This document shows, piece after piece, positions 1 through 64,000 of a stretch of 64,000 nucleotides of DNA. Origin of the DNA: Heterodontus francisci. Taxonomy: Eukaryota. The stretch spans positions 98,576,116-98,640,115 of the forward strand of contig NC_090378.1 of NCBI RefSeq assembly GCF_036365525.1. The letters are read 5' to 3'. The notes beneath the pieces were generated by a model, which saw only the letters and a list, made by a program, of their open reading frames with translations, was not told where the DNA came from and ran no database searches. A program made the translations under genes and the position numbers. The stretch's first letter is position 1; each line of letters opens with the position of its first letter.

Positions 1-799
1 AATCTGAAGATTCCCGATGCCCCACCAAGATGCTGCAATTTAAAACAGATATCCAGCTTGGTGCCAGTACTCAAGCAAATGGCAGTCCTAATTTCTTCAG
101 CTGACAACAAAAGGTGAATTAATACATTTAACCAATGCAAACAAAGCCAAGTATCAAAAAACCTTTGCCTTCAAACTTTAGTACTCAGATCCCAACTGCA
201 TTGGTGTAACCAGTCCCAAACGTTGTAAGTGTTTAATTCAAAGCTACTGTGTTGGCATTCTATTGGAGCCAATCTGGGAGTGTAATAGATTTGGAAATAT
301 AGCTTAAAGCAGTATCTGAAAAAAATTGACGTTTCAAAATTTAAATGAATTATGCTAATAGACCCAACAAGACCATATAGATAATGGGAGATGGCAATGG
401 TTTACAGCAGAAACTAAAACCACATTAGATTAAACACCACTTCAAGTAAACTTTGTAGTTCTTGTACAAAAACAAAGGAGGTTGTTTGGAAAGGCATGTG
501 GCTCTTGATCGTCATTCCAGTAAGTGGAAGTGGAGGAAAAAAGTTAACAGATGGCAAGAGAAGGGAAAGGAACGAGTGCAGCCCTATTAGCTTCATTCAA
601 GACATGATCAACAATGCAATGGCAGTAATCCATTAACAGCAGTACTGATAAAGCAGCATCAACTTTTATTAATGCTTCCAAGAGACATCAGAACGACTGC
701 AAGTTATCAGCATAGCCAAATAGCACATTAATCCCCTCCTCTTGTAGCAAAGCAGGGGATTAACCGGCTGAAATAAAGAGAGAAAGCTAAATGACCATA

Positions 800-910
800 T
801 TTATGAAAAGGTCACAGACCCCTCTCCACAGATGCTGCCCGACCTGAGTATTTCCAGCATTTTCTGGTTTTTAAATTTCAGATTTCCAGAATCTGCATAT
901 TTTGCTTTTG
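800..910 (+). mobile_element. Degenerate Penelope-derived terminal fragment
   Basis: ctctccacagatgctg..gacctgagtatttccagcatttt..tttcagatttccag matches 44850-44945 and the 59.3-59.5 kb element. Confidence 0.7.
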
Positions 911-1921
911 AATTGGGTGTGACTATTTGTAATCTTCCCAATCACCCTTAGCTCTGCCAAGATATGAAAGCCAGCAACAATGTTAAAATTAAGCATTTTA
1001 GCATTCTATTTGGACAAAAGAAAATTTGGAGCAGAATACACATTTAGTCATTTCCTAAATGGCAGTTACCTACAGTCACAAAAAAGGAGGAGTTGAGTTT
1101 GCTCCAGGCACTAAAACATTTCTTCTGCTGTATCAGTTCAAATTGAACTCAATAAACCTCAAGACTCCTGTGTTTCAAGTCAGCTTTGATTCCTATAAAT
1201 CTCAGTGGCTTAATCCCACTGCTCACAAATTGCTAAAAAAAGTATAAGATTACAGAAGCATATTTTTCTTCTGTTGTTCACAATCACACATCAATCCAAT
1301 TATCTCCTATATTGCTCGAATGGACCATATCACTCAAGTGCCAGCTAGAACACTTAGTTCTCTGCTATATCACGTGGGGCTGCTCCAGCTGAGACTCTTC
1401 CTGTGCATGTATTGCCTAATACATTCAGCACATGGTCTGCAGGCAATCAAGTTCCCTAGGATCGTCAAGACCTATAATCAACTCCAAGCAGATATTTCTT
1501 TTATTTTAACAAACTACCACTGGAATACAAAATATGAACGATACACAGATGTATCTAACAATGGAATTCAACAAGGTAGAACTTCACTATTCCTGTTAGC
1601 TGCAGTTGAAACCAATGATTTTTGCAGCAGCAATTGTTCAACTTCCCAGCAGTTGCCTATGCAACAAGTCCCTCTGCTCCAAAAGTAACTCATCGCTTTG
1701 TGACAGGTCAATGATGGGATTTTAAATTAATACTTAGTTATGACGGGTTATCAAAGCAGCAAGTTCATATACTGTACACTACTTTGCTGTACTCCCCCTC
1801 CAAATGAAATCCCCAACAGGCTTAAAGCCTGCATAGGAATTTAATAACTTTATAACAGAGTTCCCCTGATGAGTGAAGAACCACTGAAGGCAAGTGGGCT
1901 GAAATGTCTCTCTCTGCCACC

Positions 1922-2951
1922 CTATGACTCGTGGTGTTCCGCAGGGATCAGTGCTGGGACTTTTGCCATTTGTAGTATATATATATATATATATAAATGA
2001 TTTGGAGGAAAATGTAGCTGGTCTGATTAGTAAGTTTGCAGACGACATAAAGGTTGGTGGAGTTGCGGATAGTGATGAGGATTGTCAGAGGATACAGGAG
2101 GATATAGATCGGTTGGAGACTTGGGCGGAGAAATGGCAGATGGAGTTTTATCTGGACAAATGTGAGGTAATGCATTTTGGAAGGTCTAATGCAGGTGGGA
2201 TGTCTACAGTAAATGGCAGAACCCTTAGGAGTATTGACAGGCAGAGAGATCTGGGTGTACAGGTCCACAGGTCACTGAAAGTGGCAATGCAGGTGGATAA
2301 GATAGTCAAGAAGGCAAACGGCATGCTTGCCTTCATCAGTCGGGGCATAGAGTATAAAAATTGGCAAGTCATGCTGCAGCTGTACAGAACTTTAGTTAGG
2401 CCACACTTAGAATATTGCATGCAATTCTGGTTGCCACACTACCAGAAGGACATAGAGGCTTTGGAGGGGGTACAGAAGAGGTTTACTAGGATGTTGCCTA
2501 GTCTGGAGGGCATTTGCTATGTGGAGAGGTTGGATAAACTCAGATTGTTTTCACTGGAACGACGGAGGTGGAGGGGTGACATGATAGAGGTTTACAAAGT
2601 TATGAGCGGCATGGATAGAGTGAATAGTCAGAAGCTTTTTCCCAGGATGGAAGAGTCAGTTACTAGAGGACATGGGTTTAAGGTGCGAGGGGCAAAATTT
2701 AGAGTGGATGTGCGAGGCAAGTTCTTTACACCGAGGGTGGTGAGTGCCTGGAACTTGCTGCCGGGGGAGGTGGTGGAAGCAAGTACGATAGTGACTTAAG
2801 AGGCATCTTGACAAATACATGAATAGGATGGGAATAGAGGGATACGGTCTTCAGAAGTGCAGAAGGTTTTAGTTTAGGCAGGCATCAAGATTGGCGCAGG
2901 CTTTGAGGGCCGAATGGCCTGTTCCTGTGCTGTACTGTTCTTTGTTCTTTG
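1922..2951 (+). mobile_element. 5'-truncated CR1 LINE (RT C-terminal part) with (TTCTTTG)n tail
   Basis: ORF 1924-2799 contains PQGSVLG and FADD; near-identical to 30212-31224 and to the minus copy at 38123-38648. Confidence 0.93.
1976..1995. repeat. (TA)10 microsatellite inside the CR1
   Basis: Read directly; the sister copy near 30266 has only (TA)4. Confidence 0.9.
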
Positions 2952-2967
2952 TACACTGTCGGAGGTT

Positions 2968-3313
2968 ATATTTTATTTTTTAATTTTACTTAGTGATACA
3001 GCACTGAAACAGGCCCTTCGGCCCACCGAGTCTGTACCGACCAACAACCACCCATTTATACTAATCCTGCATTAACCCCATATTCACTATCCGATCCCCA
3101 CCATTCTCCTACCACCTACCTACACTAGGGACAATTTACAATGGCCAATTTACCCATCAACCTGCAAGTCTTTGGCTGTGGGAGGAAACCGGAGCACCCG
3201 GTGGAAACCCACGCAGACACAGGGAGAACTTGCAAACTCCGCACAGGCAGTACCCAGAACTGAACCCAGGTCGCTGGAGCTGTGAGGCTGCGGTGCTAAC
3301 CACTGCGCCACCC
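2968..3313 (-). mobile_element. tRNA-derived V-SINE (HE1-like)
   Basis: Reverse strand starts gggtggcgcagtggttagcacc (A box) ..gggttcagttc (B box), then a V-domain-like ggagtttgcaagttctccc..gggtttcc and a CR1-like 3' tail gtgggccgaagggcctgtttcagtgctgt. Confidence 0.85.
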
Positions 3314-3590
3314 TGATATCTTTCAGGCGATATTATAAATAGCGGCTCTGTCTCAGAGATGAGCATAAAAGATCCGGAGAGAAGGGTAGTTCTCCAGGTG
3401 AATATTTATCCCATAACCATCACTAACCATATCTACTCATTATCTCATTTGTTTGTGGCACAAATTGATTGCCACATTTCCTACAGTACAACAGTGACTA
3501 CACTTCCAAAAAAAGTCCTTCATTGGCTGTGAAAGACTTTGTATATGCAAAAGGATGTGAACGATGCCATATTAATGCAAGTTTTTCCTT
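3314..3590 (+). mobile_element. Degenerate Deu-type SINE (SacSINE1/AmnSINE-like), interrupted by the HE1-like SINE
   Basis: ..acaacagtgactacacttc..cattggctgtgaaagactttg..attaatgcaagt tail; similar to 55830-56150 and 57050-57335. Confidence 0.55.
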
Positions 3591-3849
3591 TTCAGAAATC
3601 AGATTGATCCATCTTTCCAACGTGCTGCAAGGACTGTATGTAGAATTTGGTTATGGTAGTTTAAAAAAGAAATCCTGCCAATTTCACTCCTCCTTCAACC
3701 CGACTACCTCACATTCCAGGACACCACAACCAACTACCTTGACAGCACACATCAGGGCAATCAATCACAGGGGTATCACAGCCAAACCAGATTCAGATCT
3801 TACCTTGACCCCAACATCCACAGACACACAGCTCCGGGAAGAGTCATTG

Positions 3850-4200
3850 GATTGGATTAGATCAAGGTGCTTAAAATGCTAAAAGGATTCAATAGGGTAG
3901 ATACTGAGATTTTCTCTCGTGGGGGAAATCCCCAACAAGAGGTTTTAATCTTAAAATTAGAGCTAGGCGATTCAGGAGCGAGATCAGGAAGCACTTTTTT
4001 CACACAATGGGTGGTAGAAATTTGGAGCTCTTTCTTTTCTAGAGGTAGTGAATGGTGGACAATTGGAGTTTTCAAGATCAGGGTAGTTAGATGTGTTAGG
4101 TAAGGGTCTCAAGGGATAGGAACCGAAGATGGGTAAAATGGAGTTGTGGTGCAGATCAGCCATGTTCTAGTTAAATGGCTGAATAGCCTGGTCCTGTTTT
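3850..4200 (+). mobile_element. Old CR1 3' fragment
   Basis: LKGFNRVD..FFTQWVVEIW homology and a CR1-type 3'UTR (cagatcagccatg..). Confidence 0.7.
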
Positions 4201-6879
4201 TATCCTGACTGATATTCCCCACTAACACAGAATCACAGGTCAGTCGGAGTGCCTATTGAACTGTCTGGAGCAGCTACAAATCAGCACAGCCCAGAAACCT
4301 CCAGCCCTTAACTTACTTACAACTTAACCGTCACAGCTGCAAACTTAGGGAACACAGATGTTTCTCCACCCTAGATTGAGTGTTGAAAATACCAATGAGC
4401 CAGAGATTTGTCAAATGTCCAAAAATATATATTTCTCCTCATCAGAACAGGTTATGGACTCATCTTCTAGTCCTTAAACATTACTGACTCCCTTCCTCTT
4501 TAAAAAGAAAACTTGCCATGGTTCCAGCAACAGGCACCATAGAGGGAAAATATTTGCAGGCAACCACACAAGCCAACACATGTGTTGCTCCATTATCCAC
4601 TCGCACTTGAAAACTAAAAATAAATCTATACCTTCTCCACAGAAAGGCCACCTTTTATTTAAAACAATAGTAATCCAAAAGGGCAAAATATGTATAAATT
4701 CACACTTAGTGTTGGTACAGTACTGACGTTGAGTGTTAATAGGAGTTTAATTACGCTGTTAAAGATACAAAGGTGAAAGGCATTGTTTAATTCAGGACTT
4801 AGAGCAGATATAAAGAGAGCCTGCTGGGACGCAGGCGAGCAGGGAGAAGGCACATTCATGTAATGCTGCATTCTGTGAATAAACTAAAAAAAAAAATCTG
4901 CATCTAGCTGCATTCTTTATCATTTGGCTTGGATCCATACAACAGTGAGGTTCCATTAATGATATTCAACAATACAACTCAAAGAACTACACCAACAAGT
5001 GTAGGCATTTTAAGGTTATTTTGGTTATATTTCTGATGCGAGCCAAGTATTCCTACATTTGATATAGTGGTCAGGTGATTATAAAATGGAATAGCAAGAG
5101 TTGTGAGGCACCTCATGTTCTGCATCAAAGGAATCTGATCTCTATTGTACTCTCTGGAATGTCAACTTTAGACATGGAATAAGCAGAGACGCTAAGTCCA
5201 GATTCCTGACATGACATAATTTAACAAACAAGTCAAAGATCAACCGTTGGAAATCTTCAAACAGGAGATAGAGTGCACAAAATAAATACATTCCTAGAAG
5301 GCTAAAAAGTGGCACATTAAAGAATAGAGTTCCATGGATAAATAGTGAGAGAATAAAGGTAAACGCAAGATAAAAATCAGGGCTCTTAATACTAAAAAGA
5401 GAATAGCAAAGACATTAAAAATTAAAAGGAATGGAACTGGGTGGTGTGGTGGCTGCTGACTCTCTGCATATCTTTAAGAGGCACCTGAACCAGTTCTTGA
5501 CTGGGAACGAGATCACCTCCTAAAGAAGGCATGTGTCTTTTATACTAACACTTGGCCCAAGTGGTCTCGTCAACTAGTTTTGATCACCGGAGGGTAGGAG
5601 GGATTTTCCAGATTTTTTTTTTCCTTGATGCCCATGATTCTTTTGCCTCCCCTACTAGATTACATGTCTGGAAAAGGTGGTGGGTTAGGGAAGAAGTGTC
5701 TCGTCATGATTCTCTTGCCATCGTGGTCTGGGGCAGACTTGAGGGACCAGCTTGTCTTTACTTGTCCCTTAATCTTTTGTGTTTGTAGAGTTATCCAACC
5801 TGGATGACGTAGTGAAATAAATCTGAAGTAGTCATGTATTCCCTATATTGTAACCACAATCATCCTGTCGTCTGTTACCCAAGACATGCAGGATTACTGG
5901 AATCCTCCTTGCTCAATATTGTACATCTTCAGGTCCAACACTGCTCATTACTTTACTAAATTACACTTTCACGTGATTGAACAATGCCACCAAAAAGCTG
6001 TAGCCAACATCAGTAATCGATTCAAAACTAGCTGCAGTAATGATTTGCTGGACTACAAGACACTTTTCTCTTTGGGGGTGGAGGGGGGGGGGGGGGGGAA
6101 TAAAAAAAGCCTAAAATTAACGCGTCTTATGGTCAGAACGTCACCCTGTTGCACAAATCATTAGCATGTGTTGGAGTTACACATACGTACTGGGAGTTGC
6201 CATGAACCCAATTGGTATAAGACAAAAAGACTTTCTTATACTGTAGGATTCAAACTGGAAGAGGTAAGGTATGCCAAAAGAGTGTGTGGAAATAGAGTGA
6301 CTGAAGGACATTTTGGTTTGCCTGTAACTGAGAAAATGATATAGGAATGGAAAAAGAACTGGTGAAAATAGAAAAGAGCAAGCACACTTTGTGGGCATGC
6401 TGCAAAATGGCCACAGCTGGAACAGGTGCAAAAACCATGGTTGGTTTTTTTCTATAATGGTCAATGTTAGCAGTTAAACTTCACGCTGAATTGTTGCTAT
6501 TGTTCTGTTTAATATTAAACACCTACATGCGCTGAAATCTTTTCCCCAGATGTTTCTTTTTACAACCCTCGTGTCTTATGGTTCAGTGCATCTTAAAGTC
6601 CACCAAAAATTACCTATAATAAAATTCTTGCAAATAGCACACGTCTCAATCTCATCACTTCCCATCACACTTCAGCAAATCCATTGACTCACCATGAGCA
6701 ACAGGAGATTGGTTGCGACATTTTAATACTAAAGCCAAAAGGCCAAGCAGGATAACAATGGAGGAATTGAAAACTTCAACTGAAGATGAAACCTACTCAA
6801 ACCTTTGTTCTCACTATTTCTTCGAATCCCTTAATTTGAGTAGTCCTCATAATGGCCTGTCTCATGTTCTCCTTGACTA

Positions 6880-7752
6880 TAAGCGTCAAGAAAACTATGG
6901 TCATCGGACAAAGTGTTGCATCTCCACCCGATAACACTGAGTAACAACCCACTGGAAGTGGTGATCAAATTCTGCTACCTTGGAGCCATGGTGATAGACA
7001 ATCTGCCCCTTGATGCAGAGCTCAATATACGCATAGAAAAAGCAGCTACCGCCTTTGGCCGACTTGTTAAACATGCATGGGATAACACCAAGCTGTCCCT
7101 TAGGACCAAGGTGATTGTTTATAAGGCCGGTGTTCTCAGCACCTTGCTGTATGGCTGTGAAACATTGGAAAAAAAAACAAATTTCCATCTTCGCTGTCTG
7201 CAACACATTACGGATATATCCTGGCAGGACAAAATCACAAATGCGGCAGTCCTCTCAAAGGCAGAGCTCCCAATTGCGTTGGCACTAATCAAACAGAGGT
7301 GGCTTCGGTGGATCGGATACGTCTGCAGGATGGAAGACTATCACATACTCAAGGACCTTCTGTATGGTGAGGTAGCCAGGGCCAGACAGCCAGTGGGGCG
7401 CCCAATGCTCCACTTCAAGGATGCTTACAAGCGTGACATGAAGGCTCTAAATATCGACCATCGCACCTGGGAGTCATTAACTGGGGAAAGAGGGAAATGG
7501 TGACATATCCTCTGGACTGGCATGAACTACCATGATGACCAGTGGCTCCAGCAGCTTGGCAACAGGCACCAAAGCTGAAAACAACAGCTCATAGTATCAC
7601 TTGGCAGCTTCACATGTGGCACTTGTGGTAGAATCTGCCTCTTCAGGTTGGCCTTCACAGCTATCAGCAAAGGTGCATGAAGAGAAGACACCCCACTTAA
7701 ATGGATTGTTTGCTGCATGTCCATCATCTTTTGTAGATGGAAGGATGCCAAC
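6880..7752 (+). mobile_element. RTE-clade LINE 3' fragment
   Basis: ORF 6913-7503: FCYLG..RIEKAATAFGRL..W..KLSLRTKVIVYKAGVLSTLLYGCET..WLRWIGYVCRM..LLYGE; C-terminal CGTCGRIC knuckle near 7615. Confidence 0.85.
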
Positions 7753-9127
7753 CACACAACCTTTGTAACTGGCAGCCAGCCAGCTATAACATTTAAAAAT
7801 ACACTGTTTTCAACAAAGTTCACTGAATAATATATAGCATTTGGTTTGTCATTCTAGTTTTGAAATATTCAATGATTCAAGCATTTGCAGCACTGTGGTC
7901 TTAACAATGATGATTAAATTATGTTAAGTAAACCTGTCAGAAATGTAAGGAATGCGAGCTCTATACATGACGAACTGTATCCTAGCACAAAGTCTCAACA
8001 CTATTGCCATGGAATCAGTTATCCATTCCCCTTGCTTACATGAAACAAAGCTGCCCCACCCTCACGAAGCTTCCCAGCAAAATGGACAGTATCACAGCTG
8101 AAAGAGAAATATGTTCATAAGATATACTGTAGATTTACACCAACTGAAGTCCAGCATTTGGAATAAACTTCACATTTCAGATGAATCAGACAACAAAGAG
8201 CCAGGAAAGTAAAATCGATGAAGCTGAGCTGGGTCTCCTAGTAACAGGTAAACACTTGCAATATATTACACAGTTGCTGGAGAATGTAGATTTTCACCTT
8301 CAAATCTAAGCTGATCATTCTGACACTATACTTAGCAGTTTTAGATCAAAATGGATTTGCAAATATTTATGAATACTCAGCTTCATAGCTGCACTCAAGA
8401 TTCAAAACATGGAGTAATATTTGTGCAGCACAACTGATATGAATTCTGGAAATAAAGCATCAGATATTTACATTTGTTTTTCATATTTTGCATTTCAATG
8501 CTGGAACTTTGTCTTCAAAATTCCAGTTGACAAAACTACTTCCTGTTGCTACTGCATGTAAAACCTTTGCACTTGTGGATGCAAGTCTGCATTTAAGAAT
8601 GACGCTCCATTGATCACTTATTAAACTCTCTCAATGGAGGTGAACCCAAGGTTGCTAAATTTTGATTATACATATTCCTAGGTTTCACATGACTGACTGC
8701 CTTCAACCACCCCAACTAGTTAAACAGCTTCTCATCCCCTTCAATGTCCTTTGTGTCAAGGGACAGCAAAATCAGAGGGGGGGGAGGAAAAAGAGAGAGG
8801 GGGAAATCAGCCTAAATTAGGACACATGAAATAGTTTAATCGCCTGCTGACATTTAATGTGCAGGCTCACAGGTGAATAAAAAAGGTCACTTGGGCAACA
8901 TACCAAAGTACAACTGGAACACATCGAAGCTAAACCTACTGAAAGGAGCCAAAACATTAAAGAGGCAGAGAGGAAGGGGAAAAAAATTTAAAAAATAAAG
9001 TTGCAACCCATCTAAAATAGTCAGATTGAAATCATGGAGACTTTTAAATAACATTTTATCTCAATCTAATCATATGCAAAATGCAAAGGATATAATGGGT
9101 TCATTATGTGTCATTTTCTGCTTCTAG

Positions 9128-9414
9128 CTCATTTCCCGGCGGAGCAGCAGGAGAAGGTAGCGACTCTTCGGTGGGTGAGTGAAGGCATCAGGAGCTGTGT
9201 TTTAAAAGTAAGTACTTACTGTTTTACTTACTGTTTTCCTTGTCTTTGAGTTTCTTTTGGCGCCGGAGGAACCGGAAGCTGGTCGGCAGCGAGGACTCCT
9301 GGGTAGGTATTTTCCTTAAAGGTGCGGAGCTCCGTGGACTCGGCCTCATTTCCCGGCGGAGCAGCAGGAGAAGGTAGCGACTCTTCGGTGGGTGAGTGAA
9401 GGCATCAGGAGCTG
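9128..9414 (+). repeat. 70-bp direct repeat (9128-9197 and 9345-9414, period 217 bp) in the CR1 5'UTR
   Basis: ctcatttcccggcggagcagcaggagaaggtagcgactcttcggtgggtgagtgaaggcatcaggagctg occurs twice, identical. Confidence 0.95.
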
Positions 9415-9988
9415 CAGTGACCGGGCCTCTGGCACGGGGTCCTGCACTGTGGCTCAGAAGGGAAGGAGGGAGAATGGGAGAGCACTAGTCATCGGGGACT
9501 CGATGGTGAGGAGTACGGACAGGCGGTTCTGTGGGCGCAGGCGAGACGCACGGATGGTTTGTTGCCTCCCTGGTGCCAGGGTCCGTGATGTTTGTGATCG
9601 CGTCTTCAGGATCCTTAAAGGGGAGGGGGAGCAGCCAGAGGTCGTGGTGCACATTGGCACCAACGACGTAGGAAGGAAGGGTGGCACAGATGTTAGAAGT
9701 GAGTTTAGGGAGTTAGGCTGGAAGCTGAAAGCTCGGACGGACAGAGTTGTTATCTCTGGTTTGTTGCCGGCGCCACGTGATAGTGAGGCTAGGAATAGGG
9801 AGAGAGCACAGCTGAACACGTGGCTGCAGGAATGGTGTAGGAGGGAGGGCTTCCAGTTCTTGGATAATTGGACTGCATTCTGGGGAAGATGGGACCTGTT
9901 CAAACAGGACGGGCTGCATCTGAACCAGAGGGGCACCAATATCCTGGGAGGGAGGTTTGCTAGTACTGTTCGGGAGGGTTTAAACTAG
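9392..9988 (+). CDS. CR1 ORF1 esterase (SGNH hydrolase) domain; N-terminus missing
   Basis: VIGDS, CLPGA, VHIGTND and DGLHLN blocks. No ATG precedes the GDS motif, and the zinc-finger/coiled-coil region seen at 16286 is absent. Confidence 0.85.
   Translation: MSEGIRSCSDRASGTGSCTVAQKGRRENGRALVIGDSMVRSTDRRFCGRRRDARMVCCLPGARVRDVCDRVFRILKGEGEQPEVVVHIGTNDVGRKGGTDVRSEFRELGWKLKARTDRVVISGLLPAPRDSEARNRERAQLNTWLQEWCRREGFQFLDNWTAFWGRWDLFKQDGLHLNQRGTNILGGRFASTVREGLN
9976..9988 (+). promoter_or_regulatory. Putative -1 ribosomal frameshift site G_GGT_TTA_AAC_TAG at the CR1 ORF1/ORF2 overlap
   Basis: X_XXY_YYZ heptamers phased in the ORF1 frame, ORF2 open in the -1 frame, and the same heptamer at 17199-17205 in another CR1 family. 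Confidence 0.55.
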
Positions 9989-10068
9989 TTTGGGAGGGGG
10001 ATGGGAACCGGACTTGTAATCCAGGGACCAGTGGGTCCACTCAGAAAGACAAAGAGTGTAGTGAGGTA

Positions 10069-12879
10069 TTGGGGAAGGTAGCACTGTCGCAGAGGACAGA
10101 TGGGCACGGAGAAGGGTTAAAGTGCGTATACTTCAACGCAAGAAGCATCAGGAATAAGGTGAGTGAATTGAAGGCGTGGATGGGCACTTGGGACTACGAT
10201 GTTGTGGCCATCACTGAAACGTGGATAGGTGAGGGGGAGGAATGGTTTTTGGAGGTACCTGGTTATAGATGTTTTCATAAGATTAGGAATGGTGGTAAAA
10301 GAGGTGGGGGGGTGGCATTGTTAGTTAGAAGTAGTGTAACAACTGCTGAAAGAATTTTCGAGGAGGATCTGCCGACTGAGGCACTGTGGGTTGAGGTCAG
10401 GAACAGGAAAGGAGCAGTCACCTTGATGGGAGTTTTCTATAGGCCCCCCAATAGCAGCAGGGAGGTGGAAGAGCAGATTGGGAAACAGATTTTGGAAAGG
10501 AGCAGAAGTCACAGGGTAGTAATTATGGGGGATTTCAACTTCCCAAATATTGATTGGCAACTCTTTAGATGGAATAGTTTGGATGGGGTAGTGTTTGTGC
10601 AGTATGTCCAGGAAGCTTTTCTGACTCAGTATGTAGACTGCCCGACCAGAGGGGAGGCAATATTGGATTTGGTACTAGGTAATGAACCAGGGCAAGTGAT
10701 AGAGCTGTTGGTGGGCGAGCACTTTGGAGATAGTGATCACAATTCTGTAGCATTCACTGTGGTAATGGAGAGGGATAGGTATGTGCAACAGGGCAAGGTT
10801 TACAATTGGGGGAAGGGTAGATATGATGCTGTCAGGCAGGAACTGAGGAGCATAAGTTGGGAGCATATGCTGGCAGGGAAGGGCACGGTCGAAATGTGGA
10901 ACTTTTTCAAGGAGCAGATAGTAGGGGCCATTGATAAGCATGTCCCTGTCAGACAGGGAAGGGATGGTCATGTGAGGGAACCGTGGTTGACAAGAGAGGT
11001 TGAGAGTCTTGTTAGGAAGAAGAAGGATGCGTATATAAAGTTGAGGAAAAAGGGCACAGGCATAGCTCTGGAGGGATACAAGATGGCCAGGAGGGATCTG
11101 AAGAAAGGGATTAGGAGAGCTAAGAGAGGGCATGAAAAATGCTTGGCGGGTAGGATAAAAGAAAACCCCAAGGCCTTTTACGCGTATGTCAGAAATATGA
11201 GGATGACTAGGGGGACCGTAGGTCCGGTCAAGGACAATAGCGGGAGACTGTGTGTTGAGCCGGAAGAGATAAGTGAGGTTTTGAATGAGTACTTCTCTTC
11301 GGTATTTACGAATGAGAAGGGGTGTATTACTGAAGAGGACGGTGGGAAGCAGACTGGTAAGCTCGAGGAAGTGCTCGTTAGGAGGGAAGATGTGTTGGGG
11401 TTTTTGAATAACTTGAAGATAGACAAGTCTCCCGGGCCTGACGGGGTATATCCAAGGATGTTATGGGAAGCAAGGGATGAAATTGCAGAGCCGCTGGCAA
11501 TGATCTTTTCATCTTCTCTGCTGACGGGGGTGGTACCAGGTGATTGGAGGGTGGCAAATGTTGTGCCCCTGTTCAAGAAAGGGAATAGGAACAACCCTGG
11601 GAATTACAGGCCAGTTAGTCTTACTTCGGTGGTAGGCAAGTTGATGGAAAAGGTGCTGAGGGATAGGATTTCTGAGCATCTGGAAAGACACTGCTTGATT
11701 CGGGACAGTCAGCACGGTTTTGTGAGGGGTAGGTCTTGCCTCACAAGCCTGATTGAATTCTTTGAGCAGGTGACCAAGCAAGTGGATGAGGGTAAACCAG
11801 TGGATGTGGTGTACATGGATTTTAGTAAGGCATTTGATAAGGTCCCCCATGGTAGACTTATGGAGAAAGTCAGGAGGCATGGGATAGTGGGGAATGTGGC
11901 CAGTTGGATTAAGAATTGGCTAACTGATAGAAGGCAGAGAGTGGTCTTAGATGGTAAATACTCAGCCTGGAGCCCAGTTACCAGTGGCGTGCCGCAGGGA
12001 TCAGTTCTGGGTCCTCTCCTGTTTGTGATTTTTATTAACGACTTGGATGAGGAAGTCGAAGGGTGGGTCAGTAAATTTGCAGATGATACAAAGGTTGGTG
12101 GAGTTGTGGATACCGAGGAGGGCTATTGTCGTCTGCAAAGGGACTTGGATAGGTTGCAGTGCTGGGCTGAAAAGTGGCAGATGGAGTTTAACCCTGAAAA
12201 GTGTGAGGTCGTCCATTTTGGAAGGACAAACATGAATGCAAAATACTGGGTTAACGGTAGGGTTCTTGGGCATGTGGAGGAGCAGAGAGACCTTGGGGTC
12301 TATGTGCATAGATCATTGAAAGTTGCAACTCAAGTGGATAGGGCTGTGAAGAAGGCATATGGGGTGTTAGCGTTCATTAGCAGAGGGATTGAATTTAAGA
12401 GCCGTGAGGTGATGATGCAGCTGTACAGGACCTTGGTAAGGCCTCATTTGGAGTACTGTGTGCAGTTCTGGTCGCCTCATTTTAGGAAGGATGTGGAAGC
12501 CTTGGAGAGGGTGCAGAGGAGATTTACCAGGATGTTGCCTGGAATGGAGAATAAGTCTTACGAGGAAAGGCTGAACATTCTAGGCCTCTTCTCATTAGAA
12601 CGGAGAAGGATGAGGGGTGACATGATAGAGGTTTATAAGATGATCAGGGGAATAGATAGGGTAGACAGTCAGAAACTTTTTCCCCGGGTGGAGCAAAGCG
12701 TTACAAGGGGTCATAAATTTAAGGTGAAGGGTGGGAGATATAAGGGGGATGTCAGGGGAAGGTTCTTTACCCAGAGAGTGGTCGAGGCATGGAATGCCTT
12801 GCCCGGGGAAGTTGTTGAGTCAGAAACTTTAGGGACTTTCAAAAGTCTTTTGGATAGGTATATGGATAAAGGAGAATGA
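10069..12879 (+). CDS. CR1 ORF2: APE endonuclease + reverse transcriptase (frame open from 9964)
   Basis: EN motifs NARS, TETW, GDFN, LDL, SDH; RT motifs KSPGPDG, YRPVSL, DFSKAFD, PQGSVLGP, FADD. No internal stops. The track start is TTG; the first in-frame ATG lies inside the EN domain. Confidence 0.95.
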   Translation: MGKVALSQRTDGHGEGLKCVYFNARSIRNKVSELKAWMGTWDYDVVAITETWIGEGEEWFLEVPGYRCFHKIRNGGKRGGGVALLVRSSVTTAERIFEEDLPTEALWVEVRNRKGAVTLMGVFYRPPNSSREVEEQIGKQILERSRSHRVVIMGDFNFPNIDWQLFRWNSLDGVVFVQYVQEAFLTQYVDCPTRGEAILDLVLGNEPGQVIELLVGEHFGDSDHNSVAFTVVMERDRYVQQGKVYNWGKGRYDAVRQELRSISWEHMLAGKGTVEMWNFFKEQIVGAIDKHVPVRQGRDGHVREPWLTREVESLVRKKKDAYIKLRKKGTGIALEGYKMARRDLKKGIRRAKRGHEKCLAGRIKENPKAFYAYVRNMRMTRGTVGPVKDNSGRLCVEPEEISEVLNEYFSSVFTNEKGCITEEDGGKQTGKLEEVLVRREDVLGFLNNLKIDKSPGPDGVYPRMLWEARDEIAEPLAMIFSSSLLTGVVPGDWRVANVVPLFKKGNRNNPGNYRPVSLTSVVGKLMEKVLRDRISEHLERHCLIRDSQHGFVRGRSCLTSLIEFFEQVTKQVDEGKPVDVVYMDFSKAFDKVPHGRLMEKVRRHGIVGNVASWIKNWLTDRRQRVVLDGKYSAWSPVTSGVPQGSVLGPLLFVIFINDLDEEVEGWVSKFADDTKVGGVVDTEEGYCRLQRDLDRLQCWAEKWQMEFNPEKCEVVHFGRTNMNAKYWVNGRVLGHVEEQRDLGVYVHRSLKVATQVDRAVKKAYGVLAFISRGIEFKSREVMMQLYRTLVRPHLEYCVQFWSPHFRKDVEALERVQRRFTRMLPGMENKSYEERLNILGLFSLERRRMRGDMIEVYKMIRGIDRVDSQKLFPRVEQSVTRGHKFKVKGGRYKGDVRGRFFTQRVVEAWNALPGEVVESETLGTFKSLLDRYMDKGE

Positions 12880-13304
12880 TGGGGTATAGATTAAATTGTC
12901 CTTGACAGAGGACAAAGGATCGGCACAACATTGTGGGCCGAAGGGCCTGTTCTGTGCTGTATGTTCTATGTTCTATGTTCTATGTACTGCAGCAAATTTA
13001 TTAAGTACAACAGTCTCATCTCCGGCAAGGTTCCATCCTTGGCCTCCATTGCAGCAAAGAAACCAGTAATTTGACCCAACTAACTTGTGCTATTTACAGC
13101 CTACGAGTCTCCTTCGATTCCATCTATCTCATCTCAGCCTTTCAGTATATCTTTCTATTCCTTTTCTCCTAGTTTCCTTTTGAAAGCATCCAAACTGTAC
13201 TTGCATCAACCTCTTCCTGTGGTAATGAGTTCCACATTCTAACCAGAGTAAAGAAATTTATCATTTAATTATTTGCTTCATTAATAACTTATTTATGGCC
13301 ATTA

Positions 13305-13460
13305 CAAAAGGAAATACTGCAGATGTTGAAGTAAAAAAAACCCTGAAATAATAAAGACATCTGACAAAAGGTAAATCGACTTGAAAAGGTTAGCTCTGTT
13401 TCTCTTTCTACAGATGCCACCAGACCTAAGTATTTTCAGGATTTTCTGTTTCTTTTTGTA
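13305..13460. mobile_element. Degenerate palindromic Penelope-derived short element
   Basis: Left arm caaaaggaaatactgcagatgttg, right arm tacagatgccaccagacc..ttttctgttt; same architecture as 59299-59518. Confidence 0.55.
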
Positions 13461-13469
13461 TTTATGGCC

Positions 13470-13790
13470 CCTATTTTTGCATTGATACAGTTTGGCATCA
13501 TCTGCAAATTGATAAGTTAATTGTTCCCAAGTCCAAATCATTAATTGCTCCTTGTAGAACACTGCTCTCTACCTTCCTCAAACCGAAAATAATCATTGAC
13601 TCCTAGTTTCAGCCTTTTTATTTTTTTTTAAATAAAAGCCAATTTGCCATCCAGCTACCTGTCCCATGACTCCACACGTCCCTAATATCTTTGTCGTGAG
13701 CCTGCCGTGTGGTACGACCTTAGCAAAGGCCTTGTGAAAATCCAAGTATATGACATCTACAACATTACCCTGGTCTACTCTTTCCAGCCT
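13470..13790 (-). mobile_element. Old CR1 RT fragment
   Basis: Minus-strand translations VDVIYLDFHKAFAKV and QFADDAKL. Confidence 0.75.
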
Positions 13791-15061
13791 TTTGGAATCC
13801 ATACTATTGGACTATAGACCCCTAAATAGTGAGAGGGAGATAGACGAACAAATATGTAGGCAAATTTCTACATGCAAAAACTAGGCAATAATAGTTGGGG
13901 ATTTCAATTACCCCAATATCAACTGGGATACAAAGTGTGAAGGGCACAGAGGGGACAAAATTCTTGAACTGTGTTCAAGAGAACTTTTTTAGCCAGCATG
14001 TAACAAGCCCAACGAAAGGGGGCACAATTCTAGATTTAGTCTTTGGTAATGAAGCTGGGCAAGTGGATGAACTAACAGTGAGTGACCATTTTGGAGATGG
14101 TGACTATAATCATGGAAAAGGACTAGGATAAAACAGGGAATACAAGTCCTAAATTGAGGGGGGCAGGAGACACATTTTACAAAACAGAGGTGAGCTGGCA
14201 AAAGTGGACTGGATACAGCTACTTGAAGGAAAATCAGTGACAAACCAGTGAGGGGCATTCAAAAACGAGATACTACAGGCACAGTATAGGCATGTCCCCA
14301 CAAAGATAAAAAGGGTGGTATTGCCAAATCTAGAGCCCCCTGGGCTGTTCTGTAAGAAGCTTACAGGATAAGATAAAGCAGAAAAAGAAAGCTGATGATC
14401 ACAAAATGTAATACTTTAAAAGCCAAGAGGAGTATAGAAAGTGCAGGGTGAAGTAAAGGAAATTAGAAAAGTCAAGAGAGGACATGAAAAATTATTGGCA
14501 GGTAAAATGAAGGAAAGCCCGAAGATGTATCACTACATTAAGAGCAAGAGAATAAGCAAGGAAAGGGTAGGGCCTATCGGAGATGTACAAGGGAACTTGT
14601 GTGGATGCAGAAGATGTGGGCAGGGTTCTTGATGAGTTTTTTGTCTCTTCACAAAAGGAGGGGGATGATGCAGACATTGCAGTAAAAGAGGAGTGTGAAA
14701 TACTAGATACGATAAAACATAACGAGAGGGGAAGTACTAGAGGATCGTACATACTTGAAAGTGGTTAAATCACCAGGCTGAATGTATTGCATCACAGGTT
14801 GTTAAAGGAAGCCAGGGAGGAAATAGCAGATGCTCTGAGGATCATCTTCAAATCCTCACTAGATACAGGCGAGGTACCAGACAATGGGGGTCTGCAAACA
14901 TTGTACCATAGTTTAAAAAGGGTCTGAGGGATAGGCCAAATAATCATAGGCCGGTCAGTCTGACCTCTGTGGTGAGTAAATTATTAGAATCAATTCTGAG
15001 GGACAGGATAAACTGCCACTTAGAAAGTCACAAATTAATCAGGAATAGTCAGCATAGATTT

Positions 15062-15668
15062 ATAGAGTCATACAGTCGTACAGCATAGAAATAAGCCCTT
15101 CGGCCCAACGCGTCCATGCCGACCATAATGCCCATCTATACTAATCCCACCTGCCTGCATTAATTCCACATCCCTCTATGCCTTGCTCATTCAAGTACCT
15201 GTCCAGATGCCTCTTAAATGTTGCTACTGTTCCTGCCTCCACCACCTCCTCAGGTAGCTCATTCCAGATACCCACTATTCTGTGTGTGAAAAATTTACCC
15301 CTTCGATCCCCTTTAAACCTCCTCCCTCTCACCTTAAATCTATGCCCTCTAATTTTAGTCACCCCTACCATGGGAAACAGACTCTGGATATCTACCCTAT
15401 CTATGCCTCTCATAATTTTATAGACCTCTATCATGTCCCCTCTCAGCCTCCTTCGCTCCAGGGAAAACAGACCCAGCCTATCCAATCTCTCTTTATAACT
15501 CAAGCCCTCCAAACCAGGCAACATCCTTGTGAATCTTTTCTGCACCCTCTCTAGCTTAATCACATCTTTCCTGTAGTGCGGCAACCAGAACTGCACACGG
15601 TACTCCAAATGCAGCCTAACCAACATTATGTACAACTGTAACATGACATCCCAACTCTTGTACTCAAT
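15062..15668 (-). mobile_element. 5'-truncated CR1 inserted antisense into the host CR1
   Basis: ORF 15141-15644 encodes a CR1 RT C-terminus; possible ATTT TSD (15058-15061 / 15667-15670). Confidence 0.88.
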
Positions 15669-15887
15669 TTGTTAGGGGAAGGTCATGTCTTACTAACCTG
15701 ATTGCGTTTTTTGAGGAAGTAGTAAAGGAGGATTGAGGAGGGTAGTGTAGTGGATGTGATGTACATGGATTTTCGTAAGGCATTTGATAAGGTCCCACAT
15801 AGCAGACTGGTCAGTAAAATGAAAGCCCATGGGATACAGGGGAAGGTGGCAGGATGGATCCAAAATTGACTCAGTGACAGGAAACAA

Positions 15888-18800
15888 AGTCAACGTTGAC
15901 TCCAGGATGGTGTGTTGCCTCCCTGGTGCCAGGATCCAGGATGTCACTGAACAGCTGCAGGGCATCCTGAAGGGGGAGGATGATAAGGCAGAGGTCATGG
16001 TACATGTTGGTATCAATGACATAGGTAGAAAAAGAGTGCTGACTTGGGTTGCATTAGAATGCTATAGTGGAAGTTTGGTAACTGGGGAAGTGAGGAGCTC
16101 CTTTCATTTCCTACCGGTCCTTAAAGTGAGGGGAACAGAGAGCTTCCAAAGAGCACAGCTAACTGGTGAGTAAGTCCTGGTGGGTATTTTTCAAAGTGGA
16201 TTGAATTGTCAGTCATTGTTTTAGCAAGATTTAATTGCTTTTTAAATTATAATCTTCGATAGTTTTAAATTTAAAGGGTTTAGTCATGGCAGGAGAGCTC
16301 CTCTTGCTGCATGTGGGAATCTGGGAACATTTCCAGTCCCTGAGACCAGCATGCGTGCAGGAAGTGTGTCCAGCTGCAGCTCCTGGAAGCTCGGGTTTCA
16401 GAGCTGGAACGGCGGCTGGAAACACTGTGGAGCATCTGCGAGTCTGAGAGCATTGTGGATAGCACGTATCGAGAGGTGGTCACACTGCAGCTGAAGGGAC
16501 TTGAGGAAGGAAGGGAATGGGTGACCACCAGGCAGTCCAAGAGAAACAGGCAGGTAGTTCAGGAGTCCCCTGGGGTCCCGCTTGCAAATTGGTAATCCAT
16601 TTTGGAGGTTGATGAGGCTGGTTCCTCCAGGGAGTGCGGACAGAGCCAAGCTTCTGGCACCGCAAGCAGCCTGTCTGCACAGGAAGGGGGAAAGAGAGGA
16701 AGAGCAATAGTAATAGGGGATTCTACAGTCAGGGGAACAGATAAGCTCCACTGTGGCAGTCAACGTGACTCCAGGACGGTGTGTTGCCTCCCTGGTGCCA
16801 GGATCCAGGATGTCACTGAACGGCTGCAGGGCATCCTGAAGGGGGAGGGTGATAAGGCAGAGGTCATGGTACATGTTGGTACCAATGACATAGGTAGAAA
16901 GAGGGATGAGGTCTTGCATCAAGAATTCAGGGAGTTAGGCAGTAGACTAAAAAGCAGGACCTCTCGTTGTAATCTCTGGATTACTCCCAGTGCCACGTGC
17001 TAGCGAGTATAGAAATAGGAGAATAGCACAGATGAATGCGTGGCTTAAGAGTTGGAGCAGGAGGGAGGGTTTTAGATTCCTGGACCACTGGGACCAGTTC
17101 TGGGGAATGTGGGACCTTTACAAGTGGGACTGTCTACATCTGAACCAGAGGGGGACTAACATCCTTGCTAGTGGGTTTGCTAGTGCTGTTGGGAGGAGTT
17201 TAAACAAATTTGGCAGGGAGAGGGGATGCAGACTCCTAGCAGAATAGGGACACAGCTAAGCACAGGAAAGCAAACAAGTCAGAGGGAATACAGTGGAAGT
17301 AAGTTTCAAGGGAGTAAGACCAGGATGGAAGGCCTCTACTTTAATGCCAGGGGTATTGCAGGTAAAACAGATGAGTTAAGGGCAATGATTGACACGTGGA
17401 ATTGTGATATAGCCATCACGGAGACATGGTTGGGGGAGGGGCAGGATTGACAGCTCAATATCCCAAGATATAGAATCTTTAGGCGAGACAGAGGAGGGGG
17501 CATTGCCATATTAATTAAGGAGTCAGATACTGCAGTAAGGAGAGATGATATCTTGGAGGGGGCATCAAATGAAGCTTTATGGGTAGAGTTTAGGAATAAA
17601 AAATTGACAACCACACTGCTAGGTGTTTATTATAGACCCCCAGATAGTCAGCATGAAATATAGGAGCAAATATGTGCACAATTTGCAGAGATGTGTAAAA
17701 ATAATAGGGTAATTATATTAGGTGATTTCAACTTTCCCAACATTAATTGGGATAGTCATCATATTAAGGGCTTAGATGGAGTGGAGTTCTTAAAATGTAG
17801 ACAGGAGAACTTTTTAGCTCAATATGTAGAGGATCCAACAAGGAAGGGTGCAGTGCTGGACCTAATTCTGGGGAATGAAGCCAGACAGGTGGTTGATGCG
17901 TTGGTGGGGGAGCATTTTGGTGATAGCGACCATAACATGGTACAATTTAAGCTTGTTATGGAGAAAGAAATAGACAAGTTGCAAAAAAAAAAAAGGTTTT
18001 GGATTGGGGGAGAGTGAATTTTAGTAAAATAAGGCAACATCTGGCCAAGGTAGACTGGAAAGAGTTACTTGTTGGGAAATCTACAGAAGAGCAGTGGGGG
18101 GGCATTCAAAAAGGAAATGGGGAGGGTACAGGCCCAACATGTTCTCACTAGGGTAATAGGTAGGAGCAAAAAGCCCAGAGAACCATGGATGACCAGAAAC
18201 ATTCAGGGTATGATAAGGAAAAGAGAAGCTTTTAGCAAATACAAGGAGAGCAAATCAATGGAAGCATTAGTGGAATACAGAAAGTGTAGGATGGAGCTTA
18301 AGAAAGCAATTAGGAGAGAAACGAGGGAATATGAGAAAGCTCTGGCTGGTAAAAGTAGGGAAAATCCCAAGATATTCTATAAGTTATATCAATGGGAGGA
18401 GGATAACCAGGGTAAGAGTAGGACCCATTAGGGACCAAAGGGGAAATTTGTGGGTGGAGCCAGAGGACATTGGTAGGGTGTTGAATGAATACTTCACATC
18501 TGTCTTCACCCAAGAGAATGAGGATGTAGATATGGAACTTAGAGAGAGACTGTGAGGTTCTTGAGAAAATTGTCATAGGGAGTGACAAGGTATTGGAGGT
18601 TTTGGAAGGCTTAAAAGTGGACAAATCTCCAGGTCCGGACGATTTGTGTCCCAGGATGCTGTGGGAGGAGAGAGTGGAGATTGCAGGGGCTCTGACCCTA
18701 ATTTTTAATTCCTCTCTGGCCACAGGGGGAGGTGCCAGAGGACTGGAGAACAGCTAATGTGGTCCCACTATTTAAGAAAGGTTGCAGAGATAAGCCAGGG

Positions 18801-20200
18801 AACTACAGACCAGTGAGTCTCACGTCAGTGGTAGGGAAACTATTGGAGAAAATTCTGAAGGAGAGAATCTATCTCCACTTGGAGAGGCAAAATTTAATTA
18901 GGAATAGTCAGCATGGCTTTGTCAGAGGGAGGTCATGCCTAACAAATTTGATTGAATTTTTTGAGCATGTGACCAGGTGTGTAGATGAGGGTAGTGCAGT
19001 TGATGTAGTTTACATGGATTTCAGCTAAGCCTTTGACAAGGTCCCACATGGGAGACTTATCAAGAAAGCAAATGCACATAGGATACAGGGTAACTTGGTA
19101 AGGTGGATTCAAAATTGGCTTAGCTGTAGGAGACAGTGATGACGGACAGCTGTTTTAGTGACTGGAAGCCAGTGTCCAGTGGCGTACCACAGAGATCTGT
19201 GCTGGGTCCCCTATTGTTTGTCATTTTATATAAACGACATAGATGACTATGTGGGAGGTAGGATCAGTAAGTTCGCAGATGACAAAGATTGGCCGAGTGG
19301 CTAACAGTGAGGTGGAGTGTCTTAGGTTACAGGAAGATATAGACAGGATGGTCAAATGGACAGAAAAGTGGCAGATGGAATTTAACGCTGAAAAGTGTGA
19401 GGTGATACACTTTGGAAGGAGTAATGTGATACGGAAGTATTCAAATGAATGGCCTGACACTGGGAAGTTCCGAGGAACAAAGGGACCTTGGCGTGTTTGT
19501 CCATAGATCTCTGAAGGTAGAAGGCCAGGTTAATAGGGTAGTGAAAAAGGCATATGGGACACTTGCTTTTATCAATCGAGGCATAGATTACAAAAGCAGG
19601 GAGGTCATGTTGGAGTTGTACAGAACTTTGATAAGGCCACAGCTGGAGTACTGTGTGGAATTCTGGTTGCCACATTATGGGAAGGATGTGATTGCATTGG
19701 AGGGGGTGCAGAGGTAATTCACCAGGATATAGCCTGGGATGGAACATTTAAGCTATGAAGAGAGGTTGGATAGGCTTGGGTTGTTTTCACTGGAGCAGAG
19801 AAGACTGAGGGGTGACCTGATAGAGGTGTACAAGATTATGAGGGGCATGGACAGGGTGGATAGGGAGCAGCTGTTCCCCTTAGTTGAAGGGGAAGTTACA
19901 AGGGGTCATAAGTTTAAAAGGTGAGGGGTGGGAGGTCTAAAGGGGACTTGAGGAAGAACTTTTTTAACCCAGAGGGTTGTGATGGTCTGGAATGCCCTGC
20001 CTGGGAGGGTGGTAGATGCAGGTTGCCTCACATCCTTTAAAAAAGTACCTGGATGAACACTTGGCACGTCATAACATTCAAGGCTATGGGCCAAGTGCTG
20101 GCAAATGGAATTAGGTAGACAGGTCAGGTGTTTTTAATGCATCAATGCAGACTCGATGGCCGAAGGGCCTCTTCTGCACTATTATTCTGTGATTCTGTGA
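15888..20200 (+). mobile_element. Near full-length, frameshifted CR1 (5'UTR, ORF1 zinc-finger/coiled coil + esterase, ORF2 EN-RT)
   Basis: ATG at 16286, C..C..CRKCVQLQLLEARVSELE, IVIGDS..VHVGTND..DCLHLN, EN and RT fragments, (ATTCTGTG)n tail. Confidence 0.92.
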
Positions 20201-21497
20201 CAGTCGAAAGATGTTTTTGTGAATGGAAAGCGGTTTCCAGTGGTGTTCCACAGGGCTGTGTTGGGTCCCTTGTTGTTTGTGGTATATATTAACGATTTAG
20301 ACTTGAATGTGGGAGGCATGATTGTCATCAGCAAATTTCCCACAAAAATTGACCGTGTAGTTGATAGTGAAGAGCAGAGTCATGGCCTCCAGAAAGATAT
20401 CAATGGTTTGGTTGAGTGGGTGGGAAAGTGGTGAATGGAATTCAATCCAGAGATGTGTGAGGTAATGCATTTAGGGAGGGCAAACAAAGCAAGGGAATAC
20501 ATAATAAATGGGAGGACATTGAGAAGGGTAGAAGAAGTGAGAGACCTTGGAGTGCATGTCCACAGGTCACTGAAGGTGGCAGGACAGGTAGATATAGAGT
20601 GGTGAAGAAGGCACATGGAATGTTTTCCTTTATTGGCTGAGGTATAGAATATAAAAGCAGGGATGAAATGCTGGAACTGTATAAAACGCTGGTTAGGCCA
20701 CAGCTGGAGTGTAGTATACAGTTATCTGGTCACCACATTACAGGAAGGGCATAATTGCTCAGTAGAGGGTGTACAGCAGAGATTTACAAGAACTGCCAAG
20801 ACTTGAAAGTTGCAGGAATGAGGAAAGATTGGATAGGCTAGGGTTGTTTTCCTTAAAACAGAGGAGGCTGAGGGGTGACTTAATTGAGGTGTACAAAGTT
20901 ACGAGGGGCCCAGATAGAGTAGACAGGAAGGCACGGTTTCCCCCAGCGGAGAGGTCAATTACCAGGGGGCACAGATTTAAGGTGATCGATAGAAGGATTA
21001 GAGGGGACATGAGGAAAAACCTGGTCACCCAGAGAGTGCTGGGTTTCTGGAATTCACTGCCAAGAATGGTGGTGGAGGCAGAAACCCTTAATTCATTTTA
21101 AAAAAAAAAGGTACCTGGACATGCACCTGAAGTACTGTAACCAGCAAGGCTATAGACCAGGTGCTGGAAGATGGGATTAGATTGGGCAGCTAGTTTTCTT
21201 TTCGGCTGGCACGGACACGATAGACTGTATGGCCCCCTTCTCTGCCGTAATTTTTCTATGGTTCTATGCGACTTTAACATATTCTTCTGTCTCTAGATGC
21301 TCGATCACTTCTTCTGGTATAGATTCCAGTATCTTTTTTTTTAAAATCACCAGCGTCAAGCCTGTAAATCCTAGGTTTTGTTCCCTTTTCTAAAAAAAAA
21401 TCTTTAGCTGTCCACCAGTATTTTGGCATCTCTCTCTCTCTTTGTTGCCTTGAGTATGTATGGATGCATACCATTAAGACCTAGGCTTTTGTCTTTA

Positions 21498-23692
21498 GTA
21501 GGAATATCGGAGCAGGAATGGGCCATTCAGCCCATCAAGCCTGCTCCATCATTCAATACGATCATGGCTGATCATCCACTTCAATGCCTTTTTCCCCCCC
21601 AAACTATTCCCATAGCCCCTTATGTCATTGGTATTTAGAAATCTGTCAATCTCTCCTTTAAACATACGCAATGACTGAGCTTCCACAGCCCTCTGGGGTA
21701 GAGAATTCCAAAGATTCACAACCCTCAGAGTAAAGAAATTTCTCCTCATCTCTGTCCTAAGTGGCTTCCCTCTTATTTTGAAATTGTGTTCCCTGGTTCT
21801 AGACTTCCCAACTAGGGGGAAACATCTTACCTGCATCTACCCTGGCTATCCCTTTAAGTACTTTGTAGGTTTCAATGAGATTACCTCTCATTCTTCGAAT
21901 CTCTAAAGAATACAGTCCCAGTTTCCCCAATCTCTTCAGAGGACAGTCCCAGAATCCCGTGAACAAGTCTGGTGAACCTTTGTTGCGCTCCCTCTATGGC
22001 AATAATATCCTTCCCAAGGTAAGGGGACCAAAACTGCACACAGTACTCCAGGTGCAGTCTAAACAAGGTTCTATACAACTGAAGCAAGACTATTACTCCT
22101 GTACACAAATCCTCTAATGATAAAGGCCAACATACCATTAGCCTTCCTAATTGCTTGCTGCACCTGCATGTTAGCTTTCAGTAACCTATTGACAAGGACA
22201 CCCAGGTCCCTTTGTACATCTACACTTTATAATCCCTTATCATTTAAGAAATACGCTGCACATATGTTCCTCCTACCAAAATGGATAACCTCACATTTCT
22301 CCACATTATATTACATCTGCCACATCCTTGCCCACTCACTAAGTTTGTCCAAATCCCCTTGAAGCCGTTTTGCATCTTCCTCACGACAGAGTCCCACCTA
22401 GCTTTGCGTCATCCACGAACTTGGAAATCCATTTGATACCCACATCCAAATCATTGATACATATTGTGAACAATTGGGGCCCAAGTACTGATCCTCGAAG
22501 TACCCCACTAGACAAACTGCCAACGCGAGTATGACCCGTTTATTCCGACTCTCTGCTTTCTGCCTGTTAACCAATCCTTAATCCATGCCAGTATATTACC
22601 TCCTATCCCATGTGCTGTCTCCCTCCCTTCTTAAATAGTGGGATGACATTTGCCATCTTCCAATCTGCAGGAACTGTTCCAGAATCTATGGAATTTTGGA
22701 AGATGATCACCGATGCATCCACTATCTCCATAGATATCTCTTTCAACACACTGGGATGTAGAATATCAGGTCCTGGGGACTTATCAGCCTTCAGCCCCAT
22801 TAATTTCTCCAATACAACCTCCTTACTCATACTTATTTCCTTCAATTCCTCATTCTCCCTAGTCCCTTGGATCTCTAATTCTGGGAGATTTCTTGCATCT
22901 TCCTCAAATGAAGACAGACAAAATCATTTAGCTTCTCTGCCATTTCTCTATTCCCTATTCAAAATTCTCCTGACTGCCTGTAATGGACCCACATTTGTCT
23001 TAGCCCAAACATTTCCTTTTTACGTACCTATAGAAGCCTTTATAGTCTGTTTTTACGTTTTTTGCTAGTTTACATTCATATTCTATTCTCCCTTTAATCA
23101 GTTTCTTCATCCTCTTTCGCTGTATTCGAAAATCCTCCCAATCCTCAGGTTTACTGCTATTTCTGGCAACTTTATAGGTTTTTTCTTTTAATCTTATACA
23201 ATCCTCAACTTACTTTGTTATCTATGGTTGATTGCATTTTTGGGGTTTGTGCCTTCAAGCAATGTAAAGTTGCTGTAAACTATGGAATAATCATTTGAAG
23301 ACTATCCATTGTCTATGCAGTGTCATACCTTTAAATGTATTTTCCCAATCTATCTTGGCCAATTTTCCCCCCATACCTTCATAATTTCCTTTGTTCAAAT
23401 TTAACACCGTGGCTTCAAATTAAACTACCTCACTTTCAAACATAACGTAAGATTTTAACATATTATGGTCACTTATCCCTAAAGATTCTTTTAGAAGAAG
23501 ATTATTAATTAGCCCTCTCATTACACAGTATTAGATCTAAAATAGCCTGTTCTCTAGTCGGATCCTGAATATACTGCTCCAGAAAAACCATCTCCAAAAT
23601 GCTCCAGAAACTCATCCTCTGCAGCATTAGTGCTCATTGGACTTACCCAGTCTATATGTAGATTGAAGACACTTATGATTACTGTATAACCA
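21498..23692 (-). mobile_element. Old CR1 LINE (EN-RT-3'UTR, degenerate)
   Basis: Minus-strand ORFs contain KSPGPD, WKMANVIPLFKKG, LEYCVQFWSP and FFTLRVVNLWNSLP. Confidence 0.87.
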
Positions 23693-23796
23693 ATGCTGCC
23701 TGGGTAATTACCCATGTTTTAGTAGTTTGTTAATTACTTTTTCCTCTTTCTATCCTAACAGTGAGTATTTTCTAGTGACATTAAGCAGCTTAGAGA

Positions 23797-26700
23797 AGTA
23801 ATCCAGATGCCTAGGCTAATGCTCTGGAGATATGGGTTCTAACCACACCACAGCAGAAGGTGGAATTTGAATTTAATTAATAAATCTGGAATTAAAAGCT
23901 AGTCTAATTGTGACCATGAAACCATTGTCGATTGCTGTAAAAATCCATCTGGTTCGCTAATGTCCTTTAGGGAAGGAAATCTGCCGTCGTTACCTGGTCT
24001 GGCCTACATGTGACTCCAGACCCACAGCAACGTGATTGACTCGTACATGCCCTCTGAAATGGCCTAGCAAGCCACTTAGTTGCATTAAACCGTTACAAAG
24101 TGTAAAAAAAGCAATGAAAAGACGGACCACCTGGCATTGGAAACGACAACGGCAAACCAGCCCTGTTGACGCTGCAAAGTACTCCTTATTAACATCTGGG
24201 GGCTTGTTCCAAAATTGGGAGACTTGTCCCACAGACTAGTCAAGCAATAGCTTGACAGTCATACTCACGGAATCATACCTTACAGACAATGTCCCTGACA
24301 CCATCACCATCCCTGGGCATGTCCTGTTCCACCGGCATAACTGACCCACCAGAGGTGGTGGCACAGTGGTATGCAGTCAGGAGGGAGTTGCCCTGGGAGT
24401 CCTCAACATTGACTCCGGACACCATGAAGTCTCTTGGCATCAGGTCAGGCCTTGGGCAGCTAAAGGCTGGTCAAGGTCCTCCCCTCATTTTCCTCTGCTC
24501 ATCCCTTGGTCATTTTTCAGGTGAAAAAACAGGCGGATGGCTGTTGAAAATCCCCCCACCTCTGCAGAGATCAAAAGGTTTTCAGTCTCAGGTTAATGAG
24601 GCTTAGGTGAAGAGAAGCTTTGATGTTATTCTAATTTTAAAAAAAAAACTTAGGTCCCAAATAATTTATCTTATCTTAAAGAGGCACACACATTTCCCAA
24701 ATTTCAAGAATGCCCTACAAAAGACCTGTGAAAAAAGTTGCAATCATGCAGATATTAGACAAACAATAATGGTTTCATGAAATTTTCAATAAACTATTAG
24801 CTTGAGGTTTAAAGTTTTCTTTTTCTGCGTGGTTGAAGATAGCAACCAAATATTTACAGTGTTGCACATAGGCAAAGAAATTTCCTGATTACCATCTACC
24901 ACCACTCCTTGGTTGATGACTCTGTGCTTCTCCATGTTAACCACCAATTGGAAGAAGCACGGAGGGTAGCAAAAGGGCACAGAATATACTCTGGGTGGGG
25001 AACTTCAATCTCCATCAAGAGTGGCTTGGTATCACCATTACCGACCGAGCCCTAAAAGGCCATAGTTGCTGGACTGGGACTGCAGCAGGTGGTAAGGGAA
25101 CAAGAGAGAAAAAACTACTTGACCTCATCCTCGCCAATCTACATGTTGCAGATGTATCTGTCCAGGACAGTATTGGTAGCAGTGACCACCACACAGTCCT
25201 TGTGGAGATGAAGTTCCATCTTCACACCATCGTGTTGTGTGGTACTACCATTGTGCTAAATAGGATAGATTTCGAATAGATCTAGCAACTCAAAACTGGG
25301 CATCCATGAGGTACTGTCGGCCATCAGCAGAATTGTATTCAAACACAATCACTAACCTCGGCTTGGCATATACCCCACTCTATTATCAAGCCATTGGACC
25401 AACCCTGGTTCAATGAAGAGTGCGAGAGGGCATGCCAGGAGCAGCCCAGCCAATCTAATTTCACTCCACGTGGTATCGGGAAATGGCTGAAGTCACTGGA
25501 TACTGCAAACAACATTCTGGCAATATTACTGAAGACTTGCACTCCAGAACTAGCGCGCCCCCAGCCAAGCTGTTCCAGTACAGCTACACAAATGGCATCT
25601 ACCCAGCAATGTGAGCAGGATAAATCCAACCCAGCCAATTATTGTCTGATCAGTCTACGCCCCATCAGCAAAGAGATGGAAGGATTGTCCACAGTGCTAC
25701 CGAGCAGCACTTGCTCACTGACTTATTTTGGGTTCCGTCAGCTCCTGACCTCATTACAGCCTTTGTCCAAACATGGACAAAAAAAAAAAAGAGCTGAACT
25801 GCAGAGGCGAAGCTAGAGTGACTGCCCTTGACATCAAGGCAGCATTTGTCCAAATGTGGCATCAAGGAGCCCTAGCAAAACTGGAGGAGTCAATGGGAAT
25901 CAGGGAGAAAACTCTGCTGGTTGGAGTCATACCTAGCATAAAAGGAGGAGGTAAATCATCTCAGTCCCAGGACATTACTGCAGGAGTTCCTCAGGATAGT
26001 GTCCTAGGCCCACCTATCTTCAGCCGCTTCAACAATGACCTTCCCTCCATAAGGCCAGAAGTGGGGATGTTTGCTGATAAGTGCGCAAGGTTCAGCACCA
26101 TATGCGACTCCTCAGATACTGCAGCAGCTCGTTTCTGGGTGCAGCAAGACCTGGACAACATCCAGCCTTGGGTTGATAAGTGGCAAGTAACATTCATGCC
26201 ACAAAAGTGCCAGGCAATGACCATCTCAAACAAGAGAGAATCTAACCATCTCCCCTTGATGTTCAACGGCATTACCATTGCTGAATCCCCCATCATCATA
26301 GTGGTCACCATTGACCAGAAACAGAACTGGACCTGCCACATAAATACTGTGGCTACAAGAGCAGATTAGAGACTAGGAATTATGCAACTGTCCACCAGTC
26401 AGGAGTGTGATAGAATTCTCAACACTTGCTTGGATGGGCGCAGCTCCAACACAAGTAGCTCAACACTATCCAGGACAAAACAGCCCACTGATTGGCACCC
26501 CATTCACCAACTTCAATATCCACTACTGATGCACAGTGGCAGAGGCACCATCTACAAGATGCACTGCACCAAGAGTCCTTAGACAGCACCTTCCAAACCC
26601 ACAACCTCTACCACTTGAAGGAAAAAGGGCAGCAGATGTATGGTAACACCACCCACCTGCAAGTTCCACTCCAAGCCACACACCATCCTGACTTGGAACT

Positions 26701-26900
26701 ATAATCGCTGTTCCTTCACTGTTGCTGGCTCAAAATCCTGGAACTCCCTTCCTAACAGCACTGTGGGTGCACTACATGGACTGCAGCAGTTCAAGAAGGC
26801 AGGTGACCCCCACCTTCAAGGGCAATGAAGGATGGGTAATAAATGCTGGCATAGCCAGAGATGCCCACATCCCATGAACAATTGATTTGAAAAAAAAAAA
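23797..26900 (+). mobile_element. CR1/L2-group LINE with tRNA/SINE-like head and no ORF1 (degenerate; insert at about 24459-24870)
   Basis: B-box-like GGTTCTAACC at 23835-23844. EN start NIWGL.PKLG..LVKQ..VILTESYL near 24190, GNFN, SDH, then RT ALDIKAAF, GVPQDSVLGP, MFADK. Tail aagggcaatgaaggatgggtaataaatgctggc..(A)n. Confidence 0.8.
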
Positions 26901-27076
26901 ATCCTCCAGTGAAGTATCCATTTCTGTATCTTGTTCAGTTAAATTTGGGGCCATATTTCTGCCATTTCTCTTGTCCATGAGAGCTTTTCTTGCTCATCCT
27001 TTTATGGACTTATCTTTAATTTCATTTTCCTTTGGTTATTTATGTGTCTATAGAGCCCATTTTTTCATGTTCCTTG

Positions 27077-27957
27077 TGTCATGCAGGCCCCCACCTGCCA
27101 AGAATGAGGTATATTAAATTTTGCCACACGAACATTGATTTTTAAACTGTTACTGGAGTAAAGAACTTTTTTTTTTTAAAAAAGCACCAGACCCTTGACT
27201 GGAAACACATTTGCATATTTAGACAGTGCTTAAAAAAGGGACAAAAGACCATGCCCTGACACATTCAATCCACAATGGACTTTTGATGATCAGACTTTGA
27301 GGGTGGAGGAGCTCGCATTGCAGGTTGATTGCTAAGATGGCCGAAAACACAAACACATGGACAGACCAGTTTAGTCTGACGACTAACTGGCAGTTGGAGG
27401 TTTTCATTTAAACTTGCCACAGAATTTGAACTCCGAAAGCTGTTTGCTCCTGGGATGAAAAAAAAAGTGTCTTTCCTGTCTGCTCTCATCTCTCACCAGC
27501 TTTGGAATCCATTGAAGACATATGAACCCCAAGAGAGAAAAGTCTCAGACAGTGAACAAGGTTTAAGAATACTGGGCTCCAATGAAAAGCAAGATATACC
27601 CACAAGCAAGAACTACAGCGAGTTTGAAGCATAACAAAACTCCTCTTCAGAGATTGCCTCAAACTTATTTTTCTTCTGCTCTTTTATGTCTCTATTTGCA
27701 TGTGCATTTCACGTACGCATGCTAGTGTATCCGTAGGTGTTAACCAAATTAGAGTTCAAGTTTTAATAAGTTTCACTTATCTTCTTTAAACCCAAGAAAG
27801 CCCGTTTGTGCTCATTTCTTTGCCTTTTAATTGGAAAGTGGTGAACAAGGATTCACCAAGGGGGAGCTAAAACGTGTTTAAAACAAAACCCTATTACAAT
27901 AAGACAAGGTGAAGGCTGAAATAGAACCCTAGACCTCTATCTCATCTGGTCATAACA
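27077..27957 (+). mobile_element. Solo LTR (TG..CA ends, 4-bp TSD)
   Basis: TGTCATGCAGG...GGTCATAACA, flanks cttg/cttc; homologous to 45321-46092 and 53431-54001. Confidence 0.8.
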
Positions 27958-28156
27958 CTTCATAGAGTTCTCGGTTTCTGTGATTTTCTTATGAAAACTT
28001 CTCTCGAGTTCTTCATTTTTCCTTTCATCCTCCTCTCCTTTCGTATGCAAGGACTTAGGACGTCTTTTTCTTTAGATCCAATTTTCTCTTATTCTTTATT
28101 CATCCAAGGCCCCATTGCCTTGCTTATTTTTAGCTTTTGAAAGTGTAATCTAAACC

Positions 28157-31100
28157 AGGGAAAGGGTTGGCCCAGTCAAGGACAGAGGAGGGAATCTATG
28201 TGTGGAGCCAGAGGAAATGGGCGAGGTACTAAATGAGTACTTTGCATTAGTATTCACCAAAGAAAAGGACTTGGTGGATGTTGAGTCTCGGAAAGGGAGC
28301 GTAGATAGTCTCGGCCATGTCGTTATCAAAAAAGGAGGTGGTGTTGGGGGTCTTGCAAAGCATTAAGGTAGATAAGTCCCCAGGGCCTGATGGGATCTAC
28401 CCCAGAATACTGAGGAAGGCAAGAGAAGAAATTGCTGGGGCCTTGACAGAAATCTTTGCATCTTCATTGGCTACAGGCGAGGTCCCAGAGTACTGGAGAA
28501 TAATTAGAATTAGAACATTACAGCGCAGTACAGGCCCTTCGGCCCTCGCTGTTGCGCCGACCTGTGAAACCATCTGACCTACACTATTCCATTTTCATCC
28601 ATATGTCTATCCAATGACCACTTAAATGCCCTTCAAGTTGGCGAGTCTACTACTGTTGCAGGCAGGGCGTTCCACGCCCCTACTACTGAGTAAAGAAACT
28701 ACCTCTGACATCTGTCCTATATCTATCACCCCTCAACTTAAAGCTATGTCCCCTCGTGTTTGCCATCACCATCCGAGGAAAAAGACTCTCACTATCCACC
28801 CTATCTAACCCTCTGATTATCTTATATGTCTCTATTAAGTCACCTCTCCTCCTCCTTCTCTCCAACGAAAACAACCTCAAGTCCCTCAGCCTTTCCTCGC
28901 AAGACCTTCCCTCCATACCAGGCAACATCCTAGTAAATCTCCTCTGCACCCTTTCCATAGCTTCCACATCCTTCCTATAATGCGGTGACCAGAACTGCAC
29001 GCAATACTCCAGGTGCGGTCTCACCAGAGTTTTGTACAGCTGCAGCACGACCTCGTGGCTCCGAAACTCGATCCCCCTACTAATAAAAGCTAACACACCA
29101 TATGCCTTCTTAACAGCCCTATTAACCTGGGTAGCAACCTTCAGGGATTTATGCACCTGGACACCAAGATCTCTCTGCTCATCTACACTACCAAGAATCT
29201 TCCCATTAGCCCAGTACTCTGCATTCCTATTACTCCTTCCAAAGTGAATCACCTCGCACTTTTCCGCATTAAACTCCATTTGCCATCTCTCAGCCCAGCT
29301 CTGCAGCCTATCTATGTCCCTCTGTACCCTACAACATCCTTCAGCACCATCCACAACTCCACCGACCTTGGTGTCATCCGCAAATTTACTAACCCACCCT
29401 TCTACACCCTCTTCCAGGTCATTTAGAAAAATGACAAACAGCAGTGGCCCCAAAACAGATCCTTGCAGTACAGCACTAGTAACTAAACTCCAGGATGAAC
29501 ATTTGTCATCAACCACCACCCTCTGTCTTCTTTCAGCTAGCCAATTTCTGATCCAAAGCTCTAAATCACCTTCAACCCCATACTTCCGTATTTTCTGCAA
29601 TAGCCTACCATGGGGAACCTTATCAAACGCCTTACTGAAATCCATATACACCACATCCACTGCTTTACCCTCATCCACCTGTTTGGTCACCTTCTCGAAA
29701 AACTCAATAAGGTTTGTGAGGCACGACCTACTCTTCACAAAACCGTGCTGACTATCGCTAATGAACTTATTCTTTTCAAGATGATTATAAGTCCTGTATA
29801 AATAATCAATGTTGTTCCTTTGTTTAAGAAGGGTAGCAAGGATAATCCAGGAAATTATAGGCTGTGAGCCTCAAGTCAGTCAGTGGTAGAGAAATTGGAC
29901 AGAATTTACTCCCATTTGGAAACAAACAAACTTATTAGCGAGAGGCAGCATGGTTTTGTGAAGGGGAGGTCATGGCTCACTAACTTGATTGAGTTTTTTG
30001 AGGAAGTGACAAAGATGATTGATGAAGGAAGGGCAGTGGATGTTTTCTATATGGACTTTAGTAAAACCTTTGACAAGGTCCCTCATGGCAGACTGGTACA
30101 AAAAGGTGAAGTCACACGGGATCAGAGGTGAGCTGGCAAGATGGATACAGAACTGGCTTGGTCATGGAAGACAGAGGGTAGCAGCGGAAGGGTGCTTTTC
30201 TGAATGGAGGGCTGTGACTAGTGGTGCTCTGCAGGGATCAGTGCTGGGACCTTTGCTGTTTGTAGTATATATAAATGATTTGGAGGAAAATGTAGCTGGT
30301 CTGATTAGTAAGTTTGCGGACGACACAAAGGTTGGTAGAGTTGCGGACAGTGATGAGGATTGTCAGAAGATACAGCAGGATATAGATCGGTTGGAGACCT
30401 GGGTGGAGAAATAGCAGATGGAATTTAATCCGAACAAATGTGAGGCAATGAATTTTGGAAGGTCTAATGCAGGTGGGACGTATATAGTAAATGGCAGAAC
30501 CCTTAAGAGTATTGACAGGCAGAGAGATCTGGGCGTACAGGTCCACAGGTCACTGAAAGTGGCAACGCAGGTGGATAAGGTAGTCAAGAAGGCATATGGC
30601 ATGCTTGCCTTCATCAGTCGGGGCATAGAGTATAAAAATTGGCAAGTCATGCTGCAGCTGTACAGAACTTTAGTTAGGCCACACTTAGAATATTGCATGC
30701 AATTCTGGTTGCCACACTACCAGAAGGACGTGGAGGCTTTGAAGAGGGTACAGAAGAGGTTTACCAGGATGTTGCCTAGTCTGGAGGGCATTAGCTATGA
30801 GGAGAGGTTGGATAAACTCTATTTTTACTGGAACAATGGAGGTGGAGGGACAACACGATAGAGGTTTACAAAGTTATAAGTGGCATGGACAGAGTGGATA
30901 GTCAGAAGCTTTTTCCCAGGGTGGAAGAGTCAGTTACTAGGGGACATAGGTTTAAGGTGCGAGGGGCAAAGTTTACAGGGGATGTGCGAGGCAAGTTCTT
31001 TACATAGAGGGTGGAGAGTGCCTGGAACTTGCTGCCGGGGGAGGTGGTGGAAGCAGGTACGATAGCGACATTTAAGAGGCATCCTGACAAATACATAAAT

Positions 31101-31224
31101 AGGATGGGAAGAGAGGGATACAGTTCCCGGAAGTGCATAAGGCTTTAGTTTAGGCAGGCATGAAGATCGGTGCAGGCTTGGAAGGCCGAATGGCCTGTTC
31201 CTGTGCTGTACTGTTCTTTGTTCT
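28157..31224 (+). mobile_element. 5'-truncated CR1 ((TTCTTTG)n family) split by an antisense CR1
   Basis: KSPGPDG..GEVPEYWR resumes at 29801 and continues through QHGF, FADD and the 3'UTR. Confidence 0.9.
28505..29800 (-). mobile_element. Young 5'-truncated CR1 with (TTCTAA)n tail, nested antisense
   Basis: 351-aa RT ORF 28683-29738; AATAAT TSD at 28499-28504 and 29801-29806. Confidence 0.92.
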
Positions 31225-32061
31225 GTGAATCCATTTCTCAAACTTTATTGATTATCCTTGCAAAAGATTGTCTACTCTTTTCTGCCTTGGATTTCAAGCG
31301 GTGCTCCCCAGTTTACCTTTCGTTTCACTCTCATTTCCACTTAATTTGTTTTTTTACAATTATTTATGCTACTCTTGATCTTATTCTAGAACCTTACTGC
31401 GTTGCGATCACTACTAAGATGCTCTCCTATTCTTACTTCTTACCTTTTCCGGTTCATTATCCATTACTTGTTGGATTTCTTAAGTACAATGTTGGGAAAA
31501 GTGTCTTGTGTACACCAAACTCAATCCCCTTTTCTCTTCACTACATTTTCCTGTCAGATTATTTTGGGGACAGCTGAAATCTCCCATGATTATTTTAACT
31601 TGCTACCACCTCAGAGTCACCTACATATTTCTTGCTCCAATTCAGATGATGGATGCTTCTGATCTCAACTCAATCCATATGTCTCACAGCGAGTTACATC
31701 CTTTGTTTTCTACTTCAATTATGTCATATGTAACTAAGATAGCTAGTTCACCTTTTTCCTTCTTAAGTGTGTTGCTCCTCAGCAATATTCAGTTGTCCAT
31801 CCTGTTCTCTATGTAGCCACGTTTCAGTCATCCCACAAAATCCAGATCCTCTGCAAATTGCCTACAGCTGTCCATTTTATTTTGAATACTATGTATACTG
31901 CTATACTAACAGTTTAAATGGTTTCCATTTAAAAACAGAGGAATAAGAGTCATTTAACCTTTATGCCCTCTTGACTATCTGATATCTTGTGTCTGGGCTG
32001 ATCGTGTTATCCTTCCTTCCATCTGTCCTTTACTCTCAATTCCCTATTCTACAATCACTAG

Positions 32062-32671
32062 GGGCTGGATTTCACTCCCCATTACAAAGTGGTTATTTTG
32101 GCAGGGCATTGGTGGGGGGGGGGGGGGGGTGCGGCGGCACTGGAGAGTCAGCACAGATTTGTCCACCCCTAAACCCAATGACGTAGAGCTAGTTTCCAAT
32201 TTGCTCAGAGGAAGCGATGATCCATGGCAGCACCTCCACCGCGACAGAATTGTAATTTAAATCTGTTACATACTGTTTGACGTGAACTTGTACTTAATTT
32301 GTCACAATCTGATGCTTGCATTGTGGCACTCATGTGCCTACACTTTCCCACCTTCGAAAAGCTGGCGCTAAATAGGAGGGAACTCTGCAGGTAGATACTA
32401 TTGTATGGGGAGGGAAAAAAAAAGAAAAAAAAAGTGGGGGTGGTTGGTGAAAAAGGAGGGAACTTTGCAATCCAACATCAGTAGACACTGTTAACAGCGT
32501 CACCAATGCCACTCTTGCCAAGTGATTTGGGGGCGAGAGGGGAGAAAGGACAATGGCCGCTGTCATCTGCCCACCGCATAAATCACAGCAGTGCAGCCAC
32601 CAACCTCACTGGTGGGACTGCTGTCAATTTGCACATCTGCCACCACTCAGCAGCAGGATAAAATCCAGCCC
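32062..32671. mobile_element. MITE / non-autonomous DNA transposon (PIF/Harbinger-like)
   Basis: TIRs GGGCTGGATTT...AAATCCAGCCC flanked by a 3-bp TAG duplication (32059-32061 / 32672-32674). Confidence 0.7.
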
Positions 32672-32690
32672 TAGGTTTCTTTAGTGATAT

Positions 32691-32745
32691 GGTGGGGGGG
32701 GGGGGGGGGGGGGGGGGAAAAGGAGGAGGAGGTGGTGGTGGGGGG
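32691..32745. repeat. Poly-G / GGA-GGT low-complexity tract
   Basis: About 23 consecutive G followed by (GGA)n(GGT)n. Confidence 0.85.
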
Positions 32746-33379
32746 TGAAGAGGGAAGGAACTGCTGGAAATTAAAGTTTTATTTACAGCCCTAGTCCTTT
32801 CCACAAGCACCTGGTCCCAGCCCATCCCACTGGTACAGTTCCTTCCTGTCCTACCACTGGTTCCAGCGCCCTATGAAATGAAACCAGTCCTTCCCACACC
32901 ACTCCTTTACCCACATGTTGACTTTCCTAATTCGATTTGTCCCTATGCCAATTTGCATGTGGCGCCGGTAATGATCAAGATTACTACCTGTGAGATCCTA
33001 CTTTTCAACTTAGCTGCTAACTCCTGATGCACCCTTAGCAGGACCTCTTCCCTGATCTTTCCCATGTCATCTGCTCCATGTTGGAACAAAACAACTGGAC
33101 GTCCCCTCCCTTTTTAAATTTGTTTCAGCTGTTAGGTCTCTTATTGTGGTTTCTGGCACCAGTTAAGCAACACACCCTTTGGGACACTCAATCCTGACTG
33201 CAACGAATACACAGTCTAGGCCCCTAATTATAGAATCCCCTATAACTACAACCTTTCTACTCTCCATTTCCTCCCCTTGGACTGCTGAGATAATTATTGG
33301 ATAGTTATTATGCGCAGTTAACGTTCAGCCAGAACTTCACTCCAACTAAGCATTTGCAAGATCGAAGCCATCTTGTTTA

Positions 33380-33770
33380 GTTTTCAATTCAGTGTTCTCC
33401 CCATCGCTCCAATTCAGACACTCTGCCAGCACGGGCTAAATCCAACCTTGGTATCCTGCTCAACCTCGAGTTGAGCTTCAAACTCCACATTTAGATCATC
33501 ACCAATTCAGTCCATTGCCTTCTCAGACTTAATCACCCACTTCTGTCCCTACCTTCCTTCAACACCACTGAAATACACATGCTTCTTTGAAATAGCCCAG
33601 GTTTACATCTCCTACAGTCTGCTAGCTGGTCTCCTGAAAGGCACCTCAAACTCCGATCACTCAGCGCTACTTACTAGCCACATTCTATCCCACTTAATGT
33701 CACCAACCTCCACTGGATTTCTGTATACCAAACGCATTATTTACAGAACCATTTGAAACTCTTCCATCCT
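33380..33770 (+). mobile_element. Highly degenerate L2-like RT 3' fragment
   Basis: aaccttggtatcctg..ttgagcttcaaactccacatt..ctccactgg resembles L2 3' ORF sequence. Confidence 0.4.
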
Positions 33771-33789
33771 CATGTCCCAGCTCTAATGC

Positions 33790-36700
33790 TTTTTAAAAAT
33801 TTGTTCGTGGGATGTGGGGGTCGCTGGCTAGGCCAGCATTTATTCTCCATTCTTAATTGCCCTCGAGAAGGTGATGGTGAGCTGCCTCCTTAAACTACTG
33901 CAGTCCTTGGGGTGTGGGTACACAGAGAGCGCTGTTTAGGAAGGGAGTTCCAGGATTTTGACCCAGGGACAGTGAAGGAGTGACGATATACTTCCAAGTC
34001 AGGATGGAGTGCGGCTTGGAGGGGAACTTGCAGGTGTTGTTCCCATGCATCTGCTGCCCTTGTCCTTCTAGGTGGTAGAGGTCACAGTTTTAGAAGGTGC
34101 TGTCAAAGGAGCCTTGGTGCACTGCTGCAGTGCATCTTGCACATGGTACACATTGCTGCCACTGTGCGTCGGTGGTGGAGAGCGTGAATGTTTCTGGATG
34201 GTGTTGAGCTTTGAGTGTTGTTAGAGCTGCAACCATCCAGGCAAGTGGAGAGTTTTCCATCACACTCCTGACTTGTTCCTTGTAGATTATGAACAGGCTT
34301 TGGGGAGACAGATGAGTTACTTACTGCAGCATTCCCAGCCTCTGACCTGCTCTTAAATGCTGTGGCTACATGTGGCTGCTCCAGTCCAGTTTCTTGTCAA
34401 TGTTGATCCCCAGGATGTTGACAGTGGGAGATTCAGCAATGGTAATGCCATTGAACGTCAAGGGGAGATGGTTAAATTGTCGCTTTTTTGAGGTCATTGC
34501 CTGGCTCTCAAGTGGAAAGCAACATTCGTGCCACACATCAGCCCAAGCCTGGATATTGTCCAGGTCTTGCTGCATTTCTACACGACTGCTTCAGTATCTA
34601 AGGAGTCACAAATGTCGCTGGACACTCTGCAATCAGCAAACATCCCTACTTCTGCACTTATGGTGGAGGGAAGGGCATTGATGAAGCAGCTGAAGATGGT
34701 TGGGCCTAGGACACTACCCTGAGGAACTCCTGCAGTGATGTCCCAGAGCCAAGATGATTGACCTCCAACAACCACAACCATCTTCCTTTGTGCTAGGTAC
34801 GACTCCAACCAGAGGAGAGATCCCCCCTCCCCACCCCCATTCCAAGATTCCCATTGACTCCAGTTTTGCCAGGGCTCCTTGATACCATACTCGGTCAAAT
34901 GCTGCCTTGTCGTCAAGGGCAGTCACTCTCATCTCACCTCTGGAGTTCAGCTCTTTTGTCCATGTTTGGACATAGACTGTCATGAGGTCAGGAGCCGAGG
35001 TGCCCTGGTGGAACCCACACAGAGCGTCAGTGAGCAGGTTCTTGCTGAGCAAGTGCTACCTGATAGCACTGTCGACAACCCCTTCCATCGCTTTGCTGAT
35101 GATCAAGGGTAGACTGATATGATGGTAATTGGCCAGGTTGGATTTGTCCTGCTTTGTGTGTACAGGACATACCTGGGCAATTTTCCACATTCCTGGGTAG
35201 ATGCCAGTGTTGTAGCTGTACTGGAAGAGCTTGGCTAGGGGTGCAGCTAGTTCTGGAGTACATGTCTTCAGTACTATTGCTGGAATGTTGTCTAGGCCCA
35301 TAGCCTTTGCAGCAGCATTGCTGGAATGTTGTCAAGGCCCATAGCCTTTGCAGCATCCAGTAACTTCAGCCACGTGATATCACGTGGAGTGAATCGTATT
35401 GGCTTAAGACTGGCATCTGCGATGCAGGAGACCTCAGGAGGAGGCCGAGATGAATCATCCACTCAGCACTTCTGGCTGAAGATTGATGCAAATGTTTCAG
35501 CCTTATCTTTTGCACTGATGTGCTGGGCTCCCCCATTGTTGAGGATGGGGATATTTGTGGAGCCTCCTCTTCCAGTCAGTAGTTTAATTGTCCACCACCA
35601 TTCAAGACTGGATGTGTCAGGACTGCAGAGCTTCGATCTGATCAATTGGTTGTGCGATTGCTGTTACGACTGAGCGAGGAAGGGGTCTCGGGCTCCCCTC
35701 TCACCCCTTTCCTGGTTTGGCTGTAACAGGGTTTAACTTTTCAAACAGTGTTTTTAGCTTAATCGGAGTCCTTGCTCACTGCTCTCACTCTACTGTAATT
35801 GTAAATTAACCAGATAGGCTTCCTCGGGTTTAAAACAAGAAAGGTGTAAGCTTACTAGCCTTAAAACTCTGACTCAGTTTAGTTACTAAAAATGCACAAC
35901 GCAACCATGCATACACGATAAACACACACAAATAGATACAGAGGGGGATAAAGAATAAAAAAGGTGGTGGGGGGCAGTTTGGAGGAGTAAATGGAATTCA
36001 GTTACTGTCTTTGATTTGGATGTAAAGACCTTGATTGGAGTCAAGGTCTTGCAGTTTTAGTTGGGGGCGCAGTGCATACTTTCAAACTTGTTTCACTGGT
36101 GCCAGATGGCTGAAGAAGCCATCTTAAGCTGCTTCTGTGGGTCCCTGGAACAGGGACACAGAGGGACAGTCTTGAAGTTCAACTGCAGTCTGCCCCAAAC
36201 CTTTTGGAGGCTCAATTCAATCAACTCCCAGGTTGGCCAGCAGGATAGTCATGTGACCAGCTTTTTGTTTGAAACAGCATTACCTGTGAGGGTTGTTGAT
36301 CCTTCAAAGCTTACTAGACACACTATGGGGGAGGTGGAATGCTGGTTCTTATACAGACAATGGCTCTCAATGTTGCCCAGCCCAATCTTGCTAACTGAAT
36401 CAGGGAGCACTTCCATTGTCTCTATTCAACTGTCTCAGAATGCAAATATGTAGCCATGTTTTCAGCCATTCAGCTCTGTGGCCTTTTGAAACAAGTTATG
36501 TTCAATGCCCCATAACAGTTCAAATAGCGTTCCATGTGACAAAATTAACATGTTTCCATTTGGCATGTGTGGTTTCCGTCACATTGCTTTGCTCGATCAC
36601 ATCTGCTTCTGCTGTTTGGCATGCAAGTAGTCCTGGGTGGTAGCTTCACCAGGCTGATGCCTCATTTTGAGGCATGCCTGGTGCTGCTCCTGGCATGCCC

Positions 36701-37571
36701 TCCTGCACGCTTCATTGAAAGTGTTGGTCCCCCGGCTTGATGGTAATGGTAGAGTGGGGGATATGCAGGGCCTTGAGGTTAAGGATTGTGGTTGAATACA
36801 ATTCTGCTGCTGATGATGGCCCACAGCATCTAATGGATGACCAGTTTTGAGTTGCTAGATCTGTTCAAAATCTATCCCTTTTCACATAGTAGTAATGCCA
36901 CACATGGAGGGTACCTTCAAAGTGAAGACGGGAATTCGTCTTCACAAGGACTGTGCAGTGGTCACTCTTACCAATACTGTCATGGACAGATGCATCTGCG
37001 ACAGGTAGATTGGTGGTGAGGATGAGGTCAAATAGGCTTTTCCCTCTTGTTGTTTCTCTCATCACTTGCCACAGACCCAGTCTAGCAGCTATGTCCTTTA
37101 AGGCTCAGTCAGTAGTGGCGCTACCAAGCCATTCTTGGTGATGGATATTCAAGTCCCCCACTCAAAGTTCATTTTGTGCCCTTGCTACCGTCAGTGCTTC
37201 TTCCAATTGTGTTCAACATGGAGAAGCACTGATTCATCAGCAGGAGGTTTCCTTACCCATGTTTGACCTGACGTCATGAGACTTCATGGGGCCGGAGACA
37301 ATGTTGAGGACTCCCAGCTCCCTCCCGACTGTGTACCATTGTGCCGCCATGTCTGCTGGGTCTGTCCTGCCAAAGGGACAGAACATACTCGGGGATGGTG
37401 ATGGTAGTGCTTGGGACATTGTATGCAAGGTATGATTCCATGAGTATGACTGTCAGGCTGTTGCTTGACTAGTCTGTGGGACAGCTCTCCCAATTTCAGC
37501 ACAAGCCCCCAGAGGTTAGCAAGGAGGACCTCACAGGGTCGACAGGGCTGGGTTTCCCATTGTTGTTTCCA
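33790..37571 (-). mobile_element. Second copy of the 23797-26900 LINE family, split by a solo LTR
   Basis: LGELSHRLVKQQPD, SDH, GLDNIPAIVLKTC, ALDDKAAFDRVW, GVPQGSVLGP, MFADC; same 3' tail as the plus-strand copy. Confidence 0.87.
35662..36583 (-). mobile_element. Solo LTR (related subfamily) inserted in the LINE
   Basis: TGTTACGAC...CCGTCACA with perfect TTGC TSD (35658-35661 / 36584-36587). Confidence 0.8.
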
Positions 37572-37768
37572 ACTCTACACCATCCTCAAAGGCAAAGCCT
37601 TCAGCCATCGTGGCCATGTACGTTAGAACCCATCCTAATCTCTACTCCCTAGGCTCATCGCTCCCTACCTCCAAAAGCTTCCTCAAAACCAATGCAAGTA
37701 TTAAACATTGTGACATAGGAAGAAAGTTGTAACAGAAGATTTTTTGCTACTACTTTTTTGCTACTGAT

Positions 37769-38082
37769 TTTTTATTGAGAGATACAGCCCTTCGGCCCAC
37801 CGAGTCTGTGCCGACCATCAACCACCCATTTATACTAATCCTACATTAATCCCATATTCCTACTACATCCCCACCTTCCCTCAATTCCCCTACCACCTAC
37901 CTATACTAGGGGCAATTTACAATGGCCAATTTACCTATCAATCTGCAAGTCTTTGGCTGTGGGAGGAAACTGGAGCACCCAGCGGAAACCCACGCAGTCA
38001 CAGGGAGAACTTGCAAACTCTGCACGGGCAGTACCCAGAATTGAACCCGGGTCGCTGGAGCTGTGAGGCTGCAGTGCTAACC
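37769..38082 (-). mobile_element. HE1-like V-SINE
   Basis: Near-identical to 2968-3313. Confidence 0.85.
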
Positions 38083-38122
38083 TGGATTATAGAGGTTAAA
38101 CTAACCCTCAACTTGCAATTAG

Positions 38123-38648
38123 TACAAAGAACAAAGAACAGTACAGCACAGGAACAGGCCATTCGGCCCTCCAAGCCTGCGCCGATCTTGATGCCTGCCT
38201 AAACTAAAACCTTCTGCACTTCCGGGGTCCATATCCCTCTATTCCCATCCTATTCATGTATTTGTCAAAACGCCTCTTAAACGTCTCTATGGTGCCTGCT
38301 TCCACCACCTCCCCCAGCAACAAGTTCCAGGCACTCAGCACCCTTTATGTAAAGAACTTGCCTCGCACATCCTCTCTAAACTTTGCCCCTCTCGCCTTAA
38401 ACCTCTGTCCCCTAGTAACTGACTCTTCCACCCTGGGAAAAAGCTTCTGACTATCCACTCTGTCCATGCCGCTTATAACTTTGTAAACCTCTATCATGTC
38501 GCCCCTCCACCTCCATCATTCCAGTGAAAACAATTCGAGTTTCTCCAACCTCTCCTCATAGCTAATGCCCTCCAGACCAGGCAACATCCTGGTAAACCTC
38601 CTCTGTACCCTCTCCAAAGCCTCCACGTCCTTCTGGTAGTGTGGCGAC
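38123..38648 (-). mobile_element. CR1 3' fragment ((TTCTTTG)n family)
   Basis: Close to the reverse complement of 2430-2950. Confidence 0.9.
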
Positions 38649-39490
38649 AGACAGCAGCAATTTTCCTCAACACTCATTAAAATCAAAGAAAAAGGTGACA
38701 AGCTATGAAGGCACTGTCATCATTCCGAAGCTCCATTTCAGTGCTTCAACACAAGTAATGATCAACGATGGCAGCACCAAATCAGGAAAGGAGACCAGTG
38801 TTACTTTTCCATTCAACATTAACTTAAAAATCTTGTAATTTTTTTTAAAAAGTGGACACAAACACTAGTACTGAAACTTCAAATCTTGTTATATTATTCC
38901 AATGAATACAGATTATATTATAGTCTATAAGATAGAGTTAGCAAAGCTAGCCGGAACCAAGCATTGTTTGCACTTTACCAGTGAAGAGATACATTAGGAC
39001 GTTCTGAAAGCTTGCCCCATCTACAACCCACAACTAAGTTTGACCAAGACCCCTGATGAAATGTATAGCCACAAAATGTGATGAACCATTGTAATATTTT
39101 GGGACATTTACGTATATGGCCTGGAGGGAGAACTTATTTTAATTCAGCTTATCAAACCGCTATTTAAAAAGTTAGATTTCACTTACAAAGCATCAACTCC
39201 CAAAAGGTGCAACTTTGACACAAGGGGGCTATAATATAATCCCAGATCATCTTACTATTTAACAAGATATTCAACAGTAAATGTATACTGTAAATCAGTC
39301 AGTTTGGTGGTCAGCTTCCAAGGGTGATCAATGATGCTGAGCTGGAGAGAATATCCACTGATCCTTGTAACACCCAACTTTTGGGCTGATATTAATTGAT
39401 CTGCCATTTTCTGTTTTTATTTCAAATGTGGAACATTCACAGTTTTTTCTTCTTAATTGATCCCAGTTATACTACCTTTCTGTGTATAGT

Positions 39491-39591
39491 CACTCATTTG
39501 AACTTCTATTTCAGGGATACATAACCTTTAAAAGGATGATGATGTTGTAACGAACTTGTTCTTTTCCAAATGGTAAGGTGAACTGACCATC
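39491..39591 (+). promoter_or_regulatory. Candidate 3' splice acceptor(s) for the APOBEC4 coding exon
   Basis: ctcatttgaacttctatttcAG (AG at 39513-39514); alternative cttgttcttttccaaatggtaAG (AG at 39576-39577). Mammalian APOBEC4 has a non-coding upstream exon. Confidence 0.45.
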
Positions 39592-40692
39592 ATGACTACT
39601 ACTTATGAAGAATATACTGCTCCTCAGGGAACACTGGTGAAGCCTTACTACTGGCTGTGTTTCACAGAAAGTTGTCCAAAATGCCCATATCACATCAAAA
39701 CTGGGGAAGAAGCACGCATTTCCTATGTTGAATTTTATGAAACTTTTGGGTTTCCTTACGCTCAACCACAGTACAGCAGGCATCTGGTCTTCTATGAATT
39801 GAAGTTATCATCTGGCACTTTAGTACAGAAAGGACAAGTAACTAACTGTACTTTATATCAACTTCATCCAGAATCCATGTTCTTCGATACAGATGGCTAT
39901 CTGGATACACTCATGTACTCCTATGAGAATATTGCTTACATTACCATCTACTCAAATTACACCCCATGTAATGAAAGAACCCACTACTGCATAAACAAAA
40001 TGTATAATTTCTTGGTAAATTATCCAAGCACTAGGTTGGATATTTATTTCTCTGCACTCTATCATATTGATGACGACTTTTCTGAATCTGGATGGAATAG
40101 AGAAGCTCTCCACAACTTGGCTGCACTTTGGCCGAGGGTAACTCTCAATCCCATCAGTAGTGGGATGTGGCTGACCATCCTTCACAGGTTTGTGAATGGT
40201 GTGCCTCAAACAACACTGTACAACACAGTTTCACCTGAAAGAGCTTTTGCAGACCTGGGCAATGCACATCAGATAGCTGCCATCACTGGAGTTAACCCTT
40301 CTTACATAGATGTGGCACCCCAAGCAAAACAACATCAAAAGCAACATTTTAAACCAAAACATGTGAACTTTTATTCTTTTTCACAAGCACCAGCTCCAGT
40401 TATGAATGGAATGACATTTATATCTCCACAACCATACGTGAATTTTCCAAACACTCTGGCATTGCCTTTGTCTATGTACCCATTTCAACGACAGAACGTT
40501 AAACCAAAGAACGTGGTGAGACATCTGAACATGCCCAACACATCCAAATGGAAAACAGGAGCAACGCCACCACACAACATTCAAGTAACTGAAACAGTTG
40601 AAATTTTTGAAACTCCCGTGAAGAAAAAACCAAACCATTCAAAGCAACAGAGGAAGACAGGGAAAAGGGGAAAATCTACAAGAAGGGATTAG
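39592..40692 (+). CDS. APOBEC4: APOBEC4, AID/APOBEC-family putative cytidine deaminase (366 aa, single coding exon)
   Basis: Intact ATG-to-TAG ORF. N-terminal YEEY..GTLVKPYYWL..CPKCPYHIKTGEEAR, Zn motif H92-P-E94 with P125-C-x6-C133 (PCNERTHYC, the APOBEC4-type spacing), WNREAL..LAALWPRV, KPKNVVRHLNMP and a basic C-terminus all match vertebrate APOBEC4 as I recall it. Confidence 0.96.
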   Translation: MTTTYEEYTAPQGTLVKPYYWLCFTESCPKCPYHIKTGEEARISYVEFYETFGFPYAQPQYSRHLVFYELKLSSGTLVQKGQVTNCTLYQLHPESMFFDTDGYLDTLMYSYENIAYITIYSNYTPCNERTHYCINKMYNFLVNYPSTRLDIYFSALYHIDDDFSESGWNREALHNLAALWPRVTLNPISSGMWLTILHRFVNGVPQTTLYNTVSPERAFADLGNAHQIAAITGVNPSYIDVAPQAKQHQKQHFKPKHVNFYSFSQAPAPVMNGMTFISPQPYVNFPNTLALPLSMYPFQRQNVKPKNVVRHLNMPNTSKWKTGATPPHNIQVTETVEIFETPVKKKPNHSKQQRKTGKRGKSTRRD

Positions 40693-40837
40693 CTGACACA
40701 GCTCTTTCAAATTGGTAGAATCACCGAACCAAAGTAAGATCTCTTTTAGACAGCACTAAGGACCATTCTCTGGCTTAACACACTTCACTATCACTGTTTT
40801 TTCATTAACTTTGTACAGGAAATATATGGAATATGCC

Positions 40838-40843
40838 ATTAAA
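40838..40843 (+). promoter_or_regulatory. Possible APOBEC4 polyadenylation signal (ATTAAA)
   Basis: First ATTAAA/AATAAA hexamer I see downstream of the stop codon, about 150 nt after it. Confidence 0.25.
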
Positions 40844-41245
40844 CCCATCAACCCTATTTAACCATTGTTAGCTATAGCAGTTTCAATATTTAATACCAGC
40901 TTTTTCTCCCCATCCCATAATACCATCATTTCCCAGGTATTGGTCTCCAAAACAGCTCAAGTCATTTTGCATCTGTTGTCTCCTGGAGCTGTGCATTCCA
41001 CACTCTGAAACCCTGAGAACTTTTTGCTGGAGTCACTTTTGATGAGTTCTGCTTGAATTTCAAGAGTATTTCCACTTGTCCTGGATTCTCATATTAGAAA
41101 CGATTGTTCCCCATCTCCCTTTTAAATCAAATCACTCCTTAATCTCCAAATTGATCATCAAATTCATTCATCCCAGGTGTCATGCTGAATTGTTACAGGC
41201 CAATATATTCTGCCACAGACCAGGCACCCAAAACAGAACACAAAA

Positions 41246-42025
41246 GGGCTGGATTTTAAGAGCCCGCTGCCGATCTTGTGGTGAGCTCAAAAATTGGCGG
41301 CCCACACACGCGGCCGCACGCCAAAGTTCCGCCGCGATCTCATGCACGGTGACTCATTTAAATAGCCAACGTGGCCTGCTTCCCCAATCTCGTGGAGGGA
41401 GCGGGCTGTCTGTCCCTGGCAATGGCATCAGCTGCCTGTGCGCAGGTGCTGGCACCACTTAAAAAGCAGCAAGCCCTGCCAGTCAATCTGAATTTTTAAA
41501 GATGCACTGCTCCCAAAATTTAAATACATTTTTGAACACCCCTTTCCCACCCCCAATAACATTATATTAACTATTCGCCCTTCCCCCCCCCCCCACCCCA
41601 CCAAAACATTTACCTTTTAAATCTGACCTTCCCCCGCCCCACCCCATCCTCAGACTGCACAAAGTTTAAAGTTCATCCCTTTCCACCATCCCCAACACGT
41701 TTATTTGACCCCATCCTCCTCCCCAACCCCCAGACTGAAAACAATTAACTCCTCCCCCCTCCCCACCAGTGTTATGGTGGCTTTCCCCAGATGGAGAATT
41801 GAAGGCGCAGGAGTGTCGGTCGCCGCAAACATCCTGGTGTGCCAAGATTGAAGGAAAGTTCATTTAAAATTTATGCGTACTGTTAATTTAAATATTGAAA
41901 TCCAAGTGCTGCCGCCACAGAGCCTCACCGCCGCCATGGTAGACTACTGCCGGCCACATCCTTTAGCCCAACCCTCTCCTGGCCGCCACTGATCCAGACA
42001 TCGAGGGCTTGGTAAAATACAGCCC
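41246..42025. mobile_element. MITE with GGGCTGGATTTT-type TIRs
   Basis: gggctggatttta...taaaatacagccc; same TIR family as 32062-32671; GC/CpG-rich subtermini. Confidence 0.65.
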
Positions 42026-43579
42026 ACTGCCTGATGGATTTCAGCAATTTCACCATTACTGACAAAACTCACTAGCCTGTAATAAACTTCCCCCATTTGA
42101 TTAAAAGTTTTAAAATATAGTATCCAATCCTCTGGTCCCATGCACAAATCCAGCAACCTTTAGAGCACTCAATGAATCGCCAAGCACTTTGCATTCTTAA
42201 AGCATTAAGGTTGCAATTCAGAATTTATTATATTCACCAAAAGCTTATGTCAGCACAACTTTCTTGAAAAGGATTAATAGTATAAAGGGAAAGGAGCTGA
42301 AATGGGGAAAAAAAAAAAAGTGTCGTGCCTGTGTTACTGATCAACTCCATTAATGGTAATTCAGACTCTCCAGTGTAAGACTTGGCAAACCTGCCAATTT
42401 ATAGCTTAATTTGGAAAAGGAAAGTTGACAATGAAGTTCCTATAATATAGACTCTACATGGCAGGTGTTGGGTCAGCTACTGAAACCTGACTTCAGGAAC
42501 TTGTCATTTAATGCAAATTAAACCATGAAAAAGGCAAGTTCCATTTTGTGCAAAATAAGATTTCATCACATCTCAAGAAGTTCACAGAAGCAGTTTTAAT
42601 ATCGTAATTATAATATTTTGATCCCTTAAGTTTCAAATTGGGGTTAGCAAACTACAATTTCAAACAAGATTAAGACACATTATCAGCCAACTTTATTTCA
42701 AAAGTTATACTGCTGACTGAAGCATGATTTGATTGTGCTGTTTATTTTAGAGATATGGCCAGTATTACATCAGATTGGACTTGGATTGTGAAAAGATTCA
42801 ATTTACTCAGCTTTACATGCTAAATCATTAAATCAAAAGGTTAAATCTTCCTTCATTACAACAAATTCAGTTTATTAGTCTGTAACCAATGCTGCAAATG
42901 TTCTTGTTCACTTTAGAGTAAGAGCATAACAAAAAGCAGATTCCAGATATATACACAATATAGGAGCAGTAAAATTAAACTATGCAAAATAAAGCACAAC
43001 TGGATTGAAAAAGATTTGTACTATATGTCCGCTCTGACTGCAACTCAGCTTTGCAACATTTGAAACAAAATGGTCATATTACGCTTGCCAAAAAAAGTCT
43101 AAACCATTAAAATAGCTAAATTTACATGTTGCATCAACACTTGCAGTCATCCATCAACATAAGAATAGGTTCCAGCAAGCCACTCAGATAAATGGTCAGT
43201 CATCTGAATCACTGAAGTGATGTGCAACATATTAACTCAACACGACTTTATACAATGTTGCTGGATTGCCTGTTTATATGGAAACCAATTGGCTACAGGG
43301 AGTGATGTCATAAATAAACACTTAAAAACTGAAACTATAGTATTTCCGACTGGAGGTGGAATTTTGCAAATAAAATGTGACAATGGGTTAGAATTTACAG
43401 GTCAGTGGTGAACAGATGGCATAGGCCATTCATTATAAATTACACTTGGGCCACAGACTATGGGCTTTTGCACTGGAATTTGCAGCAAATAGAAATCCAT
43501 TTTGGCACATCTCCCTTTACAGGGAAACTGGGATCTTGGTGAACTGAGCAAGCAGCTGTATCTCCTTAACCAATCAGAT

Positions 43580-44945
43580 TGAAGAATTGTTAATGAGATG
43601 TAGAACCCGAACCAGGTCTGTCCACTATTATAATAAGCCCATCAACTCCCACCGCTTCCTCAAATACACTTCCTCATACCCTGCTTCCTTTAAGGACTCC
43701 ATTCCATTCTCCCAATTTCTCCATCTCGGACACATCTGCTCTGATGATGCAACCTTCCACAACAGTGTTTGATAAGTCTTCCTTTTTCCTCGACTGAGGA
43801 ATCCCCCCGCACCATGGTCAACAGGGCCCTTGACCGTGTCTGACCCATTTCCCACACTTTTGGCCTCACCCCTTCTCCTCCCTCCCAGAACGCGATAGGG
43901 CTCCCCTTGTCCTCACTATCCACACCACCAGCCTCCACATCCAAAAAGGATCATCCTCTACCATTTCCCCCACCTCCAGTGTGATGACACCAAACACATC
44001 GCCCTCCCCCGTCAGCATTCCAAAAGGGATTGCTCCCTCTGACACCCTGGTCCACTCCATTACCCCCGAAAGCTCATCCCCTTCCCATGCAATCGCAGGT
44101 GGTGTAACAACTGCTCCTTTACCTCCTCTCTACTCACTATCCAAGACCCCAAACACTTTCAGGTGAAGCAGCGATTTACTTGTACTTCTTTCATTTTAGT
44201 ATACTGTATTTGCTGCTTACAATGCGGTCGCCTCTACATTGTGGAGACCAACGCAGATTGGGTGACCGCTTTGCAGAACACCTCTGCTCAGTCTGCAAAC
44301 ATGACCGAGCTTCCTGTCGCTTGCCATTTCAACACACCCCACCTGCTCTCATGCCCACATCTCTGACCTAGACCTGCTGCAGTGTTCCAGTGATCATCAA
44401 CGCAAGCTCGAGGAACAGTACCTCATTTTCCGATTAGGCATGCTACATCCTACTGGACTGAACATGGAGTTCAATAATTTCAGAGCATGACTGGCCCCTT
44501 TATTTTATTTATTCCATCTTTTTTTGTTTTTTTTTTAAACCATGTTCCTGTCTACTGTTTTTTTCATGTTTGTGCTTTTGGCTAGGCTGCTCATTATTCG
44601 ATCATTAACACTCCCTCCGCACTAATGCTTTGTCTTTATCCACACCATTAGCACAGTCTTTGCCTTTATCCTATGACCTCCTGATCAGTAAATCTCTCTG
44701 GCCCCCTGTCCCATCACAAACCTTCCCTTTTTTTCCTCTTTCTCCCCCCCCCCCCCCATCCCCAGCCCCACTTTATTTGCTTAAAACCTATTATATTTCT
44801 AACCTTTGCCAGTTCTGATGAAATGTCACTGACTTGAAACATTAACTCTGCTTCTCTCTCCACACATGCTGTCAGACTTGCTGAGTACTTCCAGCACTTC
44901 CTGTTTTTATTTCAGATTTCCAGCATCTGCAGTATTTTGCTTTTA
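43580..44945 (+). mobile_element. Penelope-like element: RT C-terminus, GIY-YIG endonuclease and terminal repeat
   Basis: YNKPINSHRFLKYTSSYP..KDSIPFSQFL..ICSD; FQVKQRFTCTS..VYCICC..CG.LYI.ET..RRLGDRFAEH; 3' terminal region contains a hammerhead-like core. Confidence 0.85.
44811..44847 (+). ncRNA. Minimal type-I hammerhead ribozyme-like motif (degenerate) in the Penelope terminus
   Basis: AGTT-CTGATGA-a-atGTC-act-GACtt-GAAAC-att-AACT: intact CUGAUGA and GAAA cores, helix I AGUU/AACU, imperfect helix II. Confidence 0.55.
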
Positions 44946-45320
44946 TATTACTGAACCAGTAATATTGTTAGAATATTGAATTAGATAGCAAATCTTTTAC
45001 AGAAAGCAATATAAGAGAGGGAAGGAAAGATGGGACAGACAGCACAGACGAAGTTAAAAAACGATGCTATATTTTAATTTAATTCTCCAATCAAAAAAAT
45101 CTGAAGGAATAAGGAAGAGGTTACTTGGCAGTAATTAAGAAACATTACACATTAAAAATTTATTTACACTGGAATGTATAAATCCAAACATTTTCTGGCG
45201 AGTTTATGGGGCTTCAGGCAAATACAGCAACTTGACACACTTCAGTTATTTCATTGCCAAGTCTCTTGGCTTCATTCATAGGTCAGGTTTGATGCCAACT
45301 TCAGTTCAGGGTGTATTTCC

Positions 45321-46092
45321 TATTACGACCAGGTAAGAAAGGCGTCTAGGGGTCTCTTTCAGCCTTCACCTGGTCTTATTGCAATAAGGTTTAATTTTTA
45401 AACCCACCTGAACTCCCGCTTGGTGAATCCTTGTTCACCGCTTTCCAATTATAAGGCAAAGAAATGAGCACAAACAGGCTTCCTTAGGTTTAAAGAAGTG
45501 AAATTTATTTTTTAAAAAAACTTAAACTCTAATCCGGTTAACGCCTATGGATACATGTCGTGCCCCACATGCAAATAGAGACAGTAAAGAGAAGAAATAA
45601 TAGATGTTTGAGGCAATATCAGAAGAGTTCATTGTTACTGTGCTTCGAGCTCACTGTAGTCCTTTTATAGGTAGTCGGGGCCCAGTATTATTCTTAAACC
45701 TTGTTCACTGTAGGAGACTTTTCTCTTGGGATTCATATGTCTTCAATAGGTCTTCAGTTCAGTGAAAAAGAAATGGGAGCAGACAGGAGAGATGTTCTCA
45801 GTCCAGGAGCAAAGAGCTTTCTGTCTCTGTTCAAAAACTCTGTTGCAAGTTCAAATTTTAAAAAAAACTCCAACAGCCAATATTGGGGAAGCAGGGACTG
45901 GTTTCTTTGTTCAAACAAACGCTGTCTGCCAATATGCAAAAAAAAAAAAAGGTCTTTCCGGCAAGGGGCCTGGCAATTCCTTGTGATAGGCCTGCTTTTC
46001 TTCCCTAGCAACAATTTTAACGCTCACGTGGCAAAATATATGCCTTATTCTTGGCAGGGGTGGGTGGGGGGGTGGGGGGGGCCTGCATGACA
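45321..46092 (-). mobile_element. Solo LTR
   Basis: T(A)TTACGACCAGG...GCCTGCATGACA with perfect TTCC TSD (45317-45320 / 46093-46096). Confidence 0.82.
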
Positions 46093-48449
46093 TTCCATAA
46101 TATCCAGAACATCTGTCACACCAACACTACAACTATCGTGAAAATTCACCCAATGGCTGATGATCAAACTTTGCTGATTATTTAATGGTTATAGCATGGT
46201 TTTGTTTGACAGCCCATCGGTTTATAAGCAAAGTCAAGCATAATATATGCATTTTAAGTTTCCAGATTCTCAGTATTCGCATGCAAGCAAATTTCACTAT
46301 ACAGTACATTTGATTTATGGATGCAAGTACTGGTGCTAATTCTTGAAGCCAGTAACACAATTGCTTGGAGAGATACACAAGCTGGTACTCAGAGCTGGTC
46401 CAAGCAGGGAATCTGAAGGATGAGGGAATGGGGGGGAAAAGCAAAGTTGAAACACGGCAAGATAGAAAAATTAATTTGTAGACATCCAATCCATGGGTGA
46501 TTAAGCCTCTGTATTCTAGATGTACACCTCCCTTTGTTCTTAAAAGGAGGTCTTTGACAATGACATTAACACTTAACAGAAATGCCAAGCACCCACTCCA
46601 ACAAATACTAGAGAAAGTTGATATTGTGTATTGGACTATAAAAATACCTCAAGTTTCAGCTTCAAAAAGGTTAATTGCAGGCCACGATTAGAGGATAACA
46701 TTTAAAATAGAACCTTAATTGCATCCTGTTTATCTTGGGTTATGCAAGTAAAACAAAATGAGGCAGTGTTTCCACCCCCAGCCCATCACAACACTTTGGA
46801 GGTCGCTTTGATTTCTGGGAACTATTGTTGTTTTATTTATACCATACACTTGTCAGTTTACAGCTGTAACAAAGCAAATTCACCAAGTGTAAACACTATA
46901 ATGTTCTTCAGCCAAGAGGCCCAAGCAAATGGACTAGATTTGTGCTGTGGAGTTGGAGACTTTGTATCCATGATAACCTTGCGTTTTTGTTTTGTAAAAA
47001 AAAACGCAGAGGTGGTGTGGAGCTGGCAGCTGCCCAATGAAGGGAGGGGTTATAAAGCATGGGTGGATCAAACTCAACATCCCTTATGTACCTTCCAGCA
47101 ATGGGTTGCAATGTCATTGGCAGAGGTGCTTGCCTTTGTGCAAGTGGATCCAAATTGAAAATATTTTGTAGAGCAATATCACATATTCCATGAATGGAAC
47201 TGAAGCCCAGATAAAAGTTACTTGAATGCATTGGTCTGAATTGAACGTGATTTTTGTGTAAACATGGGTGTCCATCCTTCGCTAAAATAAAAATCAATGC
47301 ATCAGATGGGAGACAGTTTCTTACATAAGATAATTATGGCTTCCTTATCATGAGCATAATTTTTTGGGGGAAGGGTAAGTGGAGAGGCTATCTGAATATA
47401 CACAACATGCCCAGAAAAATTTAACCCCATTATTTAACATGACTGAAGTGCAAGGCACTTAATTTTGGCTCATTGAAACTGCTGGCGGGATTGCCATTAT
47501 TTTGCTTTTGCAGCATTTTTAAAATGATGCATGAATGTAAAAAATTGAATTGAATGCTAACCACAGAATCATGCAGCCTAGGAGACCATTCAGCTCATCA
47601 TGCCTAAGCCTGCTTTTTAACAAAGCTATCCACTTAGGCCCAGTCCCCTCCTTTTCCTGACAGCCCTGCAAACTTTTCATTATGTGAATAGCTGGAAAAG
47701 GATAGGATTCATTTGAACTGTTCAGTTGTTAGGAGCATTTCTCAAGCCAGCGGGAGGGTGGGGGAGAGCCAGTAGTTTAAAAAAGGTCAAAAAGGGATCC
47801 CAAGGTGAGTGCTTTTTCTTAAAGGAGGGGTTGATAGTAGGGAGGGGGACAGTACTGTAGAAGAGAGAACCTTCCACAATGAGCTAGCATTGGGGCCATA
47901 AAGGGACAGCGGGTGGTAGCAGCTTAATAGAAATCGGACCGAGAGAGCAGGAAGTGGGTCTCGTGGAGAGGATGTTCTGGGAAAGGGTAGGAGAGAGAGA
48001 GGAACTCAAGAAAGATGCAAGTAATGGCTAGGGAAAAAAAGGAGGGATGTGGCAGAGGCAGCTGAATGGATGGTCTCAATTTTAGTGACAAAATCAATGG
48101 CCTCAAATGAACTTATTGGAGGTGTGTGGATGGGGCAGGGGAGAAGAACTTAAGGAAATAAATAGCAGTGGAGAAAACTTGGTTATCTTTGCATTCCTGA
48201 AGTAGTGAACAGTCTGCAGTGGAAAGCAGATCCTGATCTTGCTTGATGTGATCCAGATCTGGCAATGAATGACTAAACCACTTGTGCATTATATATATAC
48301 CTTCAAAATTACACTAAGACTTAAGGGAGGAAAAGGTGGGTGGCATACCAGGGGAAATGACCAGGGTGGGAGGAGAGCAAGAGCTTAACTGGAATCAAGG
48401 GCACTAAAAAGGTGAGGGTATGATTGAGCAGGTTGATTGGTGAAGTATT

Positions 48450-49930
48450 GGAAATAGCGGATGCGCTGAGGATCATCTTCAAACCTTCATTAGATACAGG
48501 TGAGGTACCTGATGATTGGAGGTCTGCGAACGTTGTACCATTGTTTAAAAAGGGCGAGAGGGATAAGCCAGGTAATTATACGCCAGTCAGTCTGACCTCG
48601 GTGGTGGGTAAAATGTTAGTTTATCCTATCCCTCGGAATAGATTCTGTCACTTAGAAAGGCACGGATTAATCAGGGATAGTCAGCGTGGATTTGTTAGGG
48701 GAAGGTCATGCCTTACTATCTTGATTTGAGTTTTTTGAGGAAATAACAACAAGGAGGATTGATGAGGGTAGTGCAGTGGATGTAGTTTACATGGATTTTA
48801 GTAAGGCATTTGACAAGGTCCCGCATGGCAGAATGGTCAATAAAACGAAAGCCCATGGGATACAGGAGAAGGTGGCAGGTGGATCCAGAATTGGTTCAGT
48901 GACAGGAAACAAAGGGTAGTAGTCGACAGATGATTTTGCCAATGGAAAGCAGTTTCCAATGGCGTTCCACAGGGCTCAGTGAAATGACTTAAATGTGGGA
49001 GGCATGATTGGGAAATTTGCTGACGACATAAAAATTGGCCATGTAGTTGATAGTGAGGAGGAAAGCCATGGACTCCAGAATGATATCAATGGCTTGGTTG
49101 AGTGGGTGGAAATGCGACAAATGGAATTCAATCCAGAGAAAAAAAAAAAGTGTGCAATATTGCATTTGGGGAGGGCAAATAATGCAAGGGAATACATAAT
49201 AAAATGGAAGGATATTGACAGGGGTAGCGTAAGTGAGAGACCTTGGAGTGCATGTCTACAGGTTCCTGAAGGTGGTAGGACAGGTAGACAGAGTGGTGAA
49301 AAAGGCATATGGATTGCTTTCCTTTATTGGCTGATGTATAGAATACAAAAGCAGTGATGTGATGCTGGAACTGTATAAAATGCTGATTAGGCCACAGCTG
49401 GAGTATTGCGTGCATTTCTGGTCAGCACACTACAGAAAAGGACAATTGCTCTGGAGAGAGTACAGAGGAGATTTACAAGAATGTTGTCAGGATTTGAAAG
49501 TTAAAGCTATGAGGAAAAATTGGTTAGGCTAGGATTGTATTCCATGGAACTGAGACTGAGGGGTGACTTAATTGAGGTGTATAGAATTATGAGAGGCCTA
49601 GATAGAGTAGACAGGAAGGACCCGTTTCCCCTGGCGGGGAGGTCAGTTACCAGGAGACACAGATTTAAGGTGATTGGTGGAAGGATTAGAGGGGACATGA
49701 GGGGAAAAACTTTCACCCAGAGGGTGGTAGGTGTCTGGAATTTGTTGACGGGAATGGTGGGAGGCAGAGACCCATAATTTTTGTTTAAAAAGAATGTAAC
49801 TGAAGTGCTGTAACCTGCGGGGCTACGGACCAGGTGCTGGAAGGTGGGATTAGTTTGGGTGGCTAGTTTATTCGGCCGTCACGGGCACAATGAGCTGAAT
49901 GGCCTCCTTCTGTGCTCTACTTTTTCTGTT
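48450..49930 (+). mobile_element. 5'-truncated degenerate CR1
   Basis: GEVPDDWRSANVVPLFKKG, KFADD, LRGDLIEVY; 3'UTR matches 21100-21270. Confidence 0.88.
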
Positions 49931-49979
49931 TTTCTAAGTATCATGGTAAAGCCCAGGAGTTTTTCCAAGCACCATTCTG

Positions 49980-50280
49980 AGTGACTTGAGGGAGTTATTT
50001 ATTCCCACCCAGACATGGACACAAAGAGGGCACAAGGTTGGAAGAGGAACAGCAGTGACAGATTCAAGTTTGTGATCAGAAATGTTCTTGCCTGTGATCG
50101 ACATGATGGGGATAGAGACACCACATAATGTGGCAAGGTGAAGGGGGTGGTTGTGAATATGGAGGGAGGTGTTAAGGGAGGACAGAGGGCAGTGGACTCA
50201 GCGGGGATAAGATGAGTTGTGATGGAGGCTGAAATCAGAGGTTGGGGCATCACTCAGTGCAGAGGTTGATAGTTATGAGT
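49980..50280 (-). mobile_element. L2-like fragment
   Basis: Purine-rich plus strand resembling the reverse complement of an L2 EN/linker region. Confidence 0.4.
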
Positions 50281-50349
50281 TAGAAAGTGCTGTTATAAAA
50301 GTGACCGGAGGCAGAAAGCAAAGCAAGACCAAGAAACCAAGAAAGAAAG

Positions 50350-52158
50350 AAATAGAATGAAAGTAAACTAGCAACATAAAAATGGACTGTAAAAACTTCT
50401 ATAGGTATCTAAAAAAAAGATTAGCAAAGAATAATGTGTGCCCATTATAGGAAGAGGCAGGGGAATAAACAATGGGGAATAAGGAGAGGCCAGAGGAACT
50501 AAGCATTTTGTGTCGGTCATCTCCCAGAAATACTCAAGAACCAAAAAGGGACCAATGAGAATGAACAGAAAGAAATTAGTAATAGTTTAAAAAAGTACTA
50601 GAAAAATTAATGGGACTTAAATTTGATAAATCCCCTGGACCTGATGATCTACATCCCAGAGATTTGAAAGCGGTGGCTTTCGAGAGATAGTGGATGCATT
50701 GATCATATTCCAAAATTCTGGAGCAGTTCCTGATAATTGGAAGGTAGCAAATGTAACCCCACTATTTAAGAAAGGAAGACGAGAAAACGAGGAATTACAG
50801 ACATGTTAGCCTGATGTCAGTAGTAGGGAAAATGTTTGAATCTATTATAAAAGGATGAGATAACTGGACACTTTGAAAATAATGGTAGGATTGGGCAGAG
50901 TTGACATGGATTTATGAAAGTGAAATCATGTTTGAAAAACCTGTTGGAGTTTTTTTTGAAGATGTAACTAGCAGAATAGATAAAGGGGGAAACCAGTGGA
51001 TGTGGTATATTTGGATTTTCAGAAGGCTCTCGATAAGGTCCCACAGAGGAGCTTAGTAACAAAATTAGAGCACATGGGATTGGGGGGGTGGTGTAATATA
51101 CTGGTTAAGATTGAGAATTGGTTAACGGACAGAAAACAGTAGGAATAAATGGGTCATTCCCAGGTTGGCAGGCTGTGATTAGTGGGGAACTGCAAGGATC
51201 AGTGCTGGGGCCCCAGCTATTCACAATCAATGATTTGGATTTGGGGACCAAATGTGATATTTCCAAGTTTGCTGATGACACAAAATTAGGTGGGAATGGG
51301 AGTTGTGAGGGAGGATGCAAAGAGGCTTCAAGGGTATTTAGACAGGCTAGGTGAGTGGACCAGAACATGGCAGATGGAATAAAATGTGGAAAAATGTGAC
51401 GTTATCCACTTTGGTAGGAAAAAAAAAAACAGAACTGCAGAGTACTTCTCAACACTTCCCAATCTCACCATTTATGTCCAAAGGGACTTGGGTGCCCTTG
51501 TTCATAAGTCACTGAAAGCTAGCATGAAAGTGCAGCAAGAAATTAGGAAGGCAAATAGTATATTGTCCTTTATTACAAGAGGATGCGAGTACAGGAGTAA
51601 AGATATCTTGCAGCAATTGTATAGAGCCTTGGTGAAACCGCACCTGGAGTATTATGTACAGTTTTGGTCACCTTTGTCAGAGAAGTGCAACGAAGGTTTC
51701 CCAGACTGATTCCTGGGATGTCGGGATTGTTCTATGGGGAGAGATTGTGGAAACTGGGTCCATATTCTCTAGAGTTTAGAAGAATGAGAGGTGATCTCAC
51801 TGAAGCACACAAAATTCTAAACAGGGCTCGACAAGGTTGATGTAGGAAGGATGGTTCCCCTAGCTGGGGGGGTCTAGAACCAGGGGACATAATCTTAGAA
51901 TAAGGGGTAGGCCATTTAAGACAGAGGAGGAGGAGGAATTTCTTCACTCAGAGGGTGACGAATCTTTGGAATTCTCTACCCCAGAAGGTTGTGGAAGCCT
52001 AGTCATTGAGTACATTCAAGACAGAGATCAATAGATTTCTAGATATTAAAGATATCAAGGGATACTGCAGGAAAATGACATTGAGGTAGATCATCAGCCA
52101 TTATCTAATTGAATGGCAGAGCAGGCTCGAAGGGCTAAATAGCCTGTTCTTATGTTCC
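50350..52158 (+). mobile_element. Old CR1 (RT to 3'UTR)
   Basis: KSPGPD, QGSVLGP, ISKFADDTKLGG, LEYYVQFWSP; tail ttcttatgttcct. Confidence 0.87.
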
Positions 52159-53430
52159 TAGAGTGCTGAGAGACAGATAGAAAAGGAAAACGATGGGCTT
52201 AGCCAAGAGGGAGTCAAGTCTTGACAGGAGGAGAATTGGAAGGTAGAGGAGTAGTGAAGAGTTGGAGAGAAATGAAAGGAGGAATGACTGGATAATAGGA
52301 AGATGACAGAAGGGCTCAAGAGAGTGAGAGAGAGAAGCAAAAGAAAAAGGGAGAACAGAATAATGGGCTCTGTAGCTGCAGCCAAAATGTACATGCGCAC
52401 GGACAAAGAAATTCAGGTTATTGAATCACAATTTAAAGCTCAAACTTCATCTTCTGTACAATGCTTAGTTGGGAACAGGATTTTTTCCTCTCACAGTAAC
52501 ACAGTAGTGGGTGCTCTTTTGAGGCTGAGGTTAAAGTAGTTTCTTCTGCATGTGACCACATTAAAAATGATCTAACAATGCTCAACACTAAGCACCCATA
52601 GTAGAATCAGGCTCTGCTTTTCAGCGAGACATCCTCCACTTTAAACAGGACATAAAGTCATCTGAAAAGCTACTGAAACAATTCTGACCTTCAAGAGATA
52701 GTCTTTAACGACTAATCTAATCCAATAAAAATGGGCTACACTTCATAACTTTCACTGGAAATGTAAATTTAAGACTCTTATAAATGTTGTTTAAAAACAC
52801 ATGGAAATGCAATTAGATCAACATGGTAACTCCTGATAAATGTGGAAGTTTAAAAAAAAATGCAGCCAGTTGTCATTACTCTAGATAGCAGCTCTAACTT
52901 GGGCTCTTGCCAAGTCTAACCCTAATCTGTTCATCAAGTCAGCAAACACTCAAGCTGCAAGGTCTTATTTCTTTCTGTAGACATACTGCAGCCATTAATT
53001 CAGGACATAGATAGAGGAAGACTAATCCAGACTGATTAACTCACCAGATTTGCTACAAGCAACGATTCAATGTACCAGTACAATCAATTTGTATCCAAAA
53101 CATTTAGAATTCCATTTTCACAGAATTGTTACAGCACAAAAAGGAGGCCATTTGGCCTGTGGTGTCTGCACTGGCTCTCCGAAAGAGTTTACCTAGTACC
53201 ACTCCCAATAATCCTGCACATTCTTCTTTTTCAGAAAACCATCCAATTACCTCTTGAATGCCTCGATTGAACCAGTCTTATTTAATGCAATCTTTGTTCT
53301 GCACTCATTTCTGTTCAGTTCAAAGGATCTTTGGGTAATCAATTGAAATAAGGCATTGATAAGTTTTAAAACTAAGATTTTAGCAAAGTTATGAAAGCTA
53401 AAGATGGCACAGTTCGATACCACTTTATAA

Positions 53431-54001
53431 TGTTACGACCAGGTGAAGTGGTGGTCTAGGGTTCCCTTTTAGCCTTCACCTGGTCTTACTGTAACAGGGT
53501 TTAATTTTAAACACACCGTGTCTTTGGCTCCCCCTTGGTGAATTAGAAGGCAAAGAAACCAGCACTAACAGGCTTGCTTAGGTTTAAAGAAGAAAGATTG
53601 AAATTTATTAAGCTTGAACCCTAATTCGGTTAATGCCTATGACAGACAGAGAGAGACAGAGAGATGGGAGCAGGAAGACAAACGAGGTAATCTTCAGACC
53701 AGGGTCATTCTGCAGGCTGAGTTCAAACTGTACAATGCAGAAACCCCCAGGTTGTCAAGCAGGTTAGTCATGTGACTAACTGGTCTGAGCACGTCTCGGC
53801 TCTGTGTATTGTATCATCTTAGCAGGGAATGGAATGAGCTTCCCTGCCTTCAATGTCTGAGTATGTAAATGTTTTTTTTTTCCAGCCAAGGTCTGGCAGT
53901 CCTTGCAACAGGCCTCCTCTTCCCAGCAACAATATGAAACGTAATGTCCATGCGGCAAAATTAATATGCCTCATTCTTGGCAGGTGGGGGCCTGCATGAC
54001 A
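53431..54001 (-). mobile_element. Solo LTR (internally deleted)
   Basis: TGTTACGACCAGG...CCTGCATGACA, flanks ataa/atag. Confidence 0.8.
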
Positions 54002-55829
54002 ATAGGAACTTCCCAGAGCAATGTCCTTAAAATTATTTCAGTAAGTTAACACAAGATGTTACTTGCTCCTTTTTCAATGCTCACACACCTTCCTTTCAAA
54101 CAGAAATTTCTTTTTACATCACAGACTCCACTTTGCTCAATGTTTTATTATATTGGTCGTGCAGGGTTCGTATACTTTATTGATTTTACACATCTCCGGC
54201 ACAATGGGCTGAATGGCCTCCATGCAGCAAGATTTTATGATTTGAGGCCAGTCTTCAGGAGACTAGCCCATGTTGGTCTGAACTCACACCAAGTGCAATA
54301 CAGTGTCGTATTCAAAGTAAAGCTAGCTTTGTCCTGCACTAATGTGCCTCAGTTCCCTTTCAGCAGTGTGAATACTTTGCCATTTCAATCAACCATTGTC
54401 TTGTGGACTCAAGTGAGACAGTCAATAAATACAAATTCTACCAACAGGAGATATTTAGAAATGACCCTACTCCATATAAAGCAACAGCATTAATCTGAAG
54501 ATCGGCAGCTAAGAGGTTGCTGAATAGATAAGGTCATTGGCCTAAAGATCAATCTTTAATCTAAGAAAAACTTTGCTTTTAATATATAAACTAATTCTTT
54601 GTTGGTTTGATCATCTTCTCTGAAATCACTTCTACCAGAGCAAACAAAATTGACATTAATATGCTGTTACCGACATAAAACAGTCTTCAAAGTTTGAGAG
54701 CCTTCCAGTTACACCCCCTCCTTCCCCTTGCCCATTAAGTCAAACCTCCCTCCAGGCCCCACTGCCCTGCTGCTGAACCCAGCACGGTCTAGTTTTTCTC
54801 CCATCCTCCGCTCCCCTCTAGATTTATCCAAATAGCCCCCATTTGAATGGGATTGCGGAAATGATTGAAAGCTCTTGGTCCATGGCCAACACTGCACTAC
54901 TTTCCCAGTTAGCAGAGGAAACGTGGCAAACAAACAGAAACCATGTCTTAAATACAAAACATCATGCCCTTAACCAAATTACCTAAAAGCTGGACTGTTG
55001 CTGAGATAACAGACAAGATTAAAATGGTACAATTAAGATACACATTTTCACCCCTAGCAAGGGGTTTCAAATCTACTTGCAAACAATTTGATATTAGACT
55101 CCATGACAATTTAACTGAAGGACCAGACTTTGGTTATGTGTGCGCATAGAAAAGAAGAGACACTGATTACCAGGGCCACACAGTACCCAATGACTCCATC
55201 CGTTCCATACAGTTCTTTTGCATGAAAAAAGAAACACTCAACGCAGAAAGCACTACTACAGGAAGAAGCTGAAATTATGGACAGAATGGAATAGTGAAGA
55301 AACTCAAACAAATTATAGAAGTGACACTTCAAAGCTTTTTCAGTCACAATCCTACAGTTTATTTCCAGATAATTTACTGCAGTTCGAAGTAGAATAAGAC
55401 TGACTCAGTTATCAAAAGGATAATAAAGTACATGGCTGGCTAAACCCAAGAACTGTTACCCAATTGCATTTGTTTTTACTTGTGTTTAATTCTGCCTTCA
55501 GGACTGGAATGGCTCACAAAGAATGAAAGACAATGATGTGCAACCTATTGATGTCTCAAAAACATTCCCCACTGTCTGTGTTGTTCTTGGCATAGCTTCA
55601 CAGCCTCGTCTGCATTGTAGGGAATGAAAATAGAGCTGACTGCTGCAAAATTCTAATAGTACTGTTTTGGAAAGAAAAAAATGTTATCAAAATACAATGG
55701 GGAGGACTAGGAGGTGCAGAGACTGGTCAAACGTTGAAGTAATGGACTGACCTGTTCAACTGCAGCAACAAAAATAATTTTTAGACAATGCAGTTTCTGC
55801 TACTCAATTGACTCAGAAGACTACAGGGA

Positions 55830-56150
55830 GACTTGCATTTATATGGAGCCTTTAAGCTCATTAAATCCCAAAGCACTTTATAGCCAATGAAGTACAGTCA
55901 CTATTGCAATGAGATAATGGCCAGATAATCTGTTTTTTTGTAAAAGTGATTTCAGTCAAGAGACTGAAGGGCCAGGACTCCCAAGGTCTTTGAAATAGTG
56001 CCATGGAATCCTTTACCCAAGGGTAGACTGGGCCGTGATTCAATGTTTCATCCAAATGATAGAACCTCAGACAGTGCAGTAATGCACTGGGGTGCCAGCC
56101 TAGATTATGTGCTGAAGCCTCATGTGGGACCAGAACCTATGCTCTGCTGA
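55830..56150 (-). mobile_element. Deu-type SINE (SacSINE1-like), degenerate
   Basis: acttgcatttatat tail, aaagcacttt..gccaatgaagtac, gtgccatggaatcct and gacagtgcag..agcctagattatgtgct blocks. Confidence 0.6.
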
Positions 56151-56173
56151 CACACACGCACGCACACACACAC
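56149..56173. repeat. (CA)n microsatellite
   Basis: acacacacgcacgcacacacacaca. Confidence 0.8.
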
Positions 56174-57049
56174 AGGCAGAGACAACCACAGAGCAGAGGT
56201 GATTCATGTTTTCGTCACCCGTCAATACGGAGTTATCCAACATCAGTAGTTTAGTTGCAGCACTTTTGGGTTGAGCACAAGGATGAGTCCTATATTTAGA
56301 CTGCTGTAGTGGAAGTGTGGGGAAAAAACCTCAGGGGCTCTGCCACCAATTGTTAGATGAATCTTGCTGGAAGAGCACACCCTGTGGAAATTAGGGGTGG
56401 TCAGGATTAGGCTCAGCCAGGAGGAGGATATTTGCCACACTCAGACAACACTCATCAAGGTATTCACTAATAATGGCCACTGGGGTGCTAGGAGTGGGGA
56501 GAAGCTACTAGAGGACAACTATGCCCATGGAACCATGCCCAGTGAAGGCGCCAACCTTTAGAAAGCCAGCTTTATAATCAAATTGTTGCTATTACCTTAA
56601 ATCTACATTTTAAGCAGAAAATACTTACTTTTAGGCTATACTGTACTCAGCTCAGCAGCTATCACATTTAAACATCTGTTCAACACAAACTCGCAAAAAG
56701 AACACAAGCGATTAAGTATAGAATTCACTACAACATGCATAAGAAATTAGAAAAAACAGTCCAGACTAAAATCTATTCTGCAAGCCATTACAAGATTACA
56801 GATGAGAGATTTCCAACAGGCATGTTATTCTCAGTTAATATTTCACTTTAAAAGCTTGAGATCAACTAGTGTTAAGGTATCATGGGGTAATTTTAGTATT
56901 CCACTCACTTGTTCAAGTTTTGCCACACATTCAAAGATCAGCACTAAAACGGTACGCACTGCTACATCTCCAATACCACTCTCCCACCACCATTCTGTGC
57001 CAGCTATTTTCAAACCCATCCAAGTTGTGGAGAAATAAATAGAATTATA

Positions 57050-57335
57050 CTTCTCAGGTGGACATAGGATTCCATGGCACTGTTCAAAGAAAAGCAAGAA
57101 GCTCTCCCACTATCCATGAAAACATTCATCTTCAAGCAAAATCAATAAAAAAAAATAAAAAGGCAGGTTAAATTGGTCATTCATCCCATTTACTGTATTT
57201 CAGACCTTGATATAAGCAAATTGGCTGCCAGGTTGTCTACACAGCAACAGTGACTACATTTGATAAAAGTAATTCACTGAGATGCATTGAGGTGCCCCAA
57301 GGACATGACAAGGGATTACATAAATATAAATCTAA
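57050..57335 (+). mobile_element. Deu-type SINE fragment
   Basis: caggtggacataggattccatggcactgtt..caacagtgactacattt..ataaatataaatc. Confidence 0.5.
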
Positions 57336-57339
57336 GAGA

Positions 57340-57682
57340 GTACAGCAGTGTTGTGATTAAGCAACTGAATTAGCAATCCTGAGACCTGGACTAATAATCC
57401 AGCGTGAGAATTTTATTTCAATTTTAAAAAGATGCCATCAGTAAAAAGGTGATCACGATGCTGCCAGATGCTTGTAAAAACACAACCGGTTCACGGATGT
57501 CCTTCAGGGAAGGAAATCTGCTGTCTTTGCCTGGTCAGATGTGCGACAGTGCAGTCGACTCTTAACTGCCCTCTGAAGTGGCCTAGCAAGTTGCTCAATT
57601 GCGTTATGATCTACTCAAGGGCAATGAGGGATGGGCAATAAATGCTAGCAACACCCAGATCCAGAGAATGAAGAAAATAAAT
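57340..57682 (+). mobile_element. tRNA-derived SINE sharing head and tail with the 23797-26900 LINE
   Basis: ..ggttcacggatgtccttcagggaaggaaatctgc..ctcttaactgccctctgaagtggcctagcaag followed within about 25 nt by tcaagggcaatgagggatgggcaataaatgct. Confidence 0.75.
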
Positions 57683-58454
57683 CCAAGTAATTTATTTTTC
57701 CTGTCCAGATTTCATGTTTAGGCATAAACAAAAACACAAATGTGACAACACTGGTGATGAAAGTGCAGCCAAGATGTAATCTGAGTTCATGGTAACTGGC
57801 TGTTGTTTACGCAGAGAGAATAGAAAGTGGATCTTCAGTCTTTCATAAATCAGAACTAAAAATAGTTGTTTTACAATGGATGGATCAAAAGGCCAGTTTT
57901 CCTTTCCTTAATTAAAAGAAAATGGGAATTGAGATTTTCCCCTTTAATTTCAAGGAGCCCACATTCCATTCTTCAAATAGATTATGTCCATTTACTTGCC
58001 CCACTCCCATCCTCTCCACTGCTACCCACCCCTAAAGTCAGACTGTCTGTTTTGCACAGAGACTGGGTTAGAAAAGTAGAAAGCATTTGAAGGAGCAGAG
58101 GGAAGAAAACTACTTCTGACTGTTCTGAATAAATTTAGCCTCATGCAATTCTACTCATGTTTTTCATCTGCATCTCCTGTTTATGATAATAACTTATTTA
58201 TTCAACACTCCCTAGCGTCAAAAGGAAATCCTGAAATAAATGTTTGCAGTTGTCAGACCAAAAGTACCTTTGATGAATCGTGGAAACAGTTCAGTGAAAG
58301 CTGCCAATGTTTCAAGGTTTCCTCCACAAAAGAAAACATTCTAAGTTTCCATGCCCATCTTTGCCACAACACTGAAGCTCTGCAATTAGGTTTCCAACAA
58401 TGACACCGAAACAGCCCGAATGAAAATCAGAAACGATAACCCGTGACTTCAACC

Positions 58455-58550
58455 ATGGTGCATTATGTCAACCTCTGGGCCGCCTTCGACACAGTTGAGC
58501 AACCATCCTCCAACACCTCTCCTCTGTTGTCCAGTTTGGTGGAACAGTCA
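58455..58550 (+). mobile_element. L2 RT fragment
   Basis: Translates to NLWAAFDTVE..ILLQHLS, an LDLSAAFDTVDH-like motif. Confidence 0.55.
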
Positions 58551-58674
58551 GCTATTTATCCTTCGAACGGCAACCTGGCCACATAGATTTAAAAAAAAAC
58601 TTCGAGTACAACACTGACCAGCTATTCCAAAATATTATGGCCAAAAGGCAACTGAAATCCAGCAGCTTAATCAT

Positions 58675-59170
58675 GCATTGGAAGCAATTCAGAGAAGGTT
58701 TACTAGACTGATACCTGGAATGGACGGATTGTCTCCAAGGAAAAGTTGGACAGGATAGGTTTGCATCCGCTGGAGATTCGAAGAGTAAGAGGCGACTTGA
58801 TTGAAACATAAGATCCTGAGGGGTCTTGACAGGGTAGATATGGAAAGGATGTTTCCCCTTGTGGGAGAATCTGGAACTAGAGGTCACTATTTAGAAATAA
58901 GGGGTTGCCCAATTAAAGACAGTTGAGGAAAAAAAAATTTGAGCGCCATGAGTGTTTGGAACTCTCCCTCAAAAGGCAATGGAAGCAGAGTCTTTGAATA
59001 TTTTTAAGGCAGAGGGAGATCGATTCTGGACAAGCAAGGGGGTGAAATGTTATCTGGGGTAGGCAGCATGTGGAGTCGAGGTTACAATCAGATCAGCCAT
59101 GATCTTATTGAACGGTGCAGCAGGCTCGAGGGGCCGAGTGGACTACTCCTGCTCCTCATTTGTACGTTAG
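58675..59170 (+). mobile_element. Old CR1 3' fragment
   Basis: LEAIQRRFTRLIPG..RGDLIETYKILRG homology and a CR1 3'UTR. Confidence 0.8.
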
Positions 59171-59298
59171 TGTGTTCCCACCATTCCGATATAAATATCA
59201 GTTCTTTATTTCTCTGGTCACAGCACTGTGCTTACTTAGGATAGCTAGCTAGCACACCTGCTCAAATGTGGATTAAATCAAACACTTGGACTTCTAGA

Positions 59299-59518
59299 AT
59301 AAAAGCAAAGTACTGCGGATACTGGAAATCTGAAATAAAAACAAGAAATGCTGGAACCACTCAGCAGGTCTGGCAGCATCTGTGGAAAGAGAAGCAGAGT
59401 TAACGTTTCGGGTCAGTGACCCTTCCGATGAAGGGTCACTGACCCGAAACGTTAACTCTGCTTCTCTTTCCACAGATGCTGCCAGACCAGCTGAGTGGTT
59501 CCAGCATTTCTTGTTTTT
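59299..59518. mobile_element. Palindromic Penelope-derived non-autonomous element with 15-bp TSD
   Basis: Arms 59336-59425 and 59430-59519 (one mismatch); TSD acttggacttctaga at 59284-59298 and 59519-59533; arms match the PLE terminus 44815-44945. Confidence 0.88.
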
Positions 59519-60924
59519 ACTTGGACTTCTAGACCTGCCAAATGTAATGCAACAATCATTTGCTTTCCAGATTTAAAATGTCAGCTGTTTTTGATGCAAG
59601 CCTGACTTAAAATAAACAGCTCCTGCGTCACTCTCACCCTTCATATACGTCAGTCTTTTAGCAGTTTGTCAAGCAGAGAACTCTCTACTGTTAAAATGAT
59701 CAACTCCTTCCCCATGTCCAATGAAAATTATTTAGTTGCTCAAGGGATTGCATTAATGAGCAAGAGCCAACAAAATACAAGGTATGAGGCAGCTTGATTC
59801 ATATCAATAGTTCTTAAAGATGGAAGAAAATTGGCAGTAGCAGGTCAGGTTATAACTGATCCACAAAATGCTCCAGTGGACCAGTAACTTAAACAAAGGA
59901 AAGAAAGTAATGTGGGAGAAACTTTACCATAGTTAATAATTTACACAGAGTATTCCTCAAAGGAAACATAACCAAATTTCACTTGGCCTTGTATTTGATG
60001 TTTGGAAAGGATTCTTTAGATTAAATAGAATGGAGCAGAAAATGATCAAAACAAAAAGACACATCTACATGGCCATTTGGACTAAACTGAAAACCACAAA
60101 TGTGAAGGAAATGGTTGCCAAGAAAACCCTGGGTGTAATATCACAGCACTAGATGCCACCATTAATACAGAAGCACCACAGGATTCATATGAATCTCTGG
60201 TGCCAGTGGTGAATGGAGACTTGTGACTGAAAAATAATGGATTTGATAGCAGTCAGTATGACCATCTTTTTTCTAAAATAGTGATGTAGCAAAATCAAAT
60301 ACAATTTGACACACGCACTGATGGATAAATAATTTTATAGATCTAACTATACTTCAGCAGAGTTCAATTTAAATTGGACACTGCTTTTTCTTTTTAAAAA
60401 GACATTCTTCTGAATTGTTAAGTATATGTTTTCCTCTCCATCCATCAAGCACTGAAAGACAGTAAAATTAAGAATGCTTTGAACTCAATGATTTACAGGC
60501 AAAGTACTGGGAAAGAACTAAGTACAGGACAGGACAGAAACTCCTGTATCGTCAGTCCAATCGAGTAACGCTTGCTTTCCCCATCTGTTAAGCAATTTTA
60601 CTTAAAGATAAATGGGTTAAACTTATCACTGAAATCTTTTTCGGAGACACAAGAAAGAAACCATGATATCCCCATGTGGGTCAGCTACATTTCTATCTCA
60701 AAACAGCATAAGCTACTTCAAAAAAAGGGAAACTGATCATGTGAATCAAGGAGTTCCTCCAGTCAACTGGAAGACTGGCTCTCACATCAGAACTCCTACT
60801 TACAACACACATCCCTTTTCCTATAATATTAATTTGGCACAATATCTAACATTTTCCAGTCTCGTCATTTTACCCTACAAAGTTTCTTATATCTTTAAAC
60901 TCGTTGTGCATACACTCTAACTTT

Positions 60925-61203
60925 AGAGTCATAGAGTGATCCAGCACTGAAACAGACCCTTTGGCCCACCAAGTCTGTTCTGACCAACAACCACCCATTT
61001 ATACTAATCCTACATTAATTCCATATTCCCTACCACATCCCCACCATTCTCCTACCACCTACTTACACTAGGAGCAATTTACAATGGCCAATTTACCTAT
61101 CAACCTGCAAGCCTTTGGCTGTGGGAGGAAACCGGAGCACCCAGTAGAAACTCATGCGGTCACAGGGAGAACTTGGAAACTCCGCACAGGTAGTACCCAG
61201 AAC
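60925..61203 (-). mobile_element. 5'-truncated HE1-like V-SINE
   Basis: Homologous to 2968-3313; possible AACTTT TSD (60919-60924 / 61201-61206). Confidence 0.82.
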
Positions 61204-61559
61204 TTTGTCCAATATCGATGTGTTCGCAGCAATAATGTTCCATCTAAGCAGGAACTGATGAATTCCCCCAAAGGGATTTGAGTTGTACGTCCTAACATTT
61301 TTGTGCTAAAATCTGTCTCATTCAAATCAATTCCCCTTCCTCTATTATTTGGGAAAATTAGATTTTACCTTGCTGGCATTAACATTACATTTTAGAAAAC
61401 AGTCGATGGGAAAAGGAGTGTGTTTCTCTCAAGCTGCTTCAAATTACTGATGTTAAACTACAAGATTTCACACTGTTGAGCTCAGGATTTTAAATTAAAT
61501 TTCTATATCATATCATTTTACTACTTGCTTACAATTGACTGTGAATCAATAATTCGCTA

Positions 61560-62145
61560 GGTAGCCCACTTTATGCATGAACAACAGCACCTTTAAACAT
61601 AGATGATATCCCAAGGCATTTGGGGAAAAAAATGCTGAGCCAAGGACAAGGTATTCGGAGATATGAGGAAAATTTTGGCTTTAACAAAGGGTCTTGTAGG
61701 AGGTGTGAAGAATTCAGTGTGTGGGGTCTAGGTGAATGAAGGGATAGGGGAAGCAGAAGAGGCCAGAGTCAGGAGGAAGAGAGTTTGTGGGTGGGGGGGG
61801 GGGGGGGAGGGGGAAAAAGAGAAATGTAGGGCTGTAGGATGTTACGATGATAGGAAGGGACAAGACCATGAAGGGATTAAAACACAAGAATTTTGAGGTG
61901 CAATGAGGAGCCAGCATAGATCAGCTAGGACAGGGGAGATAGGCAAGCAGGAGTTGGTGTGGGGTGGGATACAGGCAGTAGAGTTTTTAGACCGAAAGCT
62001 CGAGGAGGGTAAAAAGGATGGAAGGCCAGACAACAGAGCACTGTAATAGTAGAGTGTAGAGGAGGTGACAGACTTTCAGCAGCAGACAGGCTGAGGCAAT
62101 GAAGATGAGCAATGTTAGAGGTGGAAGTTGGCAATGTAATGAACA
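61560..62145 (-). mobile_element. L2 LINE 3' fragment
   Basis: Minus-strand translation resembles an L2 C-terminus (NIAHL..LSLSAAESL, ISPVLADLCWL). Confidence 0.6.
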
Positions 62146-63294
62146 AAATCAGTGGAGGAGGGGGCGGCGGGTTAGACAGACTGTTGAGTTCTATTGAAGA
62201 GGTGATCTATTGGATATGGTGCAAATGCACTGTATTTATGGATCCTATGAATTTTATCATGTTTCATTTTGGTTTAATAACATGTCTACATTCCAAGGAG
62301 CAAAGTAGGTCACTAATTTCCTGTTGGCACCACATCTTTCGACAAATCACAAGTAAAGCCCGCTAAGCGATCCTTCTACCATTATATCCAAAATGCTGAC
62401 AAAGGCATTTTTGTACAGTATTATATGCATGTTTGATAATCAAAACGTAAATATGAAAACTTTGTATATGTCTACAATTTGACTCGAGTTCAATAAATGC
62501 GACAAATCCTCCTAGATTAAAAAGGTGAAAAAAAATTGTCCAGACAATCGCTGCAGTAAGCGATGATCTCTTATTGCCCGTTCAAATAGGACATGTAAAT
62601 TAATTACATCCAAGCATAAAAACCTGAGTGACAGGAAAAGACCAGTTGGCCCATTGAGCCTGCCCCATAGACATGTGGTTGAGTATCATGACCTTCAGTG
62701 CTCCCATTCAGAGAGACCTGATATGTTGCATTAGGTGCCAATGTACTCTTCTTACCTCCGCTTCACATTATCCCAAGCCATAGGGTAAAAACAGCAATAT
62801 CCAGCATGTAAAGGTTTGTTTGGAACTGAAGCTAAATGTGAAACTAACCAAGCAGTTATCATTCTAAAGATACTCCAGAACAATGAAGTCAAGATATGTG
62901 AATGCCTGCACCATTGTACAAAATCATCTTCATTTTGTTATAAGCTGTGAACAAGCGCCATATCCCCAACTTGGCTAGAAAAGTTCCCAGCCTTCTGATC
63001 ACAGCTTTCCAGAAAAACCAGGCCAGCTGCCCTCCCACTGTAGCATCGAATCACTTCTTAAATGAACTGCAAAAAAAAACCTGTCAAACATGTTGAAATG
63101 AAAAAGACACACATTCACAGGGCTTTAGATTGGCTGACGTTAGCACTTGTGACCAGTTGAGTTTCTTCAGCCCAAACAAAATTAAATATATTCGACAATA
63201 CACTTGCGAAGTTTACATCTGTTGATGAGACAGTGTCCCTTTGAATATGGATCCCCATACAAAACACCTCTTGGTATCAACTGCTCTCAGACTC

Positions 63295-64000
63295 TCTGAA
63301 ACAGGCCCTTTGGCCCTTCATGCCAATGCTGGCCATCAAGCAACTATCTCTTCTAGTCCCATTTTCCAGCACTTGGCCCATAGCCTTGTATGCTATGGCA
63401 TTTCAAGTGTGCATCTAAATACTTAAATGTTGAGGGTTCTTGCCTCTACCACCCATACAGGCAGTGTATTCCAGATTCCAACAACCCCCCGGGTGAATTT
63501 TTTTTTCCTCAAATCCCCTCTAAACATTCTGCCCTTGACCTTAAATCTATGCCTCCTGGTTATAGACACCAAGGGAAAAAGTTTCTTCCCATCTACCCTA
63601 TGCCCCTCAATTTTGTATACCTCAATCAGGTCCCCCCTCAGCATTCTCTGCTCTAAGGAAAATAACCCGAGCCTATCCAGTCTCTCTTCCCAGCTGAAAT
63701 GCTCCAGCCCAGGCAACATCCTGGCAAATCTCCTCTACACCCTCTCCACTGTAATCACATCCTTCCTATAGTGTGGCAACCAGAACTGTACATAATACAA
63801 GAGCTGTGGTTTAACTAACGTTTTATACAGCTCCATCATAACCTCCCTGCTCTTACATTCTATGCCTCGGCTAATAAAGACAAGTATCCCATATGCCTTC
63901 CTAAACACCTTATCTACTTGTGCTGCTGCCTTCAGTGATCTATGGCCATGGACACCAAGGTCCCTCTAACCGTCTGTACTTCCTAGGGTCCTACCATCCA
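63295..64000 (-). mobile_element. CR1 3' portion running off the window end
   Basis: ORF 63423-63719: MLPGLEHFSWEERLDRLGLFSLEQRMLRGDLIEVYK. Confidence 0.9.

What the first reader, a model, noticed from the sequence alone, without database searches (positions are those of the whole stretch)
9961..10040. Candidate programmed -1 ribosomal frameshift joining CR1 ORF1 (esterase) to ORF2 (EN-RT)
Seen: ORF1 ends CGG GAG GGT TTA AAC TAG (stop 9986-9988). This holds two overlapping X_XXY_YYZ heptamers in the correct phase, G_GGT_TTA (9976-9982) and T_TTA_AAC (9979-9985). ORF2 is in the -1 frame and open from 9964 (..GFKLVWEGDGNRTC..GLKCVYFNARS). It has no in-frame ATG until 10180, inside the endonuclease domain, and the nearby ATG at 10001 is in the ORF1 frame. 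Just downstream are G-tracts (9992-9994, 9996-10000, 10003-10005, 10024-10026) and a GGACC-agtg-GGTCC hairpin (10025-10038). Established: U_UUA_AAC is the coronavirus slippery site; hairpins, pseudoknots and G-quadruplexes a few nt downstream stimulate -1 shifts; L1 ORF2 is made by re-initiation instead. Inference: this LINE makes an ORF1-ORF2 fusion by a gag-pol-like frameshift. I cannot confirm whether this has been tested experimentally for CR1.
Basis: partly seen in the sequence, partly recalled or inferred. Interest (0 to 1): 0.82.

Follow-up and report, generated by a model that had tools for sequence, protein, structure and literature searches.

The report
Conserved -1 frameshift site in CR1 LINEs
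The junction between the two genes of this shark CR1 jumping element carries a classic ribosome-slippage signal (U_UUA_AAC, then a stop, then a G-rich tract) that is also kept letter for letter in bird CR1 elements, so CR1 LINEs probably make their reverse transcriptase as an ORF1-ORF2 fusion by -1 frameshifting, much as retroviruses make Gag-Pol.

Summary
ORF1 (esterase) ends GGT TTA AAC TAG at 9977-9988. ORF2 (endonuclease plus reverse transcriptase) lies in the -1 frame. It is open only from 9964 and has no ATG before 10180, which is already inside the endonuclease domain.

- A second, diverged CR1 copy in the window has the same in-phase TTTAAAC.
- Among 54 bird-type CR1 junctions (ORF1 about 32% identical in protein), 44 have TTTAAAC in phase directly before the stop, and 53 of the stops are TAG. 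The endonuclease is in the -1 frame in 34 of 42.
- TTTAAACTAG plus AGGGGGA.GGG is identical between shark and bird.
- TTA makes up only 2.7% of the other Leu codons in these ORF1s.
- 108 of 232 esterase ORF1 proteins (sharks, rays, frogs and unnamed representatives) end in LN, as do 89 of 117 bird and turtle relatives. The residue before LN varies over 14 amino acids but almost never is one whose codon cannot end in T.
- The ORF2 frame stays open from the heptamer to the endonuclease in every subfamily, while an ATG in the linker is not conserved.

No conserved hairpin, pseudoknot or G-quadruplex was found, so the stimulator is unresolved. Nothing was tested experimentally. The searchable literature holds no report of this. 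The scan's first readers noted the same site on other pieces of this genome.

The parts
9392..9988 (+). ORF1, C-terminal SGNH/GDSL esterase part. The copy is 5'-truncated: homology to full-length 294-aa relatives begins near 9413, and there is no ATG before the GDS motif.
   Evidence: ORF list; Pfam PF13472, E = 2e-14; 93% identity to P0001, 294 aa; PDB 4c1b, ZfL2-1 ORF1 esterase, E = 1e-26
9961..9963 (+). TAG in the ORF2 (-1) frame. It sets the upstream limit of the 25-nt ORF1/ORF2 overlap.
9976..9982 (+). G_GGU_UUA, an in-phase heptamer overlapping the conserved one. It is specific to this family and is not conserved in bird CR1 (G_GCU_UUA).
9979..9985 (+). U_UUA_AAC, the conserved in-phase slippery heptamer and proposed site of the tandem -1 slip (UUA AAC to UUU AAA)
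9986..9988 (+). ORF1 stop codon TAG, directly after the heptamer. It is TAG in 53 of 54 bird-type junctions.
9992..10007 (+). Conserved purine/G-rich tract GGGAGGGGGATGGGAA, starting 6 nt after the heptamer. The core AGGGGGA.GGG is identical in shark and in 7-8 of 8 bird subfamily representatives. It is the candidate stimulator, but its mode of action is unknown.
   Evidence: column identities; block shared between families ends at 10006-10009; GGG preferred at its two Gly codons against 25% in the bird endonuclease
9964..10128 (+). AUG-less ORF2-frame leader (..GGFKLVWEGDGNRTC..GEGLKCV). It is open in the -1 frame and closed in the other two frames.
   Evidence: stops in frames -1/0/+1 = 0/2/4
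10129..10740 (+). ORF2 apurinic-type endonuclease domain. The first in-frame ATG (10180) lies inside it.
   Evidence: PF03372, E = 1.3e-20, residues 56-259 of the translation from 9964
11581..12273 (+). ORF2 reverse transcriptase domain. ORF2 runs without a stop to TGA at 12877-12879.
   Evidence: (PF00078, E = 2e-36)
12880..12985 (+). 3' UTR and the (ATGTTCT)n microsatellite tail (12961-12985) that ends the element
10025..10038 (+). It starts 40 nt after the heptamer, lies outside the block shared between families, and is not supported as a stimulator.
17199..17205 (+). The same in-phase T_TTA_AAC at the ORF1/ORF2 junction of a second, degraded CR1 family (59-69% ORF1 identity). It is followed by TTTGGCAGGGAGAGGGGA. 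In this copy the stop next to the heptamer reads AAA.

Best explanation
This is a 5'-truncated but otherwise intact copy of a young CR1-clade LINE of a cartilaginous fish. In the full-length element one mRNA carries ORF1 (coiled coil plus esterase) and ORF2 (endonuclease plus reverse transcriptase).

Proposed mechanism: most ribosomes finish ORF1 at UAG (9986-88). A minority, with UUA in the P site and AAC in the A site, slip back one base on U_UUA_AAC (9979-85) to UUU AAA. They then continue in the -1 frame through an AUG-less leader (FKLVWEGDG...) into the endonuclease and reverse transcriptase. The product would be an ORF1-ORF2 fusion made at a fixed low ratio to ORF1p, as with Gag-Pol.

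The stop codon that follows directly and the conserved G-rich tract 6-7 nt downstream are the likely stimulators. How they act is not known.

Shown here: the anatomy, and its conservation at nucleotide level. Inferred: the slip itself, the fusion protein and the role of the G tract.
For: 1. Anatomy. The heptamer is in phase. ORF2 is in the -1 frame. The overlap is 25 nt and contains the heptamer. There is no ATG before the endonuclease's first conserved motif.

2. A second CR1 family in the window has the same in-phase heptamer and a G-rich tract.

3. Bird-type CR1 loci L001-L080 have ORF1 28-35% identical to the window's. Their relatives are named bird and turtle proteins.
- TTTAAAC sits in phase just before the stop in 44 of 54 junctions. 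The other ten are single-base variants.
- The stop is TAG in 53 of 54.
- The endonuclease is in the -1 frame in 34 of 42, typically with an overlap of only 16 nt.

4. The constraint is on nucleotides, not on protein.
- TTA makes up 2.7% of 929 other Leu codons in these ORF1s.
- The codon before TTA is GCT, TCT, ACT, GAT, GTT or GGT, so the amino acid changes while the third base stays T.
- Among 108 LN-ending ORF1 proteins, the residue before LN takes 14 identities. Only 2 are K, E, Q, M or W, which have no T-ending codon, against 46% and 31% at the two preceding positions.

5. TTTAAACTAG and AGGGGGA.GGG are identical between shark and 7-8 of 8 bird subfamily representatives. Flanking coding sequence is 38-54% identical.

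6. The leader is open in the ORF2 frame from the heptamer to the endonuclease in 32 of 34 bird copies, and the other two frames are closed in all 34. Leader length differs between subfamilies (33, 60 or 91 codons in birds, 44 in the shark). An ATG in the leader is present in 17 copies and absent in 17.

7. In contigs of four runs from four organisms, many otherwise unlike contigs share only the block from about 9935/9956 to 10009. No variant is listed between 9972 and 10018.

8. ORF1 proteins ending in LN come from sharks, rays, frogs, turtles and birds.
Against: - No downstream hairpin or pseudoknot is supported. Fold energies are no better than shuffles. RNAalifold on 31 bird junctions gives a weak consensus (-9 kcal/mol, covariation term -0.78) whose long-range pairing has no counterpart in the shark. 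A canonical G-quadruplex cannot form from the bird motif alone.
- Rfam gives no match.
- No protein, ribosome-profiling or reporter data exist here.
- Half of the bird copies have an in-frame ATG 11 codons before the endonuclease, and the shark leader has near-cognate codons (TTG at 10069, CTG at 10084). Independent initiation is therefore not excluded.
- The bird loci come mostly from one sample and are related copies. The independent lineages with DNA in hand are few: two shark families and several bird subfamilies.
- Human L1 makes ORF2p without any fusion, so LINEs do not need one.
Confidence: 0.72

Rival explanations
1. Termination-dependent reinitiation, or an L1-like unconventional AUG-independent start. 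Ribosomes terminate ORF1 at the conserved UAG. The junction motif (UUUAAAC-UAG plus the G tract) holds the 40S or 80S so that it restarts in the ORF2 frame nearby. ORF2p is then made as a separate protein.
For: - The stop is nearly always TAG and sits directly at the motif.
- The G-rich tract is conserved but unstructured. That would suit a ribosome-tethering element as well as a frameshift stimulator.
- L1 ORF2 is translated without needing its AUG, and SART1 uses stop-start coupling (Alisch 2006 and Kojima 2005, as cited in PMC3708506 and PMC5009743).
Against: - No start codon overlaps or adjoins the stop (TAG TTT GGG in the shark, TAG GTT CGA in birds).
- Reinitiation does not explain three things. 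One is the T kept at the third base of the codon before TTA across many amino acids. Another is the exact X_XXY_YYZ phase. The third is that the ORF2 frame opens a few codons upstream of the heptamer rather than downstream of the stop.
- Other esterase-ORF1 clades end in QGN or SKN, which would fit other classic heptamers rather than one tethering motif. This last point rests on protein sequences only.
Confidence: 0.17
2. There is no recoding signal. The junction is conserved because the ORF1 C-terminus (..LN) and the ORF2 N-terminal peptide are under protein constraint. ORF2 starts independently at an AUG, GUG or CUG in the leader, reached by leaky scanning or internal entry.
For: - 17 of 34 bird copies have an in-frame ATG in the leader, and the others have GTG at the same codon.
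- The ORF2-frame peptide FKLxx(K/E)G(E/D)G is similar in shark and bird.
- The second shark family has in-frame ATGs at 17225 and 17324.
Against: - Protein constraint cannot explain the exclusive use of the rare TTA codon, the choice of AAC over AAT (about 50:50 elsewhere), TAG as the stop, or the T-ending codon before TTA.
- The ATG is not conserved and is absent from the intact shark ORF2.
- Scanning would have to pass an ORF1 of about 300 codons.
- The leader between the heptamer and the polymorphic ATG stays open although its sequence is otherwise poorly conserved.
Confidence: 0.08
3. Chance: a slippery-looking heptamer happens to lie in the overlap of this one copy.
For: - About 2% chance per element by simple counting.
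- The 10-mer is not enriched in the window as a whole.
Against: The same heptamer sits in the same phase and place in a second family in the window, in 44 of 54 bird-type junctions, and is implied by LN termini across vertebrate classes.
Confidence: 0.02

Closest known systems
Retroviral and LTR-retrotransposon Gag-Pol -1 programmed frameshifting, and the same heptamers in coronaviruses (U_UUA_AAC) and yeast L-A virus (G_GGU_UUA)
   Same: An in-phase X_XXY_YYZ heptamer lies at the end of the upstream structural ORF. The polymerase ORF is in the -1 frame and has no start of its own. The overlap is short. The expected product is a low-ratio fusion protein. The heptamer identities are quoted from established knowledge, not tested here.
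   Different: The host is a non-LTR (LINE) element with no protease to cut the fusion. The 0-frame stop directly abuts the heptamer. No hairpin or pseudoknot was found. A conserved, apparently unstructured G-rich tract sits where the stimulator should be.
Human/mammalian L1 ORF2 translation (unconventional termination/reinitiation, AUG-independent; Alisch et al. 2006 as cited in PMC5009743 and PMC3708506)
   Same: A bicistronic LINE RNA, with ORF2p needed in far smaller amounts than ORF1p, and no dependence on an ORF2 AUG.
   Different: L1 has an inter-ORF spacer and no overlap, no slippery heptamer, and a separate ORF2p. Here the ORFs overlap by 16-25 nt in the -1 configuration around a canonical heptamer.
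SART1 (silkworm telomeric LINE) UAAUG stop-start translational coupling (Kojima et al. 2005 as cited in PMC3708506)
   Same: A LINE in which ORF2 expression depends on events at the ORF1 stop codon and on downstream RNA.
   Different: SART1 has an AUG overlapping the stop. The CR1 junction has none (TAG TTT / TAG GTT), and its ORF2 frame opens upstream of the stop.
Drosophila HeT-A gag frameshift (the only non-LTR frameshifting case listed in the 2016 recoding review PMC5009743)
   Same: Ribosomal frameshifting within a non-LTR retrotransposon.
   Different: In HeT-A the shift is inside gag and the element has no reverse transcriptase. It does not link ORF1 to ORF2, and the review lists nothing for CR1.

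Membership tests
Canonical -1 programmed ribosomal frameshift signal | X_XXY_YYZ heptamer in phase with the upstream (0) frame | tested here: met
   T_TTA_AAC at 9979-9985, and G_GGT_TTA at 9976-9982. The same heptamer is in phase in 44 of 54 bird-type junctions.
Canonical -1 programmed ribosomal frameshift signal | Downstream ORF in the -1 frame, open across the heptamer and lacking its own conserved start | tested here: met
   ORF2 frame is open from 9964 and the first ATG is at 10180, inside the endonuclease. Birds: -1 frame in 34 of 42, leader open in 32 of 34, ATG present in only 17 of 34.
Canonical -1 programmed ribosomal frameshift signal | Heptamer conserved among relatives beyond what the encoded amino acids require | tested here: met
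   TTA is 2.7% of other Leu codons. The third-base T before TTA is kept through six different codons. Only 2 of 108 residues before LN cannot have a T-ending codon, against 46% and 31% at neighbouring positions. Shark and bird are identical over TTTAAACTAG.
Canonical -1 programmed ribosomal frameshift signal | Stable stimulatory RNA structure (hairpin, pseudoknot or G-quadruplex) 5-9 nt downstream | tested here: inconclusive
   Folds are no better than shuffles. The alifold consensus is weak and not shared with the shark. No Rfam match. A conserved G-rich tract does start 6-7 nt downstream, but the bird version cannot form a canonical G-quadruplex on its own.
Canonical -1 programmed ribosomal frameshift signal | Trans-frame fusion protein, or a measured frameshift efficiency | not testable with these tools
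   No proteomic, ribosome-profiling or reporter data were available.
CR1-clade LINE (non-LTR retrotransposon) | ORF1 with an SGNH esterase; ORF2 with an APE-type endonuclease plus reverse transcriptase; 3' end with a short microsatellite tail instead of poly(A) | tested here: met
   Pfam PF13472, PF03372 and PF00078. (ATGTTCT)n tail at 12961-12985. Nearest named ORF1 relatives are from sharks and rays. No RT phylogeny was made.
SART1-type stop-start coupling | ORF2 AUG overlapping or abutting the ORF1 stop (UAAUG/AUGA) | tested here: not met
   AAC TAG TTT in the shark and AAC TAG GTT/ATT/AGG in birds. No ATG lies at the stop.
2A 'ribosome skipping' peptide at the ORF2 N-terminus (reported for some CR1/L2/Rex1 elements, PMC3708506) | D(V/I)ExNPGP motif in the leader | tested here: not met
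   The leader reads ..GNRTCNPGTSG.., so NPG is followed by T, not P. The second family has no such motif.

The most novel reading that the evidence does not exclude
Frameshifting at -1 is the ancestral and general way in which CR1-clade LINEs make ORF2p. It would have been kept for several hundred million years from cartilaginous fish to birds, with U_UUA_AAC in vertebrates and other canonical heptamers in invertebrate esterase-ORF1 clades: G_GGA_AAC implied by QGN termini and A_AAA_AAC implied by SKN termini. The stimulator would not be a hairpin or pseudoknot but the adjacent stop codon plus a short unstructured G-rich tract, which would be a new kind of eukaryotic frameshift stimulator. The resulting uncleaved ORF1p-ORF2p fusion would tether the reverse transcriptase to ORF1p multimers on its own RNA.
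Probability: 0.3. Interest if true: 0.88.

Novelty: new variant of a known kind. Interest (0 to 1): 0.8.

Why it matters
How the second ORF of bicistronic LINE RNAs is translated is an open question. PMC3708506 states that it is "not clear", and the 2016 recoding review PMC5009743 lists only HeT-A, TART and L1 among non-LTR elements.

CR1 is the dominant retrotransposon of most non-mammalian vertebrates. A conserved canonical slippery site at its ORF1/ORF2 junction has four consequences:
- It gives a concrete, easily testable answer for this superfamily.
- It implies an ORF1p-ORF2p fusion protein, with consequences for RNP assembly and cis-preference.
- It would add a deep-rooted cellular, transposon-borne case to the short list of eukaryotic -1 frameshift sites.
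- Its G-rich, apparently unstructured downstream element could reveal a different kind of stimulator.

It also matters for annotation. CR1 ORF2 has no start codon of its own, and ORF1 is often mis-named in databases.

Tried and rejected
DNA for the ray, frog, turtle and QGN-type ORF1 proteins could therefore not be fetched, and for those lineages the evidence is at protein level only.
- **Scans of viral contigs** with ORF1 alignments found no relatives. A DNA-pattern scan of viral contigs gave 21 matches with no esterase or endonuclease nearby, so they are chance hits.
- **The genome-contig scan** returned only distant or bacterial SGNH genes and two invertebrate-like loci without a comparable junction.
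- **Structure searches.** RNAfold of 45-100 nt downstream in 14 representatives was not better than shuffles. RNAalifold on 31 bird junctions was weak. Rfam found nothing. Inspection of the G runs rules out a canonical or two-layer G-quadruplex built from the bird motif alone.
It starts 40 nt downstream, and the families diverge after 10009.
- **A 2A peptide in the leader** was rejected, because the motif reads NPGT rather than NPGP.
- **A third ORF1-like fragment at 32818-33288 (-)** is degraded and truncated, so it is uninformative.
- **Literature.** Ten full-text searches and several papers gave no statement on CR1 frameshifting. The original chicken and turtle CR1 papers (Haas 1997; Kajikawa 1997), Kapitonov and Jurka 2003 and Wicker 2005 are not held. 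An early remark there cannot be excluded.
Full report
**1. What is in the window**

The region 9392-12985 (+) is one copy of a CR1-type LINE.
- ORF1 (9392-9988) matches the GDSL/SGNH esterase family (PF13472, E = 2e-14). It also matches the crystallised esterase of the zebrafish ZfL2-1 ORF1 protein (PDB 4c1b, E = 1e-26).
- The ORF2 frame (9964-12879) carries an APE-type endonuclease (PF03372) and a reverse transcriptase (PF00078) and has no internal stop.
- The element ends in a short 3' UTR and an (ATGTTCT)n tail at 12961-12985.
- The copy is 5'-truncated. Full-length relatives have about 300-residue ORF1s with an N-terminal Cys motif and a coiled coil. Here the homology starts near 9413.
- The nearest named ORF1 proteins are from sharks and rays.
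- Near-identical sequence is held by runs of at least four differently coded organisms.

**2. The observation**

- ORF1 ends CGG GAG GGT TTA AAC TAG.
- ORF2 is in the -1 frame. It is closed upstream by TAG at 9961-63 and open from 9964.
- The 25-nt overlap contains T_TTA_AAC (9979-85) and G_GGT_TTA (9976-82), both in X_XXY_YYZ phase.
- The first ORF2-frame ATG (10180) lies 17 codons inside the endonuclease domain, behind the YFNARS motif. The ATG at 10001 is in the ORF1 frame.
- For a single element, a phased heptamer in such an overlap has roughly a 2% chance. The 10-mer is not enriched in the window as a whole.

**3. Conservation**

(a) *Second family in the window.* A degraded CR1 family (ORF1 59-69% identical) has AGT TTA AAC in the same phase at 17199-17205. 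It is followed by TTTGGCAGGGAGAGGGGA, and its -1 frame is open into MEGLYFNARG.

(b) *Bird-type junctions.* A scan of metagenome contigs with an ORF1 alignment returned 80 loci whose ORF1 is only 28-35% identical to the window's. Their proteins group with named bird and turtle CR1 ORF1s, so the host is an amniote. Among 54 junctions:
- 44 have TTTAAAC in phase directly before the stop, and the other ten are single-base variants.
- The stop is TAG in 53.
- The endonuclease is in the -1 frame in 34 of 42.
- The overlap is usually only 16 nt, because a TGA in the ORF2 frame lies 13 nt before the ORF1 stop.

(c) *The constraint is on nucleotides.*
- TTA is 2.7% of the 929 other Leu codons in these ORF1s. 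AAC and AAT are used about equally elsewhere.
- The codon before TTA is GCT, TCT, ACT, GAT, GTT or GGT, so the amino acid differs while the third base is always T.

(d) *Alignment anchored on the stop codon.* TTTAAACTAG is identical between the shark and all 8 bird subfamily representatives. After 4-6 variable bases, AGGGGGA.GGG is identical in 7-8 of 8. The flanking ORF1 and leader sequence is 29-54% identical.

(e) *Protein level.*
- Of 232 esterase ORF1 proteins collected (sharks, rays, frogs, and unnamed representatives of 50% clusters), 108 end in LN and 128 end in N.
- Among 117 bird and turtle relatives, 89 end in LN.
- The residue before LN takes 14 identities (G, A, T, Y, S, C, D, H, F, I, N, V and others). 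Only 2 of 108 are K, E, Q, M or W, the residues that have no T-ending codon. Those residues make up 46% and 31% of the two preceding positions. This is the expected footprint of a required U at the first position of U_UUA_AAC.

(f) *Contigs of four runs from four organisms* were laid on 9600-10400 at 80% likeness or more. Many short contigs share only the block from about 9935/9956 to 10006-10009 and then run on into unlike sequence. No variant is listed between 9972 and 10018, although variants are listed on both sides. Contigs drop rare variants, so this shows presence, not absence.

**4. Is ORF2 read from the heptamer?**

- In 34 bird copies with the endonuclease in the -1 frame, the leader between the heptamer and the endonuclease is open in the ORF2 frame in 32. 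It is closed in both other frames in all 34.
- Leader length differs between subfamilies (33, 60 or 91 codons in birds, 44 in the shark), and the leader sequence is poorly conserved apart from its first nine codons.
- An in-frame ATG in the leader is present in 17 copies and absent in 17. Where it is absent, the same codon is GTG.
- The intact shark ORF2 has no such ATG.

An ORF that opens a few codons before the heptamer, stays open through a variable leader and has no conserved start is what a frameshift fusion predicts.

**5. The stimulator is unresolved**

- The sequence downstream of the stop folds no better than shuffles in the shark, the second family and 12 bird representatives.
- RNAalifold on 31 equal-length bird junctions gives a weak consensus (-9 kcal/mol, covariation -0.78). 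It pairs the G runs with CAGCCCAGCTC at the start of the endonuclease, and the shark has no counterpart to that.
- Rfam has no match.
- The shark tract GGGAGGGGGATGGG could in principle form a two-layer G-quadruplex. The bird tract GAAGGGGGAAGGGGA cannot form one by itself. A G-quadruplex is therefore not the conserved feature.
- What is conserved is the stop codon next to the heptamer and a purine/G-rich run starting 6-7 nt downstream. That is where the mRNA enters the ribosome when the heptamer is being decoded.
- Its two Gly codons in the ORF2 frame are GGG in nearly all lineages, against 25% GGG in the bird endonuclease and 42% in the shark ORFs. This points to a preference at nucleotide level.
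- I infer, without a test, that slow termination at UAG and this tract together promote the slip.

**6. Limits of the pattern**

- G_GGU_UUA is specific to the window's family, since birds have G_GCU_UUA.
- Esterase ORF1s that resemble zebrafish ZfL2-1 end differently (..TLHTI..VVQAL). The signal therefore belongs to CR1 proper, not to every esterase LINE.
- A clade of ORF1s from invertebrate-like metagenome contigs ends in QGN in 10 of 12 full-length relatives, and two others end in SKN. These would fit CAG GGA AAC (G_GGA_AAC) and TCA AAA AAC (A_AAA_AAC), but no DNA could be obtained. This is a lead, not a result.

**7. What is known**

- -1 frameshifting at U_UUA_AAC (coronaviruses) and G_GGU_UUA (L-A virus), and Gag-Pol fusions in retroviruses and LTR elements, are established knowledge.
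- For LINEs, the 2016 recoding review mentions only the HeT-A gag shift, the unresolved TART junction and the unconventional initiation of L1 ORF2 (PMC5009743).
- Odon et al. state that the mechanism of ORF2 translation in bicistronic non-LTR elements is not clear, and cite SART1 stop-start coupling (PMC3708506).
- Recent and older CR1 papers that I could read say nothing about overlap, frameshift or slippery sites (PMC13343379, PMC4120745, PMC4316615, PMC3905857).
- Ten full-text searches found no CR1 frameshift claim.
- The first chicken and turtle CR1 descriptions and Kapitonov and Jurka 2003 are not held, so an early remark cannot be excluded.
- Within this scan, at least nine other first-reader notes report the same site on other pieces of this genome and in this window. 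None is marked as checked, and they are not independent evidence.

**8. Verdict**

- The feature is real and conserved at nucleotide level between lineages as distant as sharks and birds. The best explanation is a programmed -1 frameshift that fuses ORF1 to ORF2 (confidence 0.72).
- The main rival is termination-linked reinitiation using the same motif (0.17). It does not explain the heptamer phase or the T signature.
- Independent initiation with purely protein-level conservation (0.08) and chance (0.02) are unlikely.
- The mechanism is of a known kind in a new setting, with an atypical and unexplained stimulator: a new variant of a known kind. Interest 0.8.

Noticed in passing
window 9128-9197 and 9345-9414: A perfect 70-nt direct repeat, 217 nt start to start. 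The second copy ends exactly where homology to full-length CR1 ORF1 begins, so it may be a duplication created at the 5' junction of the truncated insertion.
   Followed up: partly
proteins P0138, P0143, P0148, P0155, P0233-P0242 (QGN) and P0165, P0228 (SKN): Esterase ORF1 clades from invertebrate-like metagenome contigs end in QGN (10 of 12 full-length relatives of P0143) or SKN. These would fit the classic heptamers G_GGA_AAC and A_AAA_AAC at the same place. No DNA was available to check.
   Followed up: partly
proteins P0223, P0178, P0226; PDB 4c1b: Esterase ORF1s that resemble zebrafish ZfL2-1 do not end in LN, so the L2-type esterase LINEs seem to lack this junction signal.
   Followed up: no
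proteins P0001, P0048, P0348, P0014, P0075, P0076, P0093: Database names are misleading. 'SGNH/GDSL hydrolase' entries from Pseudomonas aeruginosa, Proteus mirabilis and Klebsiella pneumoniae are vertebrate CR1 ORF1s (93%, 83% and 45% identical to shark or bird CR1) and are probably contamination. '40S ribosomal protein S24 isoform X2' (Pristis) and the 'TMEM204' and 'GPR139' isoforms (Mobula) contain CR1 ORF1 sequence.
   Followed up: no
window 32818-33288 (-): A degraded third ORF1-like esterase fragment (27% identity). Its tail reads ..AAA ACT TTA ATT TCC, which looks like a mutated ACT TTA AAC junction. It is followed by a long C/T-rich run.
   Followed up: partly
window 17225-17227 and 17324-17326: The second CR1 family has two in-frame ATGs in its ORF2 leader (..GEGMQT.. 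and ..TRMEGLYFNARG..), and AAA replaces the stop next to the heptamer. It is not known whether this reflects decay of this copy or a family difference.
   Followed up: no
window 9600-10400, runs X3 and X16: Runs guessed to be RNA, from two organisms, hold contigs of this CR1 family. One 1381-nt contig in X3 spans 9619-10400, including the junction, with a single difference and no indel. If the run really is RNA, the family is transcribed and the junction is not altered at RNA level.
   Followed up: partly
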